Assembly (NCBI RefSeq): GCF_000142905.1
Contig: NW_013657663.1
Span: forward strand, 1-64,000
Length of the DNA stretch: 64,000 bases
From: Thecamonas trahens ATCC 50062
Lineage: Eukaryota; Protista; Apusomonadida
Reading direction: 5' to 3'
The notes beneath the pieces are model-generated. The model was not told the origin of the DNA. It ran no database searches and saw only the letters and a program-made list of their open reading frames with translations. Positions 1 to 64,000 of the stretch are shown here, piece after piece; position 1 is the stretch's first letter; each line of letters begins with the position of its first letter. Made by a program: the position numbers and the translations under genes.

Positions 1-370
1 CACCGAGCCAGACGACGAGGCCACTTTGTGCAGTCCCTGTGGGCTTACTCATACGTGTGCTGTGTAAGCCATGTATGATCTTTGGTTGTTGTTTCGGCTG
101 TCATTGCGTCGTTTGTTCCAATCCCAAGCTCTCGTCTCCATCGACGTCCATCTCAATCCAATCCGCCGCCTTCTCTCTGCCGCCCAAGCCCCTGCACTCT
201 CATCAACCACACCCCACACACACCCATCAGCCGTATCATACTCACCTTCATCAATGCTCAAGCCCAATCGCCATACCTACTACCATTTCGCCCGTCACGA
301 CCCCACGTCACGACCCTCCTCATCCCCCCCTATCATACTCATTACCACCCGTCACCACAAACCACCACCC
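1..370. repeat. Degenerate direct repeat, copy A (partner at ~1438-1815)
   Basis: Shared blocks in the same order as copy B: cagacgacgaggcc; tccaatcccaagc-ctcgtctccatc-acgtccatctcaatccaatccg; caatcgccatacc; catactcattac. Confidence 0.8.
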
Positions 371-1437
371 GCACCCCCTACTCCACCACCATCACTATCA
401 TCCTAGCCACAACCACCACCACCTTGCCTTGGCCCGACCACCATCCCATCGCGCACTCGGCTTCCTCTTCCTCCTCATCGTCCTCCTCTCCCCGCTCTAC
501 CTCACCCCCATCCGCATCCCCGACTGTGACACCGCCATCCCTCAACCATCACCAGTCATGCTACCCATCGTCCAACCAACAGCAATCTCGAGCCACCCAG
601 TCCCGACCCAGCCCCCTCAGCTGCCCCCGCCTCACCGACCACCAGCCGCCAGCCGCCGCCCGCTCGCCCGATCAGCCCACCTTCACCACCACCTAGCTTC
701 TTTCCACTACCAGCTACGCAACCCGCGACCACACCCAAGGTCGTCACTCGCCCACACTATCACCAGTATCAATATCGCTGTCATCGATACCCATCTTCCT
801 CGGCTCATTTCCGCGTCGACTTGTTCTGCCTAGGTGGTTGAGCACGCCCTCGACCGCCCGACTCCGCACACGCCCCCCACCAACCTCATTGCAAGATATG
901 GGCAATCTGATTTCACTACTACCCGACTCCATACCCACTCTCTCCCCTTGCACAATCTCCAATCCACAGCTGCAGTATTCCGGAATCCGAGTTCTGCCAC
1001 CCGAGGCCCAACTTGTTGGCCTGGTGTCGTTTCGATGCTGCTCACCCCCCTCCCCGGGCCCATCTCCAACCCCCACCCCCCACCATCTTCACGCACAACC
1101 ACCACACCCACACCACACATACTCACTACCCCTGCAATCATAACCATCCACTTCACCTGCGCCGATCCTCACATCAGCCGACGCCAACCCGTCAACAGCA
1201 TCGCTGCCGACCGCCTGCTGCTCACCGCCGACCGCCGCCCGCCGCCGACCGACCACCACCGGCACCACCGAGAGCAAGCTAGCTATCGACAGAGCATCGG
1301 AGACCATGCATACGGATAGCCACGTTATTGGCAAACACTACCAGTTTGCCCTCCAACCCACTTCTCCCCTCCCTTCACCGGCCTTGCCCATCACCCTCCC
1401 CGCCGGCCTGCTCATCGCCAGCCGCCCCTGCTGCCGA

Positions 1438-1815
1438 TCACCGAAGCAGACGACGAGGCCTGTGGGCTGGCCAAGCCGAGGATGAACAAGAGAGGGCAAG
1501 GGCAATTGATAGGCAGTACAATGATGGGCTAGAGCGCAGTGGTCTGCCTTCTCGTCCAATCCCAAGCCCTCGTCTCCATCAACGTCCATCTCAATCCAAT
1601 CCGTCCGCCCTCCTCTCCCCCGCCGCCCAAGTACCCGCCTCCCCCCTCTCCCACACCCCACTCATACCCACCAGCCTCATCGCGCCCATCCACGTCCACC
1701 TGCAAGCTCAATCGCCATACCCACCGCCCCATCCGCTTGCTACGCCACCCACGCCACGACCACCCTCATCCCCTCCTACCATACTCATTACACCCCATCA
1801 CCGCCAACCACGACC
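1438..1815. repeat. Degenerate direct repeat, copy B
   Basis: Colinear similarity to 1-370 at an offset of ~1440 bp. Confidence 0.8.
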
Positions 1816-2050
1816 ATCTATTTCTTGTTGCTCAACTACACACCCCCTTGCATGCATCCACCCACCCCTCCCCTCCTTCACTAGTGCTACCTATCCAACA
1901 GACGAGTCCTCATCAATGAATTATATCCTTACATTCTTCCCCGGCTCTTCCCCCGGCACTCGCCCGTTACCCAAAAATTCCTGCAAACACCGCCTGTCGC
2001 CCTCGCCGCCACACTCATAGCACGCACCGCATACTCCTCTCACACCACCC

Positions 2051-5000
2051 ATGGACCCTGCACTATGGGGGACAGACGACCCTCCACACCTCGCACCCAT
2101 CCTAGTGCAGCAGGGTACTGCCAAGCGCCGCGCAAGGCAGCCGCCCGAGCCGGGGCGAGCCGCCAAGCGCCCCCGCCCGCTCCTCACCGCCAACGCCAGC
2201 AGGGCCAGCTCGGCCACTTCTTCCTCTGTCGTCCTGCAAGACACGGAGATGAAAGTGCTGTCCTCGTCACCAGCCGATGCCCGCACCTACACCAATGACA
2301 ATTACGACTGCGACATCTTCATCTGTCACGGATCGCTCGATAAGAGTTTAGCCAGGAATGTCCGCAAGAACATCCTCGCCCGCTATCCAACTCTCCGTGT
2401 TTTCGTCGACGACGAGTCGCTTGACGGTATCCGCCACCCTCATCCGGACGACTGTGCCGCCATCGACGTTCGCTCACGGCTTGTTCTCATCCTCGACACC
2501 AACTTTGTCGTCACGCGCTACGTCATCGCCGAAGTCGATGCAGCGCTTGTTGGCGCTGCCAACGGCGGCAATCCCGTCTTCCCAGTCTTTATTGATAGCG
2601 ACATCTCGCTTGCTGAGCTTGGCCGGCTGCACAGTGTTGCAGCCCGGCCCGCCGACGATGCTAATTTCGCTGCAGCCAAGGCCTGCGCCCAGTACGTGGA
2701 CAACGGCGGTGCCCAGGCCGAAGTCGTTTTCCTCACTGCCCACAACGTTGACACCCACACCCACATGCTTTCGCTCGTGGCTTTGTTGGACACCTTCTTC
2801 ACTTCCGGCGACAAGAAGCGCCAGTACGACACCTGGCACCAGCGTCTTCTCGCGCACAATTGGAATGACCATCACATTCGCACGGCCTACCGCCTCATGG
2901 ACTGGGGTCTCGCCACTTACGACGACCGTCGCATCTCCTCGGGTACCGCCGTCGTTGACATTGCTCAGCACTCCCTCGCCATCCTTGCCGGCACGATGCA
3001 GTTACCGTCCCGTATGCCGCCACCATCCAAACTGCCCGAATATTACCCGCTCCCTGACACTCGCGCTGCGGTCATTGACGCGCTTCTCGGTGCGAACAAC
3101 GTCTCAGTCGTCGGTGTCAGCGGGCTTGGTGGCGTTGGCAAGTCGTCGCTCGCTGCCGATGTTGCCGTCCACCCCGCCATCACCTCGGTCTTCTCCGTCT
3201 TCTGGCTCGCTCTCGGTGAGGACAAGACATCTCCCATCGCCATTGCCAGCCGCATGTCCTACTTCCTGAAGCAAGGCCTCGGTTGCGCAGTCGATCCACA
3301 AGCTGACCTCAATTACCTGCAAAGTATCCTTGCTGACAAGACCCAGACCCTCGCCGACGCCGGCACTCGCATCTTGCTCATCCTCGACGATGCGTGGACC
3401 ACCCGCCAGGCCACCGCCTTCACCAAGCCCATTGCAGCTCGACATGCGGTCCTCGTCACCTCGCGCAACGCCGCCATGGCGGCCATCTCCACCTCCTCTG
3501 TTCAGCTCGGTACCTTTGGCCGGGCCGACGCAGCTGTTGTCCTTCGCAACTACCTCGCCAAGGGCTCACCCGAGTGGGCAAACACCCTTGCTCTCAACGA
3601 TCACCGCATCGTCTCCCTCGCGACCTTCTGCCGTGGCCATGCCCTCGCCCTCGCTATCCTTGGCTCGTCCATATCTGGCGAGGCTGCACTTGACGCCGCT
3701 GTTGCCAACTTTGATTCGGCCTCCAAACGTGCTTTTCGCAAGCACCGCAAGTCAGAAGGCGGCACCGACGCCAAGCACGCCCACATCTTTGACATCATCA
3801 CTTGGACTCTCGGCGATGCCATCCCCAAGTGTGTCCGCAAGGTGGCACTCGCCATTTACGCCATGCTCGGCGTCTTTCCATCAGACACGCCCGTCGACGT
3901 CGCCAACTTCCGCGCCACGGTCCCAGCGGACGATATTGGCTTTGCTGCGGCCCTCGACGCCCTTGCCGATGCCTCTCTCCTGCGCGTCGTTGCCAAAGAT
4001 GGCGGCGCCATCACCGTGATCGAGATGCACGATCTGCACCTCAAGTACATTCGCCATCGGCTTGAGGTGTGTTTTGACGACATCCCTTCCCTTCCTGCCC
4101 GTCACCTCGCCGTTGTCGCCGGGGTGCCTCCGCCTGGCGCCACGCCAGAGTCCGCAAAGGTGGCAATAACCTCTGGTACTGCCTCCAATTGGATCGTTAC
4201 CCGCGGTATTTCACACATGATTGCAGCCGGAGCGAACCATGCCGCCGTTGCCGTTGCTCTCTCCTGGGCATGGATGAAAGCCCGCGCAGACGAGTCGCTT
4301 GGTGGCCTCCTCAACGACCTGCGTTGTGTTGTTCGCCTCGGCTGCAAAGGAGCCCAGCACGTTGGCGAGGTCGAGCGGGCCCTATCTCTCTCACGTGAGA
4401 TCATCCAGAGAGGTAAGTCGTACATCGAGACCGAGCTCGTTGCCCGACTCGACTATCCCCAGCCATCCGATACAATCACGCAGCTGGTGGCTGCTGTACG
4501 CGCGGATGCATCACACGGGGCTTTTCTCCCAGCGGCAGCTATTGACCCTGTCACGCATCGTGATGCTCGACGCTTGTACTGTCATGGCGAGTATGACGAC
4601 AACTCTGTCATCGGTGACTCGCTGGTTGCCGGTATTTGTCGAAAGAATGTGGAGGTTTCAGACATGCTACCCAGGGCGCGCGTAGAGTGCCTGAAAGGCC
4701 ACACCAGCATGATATCCGGCGTGATCGCGCTGCCCAGTACAGATGGCGAACTGCCTGTCCTGGTTTCGTGGTCTTGCCACGAGACAATCCGAGCCTGGCA
4801 TCCTGCAGACGCCAGAACGGGCACTGTGCCGTACACCGCGGACACTGTCTTTTGTGAGGTGCTGGAAGGCCACACCAGCATGATATCCGGCGTGATCGCG
4901 CTGCCCAGTACAAATGGCGAACTGCCTGTCCTGGTCTCGTGGTCTAGCGACGAGACGATCCGAGTGTGGCATCCTGCGGAAGAAGGCACGGGCTCGATGA

Positions 5001-5836
5001 GGTACACCGCAGACACTGCCTCCTGCGAGGTACTGAAGGGCCATATCAGCTCAGTGACAGGCGTGGTGGCCCTACCAAGTGCTAGCGGCCAGCTGCCGGT
5101 CTTGGTCTCTCGGGTGGGTGGGTATCAAAACAAGGAGAACGCGATCCGGGTTTGGCATCCTGCGGACGACGGGACAGGCGCCATGCGGTACACCGCGGAA
5201 AACGCCTCCTGCGAGGTGCTGGACGGCCACACTAGCTGGGTCTCTCGCGTAATTGCACTGCCGAGTGCAGATCGCCAGCTTCCTGTCCTCGTCTCGCGGT
5301 CGAGAGACAAGACAATCCGGGTGTGGCATCCCGCGGACGACGGGACAGGCGCCATGCGGTACACCACGGACAACGCCTTCTGCGAGGTGCTGAAAGGCCA
5401 CACCAACTGGGTGCTCGACGTTATTGCGCTGTCAAATGCGGATGGTCAACTGCCTGTCCTGCTTTCTTCAGCATACAAGGAAGTGCTCGAGTGGCACCCC
5501 TCACCCACCGGCTACACTCTCCGCGCCCACTACCCCCTCTCCATCTCCGCCCACCCCCGCACACATCCCACCCGCATCACTATCGCCAACCACACTGGCC
5601 TTGCCACTTGCCACCCCTCCTATCCCAATCGCATCTTCGTCGCTTTCCCCATCCGCCCTCCCATCATCCTCCGCCGCCATCCACAACATCGTGTCCACTC
5701 CCTCATCCTCGCCACCGCCAGCACATCAGTAGCTCCCAGCGCCATGGCCCTTCCCCGCGGATCGCACGACCAACACCGCCGGATGTCATCCGAGCCGGCC
5801 ACTATCCCGCATGCCACGTTGCCAGTGAAAGCCTAG
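2051..5836 (+). CDS. NLR-like STAND NTPase: TIR(TIR_2) - NB-ARC - APAF-1-type helical domain - WD40 repeats
   Basis: TIR: DIFICH..D.....RVFVDDESL...LVLILDTNF..TRYVIAEV...VFPVF. Walker A GLGGVGKS, Walker B ILLILDDAW, RNBS-B VLVTSRN, GLPL-like GHALAL, MHDL. APAF-1-like WAWMKAR...LLNDL and ALSLS...ELVARL. GH...IRVW WD repeats. Confidence 0.9.
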   Translation: MDPALWGTDDPPHLAPILVQQGTAKRRARQPPEPGRAAKRPRPLLTANASRASSATSSSVVLQDTEMKVLSSSPADARTYTNDNYDCDIFICHGSLDKSLARNVRKNILARYPTLRVFVDDESLDGIRHPHPDDCAAIDVRSRLVLILDTNFVVTRYVIAEVDAALVGAANGGNPVFPVFIDSDISLAELGRLHSVAARPADDANFAAAKACAQYVDNGGAQAEVVFLTAHNVDTHTHMLSLVALLDTFFTSGDKKRQYDTWHQRLLAHNWNDHHIRTAYRLMDWGLATYDDRRISSGTAVVDIAQHSLAILAGTMQLPSRMPPPSKLPEYYPLPDTRAAVIDALLGANNVSVVGVSGLGGVGKSSLAADVAVHPAITSVFSVFWLALGEDKTSPIAIASRMSYFLKQGLGCAVDPQADLNYLQSILADKTQTLADAGTRILLILDDAWTTRQATAFTKPIAARHAVLVTSRNAAMAAISTSSVQLGTFGRADAAVVLRNYLAKGSPEWANTLALNDHRIVSLATFCRGHALALAILGSSISGEAALDAAVANFDSASKRAFRKHRKSEGGTDAKHAHIFDIITWTLGDAIPKCVRKVALAIYAMLGVFPSDTPVDVANFRATVPADDIGFAAALDALADASLLRVVAKDGGAITVIEMHDLHLKYIRHRLEVCFDDIPSLPARHLAVVAGVPPPGATPESAKVAITSGTASNWIVTRGISHMIAAGANHAAVAVALSWAWMKARADESLGGLLNDLRCVVRLGCKGAQHVGEVERALSLSREIIQRGKSYIETELVARLDYPQPSDTITQLVAAVRADASHGAFLPAAAIDPVTHRDARRLYCHGEYDDNSVIGDSLVAGICRKNVEVSDMLPRARVECLKGHTSMISGVIALPSTDGELPVLVSWSCHETIRAWHPADARTGTVPYTADTVFCEVLEGHTSMISGVIALPSTNGELPVLVSWSSDETIRVWHPAEEGTGSMRYTADTASCEVLKGHISSVTGVVALPSASGQLPVLVSRVGGYQNKENAIRVWHPADDGTGAMRYTAENASCEVLDGHTSWVSRVIALPSADRQLPVLVSRSRDKTIRVWHPADDGTGAMRYTTDNAFCEVLKGHTNWVLDVIALSNADGQLPVLLSSAYKEVLEWHPSPTGYTLRAHYPLSISAHPRTHPTRITIANHTGLATCHPSYPNRIFVAFPIRPPIILRRHPQHRVHSLILATASTSVAPSAMALPRGSHDQHRRMSSEPATIPHATLPVKA
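4697..5495 (+). repeat. Coding tandem repeat: 171-bp (57 aa) WD40 units, 4 full plus 1 partial; unit 3 is 186 bp
   Basis: GGCCA(C/T) unit starts at 4697, 4868, 5039, 5225 and 5396, with long stretches of near-identical DNA. Confidence 0.95.
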
Positions 5837-6249
5837 CTGTCAGCCGTCAAACGCCAGTGCCTGCATCATCTCACAGAGAGCGTCCGCTCATCCCCCTAAA
5901 CGGTCTCCTCCACCCGCCACAACTAGTCAAGTGCCTCCTCGCCGCCGCCCGCCACCACCTCGTCCACCACAATCGTCCACCACTTCAACATCGTCTCCAA
6001 ATCAGGGTGCATCCCATTCCACCGCAATGGCTTTGCCCGTATCCGCTTCTCCACCTCCTCCACATCGCGCGGCACGCCGCTAGTGTGATCCTCGAGGTCG
6101 CCAAGACCCCCCCCCCCCCCCAGTTGCGCACCGATACGTGCTGCCGCAGTCGATGACCACGGCACGATCAGTCACGATCACGATCGCGGCCCCGATCACC
6201 AATGGCCGACCTGCACCACCGCCACCACCACCTCCACCACTTGTCTGCC

Positions 6250-8232
6250 ATGTCATCAAAGGAGGACGAGCTTGTCGACTTGCAGAAGCGGTTCTCGCTG
6301 CTGCGTACGTACTACCTCCCCCCCTCCCCCCTCCCCCCTTCTTCCGTCAAACGAATTCCTGGGGGGGGAGAACAAAACGGGGTGGGGGGGGTGATAAAAA
6401 NNNNNNNNNNNNNNNNNNNNNNNNNNNNNNNNNNNNNNNNNNNNNNNNNNNNNNNNNNNNNNNNNNNNNNNNNNNNNNNNNNNNNNNNNNNNNNNNNNNN
6501 CCCCCCCCTCCTCCCCTCCACCTCATCCCTGCGTCGTCCAACCAACCGCCTTGCGGCGGCTGACCAAATTTCAACCGTTGCTGCCTCCCCTGCCCCTCCC
6601 CTCCCCCTACACCCAAGCTTCCCCCCCCTCCCCGACCTCCCGTCCCTCAACTCATGCATGAACTGCCCATGTCTTCTTGTTTCTCGAATGGTGTGAACAG
6701 AGGGCGACCTGAAGGCCTATGTCGAGGCTGCTATGTGGACCCAGAGCCACAACTCGGAAACGATCAAGGCGCTGCGGGCCGAGAACAAGAAGCTCCGCGA
6801 CGACCTTGGCCGCGTGCGCAATCTTGAGGACAATTACTCGATGACTCAAAGCCTCAAGGAAGAGGTCAAGCGCGCTGACAAGGCCCAGGCTGCGCTCCGC
6901 AAGCGGCACGATCTCAAGCACGCAGAAGCCGACCGCATGGACTCACGCCTCGAGTCGCTCAAGGACCGACTGGAGGTCATGTCCCGCGAGGCGGCACGTG
7001 CGCTCAACCACGACTCGAGCGAGTCGCAGGCCATTCGCCGGCTGGAGAACCGGCTTGACAAGGCCATGATCAAGTACAACGAGGCCATGTCCATCCGCAA
7101 GACCTACGAGCAGATCAAGCAGCGACTCGAGGAGGAGCGCCTCGGCTTTGACAACCAGCTGGCTGCCATCGAGCGAACGCTCGAGACCAAGGAACAAGAT
7201 CTTGGTGAGCTGATTATGATGCAGCGCGACGCAGTCCACGCCCGCGACGTCGCCAAGTCCGAGCTCGAGCGGTTCGAGTCGATGATCGAGGCCGAGCGCG
7301 CCGCCAAGGAGCGTGAGAAGCAGGACAAGGTCGAGCTGGTCAATGCCAAGGAGGAGAAGATGGCTGCCCTGGAGCGCCGCCAGCGCCAGATTGAGCTCGA
7401 GGCTGCATCGTCCGACTCGGAGTCAGAGAACGCAGATCAGGCTGCGGCCGACGCACGCCTGCTCGAAGAGCAGGAGCGCAAGATTGCTACCTACGAAGAT
7501 GCCTTCCGTCAGATCAAGGAGGCGACCGGCGTCGCTGACGTCAACGAAGTCATCAAGAAGTTTCTCACACAGGAGGCGACCCACAAGTCGCTGGAGGCGT
7601 CCAAGAAGCAGGCCGAGGCCCGACTTGACGAGCTCCGCCACGAGAAAACCAAGCTCGCGTCGCTGTATGAGGAGCTGCGGTTTGCTGGGACCGGCGATCG
7701 CGGGACTGCCGAGTCGGTTGCTGAGTTTGAGGCCAACCTTGCCGAGTCAACTGCAAAGATGGAGCGGAACCGGACCAAGTTTAATCTCATTGCCGACGCG
7801 CTGCTCGAGGCAAAGTCGGGCGTCGGCCATCTCGCCGACATGCTCGCCGAGTACAAGTTCCCCACCATTGCCAAGACGCCACCTATGGCTGACGACACAG
7901 TCGTCGAGACTCTCGCCATTGCCGAGGCCAAGGTCCTCAAGCTCCTCGATGCGGTCGAGGATGGCGATATGGTCATGGATGCCGACGACGACATCCGCGC
8001 TCTCGAGACCAAGCTCGCCTCGCGCCAAGAGGCCCAGCTCCCGCCCGACAACCTGCGCGTTGCCATTGCCCTCGACGACGAGTCTGACCTCTCCGAGGCC
8101 TCTGACGACGCCGACGCCCGGGATGATGTCATGGACGACGAGTTTGTCCCGACTCGTGAGTCAATGCGCCGTATGGCCGACCGCCATTTTATGGAGGCCC
8201 AGCGCCGTCAGCGCCGCCAGCGCCGCCGCTGA
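6250..8232 (+). CDS. CCDC151: Outer dynein arm docking complex subunit, CCDC151/ODAD3-like coiled-coil (exon 1 6250-6304, exon 2 6701-8232)
   Basis: Spliced N-terminus LQKRFSLLQGDLKAYVEAAMW...NSETIKALRAENK and the IRRLENRLDKAMIKYNEAMSIRKTY motif. A GTACGT...AACAG intron restores the frame (the intron spans an N gap). Confidence 0.8.
6401..6500. other. Assembly gap (100 N)
   Basis: N run flanked by poly-G/poly-C. Confidence 1.
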
Positions 8233-8256
8233 CTGTCACCTTAAACCATACCATCT

Positions 8257-9531
8257 CTACTCGCTCGGTCCAAAGATAGCCACAAGCGCCTCGTTGAGCG
8301 CCGCCATGTGGATCTTCTCCAGCTTGTTTGCTTGGTCAGCAGGCGGCTCCGGGTAGGGACGCGGCGTCGGCGCCTCGACCGTCCACGACCGCTTCTCAAA
8401 CTCAAACTTGGAGCCGTCGGGAAGTGGGAAACGGTAGCCGTACGTGTAGTGGATGACCATCGAGTCGTCGCCGGGCTCGGCGTCGATGGCAGTCTCGGGG
8501 CCAAAGGTCGGCGACGCCACAGAGGTCAGGTGCAGGTCTGCGGCGGCGCAGGCAAAGGCCCACATGTCAGCAATCCACGACCGCTCGTGCGAGGCGAGCC
8601 ACGGCTGCGGCAGCCGCATCTTGACCGTCTTCTCGATCCACAGCGGAAGGAGCGCAATGAGGTCGTCGACGTGGAGCACGTACGGCACCCCGATCGGTGC
8701 CACATCGTCCGGCCGGAACGAGCAGTACTCGATGAGCTGGCTGTTGTTGATGCCGCCATACCCGCGCTCCATGTAAAAGTACGAGTGCCCGTACACCGTG
8801 CCGCGCGGCGCCACAACGTCAAACGGCTTGAGCGGGATCATGTCCGGCTCTACAATGACCACGTTGGTGTACTCAGCGTCGATCCCGCGCGCCCGCCGAG
8901 CCACAAAATCATCCATGTACTCGCGAATAGCGTGCGCTCGGTTGTACACCACAAAAGCGTCGCCGTTCGCCGCCTTGGTGTAGTCGCCCGTCGGGAAGAG
9001 TGGGCAGTTGTTATGCTTCTTCGCGCACTTGCCCGCCACGTCTACCGGCTGCGGCGACGAGATAAGCGTCACCAGCTTTTGATCCGGCGTCAGGAGCTTC
9101 TTCATGTGGTAGTGGAAGACTCGAGACTGCCAGTCTTGGTACACATTGTCCGAGATGACGAGGAGAATGAGCGTTTTGCCTCCTGTCGCCGTGCCTGCGT
9201 TGCCGGGCATACCGGCAGCTCCCGCCGGGCCACCTCCCGGTGCGCCGAGCGGCCGTGCCGTTGTCCCACCCTTGGGCATAGCGGCCACCACCCCGCCGGG
9301 TGGGCCCCCCGGCTTGGTGTCCCACCCCCTGCCCGGAGGTAGCGGCGCCTTGTGGCTCCCCTGCCCGGCTGCCGGCGTCTCCGCCTCGAGCCCACACGCA
9401 CCCGACCATAGTCCGCACCCGTAGCCGACGGCAGCCGCCAGTGCAAGAACCACAACAACCTTGAGCCACCGCGGCACTCCCGACCCGTTTCTCCTCCTCC
9501 GCTTGCCACTCGGATCGTCGTCGTGGATCAT
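8257..9531 (-). CDS. Type II membrane glycosyltransferase, hydroxyproline O-arabinosyltransferase (HPAT/GT95) or Ser-galactosyltransferase (GT96)-like
   Basis: N-terminal KRRRR plus TM anchor; YQDWQSRVFHYH, YNRAHAI, EPDM, WIADMWAFACAAA, IHYTYG, FEKRSW match the HPAT motif order. First ATG at 9531. Confidence 0.75.
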   Translation of the reverse strand: MIHDDDPSGKRRRRNGSGVPRWLKVVVVLALAAAVGYGCGLWSGACGLEAETPAAGQGSHKAPLPPGRGWDTKPGGPPGGVVAAMPKGGTTARPLGAPGGGPAGAAGMPGNAGTATGGKTLILLVISDNVYQDWQSRVFHYHMKKLLTPDQKLVTLISSPQPVDVAGKCAKKHNNCPLFPTGDYTKAANGDAFVVYNRAHAIREYMDDFVARRARGIDAEYTNVVIVEPDMIPLKPFDVVAPRGTVYGHSYFYMERGYGGINNSQLIEYCSFRPDDVAPIGVPYVLHVDDLIALLPLWIEKTVKMRLPQPWLASHERSWIADMWAFACAAADLHLTSVASPTFGPETAIDAEPGDDSMVIHYTYGYRFPLPDGSKFEFEKRSWTVEAPTPRPYPEPPADQANKLEKIHMAALNEALVAIFGPSE

Positions 9532-9631
9532 GCCGGCCCTCGCACTCACACCAGCTGGCGGCCGTCGCGTCGAGTGCTCACCCGTTCCCCGTAGCTGCTG
9601 CCGCCTCTCCTAGATGCAGGCAAACGTGAGA

Positions 9632-9959
9632 GCGGGAAATATCCAAATGATGTCTCCGTGACGATGACGACTTTGCTGCTTGGCACCACAGCCGCCACGA
9701 CGTCGTCGGGACGGCAGCAAGCGTGGCGACGACAACTTGACGCTACTGACCACTTTCAGGTCGAGAGGAGGGGAGGCCAGGGACCACAGAGGCGGCATAG
9801 ACACGTTTTGTTGCGTGGCTACGTCCGTACTCGTTCAAGCCGTCGGTGCCCACACGGCGTGTGAGTGTGACGAGCCCTGCTACACCGTCAGTCCAAAAGT
9901 GCGCGAACAAATCTATTGGTCCTTCCCGCCAAATCCGACTCCCGCCTCCGCTTTCCCGC
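9632..9959. promoter_or_regulatory. Cluster of E2F-type sites plus an inverted CCAAT in the divergent HPAT/cyclin promoter
   Basis: GCGGGAAA 9632-9639, ATTGG 9915-9919, TTCCCGCCAAA 9923-9933, TTTCCCGC 9952-9959. Confidence 0.55.
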
Positions 9960-9960
9960 A

Positions 9961-10980
9961 ATGGCCGCCCACCCCGAGTCTCCAGGCGCTGCGCTGTATG
10001 CGGACGAGACACTGTCGTCAACGATGTCGCCGCAGCAACTTGCGCCACAGCTGCCCGTTGCAAACGAGCCCTCGGCGCGTCCGGCACTCCATGGCAGCCC
10101 ACCGCCGCGTACCGATGACGGCGCCGTGCCAGTTCGCACGCTGGCTGCCGCAGGCATGGAGTGGGGTCTTGACGAGGCCATGGACTACGACGCGTATGTG
10201 ATGGCTATCGATCGTGAGCAGGATGGTCACGAGCTCGTGGTCCTCACTGGGCGTGTTGCCCGCTACCGCGAGTCGGTCGTCGAGTGGATGGTGCCGCTGA
10301 TGAACTCGCTGCTGGGCTACGGCTCCGAGGCCGTCTTTGCCACTGTCCGCTACTTTGACCAGGTCCTCCACGCCTGCCATGTCTCGAAGCGGCGCGTCCA
10401 GCTGGTGGCGCTGACCTGCATGCTTGTGGCTGGCAAGATGTTCGAGTCGAAGAAGGTGCCGAGCCTCGAGACTCTCAACCAGCTCGCAGGCTACCAGTAC
10501 ACGCCGGACGCCATCCTAGCCATGGAGGGCAACATCCTGCACACGCTCAGCTGGAAGCTGCGCGTTGTCACGCCGCTCTTCTTCTGGGGCTACTTTGCCT
10601 CCATTGGCGTCTGCCCCGACGAGGACTCGATTCATGGCCTGCAGCTGACACCGGCGTCGGCCGCGCAGTACTCGCGTGCGCTGCGCAAGGTCTCCCACAC
10701 TATTCTCGCCGAAATCTGTCTGCTCAGCATGGCTTTCCTCGACTGCATGCCATCGATGACTGCGTCGGCCGCGCTCCTGGTTGCCCGCAACAAGCTCGGC
10801 ATCACCCCCGACTGGGCCCCGCGGTTCCAGGTCCGCATCGGCTACTCGCGCAGCGACGTCGCCGTCTCGGCCGCCAAGCTCTCCCTGCTGTTTGACGAAA
10901 AGTTTCCATCCGGCTCGCCGTCGCTCACCACCCCACCGTCTGTCGAGAGCGTCTCGTGGTCGACGTCGGCAACGCAATAA
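9961..10980 (+). CDS. Cyclin (cyclin N and C boxes)
   Basis: RYRESVVEWM, TVRYFDQVL, QLVALTCMLVAGKMFE, ILAMEGNILHTLSWKL..VTP, FLDCMPSMTASAAL. Confidence 0.9.
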   Translation: MAAHPESPGAALYADETLSSTMSPQQLAPQLPVANEPSARPALHGSPPPRTDDGAVPVRTLAAAGMEWGLDEAMDYDAYVMAIDREQDGHELVVLTGRVARYRESVVEWMVPLMNSLLGYGSEAVFATVRYFDQVLHACHVSKRRVQLVALTCMLVAGKMFESKKVPSLETLNQLAGYQYTPDAILAMEGNILHTLSWKLRVVTPLFFWGYFASIGVCPDEDSIHGLQLTPASAAQYSRALRKVSHTILAEICLLSMAFLDCMPSMTASAALLVARNKLGITPDWAPRFQVRIGYSRSDVAVSAAKLSLLFDEKFPSGSPSLTTPPSVESVSWSTSATQ

Positions 10981-11074
10981 CTGCATCTCCTGCGCTAACT
11001 GTACTCTTTGTTGTCCTTGACCCTCTTCCGCTACCTTGCCAACCGCCCCGCCGACTGTGATAGCGGCACCTAAA

Positions 11075-11846
11075 TCAAAAGACACACTCTTCCGGGAGCA
11101 CCGGCCTGTCGAGCGGCACCATCGACTTCTTCTCTGGATCTCGTCTCAACGCCTTGCGCATGTCATACGCGTCTTCGCTGTCGCCGTAGTACCCGAGCAC
11201 TCGTCGGTAGATGACGTACCCAAGACGCTCGTACATGCCAATCGCCACAGTGTTGGTCTTGCGGACAAAGAGATCGACAAAGTACCCGTCGTACTGCTTC
11301 TCCGACACCTCCTCCAGCCAGTCCATGAGCTTGGACGCGAGCCCGATCCGCCGGTACTCGGGCGCGACCGTCACCGCCGTCACATGGCCGTGCCAGTCCT
11401 CGCCTCGACCCTCGGCCTTGCCGATCACGTATCCCATTTGCTTCCCCGACGCGTCCTCGGCCACTGCCGAGAAGTCGGGCCAACGCGAGAGGTAGTGAAA
11501 GTAGAACCCGATGTTGTACTGTCCGACCGCGACCAAGACCACACGCACCCAGAGATACACACACACAGAGAGACCGGCATACACAGAGAGACCCGCATAC
11601 ATACAGAGACACGCATACATACAGAGACACGCGTACACATTACACATAGAGACCCACACATAAGCATACACACACGCACAGATGCACATACACGTTCACA
11701 CGCACCCCCCCCCTCCCTCCCTCCCTCCCCCCCCTCCCCCCCACCCACACACCCACACACCAACCTACGTTCTCGGTCAACGAGTCCAGATTGATGTTGT
11801 TGAACTTGAACAAGTCATCCGCCACAAACCTCCTGATCGACGTCAT
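11075..11846 (-). CDS. NAA20: N-alpha-acetyltransferase 20, NatB catalytic subunit (exon 1 11846-11769, exon 2 11518-11075)
   Basis: MTSIRRF..DDLFKFNNINLDSLTEN|YNIGFY, WHGHVTAVTVAPEYRRIGLA, FVDLFVR, EDAYDMRKAL; phase-0 GTAGGT...CAG intron. Confidence 0.95.
11555..11700. repeat. Intronic ~18-bp minisatellite (acacagagagaccggcat-like) grading into CA repeats
   Basis: Visible tandem units inside the NAA20 intron. Confidence 0.8.
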
Positions 11847-11955
11847 TCCCACCCACAACCACCACCAGCGAGAGGTGCCCAGCACCCCCTGTCCTCGCCC
11901 CCAAGTCATCGTCATCGTCATCGACGTGTCGCCACACCTCGCTTCACCACTCATC

Positions 11956-13555
11956 ATGGCAGCGCCAACGCAGCATGTGCTCGTTCTTGGTTCTGGATTC
12001 TGTGCCGGCCCCCTCGTGGTCTATCTCTCGCAGCATGGTTACGGCGTCAAGGGTATGTCCTCCCCACCCCTTCCTCTTGATCCTTGCTCCTATTCCTCTT
12101 CCCTATCCCCCCTCCTGTCTCTGCCTGACACTGTTTCCCCGTTTTGTGGATGGCCGGTGGGATGGTACCGCCCCCACCGCCGACACGCAGCACCCGCCCC
12201 CACCAACACTCACCCATGGCTGGATATCAGTTGCGTCGCGGACTCTGGAGCGCGCCGAGAAGATGATTGCTGGTCTCGACAATGTCGAGGCTCTCGAGCT
12301 CGACATCACCCACGACTCTGCCGAGGCCCGCCTGCACGAGCTGGTGCCCGACGTCGACCTTGTTGTCTCGATGCTCCCGTACATCTACCACGTCAAGGCT
12401 GCCAAGGTCGCTATTGCCCACAAAAAGCACTTTGCCACGACGTCGTACGTGTCGGACGCCATGCGCGAGCTGGAAGCCGATGCCAAGGACGCAGGCATCA
12501 TTCTCCTCAACGAGTGCGGCGTCGACCCGGGCACTGACCACGCGTCGGCCATGAAGATTGTGCACGAGGTCCAGTCCAAGGGCGGCTACATCAAGTCGTT
12601 CTCGTCGTACTGTGGCGGCCTCCCTGCTCCGCACTTTAACGACAATCCCATGGGCTACAAGCTCTCTTGGGCGCCACGCGGCGTCCTGCTCGCCGGCCGC
12701 AACACGGCCAAGTTCAAGAAGGACGGCGAAGAGGTGACCATTCCCGGCGAAGACCTCTTCGACTCGTACGAGGACATGCACGTGCCCGGCTTTGGCCCGC
12801 TCGAGGGCTACCCGAACCGCGACTCGACCCAGTACGAGGAGATCTACGGCCTGACCGGCATCCAGGACCTGGTCCGCGGCACCTTCCGCTACCCGGGCTG
12901 GTGCGCCACAATCAAGAAGATGGTCGACCTCGGCCTCATGTCGCTCGAGGAAGACAACTCGCTGCCTGGCAAGCCGTACCCGGAGCTTGTCGAGATGCTG
13001 GTGACCGCCAAGGGTGGCCCGTTCGACGCCGCCGACCCGGCCGGCTCGGTTGCCGGCGTCCTCGGCCTCGAGAAGGACTCGGTCATCGTCAAGAAGATGG
13101 CTTGGCTTGGGCTGTTTGACGCGTCCAAGCCCATTCCGCCTGCCGGCAACACCCCGCTCGACGCCCTCTCCGCCCTCTGTGAGGAGCGTATGCAGTACGG
13201 GCCAGGCGAGCAGGACTGCATCGTCATGCTCCACCAGTTCAAGGTCGAGTACGACGACGGCCGGAAGGAGCACATCTCCTCGCGCCTCATCTCGGTCGGC
13301 AAGCAGCCCGATGGTGGCTCCGCTATGGCCCGCACCGTCGCTCTCCCGGTCGCCATCGCCATCGACCTCATCCTCCAGGGCGAGTTTAACGACCTGACCG
13401 GCATCCAGATCCCCATCACCCCCCGTCTCTACAACCCCATTCTCGAAGGCCTCGCCAAGGAGGGCATCGAGTGGGAGGAGACCGTTGTCTCGGTTGTCCC
13501 GCAGCAGTCGTCGTCGACCGTGAACTCGGCCGCGCCCTCGCCGACTTCGTCGTAA
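11956..13555 (+). CDS. LYS9: Saccharopine dehydrogenase (glutamate-forming; saccharopine reductase) (exon 1 11956-12052, exon 2 12231-13555)
   Basis: VLVLGSGF, NECGVDPGTDH, SYCGGLPAP...NPMGYKLSWAPRG, YPNRDS, RGTFRYPGW, SAMARTVALP; phase-1 GTATGT...CAG intron. Confidence 0.92.
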
Positions 13556-13631
13556 TGCTCACATACACACACACACACACACACACACGGCTCGTGCGCG
13601 TCCTGTAGGTTTCGTTGTCATTCACTGCGCG

Positions 13632-14849
13632 CTATCCGTACTTGTTGAAATATCCCCATGACCGCGGGAGCAGAGCCGCAAAGTTGGTCAGCGGTAGCGG
13701 ATACCCGCCGCCCATCTTGGCCGTGAACAGCACCGAGATGTAGCCGAGCGCGAGCCAAAGTGCAAAGCATCCGACCACCGTCGGCACGATCATGACAAGC
13801 GTGCCGTAGTTTGCTGCTGCAAGCCGCGGCACTCCGCGGAGGAGAACCAGGATGCCGGCAACGGCCGTCGCGTACAATCCGCCCACCACCATCGCCTCCT
13901 TGCCGAGCTGGTGCCGCTGCGCTGGGTAGAACCACATTTCGCCGTCCTTCCCAGCCTGCGTCCACGGCGCCGACCGGATGGTGCAGAACATGGCACCCGA
14001 GTAGCAGTACACCACGCCGCAGAGAAACGCGCCAAAGAACAGAAGCCGAAACGGCACAATCGCGTTGATCTTGTCCTGCGCCGCCCACAGCGAGCCCACC
14101 GTCCCGGCCACTGCAAACACAATCCGAAACAGCGGCAATGGCCGTGAGACGTCAATCTCGAGCCCACACTGCCGGGTAATAAACTGCAGAAAGACCGTTG
14201 TGTCCGACGACATTTGCCGCAGGTTGAACTCGTTGTCTTTGGTCCACCGCTTTCGCCACGCCTTGCTCGACCCGATCGACGGCGCCTTGCTCGACTTGAC
14301 CAGTGCCCGCGCTGGCGGCACAAACGCAATGTAAGGCGTACCAGAGACCTGCACAGCCTTGAAGATCGCCGCCCCGTTGGCCTTGTCGTAGTCGATCACT
14401 CCAAAGAACACAGGCAGCTCTGCATCGCTCACATCCTCCGCCGTCCCGTTCACCATCGCCGCCTCCACGCCTGCCACGCTCTCGTCGAGATGGTGCCGCG
14501 CAAAGCCCGACGCCGCCTCGGTGTACGGCTCCCACATGATGGCGCACGGCTTGCATCCGCGCCCGGGACTCGCCACCGTGAACATCAGCACCACAGAGTA
14601 CAGCCGTGGTGTCGCGTGCACATACTCGCGATACTCGTGCGCGCTGAGGCTCACTGTGCCGTCCGCAGACGCCTTTGCCCGCTCCGCCAGTTCATGCAGC
14701 TTGCCAAGCGCCTCTTCGGCCGAGACCGGTACCTTCTTGGCCGCCTTGCCCTCGCCACCCGTAGCAAGCAGACCAGCCACCACCACAAACACTACCACTG
14801 CCATCATACACACTCTGCCCGCGCGTCTGTACCTAGAAAGCCCGCCCAT
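13632..14849 (-). CDS. Oligosaccharyltransferase OST3/OST6 (MAGT1/TUSC3-like) subunit
   Basis: Signal/TM start; PRLYSVVLMFTV...CKPC thioredoxin-like fold; FFGVIDYD; SGAMFCTIR..P; QLGKE; four C-terminal TMs ending GYP. Confidence 0.88.
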   Translation of the reverse strand: MGGLSRYRRAGRVCMMAVVVFVVVAGLLATGGEGKAAKKVPVSAEEALGKLHELAERAKASADGTVSLSAHEYREYVHATPRLYSVVLMFTVASPGRGCKPCAIMWEPYTEAASGFARHHLDESVAGVEAAMVNGTAEDVSDAELPVFFGVIDYDKANGAAIFKAVQVSGTPYIAFVPPARALVKSSKAPSIGSSKAWRKRWTKDNEFNLRQMSSDTTVFLQFITRQCGLEIDVSRPLPLFRIVFAVAGTVGSLWAAQDKINAIVPFRLLFFGAFLCGVVYCYSGAMFCTIRSAPWTQAGKDGEMWFYPAQRHQLGKEAMVVGGLYATAVAGILVLLRGVPRLAAANYGTLVMIVPTVVGCFALWLALGYISVLFTAKMGGGYPLPLTNFAALLPRSWGYFNKYG

Positions 14850-15094
14850 GTCAATGACCGCAACCACAGCCACAACAGCAACCACAACCACCACCAGAGT
14901 CGTGTGTACCACCACCCACCGCCTCCGCCACAACACACCACCACACACAACCCTCTCCCCCCCTCCCCACGACAAGCCACACCCTTGACCACCTCACCCT
15001 CACTGATCACTCCCCAACAACGCCCGCACACTCACTCTCATCTCCCCCTCCACACACACACACACACGCCCCCCCCCCCCCCCCTCCCCTCGTC

Positions 15095-16803
15095 ATGCAA
15101 ACCGTGGCCGAGCTGGCGAGCAAGTACACGGCAAAGAAAGGGAAGCGGTCATGTCCACACACCGGTTGCAACTACACGACCGAGACTGCGTCAGAGCGAC
15201 AGTTCATGGACCATGTCATCTCCGCCAATCTACATGAGCGCATCTGCCCAGAGTCCTGTCCCACCTGCGTCGAGATGCTCGATTCCGGCCTGTGGGAGGC
15301 CTTCTTCGTCCCGCCGGCCGATATCTTCCGCTGTCCGCACGACGGCTGCACATGGACGTCCTCGGTCCCGGACTTTCAGGGCCGCATGGCCGGCGTATCC
15401 CGCCATCTGCGCTCTTTCCGTGTCCATGGCCAACATGTCCGGAGCCAGAATCCGATCTCATGTGCTGTCTGCCTCGAGTTGGTTGCCTCTGGCGAGTGGG
15501 AGGACGAGCTTGTCCACCTCGGCCGCGCTACCGTCTTCGCCGCCTCGGTCTGCACTCCCGACGATGTTGCCGATGCAAAGCTCCACGGCGAGGACGATCT
15601 TCCGCTCCGCATCGTCGAGCCCAATGGCGAGCCCGCCATCGCCTCGCTCTACCACATCTCCCAGGTCCCGGCTCCTCCCAACTCCCAGCCGCCGCCGCCG
15701 TCTACCTCGTCGGTGCCGCCGTCTGCTTCTGGGCCCATCACCTTTTCGTCGCCGGTCACCTCGTTTGCCTCGACCGCCTCGGCCGCCTCAACCGCGACGC
15801 CGACTGCCCCGTCGACCGCATTTGTCCCGCTCTCCAACTCGCTCAAGCGCAAGCGCTCCGATCCCCCACCGCTCCTCCACGCCGCCTCGGCCGCCACTGC
15901 CGGCGCGTCCGCCAGCGACCTCCGCTCAAACAACGCGAACAAGTCAGGTCCGTCGATCATCGGCCGCAATGTCATCTTTGGTACTTCCTCCCGCAGCGTC
16001 ATGGTTCCCGGCCCTATCTACAACGCCGAAAACCACCGTCGCGCCAAAGCCGGCCTCCCGCCCCTATCGCCCCTGCCGTCGCCGGATCCTCCCGCTAAGC
16101 ACCCAAGAAGAAGGCCAAGACCTCGGCTACATCGACGGTCTCAACCGCGGCGCCATCTGCTGAGCTCCCACCCACCGAGGCCACGTCTATCGCTCCTGCC
16201 TCTCCGCCGGCTGACCCGGCACCGGTCGACCCGCCCCTTCCCCCCAGCTCGTCGCCGCAAGACGCGACCGGCGTGAGCCAGAAGGCGCTTGCCATGGCCA
16301 TGGCCAAGGCTCAAAAGTCGCGAGCCAAGGCTCAAAAATCTCGAGCCAACGCCAACGCCAAGCACACTGCTGCTCACACCTACATCGACGCCGTACCAAC
16401 CGCCTCGCGCTCCATGCACGAGTGCCCGCACGCAGGCTGCTCGTGGAAGTCGTCGCCGACGAGGTCCGTCGCCGAGCAATTCTTTGAGCTCCAGCTTCAC
16501 AATGTCGACCTTGACCAGCACCGGGTCCACGTTGCCGAGGCCGGCGCCGACTGCGCGGTCTGCCACAAGCTTGTTTCAGGCGGCATCTGGCTCGACGATC
16601 TCTCCGCCGCCGACATCGACCCCAACTTTGCATGCCGCCATGCCGGCTGCGACTGGGTTGCCTCCATGACCTCGCCCATCCCCGAGGAAATCCAAGTCAT
16701 CCGCCACGAGATCGACATGGCGCTCCACCTCGAACACATTGGCCAGCCGTGCACCCGCTGCGCCCGCCTCTACGCGGCCCGCATCTGGGAACCTCGTCGC
16801 TGA
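15095..16803 (+). CDS. Hypothetical nuclear protein with four Cys/His zinc-binding repeats (frameshift at ~16102)
   Basis: ORFs 15095-16276 and 16273-16803 each carry two CxHxGC..H-x6-H..CxxC-x8-W repeats. Adding one C in cacccaag joins them through an S/T/P linker with KRKRS and PKKKAK. Confidence 0.7.
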
Positions 16804-17031
16804 CTCCACCCGCTCACCCGCACACCCACCCTCCACACACCCACACACTCACACACACCACCATCCGATGCACGTATGCCATCGATTGTACACCCGCCTC
16901 ATATGCCAATCTCATCCCCTGCCTCGGCCATCACATCAGACGCCTCGTTTCGTCCTTCAGGGAACCTGGGAACCTGCACCCCGCCCACACCACCTGGCTA
17001 CCACAAATCACCCACATCCCTCTCCATAGCC

Positions 17032-20000
17032 ATGTCCGACCCTCCTCCACCGGCGTTCGACCCCAACGTCCCACCTCCAGGGCCACCTCCATCTTTTGCT
17101 ACCCCGCCGCCGAATCCGTATGGAGCGCCTCCAGCACCTGCAACCGCTGTTGGCAACCCGTATGGTGCTCCACCGCCGGCTAACGCTCCTCCGCACAACC
17201 CTTATGGCGCACCAGCCGTGGCTGCTGGGGGCAATCCATATGCTGCAGCTCCGATAGCACCCACTGGAGACTCTTGCCCCGTCCCGCCGCCACAGGAACC
17301 CGTCTCGATGCCTCCGCCCAACTACGCTCATCCGCCGCTGTCCGACACCGATGCGTTTGACGACGCCGACTGGGCTGGCCGAGACTCTACCTCGGGTGAC
17401 GATGTGCCCGGATCGTCAGCCCCCATTCTCGGCGATGACGACGGCGCCTTTGGCTCGAGCTCTGACTCGGACGACACTGATCCGGCGGTAGACCCAACTG
17501 CCCGGTTCGGTCTCGATCCGTCGATGGACGCACCGCCGTCGTACTCGTTTGCCCCACCGCCGGCGTTTGGTGACAATGTGGATCCTTTTGCGCCCAACGC
17601 GCCGCCACCGCAAGCGCATCGCTCGGGCAAGGCCTTGTGGGCCATTCTCCGTATGCGCGTTCTCGGCCTCCGCCTCTTCCTTGCTGCCCGCCCGCGAGTG
17701 CCCGACGAGCCGCCGCCGGTCTACATGCGCCCGCCCGTTGCCTTTCCCGACGCGGGCCGTCCGCTGCTTCCGTCCGAAATGCCGCCGCCGCCGCTGGCTG
17801 ACGCCCACGTGGCCCCGCCGCCACCACCCGAGACCGACGCTATGCTCGCCGCTCTTCCGCCGCCGGGTCACGACTACCCGCCGCTGCTCCTCGCCGGTCC
17901 GATCGACGAGAACACTGACGCTCTGCACGCCTTTCGCCAGACCTGCGCCACGCAGCCACAGTCACAGACCCACGCACGCATCGTCACCTCAGGCGGCCCC
18001 GGTTCGCCAGGCCAGATGGGCATGGACGGTCAGGGCTTTTCATGCCAGGGCATGGCCGGCGCCCCTGGCCAGCCCGGTGGGCATGCCCTGCCCATCGAAG
18101 TCCATCTCTCCGGATCGCCGCATGATGGTGTCATCAACCTCAACATCGTCTCGGTTGGCCAGAACGTCCAGCTTCCGTTTGGCCACCCCGACGCGTCGAT
18201 GTACCTCGAGGCCAACGGTGGCGCAGGCGGCGCAGGCGGCCAAGGCGGCCGTGGCTCCGACGGCGCCTGTGGCCGTCCAGGCCACAACGCCACACGCCAC
18301 AGACGTGGTACGAACGGTGGGCCAGGTGGGCCGGGCGGACAAGGCGGGCCCGGTGGGCCGGGTGGTGATGGTGGCAACGCTGCGCCCATCACTGTCGTCG
18401 CCGACGACAACAACGCCGATCTTTTCCTTCTTCTTCGCTCACACCCGACTCCCAAGGGAGGCTTCGGTGGTTCCGGTGGCGTCGGCGGCCAGGGTGGCCG
18501 AGGCGGGCCTGGTGGTCGAGGTGGCCACTCCCACTCTTGGACCACCACCACTGGTCATGGCGAGAACCGACGAACGGTTCGCCACTCGAATCCCGGCGGG
18601 AAGAAGGGCCGCCGTGGCCCTGACGGCCTGCCTGGCATGATGGGCAACTCGGGCGGTCCTGGTCTCGACGCACCTGTCCAGATTGTGCTCCAGCCAGGCA
18701 ACCGCATCTACGCCGCGCCGTTTGACCTCCGCATGGACCAGCCGCTCCATGTCGTCACCGAGGCCGGGTACGGCGTTCTCGAGCCCGGCGCTGTCTTCAG
18801 CCTCACCCACAGCGTCACGTCGTGCGGTGGCATGCCGACACCTGTCGCCATCGACGCATGCGTCTCGGTTCGGACCGGCAACTCACCGTGGATCACTGCG
18901 CTGGACAATCCGGAGGCTGGATCAGTGGCAACACTTCCTCGCGGCATGGACGTCGGCACTTCTGCCCCTGTCACACTCCGTCTGAAGGTTGCGCCGAACT
19001 CCGCTGGGCCCAAGTACGGTGAAGCATTCCGCGAGATCACCGACTACGCCCCGCTCTGCTTCATGGCTCGCTCTGGCATGCACGTGCCCACACTCTCCCA
19101 CCAGCGGCAGAAGCTTGTCGTCGAGTACCCGGTTGAAATCACGCCAGTCCGCGGAGCGGCGGCAATCTCGCGCGGCGAAGCCGGCGTTCTGGCTCTCCAG
19201 CTGTGCAGCAAAAGCATCCGCTCTCTCGGCTTCTCCTCTGAGAGCAAGCGGCCAATCCGGGTCGTACTCTCGCTCCGGACCGATGTGACAGACGACGACG
19301 ACGCGGTCACCAACCCGGACGATATCACCATCACCCCCATGGTAGACGGCGCCTCTGGCTTCCTTGCCGAGAACCCTGCGCTCGCTGGGCGGGTCACCGT
19401 GCCGCCGGCTGGCATACCGGGCGTTGTAGTCTTTGACGTTACCCACATCGAGCCCGGCGAGGCGCTCACTATTGCGGCCTCGGTCGAGTTTACCGGTCCC
19501 GACGTCGCTACCTATGCACGTGCACACCTGCAGGTCATGCTGGAGCTTGGCGCCATCGACGACTTTGCCACCACTGTCCCCATCCAGTACCGCCAGTTCT
19601 CGGTCCAGCTCGCCGAGCGGTTTGCCTTTGACGAGAACGAGACCCGCGCCCTGATGGTGATCCATGGTGCGACGCCGTCAGCCGTAGTCCGTGGCTGGCA
19701 GCGACTGGTGAACGCGACCTACGGCGGCAATGCGCTCGCCGTCTGGAACGTCTCGCTCTACGAGTCATTTGCCTTCTACCACCGCACCAACACGCTGACC
19801 CCGGCCCGCCAGCTCGGTGCGCTTTTCGCCGACCGGCCGGTCATTGTCATCAACACCCCGTTCGCCACCACCAAGGGCGATGTACTCCACACTATGAGCG
19901 ACATTATCTCGTATCAGGACCTAGTCAACGCCTTTAAGTTCTTTGCGGCCCGCCTGCTGGTCGTCGGCGGGACTGCCGGCGTAGCCCAGCCGGCCCAGCG

Positions 20001-22352
20001 CATTGCCGTCCACCCGGCGTACGTCGAGTTTGACCGCCCACGCGTCAACTTCAATTCGATCAATGACTACGTTGGCCTCCAGTCGAACACCGCCGAGCAA
20101 AGCGCGGTCGCGCATGCGGTTCCGGCGCCCCACCCCGGCGAGCTGAGCGGCTGGCTTTATGTCTCCAACAAGGCCGGCAAGCGCGGCAACAAGCGGTTTT
20201 GCGTCCTCCGCATCGCCGAGTCACAGCTCCTTGCACTGTACAAGGGCTCGAGCGAGAAGGACATGCCTGTTGCCGTCCTGGATCTCTCGGGCACTCGCAT
20301 CGGCTGGTCCGTCACCTCGCGACAGGACGATGACGGCGCGGCCCAGGCCGTGGTCACCTGCGAGCCACTTGACTCGGACTCGCTTGCCCATGAAGCTCTC
20401 GACGTGACGCCGTTGTATGTGTTCACCTCGGACCCACGTGCTGCGCCCAAGAAAGAGCGCGATCGGGTGCTCGACGCATCACTGCTTGCTGGCCATCTGC
20501 TCGCCTTTCGACCATCGCGCAACTTTCCGCCGACGGTCGGCGCCGAATCTGACGACGACACCGATGCCGGTGCCGACGCCGACGGCGGAAGCGCTTCCGG
20601 CAGCGTCGTTCTCAAGGGCATGCTCACCATGGAAGGCCACCGCAAGCACAAAAAAGCCAAGGAGTGGTACTTTGTTCTCCGCGGCAGGACGCTCGCTTTT
20701 TACAAGCCGTCGGCTGCTGCCAAGTCCACGCTGGGAAAGCCCAAGGGCGAGCTGGACTTGCGCGCCATGAAGCAGCTCGACCGCGGCGCTGTGGCCACCG
20801 AGTTCCACCTTGTCGCCGGTGACGACTCGGTCTTTATTTCTGGTAATTCTCCCGACGACATCAACGGCTGGTTCGCTGCGATGGAGGTGTTCCTTCCTGC
20901 TGGTGCTCGCGGCTCAGGCCCGCGCGGTGTCTTGCCTGGCTCTGATGGTGCACTCGACGTTGTCGACGCGTGCGACAAGATTGCGGCGTCGGATCCGTAC
21001 GATGCGTGCGGCTGGCTCGGCATCCGCGAGTTCGGCTCCAAGTCCAAGCCGGTGCCGCGGTTTGTGACTGTTCGTGGCTTTACTGTTCTCTTCTACAAGT
21101 CGCAGCGTGACCAGTCACCGGACCTGGTCCTCTCGCTGGTCCACGCTGTTGTCGGCGAGTACATCGCCGACGGGCCGGTCGGCGAGTCGTTCACCGTCAA
21201 GTCGCCCAAGGCGCCCAAGCAGCGGACGTACCAGCTGTGTGGCGTGCCAAACGACGCCGGAGACGCTGAGACTCTTGCAGTCTCAACTTGGGCCGCCATG
21301 ATGACCGCCATAGCCCGCACGCCCGCTGGTGTAGAGCCGCGGCGCAAGCCGGAAGAGACCGCGCACATGGAGCTCATCTCGTCAGCGGTAGCGGCCATTG
21401 CAGTCAAGCCGACCGAAAAGGCGATGGCGGCTGCAGTGGCGAAGATCCACTCGGCGCTGGTCATGGCCCACCCTGCTGAGATGTTTCAGATCCATCGGAC
21501 CGCCAACGCCGGTGAGCTCGAGGTGGTGCGGATGAATGTGTCGCGGGTCGACTCGCGTATGGTTGTCTTTGCCGCCGAGCCGCCCGAACTTGGCCGGCCG
21601 CTGGATGCGGGCTCCGGAAACGCCGCCTTTGCGCTCTTCAAGGTCATGGCCATGGGGAGAAGCTGCAGGCCTTTGCGCGGGTGAGCGACAAGTGGGCGGG
21701 CGTTGAGCTCCTCGCCGAGGCCATCATGTCGGATCTCGGCGACGAGCAGGCCGCCTTTCTCATTGCCCGCAAGTCGGGCCCACTCTCACGCTCGGATCTC
21801 GAGTCCCGTCTGATCATGCTTGCCATGGCCGCCAACGCCGAGCTCGGGACCGGCACCAGCGAGAAGAAGGAGGCGCTTGTCCTCGGTATGATGCTCCGGC
21901 TGGCGTGCACCTCGGCAAGGATGGTTCGCAAGAAGGACAAGATGCTCTCGCGGCGGTCTAAGAAGCTGCACGGCGCAACCAACGCATGGCTCGCCATGTG
22001 GGAGCGCCACATACAGTTCTCGGCCGCCGATGCCAGCCGCAAGGCCCGGACTCTTCGTGACTTGAAGTCTGAGAAGCAGGCTGAGTCCAAGCGACTGAAG
22101 TCTGTCAAGCGCAAGCCGGCCCTCGACTCGCTGCGCATCACCGAGGATCGCGCTGCAGCTCTCGGGGGTCGCCTTTGGTGGTCGTGCATGTCCGTTCACG
22201 AAGACGCAACCGCCACCCTCGGTGGGCCCTTTGATTTCAAGTGGGCCGTCTCCGAGGTGGTTCCCGTCAAAGAGATCGGCAACTGCGTCGGCCGACGCCC
22301 TCCGGCCTCCATCCTCCGCGAACTCGCCGCCGAAGCATCCATGGGCCGGTAG
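17032..22352 (+). CDS. Large protein: Pro-rich PPxY N-terminus, glycine-rich (GxxG) region, beta-rich core, three PH domains (frameshift at ~21655)
   Basis: PH motifs LSGWLYV...KRFCVL, LKGMLTM...WYFVLRG..LAFYK...WF, CGWLGI...RFVTVRG..VLFYK...WA. One extra G in atggggagaag joins ORF 21681-22352. Confidence 0.75.
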
Positions 22353-22628
22353 CGAACGCATCCCAAGCACAAGCTACACAACTACATTACAGCCTACAAG
22401 TCTCCTTGTTCCGCGCATACGTAAATCGATACTCACTTCCACCCCGATCGCCCCCCCCTCCCCCGCCACACTCGGGACACTCCAGACCCAGCGCCGAGTT
22501 GTGCGGCTGCCCGCGAAAAATGACACCACCACCGCCCACACCCTCCGACGAGCTACACACTCTCTCCCTCTCTCTCGCTCACACACACACACACATACAC
22601 ACACACATACCTACATACAACTCTCCTC

Positions 22629-24432
22629 ATGGCTGGCCGCAAACGAAGGAAGCGGACCCAAGACGAGGACACGTCGACCGGTGCTGTGGTGGCTGACACT
22701 GTGCCGGCAGCCACGCCTGGAAAGAGCTACCCCGAGGTCATTGCCCAGCTCGCCAGCCTCGCCCAGCAGCGGCGCCAGCCGTGCGAGAGCCATGCCGAGG
22801 CGGTGGCATTCTCCGGAGGTGGCACCGGCGCTGGTGTACCCAAGGTTGTCGACGACCTAGCGGCGCTGGTTCCCCTGGTGGAGAGCCTCCCGCTCAAGCG
22901 CAAGCTCGACGCTCAGCTGCTGGGGCCGGACGAGCTGGTCGAGTTTGTGCAGGCTGCTGACGATGCGGTGGTGCTGACGGGCGTGCCGCCGACGTCGATG
23001 TCGTCGGTGCTGGTGCAAAAGGGCAAGTCGAAGCGGCGCACAACGCATCTCTCCATCAGCGAGCATGTGGTCCACGCGTATCTGATGCCCGCATGGCCTT
23101 TCCGCGCGGTCTGTGGCGGCGGTTCCGGTCGGGCGCGTACGCGCTGGATTCAGTCAAGACCAAGGCGTCGCTCATTGTGGTCCTTGCCAACGTTGGCTAC
23201 GCGTTCGGCTCGATGCCAACTGCGCTGCACCCGTACTCGACGACGGCGTCCGAGTTGCTTGCCTCGCTCGATGCGCAGCAGCTGCAGCCGTTCCTTGTCG
23301 AGCTGCTGGAGGACCAGATCCCGCTGCACTACTACTCGGGCTCGCTGGTTGTCGAAATCCGCGACTTTCGCCACAAGCAGCTGCCAGATGCACCGTCGGC
23401 GTCAGACGTGTCGACTCTACTGGCCGGCGAGCCGTACGCAGTCCACAAGGTCCTGCTCGAGCCCAACTACGAGTCGCTGATGTACGACCTTGAGCGCATT
23501 CACGTCGAACAGTTTGGCGGTGGCTGGACCCGCGACGAGCGCATTTTGCTGGAGAAGCGCCTCCTCCATGCCCTCCACCCGCCGGTCTGTCTCGATCCGT
23601 CGCTCCGGGTGGCCCAGGTTGCCAACTGCGTGGCGTACAACACACACAAGTTCACCGTCCGCCCTGACCCCTCGATCGACGTCCTCATTGCCAAGTACGA
23701 CTTGTTCAAGACACTTGCCGATGTCATCACCCATACCGCCACCAAGTTCAACCTCCTCTCGTTCCTCACCGAGCAGCGGCGGCACGGCAAGCCCATTACC
23801 TCGTTGCAGGGCGACCCGATGAGCCCACTCCACGTGGCGCCTCACAATGCGAGCCTGGCCAAGCCAACCACCCTTGCCGCCCTTGCTGCCGCCCCGCCGC
23901 CGACCCGCAAGTCGCCGCTCTACTCGGCTGCGCCGCCCTCGTTCGACCAGGCCATCCGGCCCTACCGCGGTGTCAAGTTTGCTGCAGTCAAGGAGAACAG
24001 TAAGCAGTGCTCGCTCGCCATCTACAACACCGCCGAGTCCATCTACACCGCCCGCCTCCAGTTTGTTGGCGACCCGCTTCGGCTCGCAACCGCCCGGCCA
24101 TCGTCAACTATACTCTTGGCTCGCGTCAGGCTGCTGAGCGGTATGTGGCCCAGATCCAGCGGTTGTTTGAGAAAGAGGGCTTTGTGTGCATCGAGAACCG
24201 CCTGTATGCACCACCCAAGCTCCCCACTGACGCACCTCCCCACGCCGCCGCGGAATCGACGAACCCTGTCGCTGCTGCGGCTGCCGCCGCTGAGCCCGCG
24301 CCAGACGACGATGCCAGCACTACACCTACTTTCGACACCCAGCCGCCCACTGAGGGCATCGCTGACATGGACATCACCACCGCCATCCCACCTCCGTCGC
24401 CGCGCACTCCACGGACTCGCCGCCGCCGCTAA
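22629..24432 (+). CDS. SPT20: SAGA complex subunit Spt20/SUPT20H-like (frameshifts at ~23090-23150 and ~24074)
   Basis: PYS...ELL..LDA.QL.P.LVELLE, YYSGSLVVEIRDFR, KVLLEP, WT.DE..LLE..L......CLDPS; C-terminal YTLGS..AAERYVAQ...FEKEG. Confidence 0.8.
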
Positions 24433-24443
24433 ATGATGCTTTA

Positions 24444-26537
24444 TCACTCGGACGCAGATTGCTCATCTTCGCCACTGGCACCATCAGCGTCGCTCGCACC
24501 ACCGGCGTCGCTCGCACCATCGGCGTCGTTTGCACCATCGGCGTCGCCGGCGGCAGAGGCACTGTCCTCGTCGCGCCGCGCCACGGGCGCCGGCTCGGGC
24601 GTCCCAAACACCCGTCGCATCATGTACGTCGATGGGGTCGCAAGAACCGCGCGCGGGTTCCGCAGCGGCGTCGCCTCGACCAGGTTGTCGTACAGCGTGC
24701 GGACCGGCTCGCGTAGCCGTGAGTAGCCCGTGGTAAAGACGTATGATGCGCCGGCGAGCTGAAGCCAGACCAGCGCCACGAGCTTGACATGGTACCAGAG
24801 CGGAATGTACGAGCCGCCCCACGCCGAGACGCCGTGGTGCACAAAGTCGAGGCCGACAAAGACCGTCCAGTAGAGGACCCAGAACCGCTGGGTCGTCGCC
24901 AGCGGCGCCGCCCGCCGCCGCCGCTCCGGCGAGCCGCCCCGACCACGGTTGCCGCCGGAGAACCCCAGAGCAGAGAGCGTGGCATACAGCGGAACCGCGT
25001 ACCCGACCAGCACCGTGCCGTAGTAGGTAATAAAGCCCGGCGTGAAGAGAAATATCGGCGTGATGAGCAGGAGCGACGAGGCCTGCGCCAGGAGCTCGGC
25101 CGTCATCCGCGCCCGCTCGGCCGTCATCACTCCCATAAACGTGAGCGCGTTGAGCGCGGTTGCCACCGAGAGCGACTCCCACAGTCCGCGGAGCTTGCCG
25201 AGCATGCCACCGCTGTTTGCCCGCCGCCGCAGCGGCGCGCTCGCAGCTGCCCCAAAGGGAGTCACCGCCGCAAGGACCGGGACCAGCGCCCGCGCCCCAA
25301 GCTCCGACCCGTTGGTCCACGGCAGCAGTGCCCACAGCACAACAGCGACGTGGAGCAAGTGCAGGAGCTCGTAGCCGATGGCGGCGACAATCATCGACTC
25401 GACAAACGGAACGGCGAGCGCGAGAGTCACCCCACCGTACACTGCCCAGAACTCAAGCCAGCTGCACGATTCGAGCACGCTGCTACGAGCAGGCGCGCCG
25501 CGCTGCTGGTCGGCCCCGCGCTCGGCGTGGAGCACTTGCACAAGGTGCCGGGCAGCGAGGCCGACCGGTACGAGAGCGAGCGTGACAAAGCGAACAAGCG
25601 TCGACGAGGTGAGACCAAAGGCAACCGAGGGCGCAAAGACCGCGCCGCCGGCTACGCCGCCCCAGAATACAACATGCGGGAGCGAGTCAGCAAGAGTGCG
25701 CGATCGCGCGGCGACCACAGCGGTCACCGCCTGCCATCCGCGGGCCACCGTCGCGGCCTTGCTGTTGACATACCGGACGGTGCGCGGGATGATTCGCGTC
25801 CGACGGACGAACCGCGCCAGACCCCAGAGGAGGGCAGCGACAACAGCGACGCCGACCTCGAGCGCGATGGCGGCTGGCGGCTGCGACGCCACCTGGTGCC
25901 AGAGCCACCACCAGGCGTGGGCCATCGACTCGCTGTAGCTCTCCCATGCCACCCGCGCAAGTACATACCCGTGTGCCGCCACGTACACGTAGCCCAGAAC
26001 CAGCGGGAGCGCCACAAGGCCAAGAACACGGAGCCAGGCGCCGACCGCAACCGCAGTGGCGCCGACCGCGGTGTGGGCGGCACTCATCAACGACGAGCCC
26101 CAGCCGCCGACGTTGATGTCGAGCAGCGCCAGCAGCGGCGAGAGGCCCGGCACGTCGCCGTAATCGTGTACGACTCTCTCTTCTTGTTCTTCGCCGGGAC
26201 CGACACGGAGAATGAGCAGCCGGACCTTGTCGTAGGCAACGTGAGCCATCGGGATGGCATCCCAAGCTGCAGCGGCGACCTCGCCCACGGCGCTCGGGTC
26301 CATCACCGACCTCGCCGGCAGCAGCGGATCCCAGTCGACGCCGGTAGCCACAAACAGCATCCAGCCCGTAGGCACCGCCACCAGTAGCGCAAAGGCTATG
26401 GCCAGTACGACCTGTTCCCGTCGCCCCAGCCGCCGTGCCCTCTTCCTTGCCTCTCTCATCGTCGTCGCCGCCACTCCGGCCGCCGTCGCCACCGGCCACT
26501 TGGCCACAGCCACTGCGCTGCGTCGGACAGAGTCCAT
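24444..26537 (-). CDS. Multi-pass membrane protein with two TB2/DP1/HVA22 (REEP-like) domains
   Basis: WLEFWAVYG...VLWALLP..NG and FWVLYWTVF...IPLWYHVKLVALVWLQL..GASYVF; C-terminal 18-bp ADGASD repeats. Confidence 0.7.
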   Translation of the reverse strand: MDSVRRSAVAVAKWPVATAAGVAATTMREARKRARRLGRREQVVLAIAFALLVAVPTGWMLFVATGVDWDPLLPARSVMDPSAVGEVAAAAWDAIPMAHVAYDKVRLLILRVGPGEEQEERVVHDYGDVPGLSPLLALLDINVGGWGSSLMSAAHTAVGATAVAVGAWLRVLGLVALPLVLGYVYVAAHGYVLARVAWESYSESMAHAWWWLWHQVASQPPAAIALEVGVAVVAALLWGLARFVRRTRIIPRTVRYVNSKAATVARGWQAVTAVVAARSRTLADSLPHVVFWGGVAGGAVFAPSVAFGLTSSTLVRFVTLALVPVGLAARHLVQVLHAERGADQQRGAPARSSVLESCSWLEFWAVYGGVTLALAVPFVESMIVAAIGYELLHLLHVAVVLWALLPWTNGSELGARALVPVLAAVTPFGAAASAPLRRRANSGGMLGKLRGLWESLSVATALNALTFMGVMTAERARMTAELLAQASSLLLITPIFLFTPGFITYYGTVLVGYAVPLYATLSALGFSGGNRGRGGSPERRRRAAPLATTQRFWVLYWTVFVGLDFVHHGVSAWGGSYIPLWYHVKLVALVWLQLAGASYVFTTGYSRLREPVRTLYDNLVEATPLRNPRAVLATPSTYMMRRVFGTPEPAPVARRDEDSASAAGDADGANDADGASDAGGASDADGASGEDEQSASE

Positions 26538-26581
26538 CTCCTAACCCTATCCAAAGATGATGGTGATGGAGGGGGGGGGGG

Positions 26582-26681
26582 NNNNNNNNNNNNNNNNNNN
26601 NNNNNNNNNNNNNNNNNNNNNNNNNNNNNNNNNNNNNNNNNNNNNNNNNNNNNNNNNNNNNNNNNNNNNNNNNNNNNNNNN
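26582..26681. other. Assembly gap (100 N)
   Basis: N run flanked by poly-G. Confidence 1.
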
Positions 26682-27882
26682 GGGGGCGTTTCTAAACCCG
26701 GGTTGTCCCCCCGGTCCAGTCGGTTGCCGTCCCGTTGCTCGTCTTGCCATCAGCTCCACAATCTCTGGCCCGATACAATCAGGTGCTCGATTTCCCTTGT
26801 TTATAAAGCGTGTTGCTGTCGTGCTTCATTTGCCGCACTTATGCCCGACCTTCCCATCGGTCCTCACATCCTGCGTGGGCGCTGCTAGCATCACTCCCAC
26901 GCATGTGGTATTTCTACATTCATGCACGTCTATCCTATTAGGTTTTCAGTTGCGCGCAGGGCGCCGTAGTGCTCTCGGGAGTATGCGGCGAGCGGTCTTT
27001 GTACTTATATCTGCCGGGGCGCCCGGACGCACGACACTTCGTCTATCTCCTACATCTGGGCAGCTACACTCTTCTGGTGTTCCTCTCTAATGTTCTCCGG
27101 AGTTATTCCTATATTTTTGTACGGTACATGCATTCAAAAAAAAAAATAAGGTGCCTTCCACGTCCACGGTGAGTGCAGTAAAGACCTTCGTCTCGGTGTC
27201 TCCCTCCTCTTTCCGGTAAAAGTTTGGTCCCGTCACACCCTTGCCTCTCCCCCCGACCAGCCGGTCTTTTTCCCGTGGCGACCCCCTCCCCCGGCGCGCA
27301 TCCCCCGCGGAGGAGCCCACTGGAATACATTCCCGACGGCCCTTCCCCTACTTGGGAAAGGTTCCTTTTCTTACCTCCCTCAAAAAAATTTTTTTTGGTA
27401 GGGGGGGGGGGGGGGGGGGGGAGGGGGAGGGGGAGGGGGGAGGGGAGGTGGACGGTCACGGTGAGGTGAGGGTGAGGGCAAGCGAAAGGCGCCAAAGAGG
27501 GAAGCGACCAATGGCAATGATGATTATCGATAGATATAACGATGATCTTGATCAAATCATCAATAGAGCGCAGCACCCCATGGACACGCCCGCTACACCC
27601 CATCGCCCTTGCCCTTGCCATTGCCCTTACCCTTGCCATTGCCCTTGCCCTTGCCCTTGTCATGTCTTTCATCTGTCATCAAGTTTGAGCTTAGATCCGC
27701 GGAGATGGGCTCCTGTCACGTGATTGATGGCAACGACTCGGAAACCACCTTCCCCACCTTCGCCACCTCAGCCAGCCGGCCAGCCAGCCAGCCACCCGCT
27801 GCTCCTGCCGAGACCGCAGCCAGCCGGCGTCCTGCCCACCTCCACCTCTTCCGCACCACCACTCAACTCCCCTCTTGTCAAC

Positions 27883-29512
27883 ATGGACGACAAGTACGAC
27901 TGCATTGTGCTGGGTACGCACCTCCCTCCCCGCCCCCTCGCCTTCCGCATACCCCTCCCGCCCTCCCGCCCCCTCCCCCCCTTCCCCCACCTCTGCCCCA
28001 AAAAAAGCCACAACACGTACACCTCCTCGCCGCCCTCCCTCCCCCCTCCCCCCTTCCCCCCTCCCCCCTTCCCCCCTCCCACCGCCCCACCCACCCACCG
28101 CCCCACCCATACACCCACACACATCCATACCACCACAACCGAGACTCTACCTCCTCACTCACCCCATCTCCCCTCCCCCCAACCACCCCCCAACCCCCAA
28201 CCCCCAACCCCCCAGGCACGGGCCTCAAGGAGTGCATCATCTCGGGCCTCATGTCGGTGGAGCGGAAGAAGGTGCTCCACATGGACCGCAATGACTTTTA
28301 CGGTGGAGAGTCGGCCTCGCTCACCCTGGATCAGCTCTTCCAGCGGTTCACCGATGGCCAGAAGCCGCCCGAGTCGCTCGGCTCGTCGCGTGACTACCAG
28401 ATTGACCTCATCCCCAAGTTCATCATGGCCAACGGCGCCCTGGTCAACATGCTTGTCTTTACCGGCGTCAACCGGTACCTCGAGTTCAAGAAGGTCGACG
28501 GCTCGTTTGTCATGCGCGGCGGCAAGGTGTACAAGGTGCCGGCCACCGACGTCGAGGCGCTCAAGTCGTCGCTGATGGGCTTCTTCCAGAAGCGCAAGTG
28601 CAAGAACTTCTTTGCCTTTGCCCAGAACTACGACGATGCCGACCCGTCGACCCACAAGGGCTTCAACATCGACGAGACCCCGATCAAGGACATCTTTGAG
28701 TACTACGGCCTCGATGACAACACCGTCGAGTTTATCGGCCACGCCGTCGCCCTCAACAAGGACGACTCGTACCTCACCCGTCCGGCTCGCGAGACCTTTG
28801 ACCGCATGAAGCTCTACGCCGACTCGCTCGCCCGCTACGGCTCCTCGCCCTATCTCTACCCGCTCTACGGCCTCGGCGAGCTCCCGCAGGGCTTTGCCCG
28901 CCTCTCGGCCATCTACGGCGGCACCTACATGCTGCAGAAGCCCATCGAGGAGGTCGTCTACAACGACGAGGGCCGCGTCTGTGGCGTCAAGTCAGAGGGC
29001 GAAGTCGCCGCCTGCGACTTTGTCGTCGGCGACCCGTCGTACTTCCCCGACAAGGTCCGCCAGACCGGCTCCGTCGTCCGCTGCATCTGCATCCTCAACC
29101 ACCCCATTCCCTCCACCGACAACGCCGAGTCGTGCCAGATCATTGTCCCGCAGCGCCAGGCCGGCCGCAACTCAGACATCTACATCTCGTGCGTCTCGTA
29201 CGCCCACAACGTCGCCGCCCCCGGCAAGTGGATCGTCCTCGTCTCCACCACCGTCGAGACAGACAACCCGCTGAAGGAGCTCGAGCCCGGCTTTGCTCTC
29301 CTTGGCGAAATCGAGGCCCGCTTCCCTTCCGTCTCGGCCACCTTTGAGCCCACAAACGACCCGAGAAGGACGGCGTCTTTATCACCACCTCGTACGACGC
29401 CACCACACACTTTGAGACCTCGTGCGACGACGTCTTCAAGGTCTACCGCGCCATCACCGGTCACGACATTGACTTTGACAACCCGCCGCGCCCCGACCAG
29501 GACGACGAGTAA
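27883..29512 (+). CDS. GDI1: Rab GDP dissociation inhibitor (exon 1 27883-27913, exon 2 from 28216; frameshift at ~29361)
   Basis: MDDKYDCIVLG|TGLKECIISGLMSV..KKVLHMDRNDFYGGESASL, SPYLYPLYGLGELPQGFARLSAIYGGTYML. The conserved SYDATTHFET is recovered by adding one C; stop at 29510-29512. Confidence 0.95.
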
Positions 29513-29554
29513 CGTGTCCGCCCGTAAACTCATCAGCTCCTCGCTGCGATCTCT

Positions 29555-31218
29555 TTACCACATCCCCGCAAAGTGCTCGTCGCCGCCGACCCCCACCTCG
29601 GGCAGGCACTGCGCAATCGTCGCTCCGACCTCGTACACCTCTTCCACCCTCGGATGCACCATCCGGAACGCCGACCCGCCGCTGTGGACCTTGTGTCGGA
29701 GCTCGTCGAGCCCGAGCGTCACGTGCTCGTTCTTGCCCAGCTCCTCGGCGACAAGCCGGAGAAGACCATCCGCGTCAAAGCTCTCGTCGGACCCGCGCCC
29801 GAGCTCGGCGCCCGCCACCGCGATCAGCCCCCCTCGTCACCGCCGACAAGAACTCGCCTTCCCGACACCTCCTGTGCCGCGCGCACAATGTCGGTCTGCT
29901 GTGGCCCGTTCATCACTGCCGTCTGCGCCGCCGTCTGTCCGTCGTCCGCGAGATGCATCCGCCCGGTTCCGGGCAGAGCAGCCTGGAGCCGATCGGCCAT
30001 CTCGCTGCCGGCGGTCTTGGAAAGCCCGGCGAGCCCAGCGTCCGGATTGCCCGCCACGACCAGCGTCGGCATCGGATCGAGGGTCTTGCCGTGGATCGAT
30101 GGCGTGTGCGGGCGGAGGACAAAGAGGCTGCGCCCGGCAACCGCCTCGAGAACAAGGCCGAACAGCGCGAGCGCGTCGAGAACGTATCCGATCTGCGTCG
30201 GCGCATGCTTCATGTCACTGAATGCACCGTTGCTCAACACGCACTCTCCGTACCGTCCGCAATCGTCAAAGACAAAGCCCGAGTCGTCCTTTGGCTCCAG
30301 CCCGCGCTGCCGCAGTGCATCCACAAACTCGAGGCCGAGATACTTGAGCAGCTGCGCGTTGGCCCGGATCGTGCGCTTGTCGTAGATCTCGAGCACAAGC
30401 GTCGGCTTGGGCCGGTCGATGCCCGAGTCTGGCACAAAGATAACGCCCGAGGCCGCCGACCCGTGGCCGACTCCGGACTTGACCCGGAAGCCGTGCATTA
30501 GCGCCGCGTCGATGGTCGCGGCAAAGGCCACCGCCCGCGTCCCGTCGCGGTCGAGCTTCCGGGGAAGCTCCGCAAAGATCTGCCCGTTGCGCTCGGACAT
30601 CTCCACATCGACGCCGAGCCGGGTGCTCATGAGCGCTGCGGCGCCGGAAACCACTCGATCCGGAACACTGCTGGTAAAGAAGACCATATTCTCCTCGTAG
30701 TCGTGCGAGCCAAATACAAACGGCGCATCGTCCGAGCCGGTCTCGAGCGACTGCGCCAGCGGCTTGCAACTCAACAGTTCGGCGTTCGCCACCTCAAACG
30801 GCTCGAGCGTAAACTCAAACGTGATCGAGCCGGCGGTCTCGGTAGGCCGATCAAGCGGCGGCTCGAGGCCGATCGTGAGGTGCGATCGCGGCGGAAGCTC
30901 CCGCAGCTGGTCGAGGTTCATCGTCGCAGAGCCGAGCTCCGCGTCGGCGAGCAGGATCTTAGAGTGGTGAACGTCGAACCGAAGCGTCGAGGCCTTGACA
31001 AACGGGCCAAGCTCGGCCGATGCATCCGCAAACTGCCACACTGGCTCGGTCGTCGATCGCACTGTCGCTGTCGTGTACTTGATCCCGGCCTCGGGAATCG
31101 AGACCGTAACGTACGGGTTGGCCGAGTCGCGGAACTTCTTGATCGGTATGAGATTGTTGGCCGAGACCACTCGGAGGTGGAGCTTGCCGGTAACCGTCGG
31201 AATCAAAGATGATGACAT
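29555..31218 (-). CDS. C2-domain protein with an uncharacterised C-terminal region (probable frameshift at ~29830)
   Basis: GKLHLRVVSANNL...ANPYVTV...T.TV..TTEPVW...LRFDV...LGSATMNL. One extra G joins ORF 29555-29818. Confidence 0.7.
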
Positions 31219-31432
31219 TGATTGTCTTGATATTGTGTCTGTCTACCTATCCCCGCCATAAACGCCGGCATTGCGTCGTGCTTTTATCGTAGACGGTGGC
31301 CCAGACTCATCTGGCTGACAACGCCTGTGACACTATGACGTCACGCCACCACTCGCGCACCACCGGGACACGGACCACCAAGCCGCACCCCCACCTTCTC
31401 CACTACCACCTCATCCTCCTGTATTCTGTTAC

Positions 31433-32738
31433 TTACTCGGCACCGCTGGCGCTGCCGGTCTCGGCATCGGCGGCAAGCGCGATGCCGACCCGGTCGGCCC
31501 GCTGGCGAATGACGTCGCGAAGGCGCGAGATGTGGACCTCGACGCAAGCGTCGGACTCGCGCGGCGACTCCCACGCCAGGAACTGGAGGCGGAGGCCAAG
31601 GACCTCGGTGAGCTTGAGAATGACGTCGCGCTCGAGGTCGTCTTTGAGCATGGCACCGAGGAGCGAGGCCGTCGACGCAAAGTCGATGTCGGGCGGCGAG
31701 AGGCCGGCCTGCCTTGGAAACGCGCGGGCATGCGGCATCGGGCACGAGAGGAAAATGTCTTGGACCCCGTACTGGGCAAGGAGAAGGACGTCGGCAGCTA
31801 GCGGGACCTGCGTGACAAAGCACGCCACGCCGCCGGCAGTCGGGTTGGCGAACACGGCGCTCTCAACAGCCGATGGTGACGATGGTGCTCCCGGCTGCGC
31901 GGCCTCGGCGACCCCGGTCGCGATGATGGCGTAGTTGTCCGAGACGAGGACGCACGCCGACGAGCTCCCGGATCGTCGCGCCGAGATAGCGTGCGCGAGC
32001 GTGCCAAGCGTCCGGATCCACGACATCGAGTGTCCGACCGGCGCTTCGCGCGTCCCAAACAGCAGTCGCCGCAGCTCGTCCTCACTCACCGCCAACGTCT
32101 CCAGCAGCGCCGCCCGGTCGCGCCCGGCCAGCTGCGTGATCGCCATCCCATGCTCGGCCTCCGCCACCCCGTGCACGCTCGTATCGTATCCGTACTTGCC
32201 ATTCTCGAACAGATACGTCACCCGCGCCACCCCCGCCGCCACCAGCCTCCGCACGCAATCGTGGCACGGGATGAGCGTGACGTAGCACACCAGCCCGCGG
32301 ACAAACGCGTGCTTGGCCATGTGCACCAGCCCGTTGACCTCCGAGTGAATGACAAAGTGCCGCTTGAGCAGCAGCGCCGAGACGGCTCCAGCCCCGCTTC
32401 TCCCCTCCCGCTTGCACTCCCGCTCGCACTCCCGCTCGCACTCCCGCTCGCACTCCCGCCTCCCAGCTCGCGTCCCCCTCAGCCTCATCGCCACTGCCAG
32501 CGATGAATCTGGCCTTGTACATCCGCAGCGCAATTTCCGGATCGCCAAACGGGCCGCCGCGAGTCTTCGGGAAGCCGTTGTACGAGAGCGAGAGCAGCCG
32601 CGTCTCGGTCGGATCCACAAACACGCAGCCCACGTCCGCTGCCGAGTCTTTGGATCTCAGCGCCGCCACCACCGCGCACAGAGCCCACCGCGCCGCTCCA
32701 GACATTCGCTGCACTGTCTCATTGTTTGAAGCCGCCAT
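31433..32738 (-). CDS. dCMP/cytidine deaminase-family protein with a second, degenerate deaminase domain (frameshift at ~32460)
   Basis: ALRSKDS...VGCVFVD...LSLSYNGFP in one frame; VIHSEVNG...YVTLIPCHDC..RLVAAGVARV in the next; 12-bp cgggagtgcgag repeats at the junction. Confidence 0.8.
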
Positions 32739-33019
32739 ATCCTGCCTCCCGACCCCTCACTGTGCTCGTCCTTGTCCTCCAGCAGACGGGTCTGTCGCTG
32801 TCAACCTGCTCACCTGCCTCTTTCGCCTGTCCCTCACCCGATCTCGGCCGACAGCCCAACCTGATGCTCCGAGATCGATCATGGACAGAGCCAGCCATTC
32901 ACACCAATCATCTACGCCAACCGTCTACGTCCATTGTCTACGCCAGCCCCCCCCCCCCCCCCTCCGATCACACGCCCACTCATCAACCATCACATCATCG
33001 TGATCAACCTCCCACCACC

Positions 33020-33120
33020 ACCCCATCCCCATCCCCATCGCCCATCCCCCATCCCCCATCCCCCATCCCCCATCCCCCATCCCCATCCCCATCCCCATCC
33101 CCAACCCCATTACCATTACC
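33020..33120. repeat. (CCCCAT)n microsatellite
   Basis: Visible tandem hexamers/heptamers. Confidence 0.9.
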
Positions 33121-33517
33121 ATCGCCCACCAAATTGACTAATTCATCTTTCGTTGGTCACTCAATGTCCGGAACGCACGCCAACCGCTTGGCTCTCGCCC
33201 TCCCTCCCTCCTCCCTCTCCCCTCCCCTCCCCACCAGCCCCCCGTAACGACAACACCTGCCTCTCTCACACCTGAACGGCATGGGGCTGTGCGCCAGCAG
33301 TGAACCAGAGCCCACTCCGGTATGCACCACTCCTCCCTTTCCCTCCCCTTCCCCTCCTCCCCCTCCCCTCCCCTCCCTTCCCCTCCCCTCCCGTTTGCCT
33401 TCCAATGCCCAAACCGGGTGAACCATCCCCCCCCCCGCACCCATCAATTATTTGTCCTTCAACCAATCGTTCACCCCCAACGACCACCAGCCAAATGGCA
33501 TCAATCATGGCACCATC

Positions 33518-33617
33518 NNNNNNNNNNNNNNNNNNNNNNNNNNNNNNNNNNNNNNNNNNNNNNNNNNNNNNNNNNNNNNNNNNNNNNNNNNNNNNNNNNN
33601 NNNNNNNNNNNNNNNNN
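33518..33617. other. Assembly gap (100 N)
   Basis: N run. Confidence 1.
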
Positions 33618-33937
33618 CCCCACTCCCCCGCCAACCCACCCCCCAACCAACACCCCTCCTTCGTCACTACCACAACTTCCATCACATACCCCGTGCGCTG
33701 TCGTTCTTTCCTCGGTGGCATGGCCTAACCGCCAGCCACGCCCATTGACGACGACGGTGATGACGACTCGGTTTTGTTCGGCACCGATCTCTCCTCGCCA
33801 TGCTCGCTTCGCTTCGCGCCGCGCCGCGCTCCTCGCCATCACCGCTCCGTTCCTCACCTGCACAAAAAACACGAAAACACAGAAGCTACTATGCCTATGC
33901 GACTTTGCTTTATATACTTGCCTCTCTTTGACACAGC

Positions 33938-36900
33938 TCACGACGGCCGCATGGGGAGCGGCGGCGGTGGCGTCATCGCCACATCGGACATCTTGCCAGA
34001 GCCGGTCGACAGGACCGTAGTTGCAAAGACCGGATTGGTCGGCTCGACCGACGCGACAGGGCCTGTCGGCGTTGCCGGCTCGACCACCGTCATCGACAGA
34101 CTGTCGAGCGAGTTCATGCCAAGCGAGGCAAAATTGATCTCGGCGCCGCCGCCGGGCATCTTGTCCACCGAGGGATCATACACCAGGTTCTTGACGACCA
34201 CGCACTCGTCGCCGGCACTGGTGTCGACCGAGTCGAACGTCGTCATCACCAGCTCGTTGGCCTCGGCGCCCATCTCAAACTCGACGCCGACGTCCTTCTC
34301 GTGCCACGCCACGAGCACAAAGTCCACAATGTTGCCCACCACAATGGCGAGGATGTTGACACCGATGGCGGTGATCGCCGCCACATGCCGCGCCTCGCTC
34401 TCGCCAAACGTGCCGGCCCACAGAATGCACACGCACGAGGCAAGACACACAACCGCCAGCCAGTTGTGGAACGGCGCCGCATACGGCTCAAACCGCACAA
34501 GCTGTGCAAACGACGCCATCAGCGCCATCAGTGCCGCGTTGGCCTTGGTCTCGGCTGCACGGAAGAACGTCATCGCTATCACCACACTCACCTTGCGGAT
34601 CATGATCCACACTTCAAACCGGTAGTTCTTCTCCTTGAACCGCCCCACCAAAAACGCGTACCGCAGCGCAAACATCATGTCGTCGTTCTTCTTTCGCAAC
34701 CGCGTCAGCAGCCAAAACACAACGCCTGGAATGCCGAGACAGTACGCCGCGCAGAAGAACACCGCAGCCCAAAAGTAGTTCCAGTACCACACCCCGTAGC
34801 AGCTCTTGGCTGGCGCAGCCTCTAGGACCCAACGCCCGTCCTTGTCGCGCCGGCACTGCATGTAGCTCATCGCCATCGCCGCAAGCGGAAGGTACAACAG
34901 CACCATCAACTGCAGGTACGACCGCCGGCACGCGTCCAGCAGCATCGCCATCGTCATCTCCACCGTGCGCCCCAGCTTTGGCGCAATCACGCTCTGGTAC
35001 ACCCGCGTGCACGTGATCACAATCGCAAACGGGAGGCAGAACAGCAGCGGAAGGCTCACCGTCAACCACCACTTGAGCAGCCACACGTCGTCCGTCACCG
35101 TCGCGCACTCGGGCGAGCTCAGGTCAAAGTTAAGGTTGAAGAACGAGACTACGTTGAAGAACTGCGCCGCAAAGTCCGGCCATTCCAGCTCCATCTTGCC
35201 GTACATGGCGCTAATCTGCAGCGAGTTGAACCCAATCATCACCGCCGCAAACCGGTAGCTCAGCTCCTCACGCGCGTTGAGCCACACCAGGAAGCCCACA
35301 AAGCACACCGCGAGTACAAACACGAGGAACAGCAGCGGAATCGTTCGGTTGTCGCACTTGTAGCACGCGCCGCCGAGCACATAGTACCCGCGTGCGCATG
35401 CTCCGCACAGCTGCCCAGTGTAGCCCTCGGCGCACGCAAAGGGATACCCGCCGCGGCACGCGCCAGCGTTCGGGCACTCGAGGAACACGCCTGGATCCTC
35501 GGTCGGAAAGTAGCCCGGGAGCGAGACCGGCGGGGCCAGGCCGCCCGCGCACCGGCCGCCCAGAGGGCATTCGTCGCACGCCACATTCAGTCGCCCGCTC
35601 TGCGTCCACGTTCCCGGAATGCACGTGCAGTTGATGCCCGAGCCCGGAACAGGCACAAACCCGGGCACAATCTGTGTGTTGGCGGGGCAAAAGAGGCACT
35701 CGGTCGCACCCACGCCTGTCAGCACCGTGCTCGAAGGGCACACTGTGCATCCCGCGAGGGATGTCTCGTTCGAGTACGTGCCTTCGGCACAGAGGGCGCA
35801 CTCGAGCACTCCCGAGCCAACCTTGGGCAGCACGCCTGCGCCCGGCAGGCACGCCTGGACCTCAAGTGACGCTGCGATCACCGTCCCTGGCGCAGTCGTC
35901 GCGTCCATCGCAGACTTGGCCACCGTGACCTGCACCTCCACGCTCTCGCCCACGCTGGTTCCCTCGCGGACCGCCACGCCCACGCTCTCAAACGAGATGG
36001 TGGCCTCGCCTGCAAGCTGCTGACGGCCCGCTCCCACAAACGCATACCGCGTCTCGGTCGCTGCCGACGGAAAGCTGAACTCGATCGCAACTTGCGCGTC
36101 GCTCACAGCCTGGCCCAGCCCGTCGCGAATGGACACAACCGCTCGCCCGCTGCCAAACGGCGTTCCCGACGAGACCGTCGCCGGCGGCTCGGCCTCCCAC
36201 CCCAGCGACGTCACTGGCATCGCCACAAGAGCACCGTACCCGACAGAGCCTGCCACCAGCCCGAGCGAGTCGTTGAACGCACTCATGCTGGCATCATCCA
36301 CGCTCAGCCACGGCGCGCCAAGGAGTTCGCTTCTCGAGCTGTCCAGGCAGCACGGATCAACGCCGCTAGAGCACAGCCCCATCGCCGGCGCGCAGGTAAA
36401 CAGCAGACCCGACGACGCCTCTGTCCCCGCGTACCGCGCAGCAGCGTCAAACGAATACGTTGACACGTCTGTAAGAATCACCGGTGATCCACAGGCAAAG
36501 CCCACAGACCCGTACACGCCCGCGTTGCCCACAATCTCGGCGCCGGTCACGGTCACTCCGCCGCGCCCACTGCACGTCGTCGGCCCGTCGCGGGTCTCGG
36601 CCGGCAGCGACGACGACGCCGACTCGGACCCGCTCGTCCCGCCCGACATGTACCCGGCTGCCCGCGCCGCCGCCACGCCGCCGCCAAACGCCGCCGTGTT
36701 GGCCCGCACGCTGCCGCCGAGCACGCTCCCACTCGCTCCGCCGAGCACAGCCACGCCGCCGCCAAGCCGCCGCGCAAAGTTGTCCGCCACCACCGCACCG
36801 TTGAGCGTCACGTGCGACGTCCGACCCGAGACCGCGATCGCCCCGCCGTGGATGTCGGCAGAGTTGTCCACCAGCCTCGCACCGGGAGCACTCGTCACGC

Positions 36901-39900
36901 TGCACGACGCATCGGCCTCTGCCAGCGTAGACAGGCTGAGCGAAATCGCTCCGCCAGACCCGGCCGCCGCGTTGCCCGACAGCACCGCGGCCGGGCCGAG
37001 CACCACATCGACAACACCCGATTCGAGCGTAAAGCCGCGGATGCCGCCGCCGTCGCCGCTACTCGCTCCGTTGCCCGACAGCACCGTGTCGTCAAGGTCA
37101 AACACCACGCGCGCATCGTCAGACGCACGGAGAAAGACTCCGCCGCCGACCTCGGCCGCCGCGTTGTGCGCAATCAAGCTAGCTCGCACACTCACGCTCA
37201 GAACGCTCTGCAGAACAATGAACACCAGCCCGCCGCCGCGCTCCTCGGCCGCAGACGTAAACTCAGAGCCGATCGCCGAGTTACTCTCAATCCGCGAGTT
37301 GACAATCGAAACGCTCGACGGCCCGGTTCCGGCCTCCACAAACAGGCACCCACCCGAGATGATCGCCTCGTTGTGCTCGCAGACCACGTTGTCAAAGACA
37401 ACCTCGATTGCGCTGCCCACAAGTGCTACCGCCCCGCCCGAGTGACCCGCGCTGTTGTGCGAAAAGACCACAGAGGTGGCGTGGAGCGACGCCGCGCCAC
37501 GAAGCAGGATCGCCCCCCCAAAGCCAATGACCGGCGACGAGACCGAGAGCTGGTTCGCCGTCAACGCTGTAGAGTTGGTGATGGTGACGTTGCGGAGGAC
37601 AAGCGAGCCGCCCTCGACGTCGATGGCCGCGCCACCAAACCGCGTCGAGGACGTCTTAGCGTTGCGGATCTCCACATTCTCCAACGTCAGCTGGACGCCC
37701 ACGTCGGCAACGCGGAAGAGCATGCCCGAGTGTCGACAGTCAAACACAGCACCGGCGTCCTCGCCAAGCAGCCGCAGCGACCGCCCGATGAGGTACGGCT
37801 CCTCGGTCGGGCACCCGCTGTAGGTTCCGGTCGGGAGCACAACTGTGTCAAACAGGCACTTGCCGGTCCGCAGTGCAATGGTCTCGGTCACGCATGCGAG
37901 CGAGAAGCCGCATTTGTCGGTCTCGACCCGGAACGTCGCAGGCGCCCGCGTCGCTCGCCACGTCGACTGCATCCCGGTGTACACCAGGTTGTACGATGGC
38001 GAAATGCCAGACGCCACCATGTCGGGGAATCCGTCCGCATCGATGTCGGCCACGTGCACATCGCGGATATTGCGAAGGGAGGAAACGGCTTGAAAGTGCC
38101 ACGGCATGTTGCTCGAGAGCCGCGACGGTCCGAGCATGCTCGACGAGTCGTTGAACACCCCGATGCTCGCGACAGGCGACTGGTTGAGCACAATCGTGAC
38201 CCGCGAGTACGTCAACGACGACATGTACATCAGATCGTCCCATCCGTCCATATCAACATCTGCGACGATGAGGTTGTTCCCAGGCGTGAGCGGGTATGTC
38301 ATCGATGAGCGGGTCGAGTAGCCCGGCGAGTCGGCCCGCCCCCAGTTGACCTCGAGCGGCACCACCCGCGGCGGGCCAAAGCTCGGCAGGCCGGCGCCAA
38401 ACGGCACCATGTTCATCGCGTAGAGCAATCCCTCGCCCTCCGTACCGGTCGTGTACGCCAAGTCAAGTGCCCCATCCCGGTTGAGGTCAACGAGCTGGAT
38501 GGCGGTGAGGCTCGGTGGGGAGGCTAGCACAACAGCGCTCGCCATCGCCCACGGCAAACCGCCGATCGAAGGAACAAGCAACACCCTGTTCGAGCACGAG
38601 ACCACAAAATCAAGGAGCCTGTCACCGGTCATGTCAACGCTCAACACCCGCCGGTCTGGCGACGAGCACAGAGTCGAGAGGTCGGCCAGGACGCTGCCGG
38701 CGTCAAAGCCGGTCGCCGACGCCGCGTCGCCGAGGAAGAGCATCAGCTTGCGAGTGTAGAGCGGTAACGTCACGATGTCTGGCAGCAAGTCATCGTTGAG
38801 GAGCACAACAGCGAGGTTGTCTGGCCCGTTGAGCGCAGAGTTTGTCGTCGTGATGTTGCCGACCATGACGAGACCGTCGAGCTCAAAGTACGGTGGCTCG
38901 CCGGTGTTGGGCATCCACGCAACGAAATCGCCCACCTTCGAGGTCACCACAAGGTCCGGCAAGCCGTCAAGGGTGATGTCAGCAGCAACCACTGACGAGA
39001 TGACCACACCGAGCGCGGACATGTCAATCGCGGTCGCGTCAGCGATCTCAAAGGCGGGCGCGTCAAGGAAGAGGTACAGCATGCTAGAACTCGTTCCTGT
39101 GGTGGCAAACGCCACAATGTCTGCCACCGAGTCAGAGTTGATGTCAACAATCGTCGAGCCGCCAAATCCGTTCGGCGACGACGACATCACAACGTCGACA
39201 GCCTTGGTAGCTTCCCGGAAGCCAAGGTTGTACATGATGTGGAAGCCCGAGGTCGAGCCGTAGATGACATCGGCAAAAGTGTCCCCATCGTAGTCGGTGA
39301 CAACAAACCGATAACCGGTTGTGTCAATGGCTGTCGGGTGGAAGGTGGTGAACGAGGTGTTGGCTACTGCCGACGCTTGCCTCGGCGTCACGCCAAAGAA
39401 CGGATAGTGGTTCCGTACGTTGTCGTTGATCAAGATGTCAGGCATGGTGTCTTCGGCTGGATTGAGCTGGGTAAACTCAAAGTAAGCCGCGGGATGGGGC
39501 CCGTCGATGACAGCGAGCGAAAGTCGGGTTGCGCTTGCTGCAAAGTCGCTCCAAACGCTGCTGGCAGCATGGAAAAGGACGAGCTCCGGCCCAGTGTTGG
39601 CAACAAGGTCCATCAGTCCGTCGCCATCGACATCGCGGAAGACAATGTGGCGGATCTCGGAGAGTTCGCCGGCAAGCCGGGTACTGATCACCCCACTTTC
39701 CGGAGCCAACCAGTCAGGGACAGCATACCACCACACCTCGCCAAACACGCCCGGGCCGTCCCAGGCGACGACAATGTCGCGCCCGTTGCCGAGATCGACA
39801 ATCTCGAGCGCATAGCCGATGGTGCCCGAGACCGGCGCGTTGGCAATCGTCGCGATGCTGTTGACCGACTCAAAGTCGAGCGGAGCGCCGGGGAGCGCGC

Positions 39901-41870
39901 CCGAGTCGGCGTGCTGGTTGCGAATGATCCGAAGCTGGGAAGGCGCGTTCGAGAACTCCTCAACAAACACAACGTCGCGGTCGCCATCGCCATCAACGTC
40001 AAGAACCTGAATGCGGTGGACGTCGCTCGAGGTGGTGGTTAGCGCCGTCGTCGACGGATACGACGGAAGTGGCGAGCCAGGGATGGACGAGCCCGGCCCG
40101 CCGGTAACAAACGAGGCCATGGCTGTCGTGTTGTAGTGGACAAGCTGGACCACAAAGTCGACGACGCCGTCGCCGTTAGTGTCGCCGATCGCGGCCTGGT
40201 AGTCGATGTCGGCGAGGTCTGTCAGAAACGCTGCAGGGCGGTCAAGCTGGAAGATCGTCGAGAACGCGGCCAAGTTCTCGTAGTAGACAAGCGCGTTCTC
40301 GGTTGCCGACGACATGATGAGAAGATCAAGCCGGCCGTCGCCGGTCAGGTCTTCCAGCGCAACGTAGTTCTCACTAGTGAGGCCAGTGGGGCTGTCCTCA
40401 AACAAAGTGCCAGTAAAGACACCAGAGCCAGCGTCAAACAGCGAACAAAAGACAACGTTGAGCGTACAGCCACAAATGTCCAGGTCGCTGTCACCGTCAA
40501 TGTCACCGAGCGCCACGTGCCGCGGGTACGAGATCGAGACCGCAGTCGTGGTGGTAAACGTCGAGTCGCCGTTGTTGCGAACATAGAGGACCGAATCGCT
40601 CGACAGCGTGACAACAGCAATGTCGAGAAAGGTGTCGAGGTTGACGTCGCCGACGGCAAACCGGCCCATGTAGTTAGTCGAGCTCGCGAGGGTGACGATG
40701 GTGCCCGTCGGCGCAAAGTTGGCGGCCGGCGACGCTGCGGCGTTCGGGTAGACCGCGACAATGTCTGACGAGGACGACGAGAACAGGATGTCCAAGTCAC
40801 CATCGTTGTCGTAGTCAAAGAACCGGATTTCGTAGATGCTCGAGCGCCTGAGCGTCGACGATGTGGTGACCAGGACGGCGGGCGAGGCCGCTGAGAACAC
40901 GCCTGGGCCGGACGCATGGTGGACGTACACGTCGCGATTGCTGGTAATATACACAACGTCAGGCCAGGCGTCGCCGTTGACCAGTGCCACGTCCATGTGC
41001 TGGACGAAGTACGTCGACACTGGCTCATACACGATCGGCGAGGCCGGGATGGAGAACGCCCCGTTCCCATCGTTCTCGCGCCACACAAGAGAAACGCCGT
41101 TGTCAAAGAGCGCAAACATGAGGTCGGCATCGCCGTCACCATCGACGTCTTTCAGCACATGCTCGCGGCTCGAGAAGATCGGCGAGCTGGGGTAGTCTGG
41201 CAACGGCACATCGCCGACGTAGACCGGGTATGGTCTGTCTGCCACACCGCGCACTGCATCGAGCCCATACGACCCACCGATGACAAGGTCCGGAATGTTG
41301 TCACCGTTGAGGTCGCCGGCGTAACCGTCGTGGACATAGAACGATGGGTAGCTTGTCGTGGCGTGCGAAACAAAGTACGGCGCGGCCCAAACGTCGGGCA
41401 TCATGCCAACCGGGCCCATGGCTGCACCGGGACAGCCCGGGTACGGCATGAGGCTCGAGCCCGGAGGCTGCGTCGCCGGCAGCATGTCCCGCACAAATGC
41501 AGCTGACGAGGGAAGGACAGTCATACCGTATCGATCAAAGGCAATAGCATCATGCCGTCCGTCGCAGTCGTAGTCGACGTCAACCTTGGTCGAGAGCACG
41601 TCGGTGGTGTAGACGCCAGATCCCCACAGATCCCGCCCTGTCAATCCATATGTGCTGGCCGATGTGGTCGGAGGCTGTGTGGAGGGGTGAGTGGCAGAAG
41701 GGTAGGCAGGTATGGCATTGAGGGGTTGGGGGGGGGGGGGGAGGGGGGGAGGGGAGGGGGGAATGCGGCAAAAATACAAAACGAACCGACGTGCAAAGCT
41801 GACCGGTCACTCGTGGCGAGGCCAAGGTGCAGAGCAAGGCGAGAGCCACGACCACTGAGGGGGAAAACAT
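33938..41870 (-). CDS. Giant cell-surface receptor: signal peptide, FG-GAP/VCBS repeats, GGA[IV] beta-helix, Cys-rich (GCC2/3-like) repeats, ~9-TM TRP/Flc-like domain (exon 1 41870-41787, exon 2 41674-33938)
   Basis: Signal MFSPSVVVALALLCTLA; phase-0 GTTCGT...CAG intron; many DxDGDGDxD motifs; FxxNxA..GGA[IV] repeats; CxxCxxGTYS repeats; YAFLVGRF...FEVWIMIRK and PY...HN.L TM motifs. Confidence 0.85.
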
Positions 41871-42105
41871 GGTGGTAGGGAGAAGATTTGGTTGGGGTGG
41901 ATGTGGTGGGAGGGACGCAAGAAAGGAGGGTGGAGGTGGGGTGGGGGTGGGAGGGGGGTGGGAGGGGGGGAGTGCGGGGTTGCAGGGGCCGGTGCGGGGA
42001 GCGGCCAACTTGAACGCGCGCGTGCAGAGACGTGCATGAGCGGCAAGTGCAGCAGACAAAATATACTCCCAGCACCAAAAATATGCAAGCCATGAAAATC
42101 GACTC

Positions 42106-43521
42106 TCACTGGTACGGGGAAAAGCGCATGGGGTCAAAGGCAGCGGGGATGGCGACGCCGGCCATCCACGGTGGGAGGGTTGCAGGATCGAGGTTGAGGC
42201 GGGCACATGCCCACTTGCCGGCGCAGTAGCCGGCGCGGAGTGCTTTGGTCATGCCATTGCCCGAGTAGCCGCCGACGAGGAAGACGGGCGAGTCTGCTGC
42301 GAGGCCATCGGCGACGTAGGTGGAGCCGGGCGCGGTGACCGGGCCGATGAGCGGGAGGTTGTCAGCGGTGTAGGCGAGGCGGCCGGACCAGATGCGCGTC
42401 GGTGGGGGGAGCGGCTCGTCAGGCGCACATAGCTCGCCGACGAGCGAGGCGAGCTCGTCGCCGACGGCGATTGCATCCGGGTCCGAGTCGGAACCGCCAG
42501 CCGGGAGCTGGACCGACGAGCCGAAAACGATCGAATCGTAGGCCTGCCGGCCATAGACTTCGTCCGGGAGAGAGATGAGGAATGGGTCCGGCGAGCCGAG
42601 CGCGTCGCGCATGGCGGCCATGGCGGCGGGCGCGCTTGGAACAGGATACGCCGCGACCAGCTCGCGCGGCGTCGTCCACACCAGCTCGCCACACTCTGCC
42701 AGCCACGGCGGGAACAAGTCGGGGACCAGATGGTAGCCATTGACGGCAAGCACAACCGTGGTCGCGATCACGGCCGAGCCGTCGGCCAGGACGACTCGGA
42801 CGCAGCCGGCGGGCGCGGCCTCGAGCCGGAGAGCCGTTGTCTCCTCGGCGATGGCAAAGACCGAGCCACGGGCCTCAGCCGCTGCCGCTGCCGCGTCGGC
42901 CACCGCAAAGCAGAACGCGACCGGGTCGATGGTCCCGCACTCGGGCTCGGCCACCACACCGCCGGCGTTGCCAAAGTGTGATGCGGCCGAGTGGGAGAGG
43001 GAGTCCATGGCCATCGGCTTGTTGTTCGCGCCTAGCGCTGCCGAGTTCAGCGAGGAGGTGTGGAGCGCTTGTAGGACAGGGACTATGGCAGTCTCCATGT
43101 CGGACCAGCACAGCGGATCTGGAATGATCTCGACGCCTAGCCCGCCACCGAGCTCGAGGCCGATCGCCTCAGCGCCGACGGTGCGAGCGGCAAAGTCGGC
43201 AATGTCGCGGAGACATGCATAATCAAAGTCAAAGGCAGCAACCAAGTTGTCTGGCAGCTCGTCAGGCGACACGATGTCGTGCGGGACCCGGAACGAGGGC
43301 CAGAGCTGGCCGCCATTCCGGCCGGACGCGCCGCTGGCCACCCGACCGGCTTCGACGACGACGACTGAGCTCGCGCCGCCACTCAGTGCAGCGTACGCTG
43401 TGGCCATGCCAGTCACCCCGCCGCCAACTACCACCACCTCGGCAGATGCAGGCAGTGCATGTGTGACATGCGGGCTTGTGTCCCGTCCAGATTTCGTCCA
43501 CCAGAGCGAGGGCGGGTCCAT
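42106..43521 (-). CDS. FAD-dependent oxidoreductase, DAO/PuuB-like family
   Basis: SLWW start, VVVGGGVTG, GASGRNGG, WSG...YTADNLPLIG, GGYSGNGM, FDP.RF. Confidence 0.88.
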   Translation of the reverse strand: MDPPSLWWTKSGRDTSPHVTHALPASAEVVVVGGGVTGMATAYAALSGGASSVVVVEAGRVASGASGRNGGQLWPSFRVPHDIVSPDELPDNLVAAFDFDYACLRDIADFAARTVGAEAIGLELGGGLGVEIIPDPLCWSDMETAIVPVLQALHTSSLNSAALGANNKPMAMDSLSHSAASHFGNAGGVVAEPECGTIDPVAFCFAVADAAAAAAEARGSVFAIAEETTALRLEAAPAGCVRVVLADGSAVIATTVVLAVNGYHLVPDLFPPWLAECGELVWTTPRELVAAYPVPSAPAAMAAMRDALGSPDPFLISLPDEVYGRQAYDSIVFGSSVQLPAGGSDSDPDAIAVGDELASLVGELCAPDEPLPPPTRIWSGRLAYTADNLPLIGPVTAPGSTYVADGLAADSPVFLVGGYSGNGMTKALRAGYCAGKWACARLNLDPATLPPWMAGVAIPAAFDPMRFSPYQ

Positions 43522-43876
43522 GCAGTTTGGCAAGCGTGGCAAGCGAGGAGTGGCATGGGGAGAGGGAGGCGCTTGTCTGATCACGCTTGATCACGTGTCG
43601 TAGGACGCAAGCGTGTGCGGCTTTTTACCGAAGGGTGGAGAAGAAGGACGACGGTGCGGACATCGGTACGGAGAATGAGTACGGCGAGAAAGAGGCGAGA
43701 TGAGGGCAATGTATCCGAAGAGGAAAACGCTTAAACAAGATGGTGCTGTACACGTGAGTGTGTCGTGCCTGTGCGCCGCTCGAGCAGTCACCCACATCAT
43801 CACACGCACTCACACACGCCATCCCCTTGATCCTCGCCATCCTGTTTCACCCTTGGGCAATCTGCCTCATCCACCA

Positions 43877-43884
43877 ACACACGC

Positions 43885-43937
<53 letters not shown>

Positions 43938-43945
43938 CACACACG
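43877..43945. repeat. (CA)n microsatellite
   Basis: Direct observation. Confidence 0.95.
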
Positions 43946-44075
43946 TACTGTGTCGAGCAGCACGATCATCATGTTCGCCAGCCGCCAGCCGCCAGCCGCC
44001 AGCCGCCGCATTGTGCCCGAGGGCGCCGACCGGCATCCCCCCGACAGCTGAATGCGGAGAAGGCGAGGCACAACC

Positions 44076-44076
44076 C

Positions 44077-44113
<37 letters not shown>

Positions 44114-44143
44114 CACGACCACGACCACGACGACGACCACGAC
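44076..44143. repeat. (CACGAC)n microsatellite
   Basis: Direct observation. Confidence 0.9.
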
Positions 44144-44309
44144 TCTCGCACCGCCCTCCCTCGCGCAACTACGAGACCCCTCTCCCTCTCTACCACCTGT
44201 TCGCGAGTGTGCTCCATAGGCATACTCTCTGCGTAGAGCGAGCGGCATAGCCTTCAGTCCCCCCTTCTCCCCCCCCCCCCCCTCTTCCCCCTCTTCCCCC
44301 CTCCCAACA

Positions 44310-46172
44310 ATGGAGGTTAACCAGGGAGCAGGAGCAGGAGCAGGAGCAGGAGACGGAGCAGGAGACAGAGCGAGTATGAAGACAGCGGAGATGGCGGTGA
44401 ATGGTGCAAGTGCAACAGCAGCAAGTGGGTCAAAGCCAGCAACGCCTCCGGCGGCTCCAGGCTCCTCGGCACCTCTGCCGATAGCAACAGGTGGGCAGGT
44501 CGGGACACCGACAGAGCCTGCTCTGCCTCCACTGCGAACGGCTACCGCTCCCGCTGCAACTGGCTCAGTCGCTGCTGGTGGTGGGCCGGGCGCTTCGCCG
44601 GCGACTGGTGCGGTGCCGGTGCTGGCTGAGGCTGAAGTACAGGGTGCGGCTGCCGGTGCCGAGGCTGGCGGCGGCGAGGCTAGCGGCGGTGCTGCGGCGA
44701 CGGCGAGGGCAGCGGCGGCGGCGGCGAGTGGGGTGACTGCTGCAGCGTCTGCGATAGAGTCTGCAGCGGGTGGCGGCGAGGCGAAAGGCGAGGGCGAGGG
44801 CGGCGGTGGCTTGGTGGGCTCGGACGACTCGTCAGGTCCGTCGACGCCGACGGGCGGCGTCCACTCGGGGGCTGTGGACGAGGACGACGGCGACGAGTCG
44901 CAGCCGTGGTACGCAGTCCTGCGCGCGGCACTGGAGGCCAAGGCGTCTGCTCTCTCGCTGGGTGGGCACGAGCTGACGCTGTACCCCGAGGATGCGTGCC
45001 ATCTGGCCAAGACGCTCACGGCGCTGTACTTGCACCATAACCGGCTGCAGACGCTCTCGCCGTCGGTGGCGGTCCTCTCGCGGCTGCGGGTGCTCAACCT
45101 GGCGAACAACAAGCTGACCGACTTGCCCAAGGCGGTCTCGTCGCTGACCGGCCTTGTCGAGCTCAACCTCTCGCACAACGAGTTTACCGCCTTTCCGTCG
45201 GCGCTCCCGGACTCGCTGCAGATTCTATACCTCAACCGCAACCACCTCGACCAGGTGAGTGATGCGCTGTCGGACCTGACATCGCTCCGGATTCTCAACC
45301 TCTCACATAACGTGCTGCTCGAGGTGCCGGCGAATGCGCTCGAGGGCCTCGGGGCGCTGGAGGACTTTTACGCGGAGCACAACCAGCTGGTGACCCTCCC
45401 ACCGTCTGTTGGCTTGCTCAGCTCGTTGGCGACGCTCTGGGTGCCAAACAACAACATCCAGGAGTTGCCGCGCGAGATCGGGGAGCTCAGCTCGCTGACG
45501 ATGTGCAACGTGGCGAACAACCGGCTGCAAGAGCTGCCGCGGACGCTGGGGCTCTGCAGCGCGCTGCGGGTCCTCAACGTCTCGCACAACGACCTGGAGA
45601 GCTTGCCGGCAGCGCTCGGCCGATGCCTGCACCTCCGCACGCTGTCTGTGCGCGGGAACAAGCTCTCCGAGCTCCCGCAGGAGCTCGCTTCCAAGTCGAC
45701 GTACGGCGTGCTCAACTTTCTGTACGGGTGGAAGCCCTCAGTCCACTTTCGGTTTCCAGTCGCGACCCGCGAGGCGCTTGTTGCGTTTTTCATTGTCGCT
45801 CAGATCCGTGCCGACGAGAGCGGCCTGCCGTTGTTGCCGCAGCGTGCGCTCGACCGCATCGCGTACTACGTCGCTGGCAACGGCGAGAAGCACCATCACG
45901 AGGAGGCTGCGGCCGACGAGGCTGAAGCCGGCGACGGCGCCGGTGCGTCTGGCCCGGCAGCGGCAGCGGCAGCGGCAGCCGCCGCCGCGACGCAAGAGGT
46001 CGGCGCAGCAGCAGCGCCTGCGGCAGCGAGCGAGCCCGAGGCCCGAGCAAGTTCAAAGGCAGGCGAGGCCGGCGACGGGGCTGCGGCTGAGGCCGAGGCC
46101 GGAGCAGGCGCAAAAGCAGGCGGCACCGAAGGCGGCGACGGCGGCGACGGCGGCGAGAGCGCGGCAGCGTGA
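44310..46172 (+). CDS. Cytosolic leucine-rich repeat protein (~10 LRRs) with Ala/Gly-rich termini and an F-box/SOCS-like C-terminal motif
   Basis: Repeated LxxLxLxxNxLxxLP; WKPSVHFRFP...LPQRALDRIAYYV. Confidence 0.85.
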   Translation: MEVNQGAGAGAGAGDGAGDRASMKTAEMAVNGASATAASGSKPATPPAAPGSSAPLPIATGGQVGTPTEPALPPLRTATAPAATGSVAAGGGPGASPATGAVPVLAEAEVQGAAAGAEAGGGEASGGAAATARAAAAAASGVTAAASAIESAAGGGEAKGEGEGGGGLVGSDDSSGPSTPTGGVHSGAVDEDDGDESQPWYAVLRAALEAKASALSLGGHELTLYPEDACHLAKTLTALYLHHNRLQTLSPSVAVLSRLRVLNLANNKLTDLPKAVSSLTGLVELNLSHNEFTAFPSALPDSLQILYLNRNHLDQVSDALSDLTSLRILNLSHNVLLEVPANALEGLGALEDFYAEHNQLVTLPPSVGLLSSLATLWVPNNNIQELPREIGELSSLTMCNVANNRLQELPRTLGLCSALRVLNVSHNDLESLPAALGRCLHLRTLSVRGNKLSELPQELASKSTYGVLNFLYGWKPSVHFRFPVATREALVAFFIVAQIRADESGLPLLPQRALDRIAYYVAGNGEKHHHEEAAADEAEAGDGAGASGPAAAAAAAAAAATQEVGAAAAPAAASEPEARASSKAGEAGDGAAAEAEAGAGAKAGGTEGGDGGDGGESAAA

Positions 46173-46178
46173 GGACGG

Positions 46179-47151
46179 CTAGGCCGGAGCCGAGTCGTAC
46201 TTGCCACGGCGGATGTCGAGGAGCCAGGCCATGACGACGTCCTCGTCAGCGCGCGCCGGGAGACCCCACGGCTCTGCGGCGAGGATGGCGGCAATGCGCG
46301 TGTCAGCTTCGGCGAGGATGTCGTCGGCTGACTCGTTGCCGGCGCGGATGCTCATGAGACGGTCGCGCTCGAGGCCGGTGATGCGAATGGCCGGGGCAGA
46401 GCCGGCGCAGATACGCTCGACCTCGCCGAGGAGGCGGATGACGTGGTACAGCTTTTTCGTCGACTTGCCCTTGTTGGCGTTAAACTGCTTGATCTGCGAG
46501 TTGACAAAGCCGAGGTAGTGATGGACGACCTTTTGCGAGAGAAAGGCCTCGCGATGGCGCTGCAGCGCCTCCCACGCTTCGCTCCGGTAGCCGTCGCCGT
46601 CATAGAAGAGCGCCTCGATGATGCCTGGGTTGCCCTTGAGAAGCAAGCGGCCGAACTTGAGAGCCTCGTGCAGGACATAGTCGTCGCCGCCGTCGACCGA
46701 TGCCGTCAGCGTCTCGGGCACCGACGAGTACAGATCAAGGTGGAGCGCAAGCGGCCTCGCAGCGTACACTCCGACGTAGTCTTTGTCGGACAGGTCCTTG
46801 TTGAGACCAAACGCCACCGAGCCGCCGATGTAAGCCATCAGGAGCTGAGGGGCTTTGCCCTGATGTCAACCCGCGGCAGCCATAGTCATATATCGCCCAT
46901 CGCCAGCCACAGCCGTACCCGCATTGCCCATCGTCAGCCATCCAACATCAGCCGCATTTGCATCGCCATCGAGTGAGTCCGGCCGAAGACCTCTGTGTTT
47001 CCCTCCGTGTCCCCGTCCGTGTCCCCGTCCGTGTCCGTGTCCCCCCCCCCCCCCCCCCCCCCCCTCCTCACCGTAGCCGTACCACTCCGTCAGCCTTGCT
47101 CAGCTTGGTTGTGAGGAACTCCCTAGCGTCGTCAGCCAGACTCTGATCCAT
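46179..47151 (-). CDS. Pol-beta-superfamily nucleotidyltransferase, RlaP/YcgL-like (exon 1 47151-47083, exon 2 46844-46179)
   Basis: GSVAFGL...SDKDYVGVY, HEALKF.RLLLKGNP..IEAL, KKLYHVIRLL; phase-0 GTACGG...CTCAG intron gives MDQSL...DGV|LLMAYIGGS. Confidence 0.8.
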
Positions 47152-47167
47152 GCTGAGAGCAAGAGTG

Positions 47168-47168
47168 A

Positions 47169-47232
<64 letters not shown>

Positions 47233-47251
47233 TCTGTGCGTGTGTGTGTGC
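47168..47251. repeat. (TG)n microsatellite
   Basis: Direct observation. Confidence 0.95.
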
Positions 47252-47833
47252 ATGTGGCTGGAAGAATACACTGTCGCTTGCCTGTGGGAGTGGCTCTCTT
47301 CTTCCGCCTGTCACTGTGGTGGCTGGGCATGCTTCTTCCATGGCTTCGATTGCGGCCAGTCCACATCACATCACCTCCCACCAGTACCAAATCCATCCGA
47401 TGACACACACATGCGTATGATCAGACTCATATGCATCTGATGAGGGCCTTTTTGTGTCACATGCACGGTATACTTGCAAACATCGTTGCTTCTTCTAATG
47501 CGCCATCCTCACCGCCTGCCACCGCCTACCGCCAGCCGCCTGCCGCCTGCCGCCTGCCACCAGCCTCCCATCGCCCATCGCCCATCGCCTGCCGCCCATC
47601 GCCTCACCTGCCGCCCATCGCCAGCCGCCCATCGCCTCAACCTGCCGCTTGCATCCTGCCGCCCATCGCCCATCACCAGCCGCCCATAACCAGCCACCTG
47701 CCGCGAGCCGCGAGCCGCCTGCGGCACGATCCCTCCACTGTCCCCAGCGCCTCCTCCGCGCCTCCCCTCCCCCCCCCCCCCCCCCCACCCCTGACTCCCA
47801 CTCACGGCCACGGCCACCAGCCACCCCTCCACC

Positions 47834-49951
47834 ATGGCGTCCCTCATCCTGTCCCCCCTCCTCTCCCTCTCCTCCACCCCCATCCCTGCCCCTCTCCTCT
47901 CTAGCTCTCTCCAGCTGTGGCGGGTGCTCAACTCGGCTCCGGCTGGCACACCCGCCCGCAAAGCCATACTCTCGTCATCGCTACCTCGCTCATGGTCACT
48001 TCCACCATCGCCATCGCTATCGCCATCGCCATCGCCATCGCCATCGCCATCGCTCGCTCATCATGCCGCTTGTGACTCTGTCGCTCCTGCCGCTGCTCCT
48101 GCCTCTGCTGCGGACTTTGTTCTCGCTTGCCAGCGCTTGCGACACGGCAAGGCGTGGATGCCACTCGAGGTGCTTGCAGACGACATTGTGCTTGCGGATG
48201 GCGGCACTGCCGCCGCCAAAGAGCCATCGGCGCTGACGCTGGTGTGGCGGATGGTTGCGCCGGACAAGTGGCTGCTGGCAGCGGCGGTGGTGGCCACGGT
48301 CTCGTCGTCGCTCGTCTCGCTCCTCATTCCGCCGTCGGTGGGAGGCCTGCTGGCGAGTCTCAAGGCTGGCGCATCGTTTTCGACGTTGTGGGGCGGAGTG
48401 GCCAAGCTTGCTGGCGTCGTTGTCTTTCAAGCCTCGCTCTCGGCGGGCTACATCGCCTTGCTCTCGTCGTTCTCGCAGCGGCTGGTGCAGCGGCTGCGAA
48501 CCGCGCTGTTTGATGCACTCATGGCCAAGGACATGGGCGCGTACGATGCCACCCGTGGTGGAGAGTTCTCGGCTCTGCTCTCAGCCGACGTCGAAGCCGT
48601 CCGGGCTGCCGTCAAGCACTGCGTCTCGATCGGCGTCCGCGCGGTTGTCGTTCTTGTTGGTGGCTGCGTCTCGCTGGCGCTCATCTCACCGCAGATGACC
48701 GGCATTCTCTTCTGCGCGCTTCCAGTCTCAGTCTGGGCCGGCTCGATCTTTGCCCGCCACCTCCGCGGCATCTCGGGCGCGGCTGCGGCGCGGACGGCCT
48801 CATCGCTCGCGCTGGCTGACGAGTACATGGCCAACATCCGGACAGTCCGCGCATTCGGTGCCGAGGCCGCCGCCCTCGAGCTCTTTGCGTCCGACACCCG
48901 CGAGGCCACGGGCCTTGCGGCCTCGCTTGGCCGTCGCATCGGTATCTTCCACGGCTTTACCTCGCTGGGGCTCTACGGCATGGTCCTCGGGGTCATCTCG
49001 TACGGCGCCGGCCTGGTAGCCAACGGCAGCCTGGCGCCCGAGGCGATTGTCACCTTCATGCTGCAGGCCTCGCGGATGCAGTCGGCCTTTGCCTCGCTTT
49101 CTATCCTCTCGGGCCAGGCTGTCAAGGGCATCGACGCAGCGTCACGGATCGACGCGGTCTTGAGCGCCACACCGGCGATTCCGCTGGCGGCCCCGCACCT
49201 GGCGCAGCCGGACATTGTCGGCAACGTCTCGTTCCAGCACGTTTCATTCCGCTACCCATCGCGGCCGCAGCGCAAGGTTTTGCGCGATGTCTCGTTTGAT
49301 GTCCCTCGCGGCTCAGTCGTGGCTCTTGTCGGGCCATCGGGCTCGGGTAAGACCACACTGGCGTGGCTGCTCATGCGCCTGTATGATCCCGAGGCCGGCC
49401 AGGTCGTAGTCGACGGCGTCCCGCTCACTCATCTTGATCCGGCAACGCTGCGGAGTTCAATGGCCATTGTCTCGCAGGAGCCGGACCTCTTTGCCGGCTC
49501 GATCGCGTTCAACATCGCTTTTGGCCGTCCGGACGCGAGCCGAGCCGAGATCGCCGCCGCCGCCCGCGTCGCCGCCGCCGCCGACTTTATCGAGGCCTTT
49601 CCCGACGGCTACGACACGCTTGTTGGCGAGCGCGGCGTTCAGCTCTCCGGCGGCCAGAAGCAGCGGATCGCCATTGCGCGCGCGCTCCTCCGCGACCCGG
49701 CCATTCTCATCCTCGACGAGGCCACCTCGGCGCTCGACGCCGAGTCCGAGGCTGCCGTCCAGGGCGCGCTCGAGATCCTCATGCGGGACCGGACCACCAT
49801 CGTCATCGCCCATCGGCTCTCCACCATCAAGAATGCCGACAATATCGTGGTCATTGCCGACGGTGAGCTTGTGGCCCAAGGCAGTCACACGGAGCTCCTC
49901 GCCGACCCCGACTCGCTCTACGCTGCTCTCGTGGCGGCGCAGCTGCACTGA
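47834..49951 (+). CDS. Mitochondrial-type ABCB half transporter (ABCB8/ABCB10/MDL1-like)
   Basis: Ser/Leu/Arg-rich presequence-like start, 6-TM domain, NIRTVRAFGAE, GPSGSGKT, LSGGQKQRIAIARA, ILILDEATSALD, IAHRLST. Confidence 0.9.
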   Translation: MASLILSPLLSLSSTPIPAPLLSSSLQLWRVLNSAPAGTPARKAILSSSLPRSWSLPPSPSLSPSPSPSPSPSLAHHAACDSVAPAAAPASAADFVLACQRLRHGKAWMPLEVLADDIVLADGGTAAAKEPSALTLVWRMVAPDKWLLAAAVVATVSSSLVSLLIPPSVGGLLASLKAGASFSTLWGGVAKLAGVVVFQASLSAGYIALLSSFSQRLVQRLRTALFDALMAKDMGAYDATRGGEFSALLSADVEAVRAAVKHCVSIGVRAVVVLVGGCVSLALISPQMTGILFCALPVSVWAGSIFARHLRGISGAAAARTASSLALADEYMANIRTVRAFGAEAAALELFASDTREATGLAASLGRRIGIFHGFTSLGLYGMVLGVISYGAGLVANGSLAPEAIVTFMLQASRMQSAFASLSILSGQAVKGIDAASRIDAVLSATPAIPLAAPHLAQPDIVGNVSFQHVSFRYPSRPQRKVLRDVSFDVPRGSVVALVGPSGSGKTTLAWLLMRLYDPEAGQVVVDGVPLTHLDPATLRSSMAIVSQEPDLFAGSIAFNIAFGRPDASRAEIAAAARVAAAADFIEAFPDGYDTLVGERGVQLSGGQKQRIAIARALLRDPAILILDEATSALDAESEAAVQGALEILMRDRTTIVIAHRLSTIKNADNIVVIADGELVAQGSHTELLADPDSLYAALVAAQLH

Positions 49952-49963
49952 AGCTAGCTATGT

Positions 49964-50851
49964 TTACATCGTCTGGGCCGTCATCGCCTCTGAGAGCCAC
50001 GCACCCCACTGAATGACCGGAATGTTCTCGCGCTTGACGCGATCGTACAGCGCGGACGTGGAGATGCCGTTGACGGCGACGCCAGCCATGGAAAAGTTGA
50101 GCTTGAGGGCAAGGGCGGTGGAGAAGAACATCTGCTCTTGCAGGGCAGAGGCCTCGGACTCTTGATCTGCGGCGTAAGCATCAAACGCGGCCCTGGCCTC
50201 ATCGAGCTGGGAGCGGAGGACCTCGTTCTCGCTCTCCTTCCGCTTGACATCAGCGAGCAGGCCGTTGGCCATGGTCCGCACCTTCTCCATCCGACTCTCC
50301 AGTGCCGAGTTGGCATCCTGCAGCCTGGCGACCTCCTTAACCAGCTCTGCAGCCTTGGTCTTGTACTTGGCCGCGGATGCAGGCGATCCGGTGAGCAGCT
50401 TCCGCTGCGCATGCTCCAGATCGGCCTTGAGCTTGAGCGCCAGCGACTTGTACTTTGCCTTGGCTGCCTTGGCCTCCTCCAGCGCCCTGGCTGACTGCGC
50501 CAGCTCGGCCGCCTGACTCTCGGCTGCTGCCTCTACGCCCTGCAGCCGTTCGGTTTCGGCCTGCAGCTCACCGACCCGGGTCGAGAGCGCCGCAATCATG
50601 GCCTCCGAGTCCACTGTGGGCTCGGCCGCCTCCGAGCTGGTGGTGACCGTTGGCGAGGTGAGCGAGTTGCCGGCCAACGGCTCGGTGAGCATGGACATAA
50701 ACCTGCTCATCGGCGACTGGTACGACTTTGGCGGCGGGGTAGCCAGACCCGTACCGCCAAGCTTGGCCTGGTTTGGTGTCAATGCCTTGTTCATGGGTGC
50801 CATGTTCTCGTCGCTCACGCTGTGTCGCGGTGGCGTTGCCGTTGCAAACAT
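49964..50851 (-). CDS. Hypothetical coiled-coil protein with a small globular C-terminal domain
   Basis: Long open frame with typical codon usage and heptad repeats; C-terminus FFSTALALKLN...LYDRVKRENIP...W..W. First ATG at 50851. Confidence 0.65.
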   Translation of the reverse strand: MFATATPPRHSVSDENMAPMNKALTPNQAKLGGTGLATPPPKSYQSPMSRFMSMLTEPLAGNSLTSPTVTTSSEAAEPTVDSEAMIAALSTRVGELQAETERLQGVEAAAESQAAELAQSARALEEAKAAKAKYKSLALKLKADLEHAQRKLLTGSPASAAKYKTKAAELVKEVARLQDANSALESRMEKVRTMANGLLADVKRKESENEVLRSQLDEARAAFDAYAADQESEASALQEQMFFSTALALKLNFSMAGVAVNGISTSALYDRVKRENIPVIQWGAWLSEAMTAQTM

Positions 50852-50992
50852 TTGAATGCGATTTGTCTCTGACAGAGTCGAGTGCTCGGCGACGGAGCCA
50901 TGGGCAACCACCCATTACCGAAAGCCCGAGACTCAGCAGCGGCTGCAGTATGCTGTGGCCTTGCCAAGGACGCAGAATAGCTCCGACCTGAC

Positions 50993-51255
50993 CCCACCCA
51001 TAGTCATCCCCACCCATTCCCATCAACCATAGTCATCCCCATCCATAGTCATCAACCATCCCCATCCATAGTCATCCCCACCCATTCCCATCAACCATCC
51101 CCACCCATAGTCATCCCCACCCATTCCCATCAACCATAGTCATCCCCATCCATAGTCATCCCCACCCATTCCCATCAACCATCCCCATCCATAGTCATCC
51201 CCACCCATTCCCATCAACCATCCCCACCCATAGTCATCCCCACCCATTCCCATCG
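50993..51255. repeat. ~39-bp minisatellite (ccatagtcatccccacccattcccatcaaccatccccat) in a divergent intergenic region
   Basis: About 6-7 full or partial tandem copies. Confidence 0.9.
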
Positions 51256-51328
51256 ATTCCCACCATAGCCCCATCACCTCACCCCCCGCCCCCACCACCC
51301 CCCCACCCCCCACTCCCCACCAGCCCAT

Positions 51329-52464
51329 ATGAAGCGCGGCCGCCCGTCCACGACGACGTCGACAACACTTGCGCTTGCCCCTGTGAGCAAGCGGAGCAAG
51401 GGCTTGTCGTCCGGAGAGGGCTCGACAGCACTGGCGACGACGGTGGAGCGGACGTCGTCGCTGGCGGCTGCCAACCTGGTCCTCTCGGGCCATGACGACG
51501 AGGTCACCTGCGTGGCCTTTGCCGGCAACGGACGGACACTGTACTCGGGATCAAAGGACCGCTCGGTCATTGTCTGGCCTGTCTACTCGGACACCATCTG
51601 CTCCATCGGTCATCTCCGTGGCCACTCGTCGGCCGTCACGGGCCTCGCCTGCCCCTCCTCTACTGCTGCCGCTGGCTTTGATCTGGCTACCTGCTCTGCA
51701 GATGGCTCGCTGCGGACGTGGGATGTGGCGAGTGAGACGTGCGAGGTCATTGCTCGTCTTGACGACATTGTTAACGATGTGGCGGTTCTGGACAACTCCT
51801 CGCTCCTGGCCGTCGTCACCGACGGCGGCGTGCTCACTGTCCGCGATGCACGCTCGCGCGCTGCCGTCTTCTCAGTCTCGCTCTCATCGCCGCTGACTGC
51901 CACGGCGCTTGCCAACGAGGCTGATGGCCCCGCCGTGTACGCTGCCGGCATCGACGGCGTCGTCCGCAAGTACTCGCTGGCGGCGACCTCCGACGCCGCG
52001 CCTGTGCCGCTGCTGGAGCTTGCGCCGCGCGTCCGCGCTCCGCCGCCGCTCTCGGCCTTGGCTCTAGCACCCTCGGGTGACGCCCTCCTCACCCGCGACC
52101 TCGACGGCCTTGTCCGCGTCTGGGACATCCGGCCCTTTGCCCCGCCCATCCGCGAGCTGCGCGGCTTCACCGGCCCTCACGGGCCCGAGGCCAACCCCGA
52201 GATGCGACCGCTCCCGCTCGCCCTCGCGCCCAACGCCTGGCTCGACGCCGCCACCCGCGCCACCCACGCCACCCTTGCTCTCGGCGGCTCGCTCCACGGC
52301 TCGCTCTACGCCTGGCACTCGGGCTCTGGCGAGCCTATTTACGAGCTTCCTGGCCACACTGGCCCGGTCCTCTCCATCGCCTGCTCCCCCCTGAGCCCAT
52401 CATCGCCACTGGCGCTGCCGACAACACCATTGTCCTCGGCGAGATCGACGCCTCTGTCTTGTAA
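51329..52464 (+). CDS. SNRNP40: U5 snRNP 40 kDa WD40 protein-like (frameshift at ~52390)
   Basis: RTSSL....VLSGH.DEV, VRVWDIRPFAP, YELPGHTG.V. Adding one C gives EPIIATGAADNTIVLGEI and a stop at 52462-52464. Confidence 0.8.
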
Positions 52465-52477
52465 CACCCCCTCCCCC

Positions 52478-52577
52478 NNNNNNNNNNNNNNNNNNNNNNN
52501 NNNNNNNNNNNNNNNNNNNNNNNNNNNNNNNNNNNNNNNNNNNNNNNNNNNNNNNNNNNNNNNNNNNNNNNNNNNNN
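52478..52577. other. Assembly gap (100 N)
   Basis: N run; causes the false read-through ORF 51329-54508. Confidence 1.
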
Positions 52578-52594
52578 TCCCCCCCACCCCCCCT

Positions 52595-55500
52595 ATGGAC
52601 TCTGACGGGGCGACATACCTCCAGCTTGTGTCTGCCAACAACGCAGAGGCCAGCGTCTATGCTACCTTTGCCACCTTTGAAGAGGCCGTCTATGACGCCC
52701 TGCCGACCTACACCGACACATGGGAGCAGCTGGTGGTGACATCCACAAAGACCAAGACACTCGCGCTGAGCAAAGAAGATCGGAAGCGGGCAAGTGCTTC
52801 ACCACCGCAACCATGGAATCGTCTACCCATTGCTCTCTCTTCTATGTCTGATCTCAAAGTCCTCATCCTCGCCCACAATGCCTTCTCATCGCTTCCTCCT
52901 GATCTTGGCCTCCTCTCGAACCTGCTCTACCTCGACATGGCGCACAACGTCATAGACTCGGTCTCGGCTTCGGTTCTTTGCTCTTGTTCCGCGCTGCAGA
53001 CTCTCTCGCTTGCTGGTAACAAGCTCACCGCTTTTCCAGACCTCTCATCCGTCTCCTCCCTCACATCGCTCAATCTCTCCGGCAACGCCATCAACGCCAT
53101 CTCGGCTTCCGGCCCGCTCATCCCCCACTCTCTGCGCATCCTGGACCTCGCTGCAAACGGGTTGAAGAAGATCTCTGGTACCTTTCTGGCCCACCACGGC
53201 TCGCTCACCTCGCTCTCGCTGGCGAACAACCCCAAGCTCAAGGCTCTGCCCGCCCTCTCCTTCCGCTTTGCCGTCTCGTCCCTCCGCAACCTCGACCTCT
53301 CCACCACCGCTGTCTCATGGCTCCCTGCTCCGGTCTGTGCCCGCCTCCGCAAGCTTGAGACGCTCAACCTCCTCGACACCGCAGTCGCACACCTCCCGCC
53401 ACAGTTTGACTCGCTCGTCCGCCTTCACACCATCTCGGCGCTCAACTTCACCCTCTCCGCCGACTCGGGCCTCGACGTCAAGGGCTCGCTCCATCATTTT
53501 TTCCGCCTCTGTGGCCAGACCGCTCTTCCGCTCTTCCGCTCCGCTTTTGCTGACCTTCTCCTCACCCACGAGCCGAACACCTACGATGTCATCCGCGCCG
53601 GCGCCGCCCCGCGCTACCTCGATCTTCTCCGCTCTGATGTTTCGGCCCTTGTCGAGTCCGCCATCAACGTCCTCTCCAAGCTCCTCTCCTCCGAGCACAA
53701 CAAAGCCGAGCTCCTCTGTGCCGGCCTCATCGAGGCCCTCGGCCCGGTCCTCGCCACCGCGCCCACTGAACTTGTCGAGCTCGCCACTTCGGGCCTCGTC
53801 AAGCTCTGCACGTTTTCCACCCCTACGTCAAGGTCCTCTTTGCCGAGCACGGCGGCACCCGCCTCCTCGCCTCGCTCTCCACCTCGGACATCCCATCAGT
53901 TGCTCGCTTTGCCGCTGACGCCCTCTCCGCTCTCGCCGTCCAGATCCCAGCCGCAGGCATGCTCCAGGTCCGCGTCCTCGAGGCCATGCAGCTCGTCGAC
54001 CCGTCGACCGGCAAGTCGCCGTCGTCGGCCTACGCCGTCCTTCGCGTCGGCACCGAGAAAACGACCACAGAGGCCCGCAAGGCTCCCGACGGCGCCCCGG
54101 CCTGGTCGCGCAACGCCCAGCTCAATGTCGGCATTGCCGACGCCATGGGCCGCATCATCACCGTCAAGCTCTACAACCGCCGCACCCTTCGCAAGGACGT
54201 CTTCCTCGGCTCGGCCCGCCTCCCGGTCCTCACCTTTCTCGACGGCGCCGTCGTCGACAACTGGTTCCAGCTCCGCCCGCCCGACTCGCGCGTCTCGTCC
54301 GAAGCCGCGCTTACTGGATACGTCCACATGCAGATCCAGTTCACCTCACAGGCCTCCTCCTACTTTGAGAACATGGCCCAGAACGCCCGCGTCTGGGCCT
54401 TCCCCCCGACATCCTCAAGCGCCTCGCATCGTCGGAAGCCGCCCCGTCACCTTCGCCGCTCCCGGCCCCGGCCCTTCCGATCATCGTCGTCAACGGGACA
54501 CCCGGTAGCGCGCCCTCGCCCGCCCTCGACGCGCCCGCCATACACCCGGAGCCTGCCACCTACTCCTCCATGCTCGATGCGCTCGACGGCGATGCTCGTC
54601 TCTACGAGATCCTAACCCTTGGCCTCGACGCCTCGTGCGCCGTCTACTTTGACTCGGACACAGACGCCTTTCTTCACCGCGAGGCCTTTACCAAGGTGCA
54701 GTACACCAACCGCCACTCGGAGCAAAAGTACTTTTACGCCACCCGCAGAAGACCGGAGGCCACCGCAGTTGACCTCTATGTCTCTTTCATGGGCACCTAC
54801 TCGCTTGCAGACGCCGCCATCGACTTTAATGTCCTTGCCCACGATGCCCTCAACGGCCGCATCCACGCCGGCTTTGCCCAGCGCGCCTACGCCATTCCGC
54901 TCCTGCCACTCCTCGAGTTCCTCCGCCCGCCATCCACCACCGCCGCCGCCCGTCGCGGTGCCCTCGTCCTCTGCGGCCACTCGCTTGGCGGTGCTGTCGC
55001 CGTCATTGTCTTTCTTCGGCTCATTGTCGAGTGCTCCATCACGCCCGACGAGCTCCGCCGCATCCACGTCGTCACTGTCGGCCAGCCGCTTGTGGGCGAC
55101 ACCGCGCTCGCCGCCTACGTCCATGCCCTCGGCGTCCACACCCGCATTCACGCGATCGTCAACCACGGCGACTCGGTCGCGTGCTTCTCCTCGGCCTCGC
55201 CGCGCATCATTGCCCAGAACCTCATCCGCCACGCCAAGGACGCCACCGTTGCCAAACTCCGTCAGCTGGCGCAAGAACGTGCCGCATCGTCGCCGTCGGC
55301 CGACGAACCGCCGTCTCCCGCCGCCGCCTCAGAGTCGGACGCTCTCAACGCGCTCATGACCTCGCCGTCGTCGGTCGCCGTCGACGTCCTCACACACTAC
55401 ATCGCTGCCCGCTCCACAGACGTCTTCTTTGACTTTACCCCCTTTGGCATTTCGTACATGATCGAGCACCCCGCTGCCCACGAGGGCACCGCCCGCTACG

Positions 55501-58403
55501 ACGGCGCTGACTTTACCGTCACCGTCGCCTCCGATCCAGCTGTCGTCAAGCGCTGGCTCGACATGCCACCCGAGGGCCTCTCCACCTACAACCTTGACCA
55601 GCACAAGTTGTACTACTACTTTCAGAACTGGGAGGGCCTCGGCCCGCCGCCGTCCGCAACGCCAGACCTACTCTCCTTCCCGCTCCACTCGCTCGCCTCT
55701 TACTCGGAACGCTACGGCGGCTTTGGCGACGACGGCCTCGCTCTCTCGGTCGAGACCCGCGACGAGCCGGTTTCCTACGCCGAGGTCTCCGACGTTGTCG
55801 ACGTCTCCAACTCGGCCGATCTCGCTGTCGACCTGGCTTCGGAACTTGTCTCGGACCTCGGCACCCCGTCGCCGAGCCCAGGCCCGCGCCCCACCTCCGA
55901 CACTGCGTCGGGTGGGGGCGCAGGTGCCGGCAGTGGGAGTGAGCCGAGCGGCAGCGCGCCGCTCATCCACCTCACCACCTCGTGGGCGCCGGTCATCTCG
56001 TCGTCGCACGCCGTCTTTGACTCGCGGACCGCCTCCATCGAGGTCATCCTCTTTGGCCGCTCGCTCCTCTTTGTCTCGCGCCTCAAGTTCCGCGGCGACG
56101 ACTTTGACTACGAGCCAGTCTTTCTTACCGACACCGAGCTCCGGTTCCGGCTCCGCTGGCTTCCGGCCGTGTACGGAAAGGAGGAGACTGCCGCGACGTC
56201 GGACGGCAGTGGACTGTCGGCCAGCGAGTCAGGAGGAAGATCCGCCGAGGTGGCGGCGTCTATGGGAGACAAGGCCTCTACCCGTCCCGGCTCATCGTCG
56301 GAAGCCGCCGCCGCCGCCTCGCTCGAGGCCGCCGTCAAGCTCGGCTCGTACGAGTCGCTCACTCTGCGCGTCATCTCGCACTTTGGTGAATCGCGGGTCA
56401 AGCTCAACCTGGCCCAGCATGCCAAGTCGATGTCGCGCGTCGCGCGGGTTGCGCGCAAGTTCTGGGTCGAGGAGCAGCGCCGCGCCGCCCGCGCCTCCAA
56501 GCTCATGGCCGCGCTCCCGCCCGCCGCCCGCGCCTCGCTTCCGTCGCACTGGACCAACCCGGGCGCGGTCTTTGCCATCTCATGGCAGGGCCTCACCAAC
56601 GCGCTTGCCTCGGTAGCGTCGACCATCGAGCACACTGACCTCGTCGAGTCGCTCGCCTCGGCCTACCTCACCTCGTCAGCTTTCCAGGAGTACCTGGCCG
56701 AGTCGGGCGATGTGCAGCTTCAGTTCTCGCACTTTGCCGTCCGCTCCATCTCGTTCCCGGCGCCGCGGGTCGCCATGGACGCTCTGCACAACAAGGTCGG
56801 CGTGGCGCTGGCGGGTATTGCCATCGAGCTCGAGGCCGCCTTCTCGGTTGTCCGCCTCACACAGTTCCTCTCGTACACCAACGTCGGTGTCACCGTCTCG
56901 ATCTCGGACGTCGGCGGCAGTCTCGAGCTTAATGTTGTCGAGACCGCTGACGACGTTCTCTCGCGCGCCGCTGAGGCCGACGACGGCTCGGACGACGGAG
57001 AACTCCTCACCGAGGATCTGGTGGCTGTCATGGCGCCGCCGGCCTCGTTTGCGCTCCGCATTGGCAAGCTCGACGTCGACTTTGGCCTCGAGCTCACCGA
57101 CGACAAGGGCGAGGTCCTCGCTTCCAAGGACAACTGGGGCTTTTCCGGCTTTGTCCTCTCGCAGTTCTCCGGCTACATCAAGTCGTCCATCTCCAAGGCG
57201 CTCGACTCGGTCCCGATCGAGGCTGCGCTCATCTCCGAGCTCACCCGGGTCTTCCTCGAGGGCAAGCCTGGAACTCACATCCCGCTCGCCGGCTCGGCCT
57301 CGGTCCTCACTGCAGACTACTCGCTTGTTCGCGCACCGCCTCTCAAGCGCGAGGCTGCGTCGTCGATGCTCTGCACCGGCCATCGCGGCCTGGTGCGGAC
57401 GTACGGTCCCAACGTCCCACCCGAGCACTACGCGGACATCCCGCCGCCGCGGCCGATGGATGCCGCGCTCTCGATGTCGAATCTCCACGACGCGGTCGTC
57501 GCCCTCTCGCCGGCCATGGTCACCTCGGTTCTGCTCGCTGGCTGGCACGCCGGCTTTTTCGCGCTCGACGTCGCTGCCTCTGACCTGCCCGACTCGCTCG
57601 CCGACCCAGAGCTCTTTGCACACTACGCTTCCGACGCGCCGCCGGACACACCGTTCCACCTTGCAGTGGCAGTCACATCGCCGCCATCGGTCGTCTTTGA
57701 CAGTGACCATGGCATCTGCCTCTGTCTGCACGCCGACTTTACTCTTCTCTCCGGTGATGGCGACGGCACTGCACACGAGCCGGTCCACACCGAGCCGTTT
57801 GTGATCGATGTGAGCCTGGACCCGACTGCACTTGCGCTTGGTGATGACGGCCTCGCCGGCGCGAGCATCGAGATCCGGCCGTCGGACGGTGTCGCCGAGT
57901 TTGATGCCGGTCTCGGTCCGGTAGCGGCCGTCGTCCGCCAGTTCCGGACCGAAATCCATGACTTTCTCGTCCTTGCCTACTCCTCGCGGCTGCTGAGCCT
58001 TGTCGTCGATTGGCTCCGAGCCTCGCCGCTCCTTCTCCTCGATTCGGTCAAGCGAGTGGTGGCGCAGTCACAGGCCGAGGTTGCGCTCTTCCCCGACGCG
58101 CTTGTCATCTCGTTTGTGGTTCCCGAGTACGTCCTCGACGAGCGCGAGGTTGCCGCCGTCGTCGCCACCACCCGCGACCTCCTCGGCTGGGGCACTTCGT
58201 TCCCCCTCCTCAACGCCACCGCGTCACGCAAAGGCAACGACAGTGGAGACGATGCCGCGTCGCCATCACCGCCTCGCGACGATTTTGCCATGGATTCGTT
58301 CCTCAACCGATTCGGCGCCTGGCTCGAGCGCCACGTCCTCGTCCATCGGCACGGCGACGGCGGCGGTCTTCCTCAGGGCAGCCTCTCGCAGCCGGTGTCC
58401 TGA
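52595..58403 (+). CDS. Multidomain LRR - ARM - C2 - class 3 lipase - IPT-like - BPI/LBP (TULIP) protein (frameshifts at ~53815 and ~54405)
   Basis: LRRs ~52810-53440; ARM-like helices ~53560-53940; C2 LQVRVLEA...DVFLGSARLP...NWFQL; lipase SFMGT, IHAGF, GHSLGG, VTVGQP.VGD, VNHGD; BPI-like DYSLV.AP, ALS..MVTS.L.A...AG, PPSV.F. Confidence 0.75.
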
Positions 58404-58462
58404 CGTCGCTCGCACAGCAGTCTATTGAAGAAGACTTTATCATCGAGCCATGCTTGTCAGAC

Positions 58463-61400
58463 TCAGCCACTGGCACCGGCAGGTGCCTCGACCTCGCGGC
58501 CGCAGACCACGGCGTACTGCGAGGCCCACTTGCCGGCGGCGACCGAGGCCTCAAATGCGCGCCACTTGCCGGACGAGTCCGCGGCGAGGGCGAGCGGGTG
58601 GAGTGTGTGGATGGTGCGGAGAGTGGCGTTGATGAGGGCGGCAAAGGCGTCGACGTCCTTGGCGGCCTTGCTCCACGGGCGGTCCTTGAGGGTCTTGGTA
58701 AAGGCCTTGATGAGAGCATCGACCACTTCGAGGAGCGCTGCAGGGACGAGGCTGGCGAGCTCGGTGAGAATGGTGTGGCAGAGGATGGCGTTGTCGGTGA
58801 GCCGGTCGCCAAACCCGGCCATGAGCTTGGGCACCAGCTCGTGGACGTTGATCTTGTCGAGCGCGACGAGGACAAGAACGTGGAAGCACTCGAGCGCGGC
58901 CTTGCGGTTGAGCTCGGCGTCGTCGACCTTAACGGTCATGATGCCGAGCTTGAGCTCGCGGATAAGCTCCTTCTTGACCGGCAGCTCGTCGTAAAGCTGC
59001 GGGAGGAGGTCCGGGACGAGGTCGCAGACCAGCGCCGGGGCGCGGTTGATAAAGAACGTGAAGGTCTTGACCGCCAGCCGGCGGACTTCGACAGACGGGT
59101 CGGCGATGAGCGCAAAGAAGGTCGGGAGAAACGGCGCAAGCGCGGCGTCGGCGCCCGATGCTGCGAGCACCGACTTGAGGGCCGAGACCGCGCCGCCACG
59201 GACATGCGCCTGCTCCGAGGCGACAAGCTCGGCCAGCGCCGGCGCCATGTCGGCCATATTCGATGCAACCAGAAGGCCGAGGCACTCGGAGGCCACGTTA
59301 CGGGTTCCAACCTCGTCCGACGCCGCCGAGGCCACGAGAACTGGCCAGAGGCTTGTCTTGACACCAGCGAGCGCGTTGCTTGAAGGGATCTTAAGCGCCG
59401 TGTCGACAAACTCCTTAAAGGCGGTGAGGACAAGGAACTGGGTCTGTCCACTCGCGCCGTCCATGACCTCAAACATGCGCGGGAGATACGCGTCCGGCGC
59501 CGAGACTGCGAGCTTCCCGAGCGCGTACGCGCCAGCAGCCTTGATCCGCTCCGACTCGGCGTCAAAGACGCTCATGGCTGCGCGTGCGAGCTCATCCTTG
59601 GCCGAAGCGGTCGAGTGGCGGACGCCAATCTGGCCGAGGACGTAGAGCGCAAGGACACGCGAGGCCTCACTCCCATTCCCGTCACCAGCAACAGTAGCAA
59701 ACTGCGCGAGGTGACTCTCGATGGCGGCCGCAGCGTTGAGGACACCGGCGATGGCAGTCGCCAGCGAGGTGTATGCCTGCCGCGGGAGCGGCGAGTCACC
59801 GTCGGTCCCGCACGCGACAAGAGCATCGACAACAGCATCAACGCCTACTGCAGACTTGGCCACCGCCGCCTCTAGGAGCTGGACCAGGACCTGCAGCGAG
59901 GCACCCTGGACCACCGCGGTCGAGAGGAGCGCCATAACGGGCTGGGAGACAAGGCGATACAGCTGCGCCGCGACTTGCGCAGAAGCGCCGTCGACCAGAG
60001 CCACCAGCAGGTCGGCAGCAAGGGTGGCGAGGCCGAGATCGGCCTCGGAGACAAGCGCAGCGGCCTCGGTGCCGAGCGCGACGACCGTCGAGTCGTTAAA
60101 GGTCGCCGGCGCAAAGGCAACCATGGCCTTGGTGGTGGTGAGTGCAGCTGCCACGAGCGCACGGTCCGACTTGCGGAGGAAGCCGGTAAGCTCGTCTTGG
60201 AGGACCGAGGCCGCAGCGCTGACGTCAAAGACGCCGGCAGCCGCCGGGGCACTGAACACGGTGCCGAGAGCCGAGACGGCGGCGACGCGGACGTCAAGCA
60301 GCGCGTTCTGGACAGACGCCACAAAGAGCGGCAGCGCGTCGCCCACCCGCGAGCTGCCGAGCGTGTGCGCGGCGGCAGCGACGGTGGCGCCCAGCGCGGC
60401 AAGCCCGTGTGTCTTGACGTGACGGTCCGACTCGCCCTTGAGCGCTGCAATGGTGCCGTCGAGCACAGCCTCGAGGTTGTCGGCGGCCGGCGGGTCAGCG
60501 GCGAGGACTGCAACGAGCAGCTCGAGAACCTGCAGCCCACCCGAGATGATCTTGAAGTTCGAGTCGGAGAGGAGCGGGAGGATGGCGGCAATGAGATGGG
60601 CGCGGAACGGAACAAAGGCGGTTGGACCTGCGTTCGCGAGGAGCGAGCGGAGGACGGTGCAGACGTCGACCCGGAGCGCGTTGGCGTCGGCGTCGGCCTC
60701 ATTGAGGACCTTGACGAGGCGCGGGACAAAGAGCGGGAGCGTCGACTCGAGCTCGTTGGGCAGGACGGTGGCAAGCTGGAGAACCACCGCGACAGCGGCC
60801 TCGCGGGCGCGCGGCGACTTGGTCAGCTGCGGTGCGAGCGACTTGGCCACCGCCGGGAGCGCAGCGACAAGGAGACTGAGCGAGGCCGAGTCCGATGACG
60901 AAGCGCCGCGCTGCGAGACGTTGGCGGTCGTCTTGACAAGTGTGACAAAGGCGGCAAAGACATCGGCCTTGACTGCGTCCTGCCGTTCCTTGAACCGCTT
61001 GACAAGAACTGGACAGATGACCGAGTAAAAGTGCGGGAGCATCGAAGGCCGGGTCTCAACCATGGCGGCGAGGCACTTGGCCGACGCCTTGCGGACCTTC
61101 CACGAGATGTCCTCGTCGTCGGACATGTCATCGTCGTCGTACTCGTCGTACTCGTCATAGTCAGAGTCCTCGTCCGACGGATTCTCATCGTCGTCGTCAT
61201 CGTCCTGGTAGTTGGGGTCAAACGCGATGAACGCCACGCACGCCTCAATGATCGTGTCGAGGTGGATGGCGACGGCGGCCGGGCAGCGGCGGACCAGTGC
61301 AGTGTAGAGCCGGATGACCGCGTCAGTGACTTCGACGGCGAGCATGTCGTGGTCGCGACCAACCGGGTCGACGACAAGGCGCTTCGAGAGCTGGATGATG

Positions 61401-62146
61401 TCACCAAGTCGCTGGGCAACCCGCGGGCCGACAGTGTCAGTCACGGCCGCGAGACAGGCCACCAGCGTCTTCCGCTTGGTGCCCGAGGCGCCGTTGTCCG
61501 CGAGCGTGTCGACGAGGTAGTCGAAGAGGTGCGAGAAGAGGTCAGGCGAGAGCGAGGCAGTCAGATAGCCAATCGAGGTCACGGTATGCTTCCGCACCGT
61601 CTCCCGCGTCGCATCCGTGAGGCTCAGCAGGGCGTCGAGCAGAACTTTGTGGGCGTCGACGACGCGGGCGCAAAACTTGGCGAGGACGGCCGAGGTGACT
61701 TCCAGCGCACGGATGTTGACGTCCGAGTTGCTGGAGCGGAGGCCTTGGACCAGTGGGCCGATGGCCAGCTCACATACAAGCGTTGCATCCGGCGAGTCGA
61801 TAGCCAGCTCGGTGACAATGACCGAGAGGCCCATGGCCGAGACATCACGAAGCTCTTCCTTCTCCGAGAGCATGTTGGAGGTGAGGGCGGGAATGAGCGA
61901 TCGGACAGCATTGGTTCCATAGACCTTGACCAGAAGCGGGAAGACATCCACAGCAAGGGCGCGGACATCACGCGACGAGTCGCCGAGAAGACGGACAGTG
62001 CCATTGACGAGGTGACTGGCGTCGGAAGGCCTGCAGGGAAAGCCATCGCTTTCCAGCTCGCGCTTGAGGTCAGACACAGCCATGTACCGCAGGTCGTGGT
62101 CGTCGTTCTCCATACGGGTCACCATGTTGGACGAAAACGTGGACAT
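58463..62146 (-). CDS. CAND1: Cullin-associated NEDD8-dissociated protein 1 (HEAT repeats, TIP120 domain)
   Basis: DHDLRYMAVSDL, FDPNY(D)n..SDDEDISWKVRKASAKCL, RFKER...VKADVF, RNVASECLG, KKELIRELKLG....KVDD..LNRKAALEC. Confidence 0.93.
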   Translation of the reverse strand: MSTFSSNMVTRMENDDHDLRYMAVSDLKRELESDGFPCRPSDASHLVNGTVRLLGDSSRDVRALAVDVFPLLVKVYGTNAVRSLIPALTSNMLSEKEELRDVSAMGLSVIVTELAIDSPDATLVCELAIGPLVQGLRSSNSDVNIRALEVTSAVLAKFCARVVDAHKVLLDALLSLTDATRETVRKHTVTSIGYLTASLSPDLFSHLFDYLVDTLADNGASGTKRKTLVACLAAVTDTVGPRVAQRLGDIIQLSKRLVVDPVGRDHDMLAVEVTDAVIRLYTALVRRCPAAVAIHLDTIIEACVAFIAFDPNYQDDDDDDENPSDEDSDYDEYDEYDDDDMSDDEDISWKVRKASAKCLAAMVETRPSMLPHFYSVICPVLVKRFKERQDAVKADVFAAFVTLVKTTANVSQRGASSSDSASLSLLVAALPAVAKSLAPQLTKSPRAREAAVAVVLQLATVLPNELESTLPLFVPRLVKVLNEADADANALRVDVCTVLRSLLANAGPTAFVPFRAHLIAAILPLLSDSNFKIISGGLQVLELLVAVLAADPPAADNLEAVLDGTIAALKGESDRHVKTHGLAALGATVAAAAHTLGSSRVGDALPLFVASVQNALLDVRVAAVSALGTVFSAPAAAGVFDVSAAASVLQDELTGFLRKSDRALVAAALTTTKAMVAFAPATFNDSTVVALGTEAAALVSEADLGLATLAADLLVALVDGASAQVAAQLYRLVSQPVMALLSTAVVQGASLQVLVQLLEAAVAKSAVGVDAVVDALVACGTDGDSPLPRQAYTSLATAIAGVLNAAAAIESHLAQFATVAGDGNGSEASRVLALYVLGQIGVRHSTASAKDELARAAMSVFDAESERIKAAGAYALGKLAVSAPDAYLPRMFEVMDGASGQTQFLVLTAFKEFVDTALKIPSSNALAGVKTSLWPVLVASAASDEVGTRNVASECLGLLVASNMADMAPALAELVASEQAHVRGGAVSALKSVLAASGADAALAPFLPTFFALIADPSVEVRRLAVKTFTFFINRAPALVCDLVPDLLPQLYDELPVKKELIRELKLGIMTVKVDDAELNRKAALECFHVLVLVALDKINVHELVPKLMAGFGDRLTDNAILCHTILTELASLVPAALLEVVDALIKAFTKTLKDRPWSKAAKDVDAFAALINATLRTIHTLHPLALAADSSGKWRAFEASVAAGKWASQYAVVCGREVEAPAGASG

Positions 62147-62363
62147 GGTGGGCGAGGCGTTCCGCAGCGTAGAGACGTGTGGCAACGATACCCGTGGTTG
62201 GGCGACCTGTTGGCGAGGAGGGTGAAAGGAATAGTGGGTGAGGGGGATGGGGGGTGGGGGGTGGGGGGTGGGACAAAAATTGCTGGCGACAAAGACCGTG
62301 GCTGTGGCTTGGCCAAGGGAGAGGACATCAATAACTTTATGGACTTAGCTAGTGTGGTGCGAG

Positions 62364-64000
62364 CTACGACTCCGAGTCATTCCCCTCGTCGTCGTTCGAG
62401 GAAGCGCCTAGAGGCGCGTCAGTGCTGGCGTCGGCGGTGGCAGTGTCGTCGTCCGCGACGGCGGCGTCGAGATCGTCAAGCTCGGTGGCAGAGAGCGAGG
62501 CGGCAACGGCGCCAGAGTCGAGCGGCGAGCGCGGGACAAAGCGGGGACGTGAGGCATGCGGCGAGTGTTGACAACGACGTCGACCATGACTGGCTCAAAC
62601 ATGGCGATGCGCGAGACGCCGCCGTCGCGCCAGTGAAGCGTGAGCACCTTCTCGTCCTCGTCGTAGGTGGTGGCATCGGGGTGGATGGCGAGGTCAGCGA
62701 TGTAGACCCGGTCGTCGTGCGAGAGGCCCGGCGCGAGGAGGGTGAACGACGACGAGCCGACGCCTGAGACCAGCGTCCGCATGTTGCGGATGGGCTGGTT
62801 GGCGAGAAAGACGCAGAGGTACGAGAGGCCCGATGCTGTCGACGCCTGCTTGGCGTTGTACTTTTTCTCGTTGGCGTGGTCGGCGATGGCCGTCACGGCC
62901 TTGGCGTCGCGGGCGGGCGCGAGGCCCGGCTGGTTCTCGCCCAGAGCCGCCGCAAGCAGCCGGTGCACCACGCAGTCCGGGTACCGGCGGATGGGCGAGG
63001 TAAAGTGGGTGTAGTGATCAAAGGCGAGCGCGTAGTGACGGAACTCGTTCTCGTCGTGGTCGGCAGTGCAAAAGTACTGCGCCGACTGCATGGGCGAGGC
63101 GAGCAGGTCCATGACCACCGCGTACACGTCACGGTCGCGCTGGGTCGTCCCCTCGCCAATCCGCTGCAGCGAGGCATGGAGCGAGCCCGACGACGACGCG
63201 TCGATGGTGTAGCCGGCGGCCGCAAGCGTGTCGATGACCTCGGTCATCTTGCGCTCCTGCGGCGGCGGGTGCAGCCTGAGCAGCGCAGTCTCGGGAAAGG
63301 CGCTGTGGATGAACTTGGCGACCTCGCGGTTGGCAAGGAGCATAAACTCCTCGATGAGCTTGTTTGACTCCCGGATCTCGTAGATGTGCCATCCGATGGG
63401 CTCGGTCATGTCCTCGTTGAGCTTGAACGCCAGCTTCGGGTTGTGGAGCGAGAGCGCGCCCGAGGCAAACCGGCGGGCGCGGAGCTTCCGCGAGAGGTCG
63501 CGGAGGACGAGGACGTCGGCGGCGACGTCGGCGGCGGAGACACCGTTGAACAGCACCGGGCCGCCGTCCTCGGGCACAGGCAGCTCGTCGCCGTCGATCA
63601 GCATTTGTGCGTGCTCGTACGCCATCTGCGCGCACGACTTGATGACCGAGCGGCCGAACCAACGGTCGACAACCGCGCCGGTCTTGAGGTTCATCTTGAA
63701 AACCGCGGAAAAGGTGAGCCGCTCAACGCCCGGCTGCAGCGAGCACAGCTGCTCGCACAGCATCCGCGGGAGCATAGGAATGACCCGCGAGACGAGGTAG
63801 ACCGAGGTCGACCGCTCCGCAGCCTCGTCATCGAGCGGCGTGCCCTCGCGCACAAAGTACGTCACGTCCGCAATGTGCACACCGATCTCGACGTGCTCGT
63901 CGTCGATGACCTCAACCGAGAGCGCGTCGTCGAGATCGCGCGCAGTGAGCGGATCAATCGAGACCACCCGATGCCCGCGAAAGTCGCGTCGCTTCGCCAG
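62364..64000 (-). CDS. DIS3L2: DIS3-like exonuclease 2 (RNB domain); 5' end outside the window; probable frameshift at ~62546
   Basis: IDPLTARDLDDALS, IGVHIADV, STSVYLV..VIPMLP, SNKLIEEFMLLAN, HYAL...YTHFTSPIRRYPDCVVHRLL. Adding one C gives an acidic tail ending at 62364 (annotated frame ends at 62408). Confidence 0.9.

Follow-up and report, generated by a model that had tools for sequence, protein, structure and literature searches.

The window, the whole stretch of DNA that was analysed, comprises 64,000 nucleotides from the apusomonad Thecamonas trahens ATCC 50062. Positions 2051-5836 of its forward strand form an uninterrupted open reading frame of 1261 codons plus stop (1261 aa), and the ORFs that overlap it in other frames reach ~300 codons at most. 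The following features were assigned:

1820..2050, + strand: putative promoter or 5' UTR, with 66-91% DNA identity to the upstream regions of the paralogs
2051..5836, + strand: whole ORF, with N-terminal extension, TIR, NB-ARC/HD1/WHD/HD2, WD repeats and read-through tail
2051..2248, + strand: N-terminal extension, aa 1-66 (MDPA...), from the upstream ATG and the frame kept among paralogs
2123..2179, + strand: bipartite-NLS-like basic stretch KRRARQPPEPGRAAKRPRP, aa 25-43, from sequence and paralog comparison
2306..2815, + strand: TIR domain, ~aa 86-255, from Pfam TIR_2, a profile against plant TIRs in the PDB, and an AF2 model with Foldseek
2531..2533, + strand: Glu161 in RYVIAEV, the catalytic position of TIR NADases, from alignment and model
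3065..3685, + strand: NB-ARC (Pfam, aa 339-545), 51 bits plus motifs
3122-3145, + strand: P-loop GLGGVGKS, aa 358-365, from alignment
3374-3391, + strand: Walker B LLILDD, aa 442-447, from alignment
3464-3466, + strand: codon of the sensor-1 Arg, in TSR ending at aa 472, from alignment
3629-3652, + strand: GLPL-like CRGHALAL, within NB-ARC
4025..4033, + strand: MHD, aa 659-661, closing the winged-helix domain, from alignment A4
4031..4507, + strand: helical domain 2 (HD2) of Apaf-1 type, ~aa 661-819, from the predicted fold
4568..5551, + strand: WD region, in which a degenerate blade (from aa 840) precedes five units of 57-62 aa, from Pfam WD40 and repeat alignment
4685, 4853, 5024, 5210 and 5381, + strand: starts of the five WD units, from repeat alignment
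5573..5683, + strand: read-through of the paralogs' conserved 3' flank (RITIANHTGL...ILRRHP), from homology, inside the possible intron 5431-5739

The TIR-headed NB-ARC-WD40 gene at 2051-5836 is real, far beyond chance. It lies on a 534-kb eukaryotic contig, in keeping with the unicellular-eukaryote host named in a preliminary description of this DNA. A prokaryotic genome context was not found, the same contig carrying ODAD1-like, Rab GDI, CAND1 and ABC transporter genes as neighbours. The same locus has a public model with a start at M67, P0001, which is 1035 aa long and named 'WD-40 repeat protein'. It uses a 309-nt GT-AG intron (5431-5739) and also omits one repeat at a junction without GT-AG. 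Relative to the paralogs, dN/dS was 0.38-0.53, i.e. below 1, indicating moderate constraint only; note that these values are not assignable to the window copy's own branch.

Every indel between the N-terminal extension and its counterparts in the paralogs is a multiple of three, and an internal Met equivalent to M67 is missing from paralog L006. Differences at the three codon positions numbered 151/182/221. Because this third-position excess is only mild, coding of the extension is likely but not proven. The N-terminal NLS-like stretch of the preliminary description was recovered at aa 25-43; it is kept in frame, together with the upstream ATG, in at least 7 paralogs. L005 and L008 retain it, L006 has a reduced version, and a 14-codon deletion in L004, L001 and L002 leaves AKRPRP. 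The stretch might direct the protein to the nucleus.

Pfam TIR_2 matched aa 89-206 with 29.7 bits, only 1.7 bits above the cut-off of 28 and marginal alone. In a six-frame search of the genome the window copy scored 34.4 bits and several paralog TIRs ~42 bits. A profile of 11 family TIRs matched plant TIR structures (AtTIR 3jrn, E 5e-6; ROQ1, E 1e-4). The AlphaFold (AF2) model, of moderate confidence (pLDDT 70.5, pTM 0.71), showed the order bA-aA-bB-aB-bC-aC-bD-aD of a flavodoxin-like beta-alpha fold, and its top Foldseek matches were the plant NLR TIRs RPS4, RPP1, RUN1 and L6 (probability 1.00, target TM up to 0.71). Residues 202-237 form a low-confidence insertion; the stretch is also present in paralog L010. 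Thus the TIR domain proposed earlier, for which HMM and structure searches had been suggested as a check, is borne out by the Pfam score, the plant-TIR profile matches and the TIR-like predicted fold.

The Glu in RYVIAEV that had been singled out at codon 2531 corresponds to aa 161 and is invariant across the 11 related TIRs. In the family profile its counterpart in AtTIR and ROQ1 is the E of the plant motif WCL(D/E)EL, and as model residue 82 it lies within helix 77-91, the predicted helix alpha-C. The work of Essuman in 2018 and of Horsefield in 2019, both cited in PMC12881547, reportedly identified a Glu at this TIR position as the catalytic residue. The invariance of Glu161 and the closeness of the predicted domain to enzymatically active plant NLR TIRs favour catalysis, and the output of the TIR may be NADase activity or a second messenger, with cell death.

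Alternatively, the TIR could be a non-enzymatic adaptor recruiting other TIR proteins (e.g. TKL kinases), or a nuclear 2',3'-cNMP synthetase or nuclease, rather than an NAD+ depleter. TIRs act as adaptors in animal TLR/MyD88 signalling, and some plant TIRs are 2',3'-cNMP synthetases or nucleases. Such a role would fit the TIR_2 matches of the genome, at least 27 in number, among them the TKL kinases P0011 and P0018, whose C-terminal TIRs are the closest relatives outside the family. It would also fit the conserved NLS-like stretch and the presence of the plant TIR-dsDNA complex 7x5l among the fold matches of the model. Since the Glu is invariant where catalysis takes place in TIR NADases and the nearest likeness is to active plant NLR TIRs, we regard this alternative as improbable and favour a catalytic TIR.

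The complete NB-ARC motif set claimed in the preliminary description, including MHD, held up in comparison with 30 distant homologues. G361/G363/K364, D446/D447 and R472 were invariant or nearly so, and in the alignment of these homologues (A4) H660 of MHD was nearly invariant and D661 invariant. NACHT scored 17 bits in Pfam, under its cut-off of 26.7, compared to the 51 bits of NB-ARC. The model of the NOD (pLDDT 86.9) matched Apaf-1, NRC, ZAR1, CED-4 and Dark, all with probability 1.00. Superposition on closed, ADP-bound Apaf-1 (1z6t/3sfz) aligned 524-544 of 551 columns with a TM of 0.64-0.68, compared to ~380 columns for plant NLRs. Structure-based identity to Apaf-1 was only 15-17%, and the nearest solved NB-ARC by sequence search was that of plant NRC1/NRC2, not Apaf-1. 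Pfam APAF1_C and WHD_APAF1 gave no match on the window protein at E <= 1; among the 48 relatives nearest to it outside Thecamonas, 34 carry APAF1_C. The APAF-1-type helical domain anticipated earlier is thus borne out by the predicted fold with Pfam APAF1_C silent: at the level of fold only, an HD2 of Apaf-1 type is present between WHD and WD40.

WD40 sensor repeats had also been claimed; they are present, but there are only five, partly degenerate. The base unit is 57 aa long, and unit 3 has a 5-aa insertion. The tetrad Asp is absent from units 1, 3 and 5 (kept in two of the five), and in units 3-5 the conserved SWSxD has lost its Trp or its Asp. Unit 5 degenerates into the 3' flank common to the paralogs, and the tail of the ORF continues in frame through sequence that is post-stop or in another frame in the paralogs. 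The open frames of the paralogs contain 7-12 units. At non-hypervariable positions, the two best-preserved units of the window copy are 0.84-0.86 identical to the family consensus, compared to paralog medians of 0.86-0.96. The array is not homogenised and stands outside the family's homogenised repeat pool. As this WD sensor is shorter and more degenerate than any other in the family, its competence is doubtful.

A count of paralogs, proposed earlier as a check, placed the window gene among at least 13 paralogous loci in the T. trahens genome, mostly at contig ends: of 14 loci, 13 are no more than 12.5 kb away from such an end, and the 5' end always faces outward. The genome contains at least 21 NB-ARC matches besides the TIR_2 matches (at least 27), and ~12 TIR+NB-ARC pairs on one strand. 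TIR subtypes have been exchanged between paralogs. Among 72 distinct paralog WD units, variation was found almost solely at positions 9, 10, 12, 32, 34 and 55, with entropies of 1.85-3.15 bits (at least 2.5 at the first five), and third-codon-position identity was 0.92 at the remaining positions. Positions 10, 12 and 32 are the ligand-contact sites R1-2, R1 and D-1 as defined in PMC3419727. The window copy is an outlier with a dS of ~0.3 from the paralogs, two sampled pairs among the other copies (L008/L004 and L001/L004) differing by 0.035-0.053.

These properties of the window copy raise the possibility, which we consider less likely than not, that within a real family this paralog has been truncated or is decaying, as an incipient pseudogene or an inert remnant, and that its sensor no longer works. 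The low number of units, the insertion in unit 3, the SWSxD losses and the fading of unit 5 all point in this direction, as do the position of the array outside the homogenised pool, the high dS and the dependence of the public model on an intron and a repeat skip at a non-GT-AG junction. However, the frame is open over all 1261 codons, the P-loop, Walker B, sensor-1 Arg and MHD have been preserved, as has the Glu of the TIR, and dN/dS is below 1. The window copy may thus have a weakened sensor, an altered one (e.g. constitutive or helper-like), or be heading for decay.

A housekeeping or developmental STAND, apoptosome-like or a regulatory switch, with no role towards non-self would be compatible with an Apaf-1-like NOD that includes HD2, and WD40-STAND proteins also serve regulation. 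We consider this very unlikely, however, as the family is species-specific, multi-copy and located at contig ends, its ligand-contact residues are hypervariable and its TIR subtypes exchanged. Furthermore, matches at E <= 1e-30 among 1.84 billion representative proteins were limited to four, all named Thecamonas. Because of family size, contig-end loci, TIR-subtype swapping and hypervariable repeats, the data point to non-self recognition (of a pathogen, virus or conspecific) as the role of the family.

The window gene probably encodes a member of a Thecamonas-specific family of STAND/NLR-type receptors, composed of basic extension, TIR, NB-ARC (NBD-HD1-WHD-HD2) and WD40 propeller, with a putative role in non-self recognition. 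The best-supported reading is a receptor whose oligomerisation would activate its TIR. Domains, motifs, predicted folds, family structure and variability pattern were observed here; the binding of a ligand, oligomerisation, the output of the enzyme and the role of the receptor in the cell are inferred, the mechanism by analogy to plant TNL resistosomes, bacterial STAND sensors and Apaf-1. In the resting state, the NOD with its bound ADP would be locked by the MHD/WHD contact and the WD propeller. A ligand would dock on the propeller's top face, where the hypervariable residues of the paralogs occupy the R1-2, R1 and D-1 contact positions. Its binding would release the lock, allowing nucleotide exchange and oligomerisation. 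The TIRs gathered in this way would form a composite active site around Glu161 and cleave NAD+, and either NAD+ depletion or a nucleotide signal could then lead to cell death or a defence state. Of the 'TIR-apoptosome' receptor put forward in the preliminary description, the architecture and the oligomerising receptor are retained; the gene is not singular (at least 13 loci, and the same domain order in the metagenomic proteins P0021 and P0023), and it has no CARD.

In phylogeny, apusomonads stand near animals and fungi. It is customary to treat plant TNLs, the animal apoptosome and fungal NWD receptors as separate solutions that draw on common parts. We tentatively suggest, at somewhat less than even confidence, that apusomonads carry a self-diversifying NLR repertoire at subtelomere-like loci that unites a plant-type catalytic TIR, an Apaf-1-type NOD with HD2 and fungal-style hypervariable WD40 in one protein, and that in uncultured relatives this TIR-NOD module is joined to an LRR (TNL-like, P0016) or a TPR (P0017) sensor. 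In that case, induced-proximity TIR-NB-ARC receptors would not be plant-only among eukaryotes; they would be either early-eukaryotic or bacterial acquisitions independently domesticated as a protist immune or allorecognition system. No publication that connects Thecamonas to TIR, NB-ARC or NLR was found, and the family is a candidate system of immunity or allorecognition for a lineage in which none has been described. It offers a tractable test of induced-proximity TIR activation as a general principle in eukaryotes and a data point on bacterial versus ancestral NLR origin. The window copy, as a natural short-array variant, would be useful for studying the share of the sensor in autoinhibition.

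Several known systems share parts of this architecture. Plant TNLs (ROQ1, RPP1, RPS4, RUN1/RPV1) likewise have an N-terminal TIR directly before NB-ARC. By profile and predicted fold their TIRs are closest to the Thecamonas TIR, with the Glu on WCLxEL, and the same logic of TIR activation through oligomerisation is presumed. However, the TNL sensor is LRR plus C-JID, whereas the Thecamonas protein ends in WD40 (Pfam) and falls outside the TNL class; its NOD also contains HD2, a domain left uncovered when the fold was aligned to plant NLRs. Of known downstream partners none was found: a search of the genome for EDS1_EP gave no match, a weak test as the control of the search gave none either.

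Apaf-1 and Dark have the same NBD-HD1-WHD-HD2 order followed by WD40, and closed ADP-bound Apaf-1 is the best structural match. The Pfam scan of the window protein found no CARD. The TIR occupies its place, and thus there is no basis for caspase recruitment. Unlike Apaf-1 with its fixed double propeller, the Thecamonas gene is multi-copy with hypervariable arrays in the paralogs. An Apaf-1 orthologue was ruled out on the missing CARD and the sequence proximity to NRC1/NRC2.

The fungal NWD/HNWD proteins (in Podospora: HET-E, HET-D, HET-R) combine a HET (TIR-related) head, a STAND NOD and WD40 (PMC4986451, PMC12881547). They form a paralogous family whose WD units vary in number, are mutually very similar and differ at few surface positions (PMC4986451, PMC12881547). 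This variability pattern matches that of the Thecamonas paralogs, and hypervariable repeats of this kind were found in the family and, weakly, in the window copy with its diverged units. In contrast to the fungal NACHT and HET, the Thecamonas protein has an NB-ARC NOD, a canonical TIR and units of 57 aa; fungal arrays are homogenised, that of the window copy is not. Assignment to NWD/HNWD was rejected on the NACHT score (17 bits, cut-off 26.7).

Among the nearest non-Thecamonas relatives (identity only ~28-30%, E 1e-13), P0021 and P0023 from JGI metagenome contigs share the order TIR_2-NB-ARC-(APAF1 WHD-APAF1_C)-WD40; the P0023 contig carries several further TIR genes. P0019, from an Anaerolineae MAG, shares the NOD-WD40 body. 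A bacterial name is attached to P0019 and P0020 only; the source of P0021 and P0023 is probably prokaryotic. Metagenomic relatives with other sensors carry LRR_6 (P0016) or TPR (P0017). The Thecamonas gene differs from prokaryotic-type TIR-NB-ARC-WD40 STANDs in its eukaryotic contig, expansion and NLS-like extension, and PADLOC gave no match on it.

The animal TeTIR-NACHT-WD40 proteins TEP1 and NWD1/2 carry a STAND ATPase and WD40 behind a TIR-like NADase head (bioRxiv 10.64898/2026.09.21.753143). Like the Thecamonas protein, they join a TIR-type head, a STAND ATPase and WD40 in a non-plant eukaryote; they do so with an extended TeTIR and a NACHT NOD, whereas the Thecamonas protein uses a canonical TIR (TIR_2) and NB-ARC.

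The TIR-NB-ARC-WD40 domain architecture proposed in the preliminary description for the gene at 2051-5836 is confirmed. The gene and the segments in which it differs from P0001, the public model of the same locus, are as follows:

2051-5836 (+), one open frame of 1261 codons
aa 25-43, basic stretch KRRARQPPEPGRAAKRPRP, fitting a bipartite NLS pattern
4742-4912, exactly one 171-nt WD unit, omitted in P0001
5431-5739, removed in P0001, can be a GT-AG intron

No ORF above ~300 codons overlaps the gene in another frame. The window makes up the first 64 kb of a eukaryotic contig 534 kb long, where the gene has ordinary eukaryotic genes as neighbours (ODAD1-like coiled coil, saccharopine dehydrogenase, Rab GDI, ABC transporter, CAND1). 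Bacterial contamination is therefore excluded, the family moreover being spread over 13 contigs. The top protein match was P0001, T. trahens' own model (1035 aa, 'WD-40 repeat protein'), which begins at Met67 of the window ORF. No GT-AG pair is possible at its 171-nt skip, wherever in the 47 nt of play the junction is placed; the omission is probably an annotation artefact of aligning a transcript or model through repeat flanks that are identical over 47 bases. Farther along the window, a 1059-aa ORF for a WD40+LRR protein (51329-54508, +) adjoins a 1277-aa ORF with an N-terminal class-3 lipase domain (54570-58403, +), for which a Pfam scan (E ≤ 0.001) did not list an EDS1 EP domain.

The long start (MDPA...) is likely the real one, judging from the paralogs. 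The upstream ATG and the frame through to the TIR are kept in at least seven of them, every indel in the N-terminal extension is a multiple of three, and paralog locus L006 lacks an internal Met where the window ORF has Met67. Substitutions in the extension (151/182/221 by codon position) show a mild third-position excess, hinting at weak coding constraint only. The basic stretch is conserved or shortened across paralogs and may serve in nuclear targeting. The sequence before the gene (1-1820), which starts ~2 kb from the contig start, is C-rich with a GC skew of -0.5. It contains an imperfect duplication at ~1.4 kb spacing (117-369 versus 1555-1815, 76% identity) and two occurrences of the word caccga(g/a)c(c)agacgacgaggcc, at 1 and 1439. 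Comparison with the paralogs showed that sequence 5' of ~1820 is not common to their upstream regions.

We next consider the TIR head. Pfam TIR_2 matched aa 89-206 marginally (29.7 bits; cut-off 28). In a search with a profile of 11 family TIRs, solved plant TIRs came out on top (AtTIR 3jrn, E 5e-6; ROQ1, E 1e-4), followed by RPV1 and RUN1, and the Glu that is invariant in the family (E161, codon 2531) aligned to the Glu of the plant WCL(D/E)EL motif. The AlphaFold model for aa 80-320, made from a 12-sequence alignment (pLDDT 70.5, pTM 0.71), has the beta-alpha order of the TIR fold, with E161 within helix alpha-C. The leading Foldseek matches of this model were all plant NLR TIRs (RPS4, RPP1, RUN1, L6, SNC1, RPV1), aligned over ~230 columns; the bacterial and animal TIRs AbTir, SARM1 and MyD88 came next with ~110. 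Together, the TIR_2 match, the plant TIR profile and the predicted fold support the proposed TIR head with Glu retained at the catalytic position, its activity being putative. NCBIfam gave only weak partial matches (FxSxx_TPR and retron TIR), and none of the PADLOC defence models matched the protein.

The switch region (NOD) likewise bears out the full NB-ARC motif set that had been described, including MHD. NB-ARC scored 51 bits in Pfam, with NACHT below its cut-off at 17 bits, and comparison with 30 distant homologues showed little or no variation in the P-loop G/G/K, the DD of Walker B, the sensor-1 Arg or the MHD His and Asp. In plain sequence, tomato NRC1/NRC2 have the closest NB-ARC domains among solved structures. 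A model of aa 300-850 (pLDDT 86.9, pTM 0.83) matched ADP-bound Apaf-1 best (1z6t, 3sfz; TM 0.64-0.68), aligning over 524-544 of 551 columns versus only ~380 for plant NRC, ZAR1 and Sr35. This difference in coverage indicates that the predicted fold includes an Apaf-1-type HD2, in agreement with the helical domain claimed earlier, despite the lack of a Pfam APAF1_C match.

The gene is not a single one; it belongs to a multi-copy family of at least 13 loci. The genome assembly yielded 21 or more matches to NB-ARC and 27 or more to TIR_2, and ~12 TIR+NB-ARC pairs lie on one strand with ~0.6 kb between partners. The paralog set (L001-L013) was taken from contigs C22, C97, C71, C59, C39, C38, C57, C64, C67 and C70; because several arrays carry frameshifts or N-gaps, the numbers of copies and repeats are minimum values. 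Of 14 loci, 13 are no more than 12.5 kb from a contig end, 11 of them within 3 kb, and the contig-terminal loci always have their 5' end toward the contig end. Telomere repeats (TTAGGG and variants) were not seen at the contig ends of the fetched family loci; we therefore dropped the label 'subtelomeric' and call the family contig-terminal. The sole family locus far from an end (43 kb) is L009 (C70:64500-72000), a more distant paralog without 57-aa WD units, whose TIR start motif lies ~390 residues into the open frame, downstream of an ankyrin-like stretch (…GGADVNVADKDGGTPL). At the very end of the same contig lies a giant gene model (C70:103500-114015, loci L011 and L014; P0015, 2359 aa) that has several NB-ARC modules, along with TIR-like stretches, 3' of a WD array.

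Paralog NODs are 77-88% identical to that of the window copy, but the paralog TIRs form four subtypes only 32-50% identical to its TIR, with the Glu kept in all; this contrast suggests swapping of N-terminal heads between paralogs. The TIR of L010 shares the subtype of the window copy (78% identity). The 72 distinct paralog WD units are nearly invariant (third-codon-position identity 0.92), with variability at positions 9, 10, 12, 32, 34 and 55 (entropy 1.85-3.15 bits). By the V-x-G-V and S-W-S-x-D of the unit motif, R1-2, R1 and D-1, the top-face contact residues of WD40 domains (PMC3419727), fall at positions 10, 12 and 32.

The WD40 repeats reported for the window copy are present in reduced form: five partly degenerate units, as opposed to the 7-12 that a single open frame holds in paralogs. 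The tetrad Asp is missing from units 1, 3 and 5, and unit 3 is lengthened by a 5-aa insertion. Unit 5 is decayed and merges into the 3' flank shared with paralogs (RITIANHTGL...ILRRHP), where the frame stays open. At non-hypervariable positions, identity to the family consensus is 0.84-0.86 in the two best-kept units and 0.45 in the other two in-register units (paralog medians 0.86-0.96). Against every paralog, dS is ~0.3, with a dN/dS of 0.38-0.53; L008/L004 and L001/L004, two pairs sampled from the remaining copies, gave dS of 0.035-0.053. The worn units, the dS and the dN/dS argue for a copy that is old, diverged and moderately constrained, and whose sensor is weakened or altered. Alternatively, it may be a gene in the course of decay. 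It is an atypical short-array member of the Thecamonas family.

Word-index searches with the whole protein and the NOD region returned essentially Thecamonas paralogs alone, and an exhaustive search of 1.84 billion representative proteins gave four matches at E ≤ 1e-30, every one named as Thecamonas. More distant relatives include:

P0016 (L015:2251-5478), ENA metagenome ERZ27290035: TIR_2-NB-ARC-LRR_6, 31% identical
P0017 (L016:331-4071), TARA marine metagenome: TIR-NB-ARC-TPR
P0019, Anaerolineae MAG protein: DUF4062-NB-ARC-APAF1 WHD-APAF1_C-WD40
P0021 and P0023, JGI metagenome: TIR_2-NB-ARC-(WHD_APAF1-APAF1_C)-WD40

Among the 48 nearest non-Thecamonas relatives, APAF1_C occurs in 34, the Apaf-1 WHD in 21 and WD40 in ~25. 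P0019 and P0020 are the only bacterial-named relatives. The TIR and linker of P0016, whose locus has a GC content of 0.56-0.60, show clear homology to the TIR subtype found at Thecamonas loci C22, C97 and C67b; the contig of P0023 bears several further TIR genes. Since P0021 and P0023 match the window copy in domain order, the architecture also exists outside Thecamonas. The novelty lies in the expansion and diversification of the family in a eukaryote and not in the order of its domains.

The NOD of the window copy would be held as an ADP-locked monomer until a ligand contacts the top face of the WD propeller. Nucleotide exchange and then oligomerisation would follow, and the clustered TIRs might cleave NAD+ in a Glu161-dependent manner, or produce a signal, leading to cell death or a defence state. 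An EDS1_EP profile search of the genome found no match, and neither did its control set. SIR2_2, a SIR2 type associated with defence systems, matched twice elsewhere in the genome, at C6:367527-367832 (-), inside a 912-aa open frame, and at C76:30-398 (+). In the literature searched, no paper linking Thecamonas or Apusozoa to TIR, NB-ARC or NLR biology was found.

The earlier reading as a 'TIR-apoptosome' immune or allorecognition receptor is thus partly supported, its domain architecture being borne out. The protein is not an Apaf-1 orthologue, since the window copy has no CARD. Its predicted NOD fold, including HD2, is nearest to closed ADP-bound Apaf-1, whereas a TIR stands in place of the CARD. 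Conserved paralog units with few hypervariable positions resemble those of the fungal NWD/HNWD recognition genes, which show the same regime of WD-unit variability (PMC4986451, PMC12881547). In P0016, the same TIR-NB-ARC module is followed by LRR_6 in a plant TNL-like order; the sensor of the window copy is WD40, in contrast to LRR_6 in P0016 and TPR in P0017.

What the first reader, a model, noticed from the sequence alone, without database searches (positions are those of the whole stretch)
52595..58403. Unreported-looking LRR-ARM-C2-lipase-IPT-BPI/LBP fusion: a candidate intracellular lipid sensor, hydrolase and transfer machine
Seen in sequence: correcting two one-base homopolymer deficits (ttttcc ~53815; ttcccccc ~54405) gives one ~1,930-aa frame. 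It contains LRRs, ARM-like helices, a C2 domain, a class 3 lipase with intact GHSLGG nucleophile plus candidate Asp (VNHGD) and His (DQHK), an IPT-like beta segment (~55985-56160) and a two-lobed BPI/LBP-like region (~56560-58130). No signal peptide or TM segment is visible. Established: BPI/LBP (TULIP) folds bind LPS and lipids and are usually secreted; C2 domains target membranes; LRRs are recognition modules; the plant immune regulators EDS1/PAD4 have lipase-3-like domains. Inference: this is a membrane-recruited protein, perhaps at the phagosome of a bacterivore, that recognises, cleaves and extracts bacterial lipids or signals on them. I do not know this architecture from any characterised protein.
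Basis: partly seen in the sequence, partly recalled or inferred. Interest (0 to 1): 0.85.

Follow-up and report, generated by a model that had tools for sequence, protein, structure and literature searches.

The report
Cytosolic lipase fused to BPI-like lipid carrier
The flagellate Thecamonas trahens encodes one 1,936-residue cytosol-type protein that joins a leucine-rich-repeat scaffold, a C2 membrane-docking domain, an apparently active class 3 lipase and a complete BPI/CETP-like two-lobed lipid-carrying module, a combination I found described nowhere, in a fold family that a 2017 review reports only outside cells.

Summary
The window is Thecamonas trahens ATCC 50062, and the gene is AMSG_04138, annotated as uncharacterized.

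**One gene, not three.** Contigs from four other sequencing runs carry one extra C behind 53819 and one behind 54397. Both frame breaks are therefore assembly undercalls, and the gene is a single ORF of 1,936 aa (52595-58403). The NCBI model hides the breaks with two false mini-introns.

**Domains.**
- Pfam confirms LRR, C2 and Lipase_3.
- The Ser-Asp-His triad is conserved across the family.
- Only weak sequence hits and a helical model support the ARM-like stretch.
- The last ~800 aa have no Pfam hit. An AlphaFold2 model matches full-length BPI (Z 18.6, 410 of 456 residues) and CETP (Z 15.5), far above all other folds. An Ig-like, IPT-type sandwich precedes it.
- A profile-profile comparison and language-model neighbours agree with the BPI-like call.

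**Location.** There is no signal peptide or transmembrane segment. An ortholog has a stop three codons upstream of the same start.

**Distribution.** The family is tiny: two Thecamonas paralogs, a few marine-metagenome relatives and one Rhodelphis marinus transcript.

**Function.** The architecture is solid and unreported. The scan's follow-up on the paralog, on other DNA, reached the same architecture.

The parts
52595..58403 (+). Whole gene (AMSG_04138). One ORF of 1,936 aa once two missing C bases are allowed for.
   Evidence: Frames. Identity to P0001. Extra C in contigs from other runs. Length arithmetic.
52595..52825 (+). N-terminal ~75 aa: a small beta-beta-alpha-beta unit capping the LRR. 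No signal peptide.
   Evidence: Ortholog model. The ortholog has the same start, with a stop three codons upstream. Hydropathy scan.
52826..53464 (+). Leucine-rich repeat solenoid, closest to SHOC2.
   Evidence: Pfam LRR_8 E 8e-20 and LRR_4 E 2e-18. Ortholog model against SHOC2: Z 22, rmsd 2.6 A, 223 aligned, 24% identity.
53468..53955 (+). ARM-like helical repeat of about 10 helices, crossing the first frame break.
   Evidence: Arm 18.9 bits against a cut-off of 20.6, and ARM_PUB E 9e-3. ARM_ARMC5 E 0.047 in the ortholog. Helices 278-429 in the ortholog model.
53820..53823 (+). Assembly error 1: C-run one base short.
   Evidence: Extra C behind 53819 in X6 and X8. The ortholog is continuous here.
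53956..54273 (+). C2 domain lacking the loop-3 acidic cluster.
   Evidence: Pfam C2 E 1.2e-12, 48.4 bits. In the alignment to C2 chain 9zk0, the window has NRRTLRK where the reference has DEDKGSS.
54398..54399 (+). Assembly error 2: C-run one base short.
   Evidence: Extra C behind 54397 in X4, X6 and X7. The ortholog is continuous here.
54780..55620 (+). Class 3 lipase. Ser codon 54981-54983 (GHSLGG), Asp 55170-55172 (VNHGD), His 55602-55604 (DQHK), with a ~140-aa insert between Asp and His.
   Evidence: Lipase_3 E 2.2e-14, 54 bits. The match to Rhizomucor lipase ends at query 255 and chain 203, the catalytic Asp by my own knowledge. The triad is conserved in the paralog, P0002 and Rhodelphis P0010.
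55983..56426 (+). Ig-like, IPT/TIG-type beta-sandwich, split by a disordered insert (56169-56345) that the paralog lacks.
   Evidence: Model residues 7-154 against Bacteroides SGBP Ig-like domains (Z 8.3-8.7) and IPT/TIG domains of EBF, MET, plexin, NFAT and Sec5 (Z 6.5-7.5), rmsd 2.3-3 A, 73-86 aligned. No Pfam TIG hit.
56553..58130 (+). Complete two-lobed BPI/CETP/LBP-like double TULIP module. Lobe 1 is about 56553-57365 and lobe 2 about 57366-58130.
   Evidence: Foldseek: BPI 1ewf E 8e-17, CETP 6e-15, LBP 8e-15. VIA: 1bp1 Z 18.6, 410 of 456 aligned, and CETP Z 15.5; the next fold scores 9.0. hhalign against the canonical Thecamonas BPI genes: prob 65%, E 6e-5, 388 columns. Atlas neighbours are LBP_BPI_CETP clusters, score 0.94.
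58290..58337 (+). Conserved C-terminal helix with an invariant-looking Trp, after a disordered tail.
   Evidence: Helix 776-791 in the model. Conserved across the window copy, the paralog, P0002 and P0009, and partly in P0010.

Best explanation
Shown: this is one cytosol-type protein of 1,936 aa. Its domain order is an N-terminal cap, a SHOC2-like LRR, an ARM-like helical repeat, a C2 domain, a class 3 lipase with a conserved Ser-Asp-His triad, an Ig-like (IPT-type) sandwich, a complete BPI/CETP-like double TULIP module and a conserved C-terminal helix.

Inferred: it works as a membrane-recruited lipid-remodelling enzyme. The C2 domain lacks the usual calcium-binding acidic cluster and carries basic residues there instead, so it would dock on the cytosolic leaflet of an anionic membrane. 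The lipase would cleave an acyl ester of a glycerolipid. The tethered double TULIP would lift substrate out of the bilayer, or carry the hydrophobic products away, possibly to a second membrane at a contact site. The LRR and ARM scaffold would receive the regulatory or targeting protein partner. The paralog adds an EF-hand for calcium input.

I put the architecture at more than 0.9. The confidence figure below is for the coupled dock, cleave and carry mechanism.
For: - **Single ORF:**
- **Domains:** Pfam, lipase alignment to solved lipases, triad conserved in four divergent members.
- **Double TULIP:** Foldseek E 8e-17 to BPI. VIA gives Z 18.6 and 16.3 to BPI and 15.5 to CETP over the whole chain, well clear of the next fold at 9.0, both with and without Foldseek preselection. 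hhalign against the canonical secreted BPI genes of the same genome gives E 6e-5 over 388 columns. The profile against PDB sequences ranks LBP and BPI first, though not significantly. P0009 has a weak LBP_BPI_CETP_C hit. Language-model neighbours all belong to LBP_BPI_CETP clusters.
- **Cytosolic:** no hydrophobic N-terminus or transmembrane segment. The ortholog has a stop three codons before the same start, and no signal-like exon in its 200-bp intergenic region. The paralog carries an N-terminal EF-hand. The canonical Thecamonas BPI genes do have signal peptides.
- **Same order elsewhere:** an uninterrupted paralog ORF, Tara Oceans contigs and a Rhodelphis transcript.
- **Precedent for TULIP plus C2 acting on cytosolic leaflets:** E-Syt and TMEM24 (PMC5507252).
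Against: - No lipid binding, lipase activity, localisation or expression data exist for this protein, and no RNA run holding the gene was found.
- The C-terminal model has only moderate confidence (pLDDT 60, pTM 0.53, 9-row alignment).
- The Pfam BPI models do not reach threshold, and the hhalign probability is 65%.
- Whether the lipase and the TULIP act on the same lipid is pure inference.
- One metagenomic fragment (P0009) has Gly where the catalytic His should be.
- The calcium independence of the C2 rests on one pairwise alignment.
Confidence: 0.5

Rival explanations
1. One reading: an innate-immunity-like sensor and effector that is recruited to phagosomes, recognises bacterial lipids or LPS through its LRR and BPI-like parts, and cleaves and extracts them.
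For: BPI and LBP are among the top structural matches. LRRs are present. By my own knowledge, Thecamonas feeds on bacteria. Canonical BPI family genes exist in the same genome, so the fold was available to be co-opted.
Against: The protein is cytosolic, so it cannot meet lumenal prey lipids unless membranes are breached. CETP, a neutral-lipid carrier, matches about as well as BPI (Z 15.5 against 16.3). The best LRR match is the intracellular scaffold SHOC2, though extracellular LRR receptors score within 2-3 Z units. Identity to BPI is only about 14%, and no LPS-binding feature was tested. The same architecture occurs in Rhodelphis marinus, which by my own knowledge is a predatory flagellate.
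Confidence: 0.12
2. The lipase domain is a non-catalytic scaffold, as in EDS1/PAD4, and the protein is purely a regulated lipid-transfer or tethering protein.
For: There is a large ~140-aa insert between the Asp and the His. One metagenomic fragment lacks the His. The His could not be aligned to a solved lipase.
Against: GHSLG[GA], the Asp and the [DE]QHKL His motif are kept in both Thecamonas paralogs, the Tara ortholog and Rhodelphis, despite only 25-30% overall identity. Lipase_3 scores 54 bits against a cut-off of 22.
Confidence: 0.12
3. The BPI-like call is an artefact of a low-confidence model, and the C-terminal ~530 aa are some other alpha/beta fold.
For: Mean pLDDT is 60 and the alignment is shallow. 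The window copy has no Pfam hit. The PDB profile E-values are 0.24-0.5.
Against: Four largely separate lines converge on the same family: fold searches with two aligners, hhalign, a weak Pfam hit in two relatives and language-model neighbours. The match covers all of BPI in register and stands 6-7 Z units above the next fold.
Confidence: 0.05
4. The frame breaks are real, so the locus is a pseudogene or two to three separate genes.
For: The reference assembly carries the breaks as deposited, and the NCBI model needed two mini-introns to bridge them.
Against: Four other runs, at least three of them metagenomes, carry the extra C at each site they cover. The ortholog and the paralog are uninterrupted. 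A third C-run break of the same kind sits in the neighbouring WD40 gene, which points to a systematic assembly error.
Confidence: 0.02

Closest known systems
BPI / LBP / CETP family (Pfam PF01273 and PF02886)
   Same: A two-lobed double TULIP fold aligned over the whole of BPI (Z 18.6, 410 of 456 residues) and CETP (Z 15.5). A colinear profile-profile match to the canonical Thecamonas members.
   Different: No signal peptide. The module sits at the C-terminus of a 1,936-aa cytosolic multidomain protein. Identity is about 14%, and the Pfam models do not reach threshold. [quoted passage not shown]
Intracellular BPI-near TULIP proteins such as S. pombe SPAC32A11.02c (PMC5507252)
   Same: Intracellular, with the TULIP near the C-terminus of a long protein. 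Found in fungi, protists and amoebae.
   Different: Those proteins have a single TULIP and a helical N-terminal region. This one has a full double TULIP plus a lipase, a C2 domain and an LRR.
Extended synaptotagmins and TMEM24 (SMP plus C2)
   Same: A cytosolic-face TULIP combined with C2 membrane docking. This is the nearest functional logic.
   Different: Those use single SMP TULIPs that dimerise, are membrane-anchored, and have no hydrolase or LRR. SMP matches to this model are weak (Z 5.9-6.9).
TUPA/TUPAL proteins (PqiA plus BPI-like, bioRxiv 10.64898/2026.09.11.750981)
   Same: Protist fusions of BPI-like TULIPs, some of them doublets, with another lipid-handling module. They have been proposed to act together with a lipase.
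   Different: In those the TULIP faces the lumen and the partner is a transmembrane PqiA domain. Here the protein is soluble and cytosolic, and the partner is a covalently fused lipase.
Class 3 lipases (Rhizomucor and Rhizopus lipases; uncharacterized plant Lipase_3 proteins of ~1,025 aa)
   Same: A Lipase_3 core with the GHSLGG nucleophile elbow and an aligned catalytic Asp. The plant proteins are the closest outside lipases (39% identity over ~100 aa).
   Different: The only similarity found to those proteins is in the lipase core. This one has a ~140-aa insert before the His.
AMSG_05413, the Thecamonas paralog (scan note s1-748565)
   Same: The same domain order in one uninterrupted ORF. 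About 28% identity across the lipase-to-C-terminal piece and 29% over the last 812 aa.
   Different: It has an N-terminal EF-hand pair and lacks the disordered insert in the IPT-like domain.

Membership tests
BPI/LBP/CETP (double TULIP) | Two tandem TULIP lobes forming one elongated module | tested here: met
   Model residues 197-722 align to BPI residues 1-456 (Z 18.6, 410 aligned) and to CETP 7-476 (Z 15.5). Foldseek E 8e-17.
BPI/LBP/CETP (double TULIP) | A match to Pfam PF01273 or PF02886 above the gathering score | tested here: not met
   The window copy has no hit at E<=0.1. The genome-wide scan with both models finds only three other genes above threshold and misses this one. The best hit in a relative is 18.6 bits against a cut-off of 23.
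BPI/LBP/CETP (double TULIP) | Sequence homology detectable by profile-profile comparison | tested here: inconclusive
   hhalign prob 64.8%, E 6.2e-5, 388 colinear columns, but from shallow alignments of 5 and 2 rows.
BPI/LBP/CETP (double TULIP) | Secretion signal and extracellular location | tested here: not met
   No hydrophobic N-terminus. The ortholog has a stop three codons upstream of the same start. The canonical Thecamonas BPI genes do have signals.
BPI/LBP/CETP (double TULIP) | Binds lipid in apolar pockets | not testable with these tools
   This needs purified protein or a high-confidence structure.
Lipase_3 (class 3 lipase) | Pfam PF01764 above the gathering score | tested here: met
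   54 bits against a cut-off of 22, E 2.2e-14.
Lipase_3 (class 3 lipase) | GxSxG nucleophile and catalytic Asp | tested here: met
   GHSLGG aligns to the nucleophile elbow of 6a0w and 1lgy. The match to 3tgl ends at Asp255 and chain position 203. Both residues are conserved in four members.
Lipase_3 (class 3 lipase) | Catalytic His | tested here: inconclusive
   The [DE]QHKL motif is conserved in the window copy, the paralog, P0002 and Rhodelphis, but no alignment to a solved lipase covers it. The P0009 fragment has Gly there.
C2 domain | Pfam PF00168 above the gathering score | tested here: met
   48.4 bits against a cut-off of 22.
C2 domain | Calcium-binding acidic cluster in loops 1 and 3 | tested here: not met
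   Loop 3 reads NRRTLRK where the aligned C2 chain 9zk0 has DEDKGSS. Based on one pairwise alignment only.
Armadillo repeat | Pfam Arm above the gathering score | tested here: not met
   18.9 bits against a cut-off of 20.6. Only single weak ARM-family hits appear among relatives. The ortholog model shows about 10 stacked helices, so this is a helical repeat of unassigned type.
IPT/TIG domain | E-set Ig-like sandwich matching IPT/TIG structures | tested here: inconclusive
   Z 6.5-7.5 against EBF, MET, plexin, NFAT and Sec5 IPT domains, rmsd 2.4-3 A. Bacteroides SGBP Ig-like domains score higher (Z 8.3-8.7), and Z values in this range are common. No Pfam TIG hit.

The most novel reading that the evidence does not exclude
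This would be the first full BPI/CETP-type double TULIP that works inside the cytosol. It is covalently coupled to an active lipase, making a self-contained machine that docks on a membrane, extracts a lipid, cleaves it and carries it off, under the control of an LRR/ARM scaffold. That would show that BPI-type carriers are not inherently extracellular, and that lipid transfer and lipolysis can be hard-wired into one chain.
Probability: 0.35. Interest if true: 0.7.

Novelty: new variant of a known kind. Interest (0 to 1): 0.6.

Why it matters
The standard review of lipid-transfer proteins (PMC5507252) describes the BPI/LBP/CETP family as exclusively extracellular. The intracellular TULIPs it describes are SMP domains or single-TULIP proteins near the BPI family.

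Here a complete BPI-like module sits in a cytosol-type protein, directly fused to a lipase with an intact triad and to a C2 domain. The arrangement is conserved between apusomonad-like lineages and a Rhodelphis transcript.

If the parts cooperate, this is a natural example of lipid extraction coupled to hydrolysis in one polypeptide. It would be useful for asking how lipases obtain substrates from bilayers and how TULIP carriers are loaded.

It also corrects a public gene model, which drops 22 residues through two false introns.

The limits are real. The family is tiny, the organisms are not genetically tractable, and every functional statement is inference.

Tried and rejected
- **Pfam on the last ~850 aa:** no hit.
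- **Single-sequence HMMER of the C-terminal 812 aa against 1.84 billion representatives:** only 6 hits.
- **Word-indexed searches:** the Rhodelphis C-terminus found only itself. A C-terminal profile, A5, returned only P0001 and P0002, missing even the known paralog. That blank therefore reflects the prefilter and not absence.
- **Atlas:** the first call, with a window reference, failed because the machine was busy. It was repeated with P0001.
- **Plant ~1,025-aa Lipase_3 proteins and EukProt P0003:** tested for a shared C-terminus. Only the lipase core matches.
- **RNA evidence:** no RNA run holds the gene, so expression in Thecamonas remains unshown. The only transcript-level support is the Rhodelphis transcriptome entry.
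- **Paper searches:** the locus tags and the Pfam pair Lipase_3 plus LBP_BPI_CETP returned nothing.
- **ARM region:** not resolved by fold search, because LRR matches filled the list.
- **Hidden signal-peptide exon:** rejected for the ortholog. It cannot be read directly in the window because of the 100-N gap at 52478-52577.
- **Joining the frames:** the three frame pieces were always searched separately by reference. The N-terminal model is of the uninterrupted ortholog (L007), not of the window copy.

Full report
**Identity and frame**

The window is 65% G+C eukaryotic DNA. A search with the lipase-bearing piece returned a 100% match to AMSG_04138 of Thecamonas trahens ATCC 50062. That entry is a 1,914-aa protein that NCBI calls uncharacterized and UniRef calls C2 domain-containing.

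In the window, coding sequence runs in frame 1 from the ATG at 52595. It continues in frame 0 from about 53820, and in frame 2 from about 54400 to the stop at 58401-58403.

I laid contigs from four other runs on 53500-54700: three marine or estuary metagenomes and one 2020 run of the organism. All were at least 99% identical to the window. X6 and X8 carry one extra C behind 53819. X4, X6 and X7 carry one extra C behind 54397. No run that covers either site lacks the extra base.

The assembly is therefore one C short in the runs 53820-53823 and 54398-54399. The true ORF is 1,937 codons.

The ortholog P0002 reads straight through both places with matching residues. The NCBI model skips them with two small false introns and loses 22 residues.

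The three frame pieces were searched separately by reference throughout. I built no joined sequence.

**Domains with sequence support**

| Domain | Pfam result |
|---|---|
| LRR_8 | E 8e-20 |
| LRR_4 | E 2e-18 |
| C2 | E 1.2e-12 |
| Lipase_3 | E 2.2e-14 |
| Arm | 18.9 bits, below the 20.6 cut-off |

- **Lipase.** It aligns to the Rhizopus and Rhizomucor lipases. GHSLGG falls on the nucleophile elbow. The match ends at Asp255, opposite chain position 203 of 3tgl, which is the catalytic Asp by my own knowledge.
- **Triad conservation.** The Ser, the Asp and a [DE]QHKL histidine motif are conserved in the window protein, its paralog, the Tara ortholog and a Rhodelphis homolog. These share only 25-30% identity overall.
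- **C2.** It aligns to a solved C2 domain but carries NRRTLRK where that domain has its acidic loop-3 cluster. A calcium-independent, basic membrane-binding surface is therefore likely. This is an inference.

**N-terminal half**

I modelled the uninterrupted ortholog (L007:2397-4316; pLDDT 73.6). The model shows a small cap, an LRR solenoid, about ten stacked helices and a C2 sandwich.

The LRR matches SHOC2 best (Z 22, rmsd 2.6 A, 24% identity). The cytosolic scaffolds RSU1 and SDS22 also match, and extracellular LRR receptors such as LGR4/5, GPIb-alpha and VLR score within 2-3 Z units.

The ARM label remains weak. Single sub-threshold hits to three different ARM models appear in two orthologs. 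I call this stretch an ARM-like helical repeat.

**C-terminal 812 aa**

This part has no Pfam hit. HMMER of it against 1.84 billion representative proteins found only six proteins:
- itself;
- the paralog AMSG_05413;
- a 2,295-aa Rhodelphis marinus transcriptome protein;
- three metagenomic entries.

A nine-row alignment gave an AlphaFold2 model with pLDDT 60 and pTM 0.53.

| Search | Result |
|---|---|
| Foldseek against the PDB | BPI first (E 8e-17), then CETP and LBP, then only other TULIP proteins (OrfX/P47, Mdm12, SPLUNC1, Der f 7, JHBP, E-Syt2, TMEM24) |
| VIA second look | Model residues 197-722 align to BPI 1-456 with Z 18.6 (410 residues) |
| VIA against 48,161 representatives, independent of Foldseek | BPI Z 16.3 and CETP Z 15.5; the next fold scores 9.0 |

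Further lines agree with the BPI-like call:
- The family profile ranks LBP and BPI first among PDB sequences, though not significantly (E 0.24-0.5).
- Two relatives give weak LBP_BPI_CETP_C hits.
- hhalign of the family module against the two canonical BPI genes of the same genome gives 65% probability and E 6e-5 over 388 colinear columns.
- The ten nearest language-model clusters that carry a Pfam family all share a family or clan with the top LBP_BPI_CETP hit.

Model residues 7-154 form an Ig-like sandwich. It matches Bacteroides SGBP Ig-like domains (Z 8.3-8.7) and many IPT/TIG domains (Z 6.5-7.5) with low rmsd. That makes IPT-like a fair description but not a proof of membership.

A conserved helix with a Trp follows the TULIP module.

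**Topology**

- The N-terminus is hydrophilic.
- No 19-residue window reaches transmembrane-like hydropathy outside the buried lipase core strand.
- The Tara ortholog starts at the same residues, with an in-frame stop three codons upstream. It has a 200-bp intergenic region with no signal-like frame.
- The paralog begins with an EF-hand pair.
- By contrast, the genome's canonical BPI family genes (on C49, C54 and C10) open with hydrophobic signal sequences.

The 100-N gap 18 bp upstream of the ATG cannot be read, so this conclusion rests on the ortholog.

**Distribution and context**

The same domain order occurs in three other places:
- an uninterrupted paralog ORF;
- Tara Oceans contigs, with different neighbours;
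- a Rhodelphis transcript, which is the only transcript-level evidence that the fusion is expressed as one chain.

The neighbours in the window are a WD40 gene and CAND1, which gives no functional context.

The scan's follow-up on the paralog (note s1-748565) reached the same architecture on other DNA.

**Comparison with the literature**

[quoted passage not shown] It says the nearest intracellular relatives have a single TULIP (PMC5507252).

A 2026 preprint describes protist fusions of BPI-like domains with PqiA, facing the lumen. It mentions an unknown lipase only as a possible partner.

Searches for the locus tags or for the domain pair found nothing.

**Verdict**

I favour a mechanism in which the C2 docks the protein on a membrane, the lipase cleaves a lipid, and the tethered double TULIP carries substrate or product. 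This is inference from domain logic, and I give it about 0.5.

I give it about 0.12.

I class the finding as a new variant of a known kind, with interest 0.6.

Noticed in passing
window 52384-52389: The upstream WD40 gene (51329-52464) also changes frame at a C-run. The last blade and the stop (…EPIIATGAADNTIVLGEIDASVL*) read in frame 0 after CTCCCCCCTGAG. This looks like a third homopolymer undercall of the same kind.
   Followed up: partly
G000:C49:263391-264677 (L009), C54:51530-52816 (L010), C10:142037-143404 (L011): The genome holds three canonical BPI/LBP/CETP genes above the Pfam thresholds. The two ORFs I read (on C49 and C10) open with N-terminal signal-like sequences. The C49 and C54 copies give near-identical scores and may be an assembly or recent duplicate.
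   Followed up: partly
window 53704, 54324, 54452: Marine and estuary metagenome contigs at least 99% identical to T. trahens differ at three bases. The T>G change at 54452 is shared by three runs and is synonymous. The species, or a very close strain, is therefore present in several environmental data sets.
   Followed up: no
window 58290-58337: A C-terminal helix with an invariant-looking Trp follows the TULIP module, after a disordered tail. It could be a membrane-binding helix or a plug for the lipid tunnel.
   Followed up: no
L008:199-3228 (P0009): This metagenomic relative starts inside the post-lipase region at a contig end. It has Gly where the family's catalytic His motif sits (LEQG against LDQH). 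It is also the member with the best Pfam LBP_BPI_CETP_C hit (E 1.3e-3).
   Followed up: partly
L006:903-7154 (AMSG_05413): The paralog's annotated protein carries an N-terminal EF-hand pair that the window copy lacks. An N gap lies inside the 5' part of its ORF in the assembly.
   Followed up: partly
window 58466-62185 (-): The downstream gene on the minus strand is a CAND1/TIP120 homolog (TIP120 E 1e-30).
   Followed up: no
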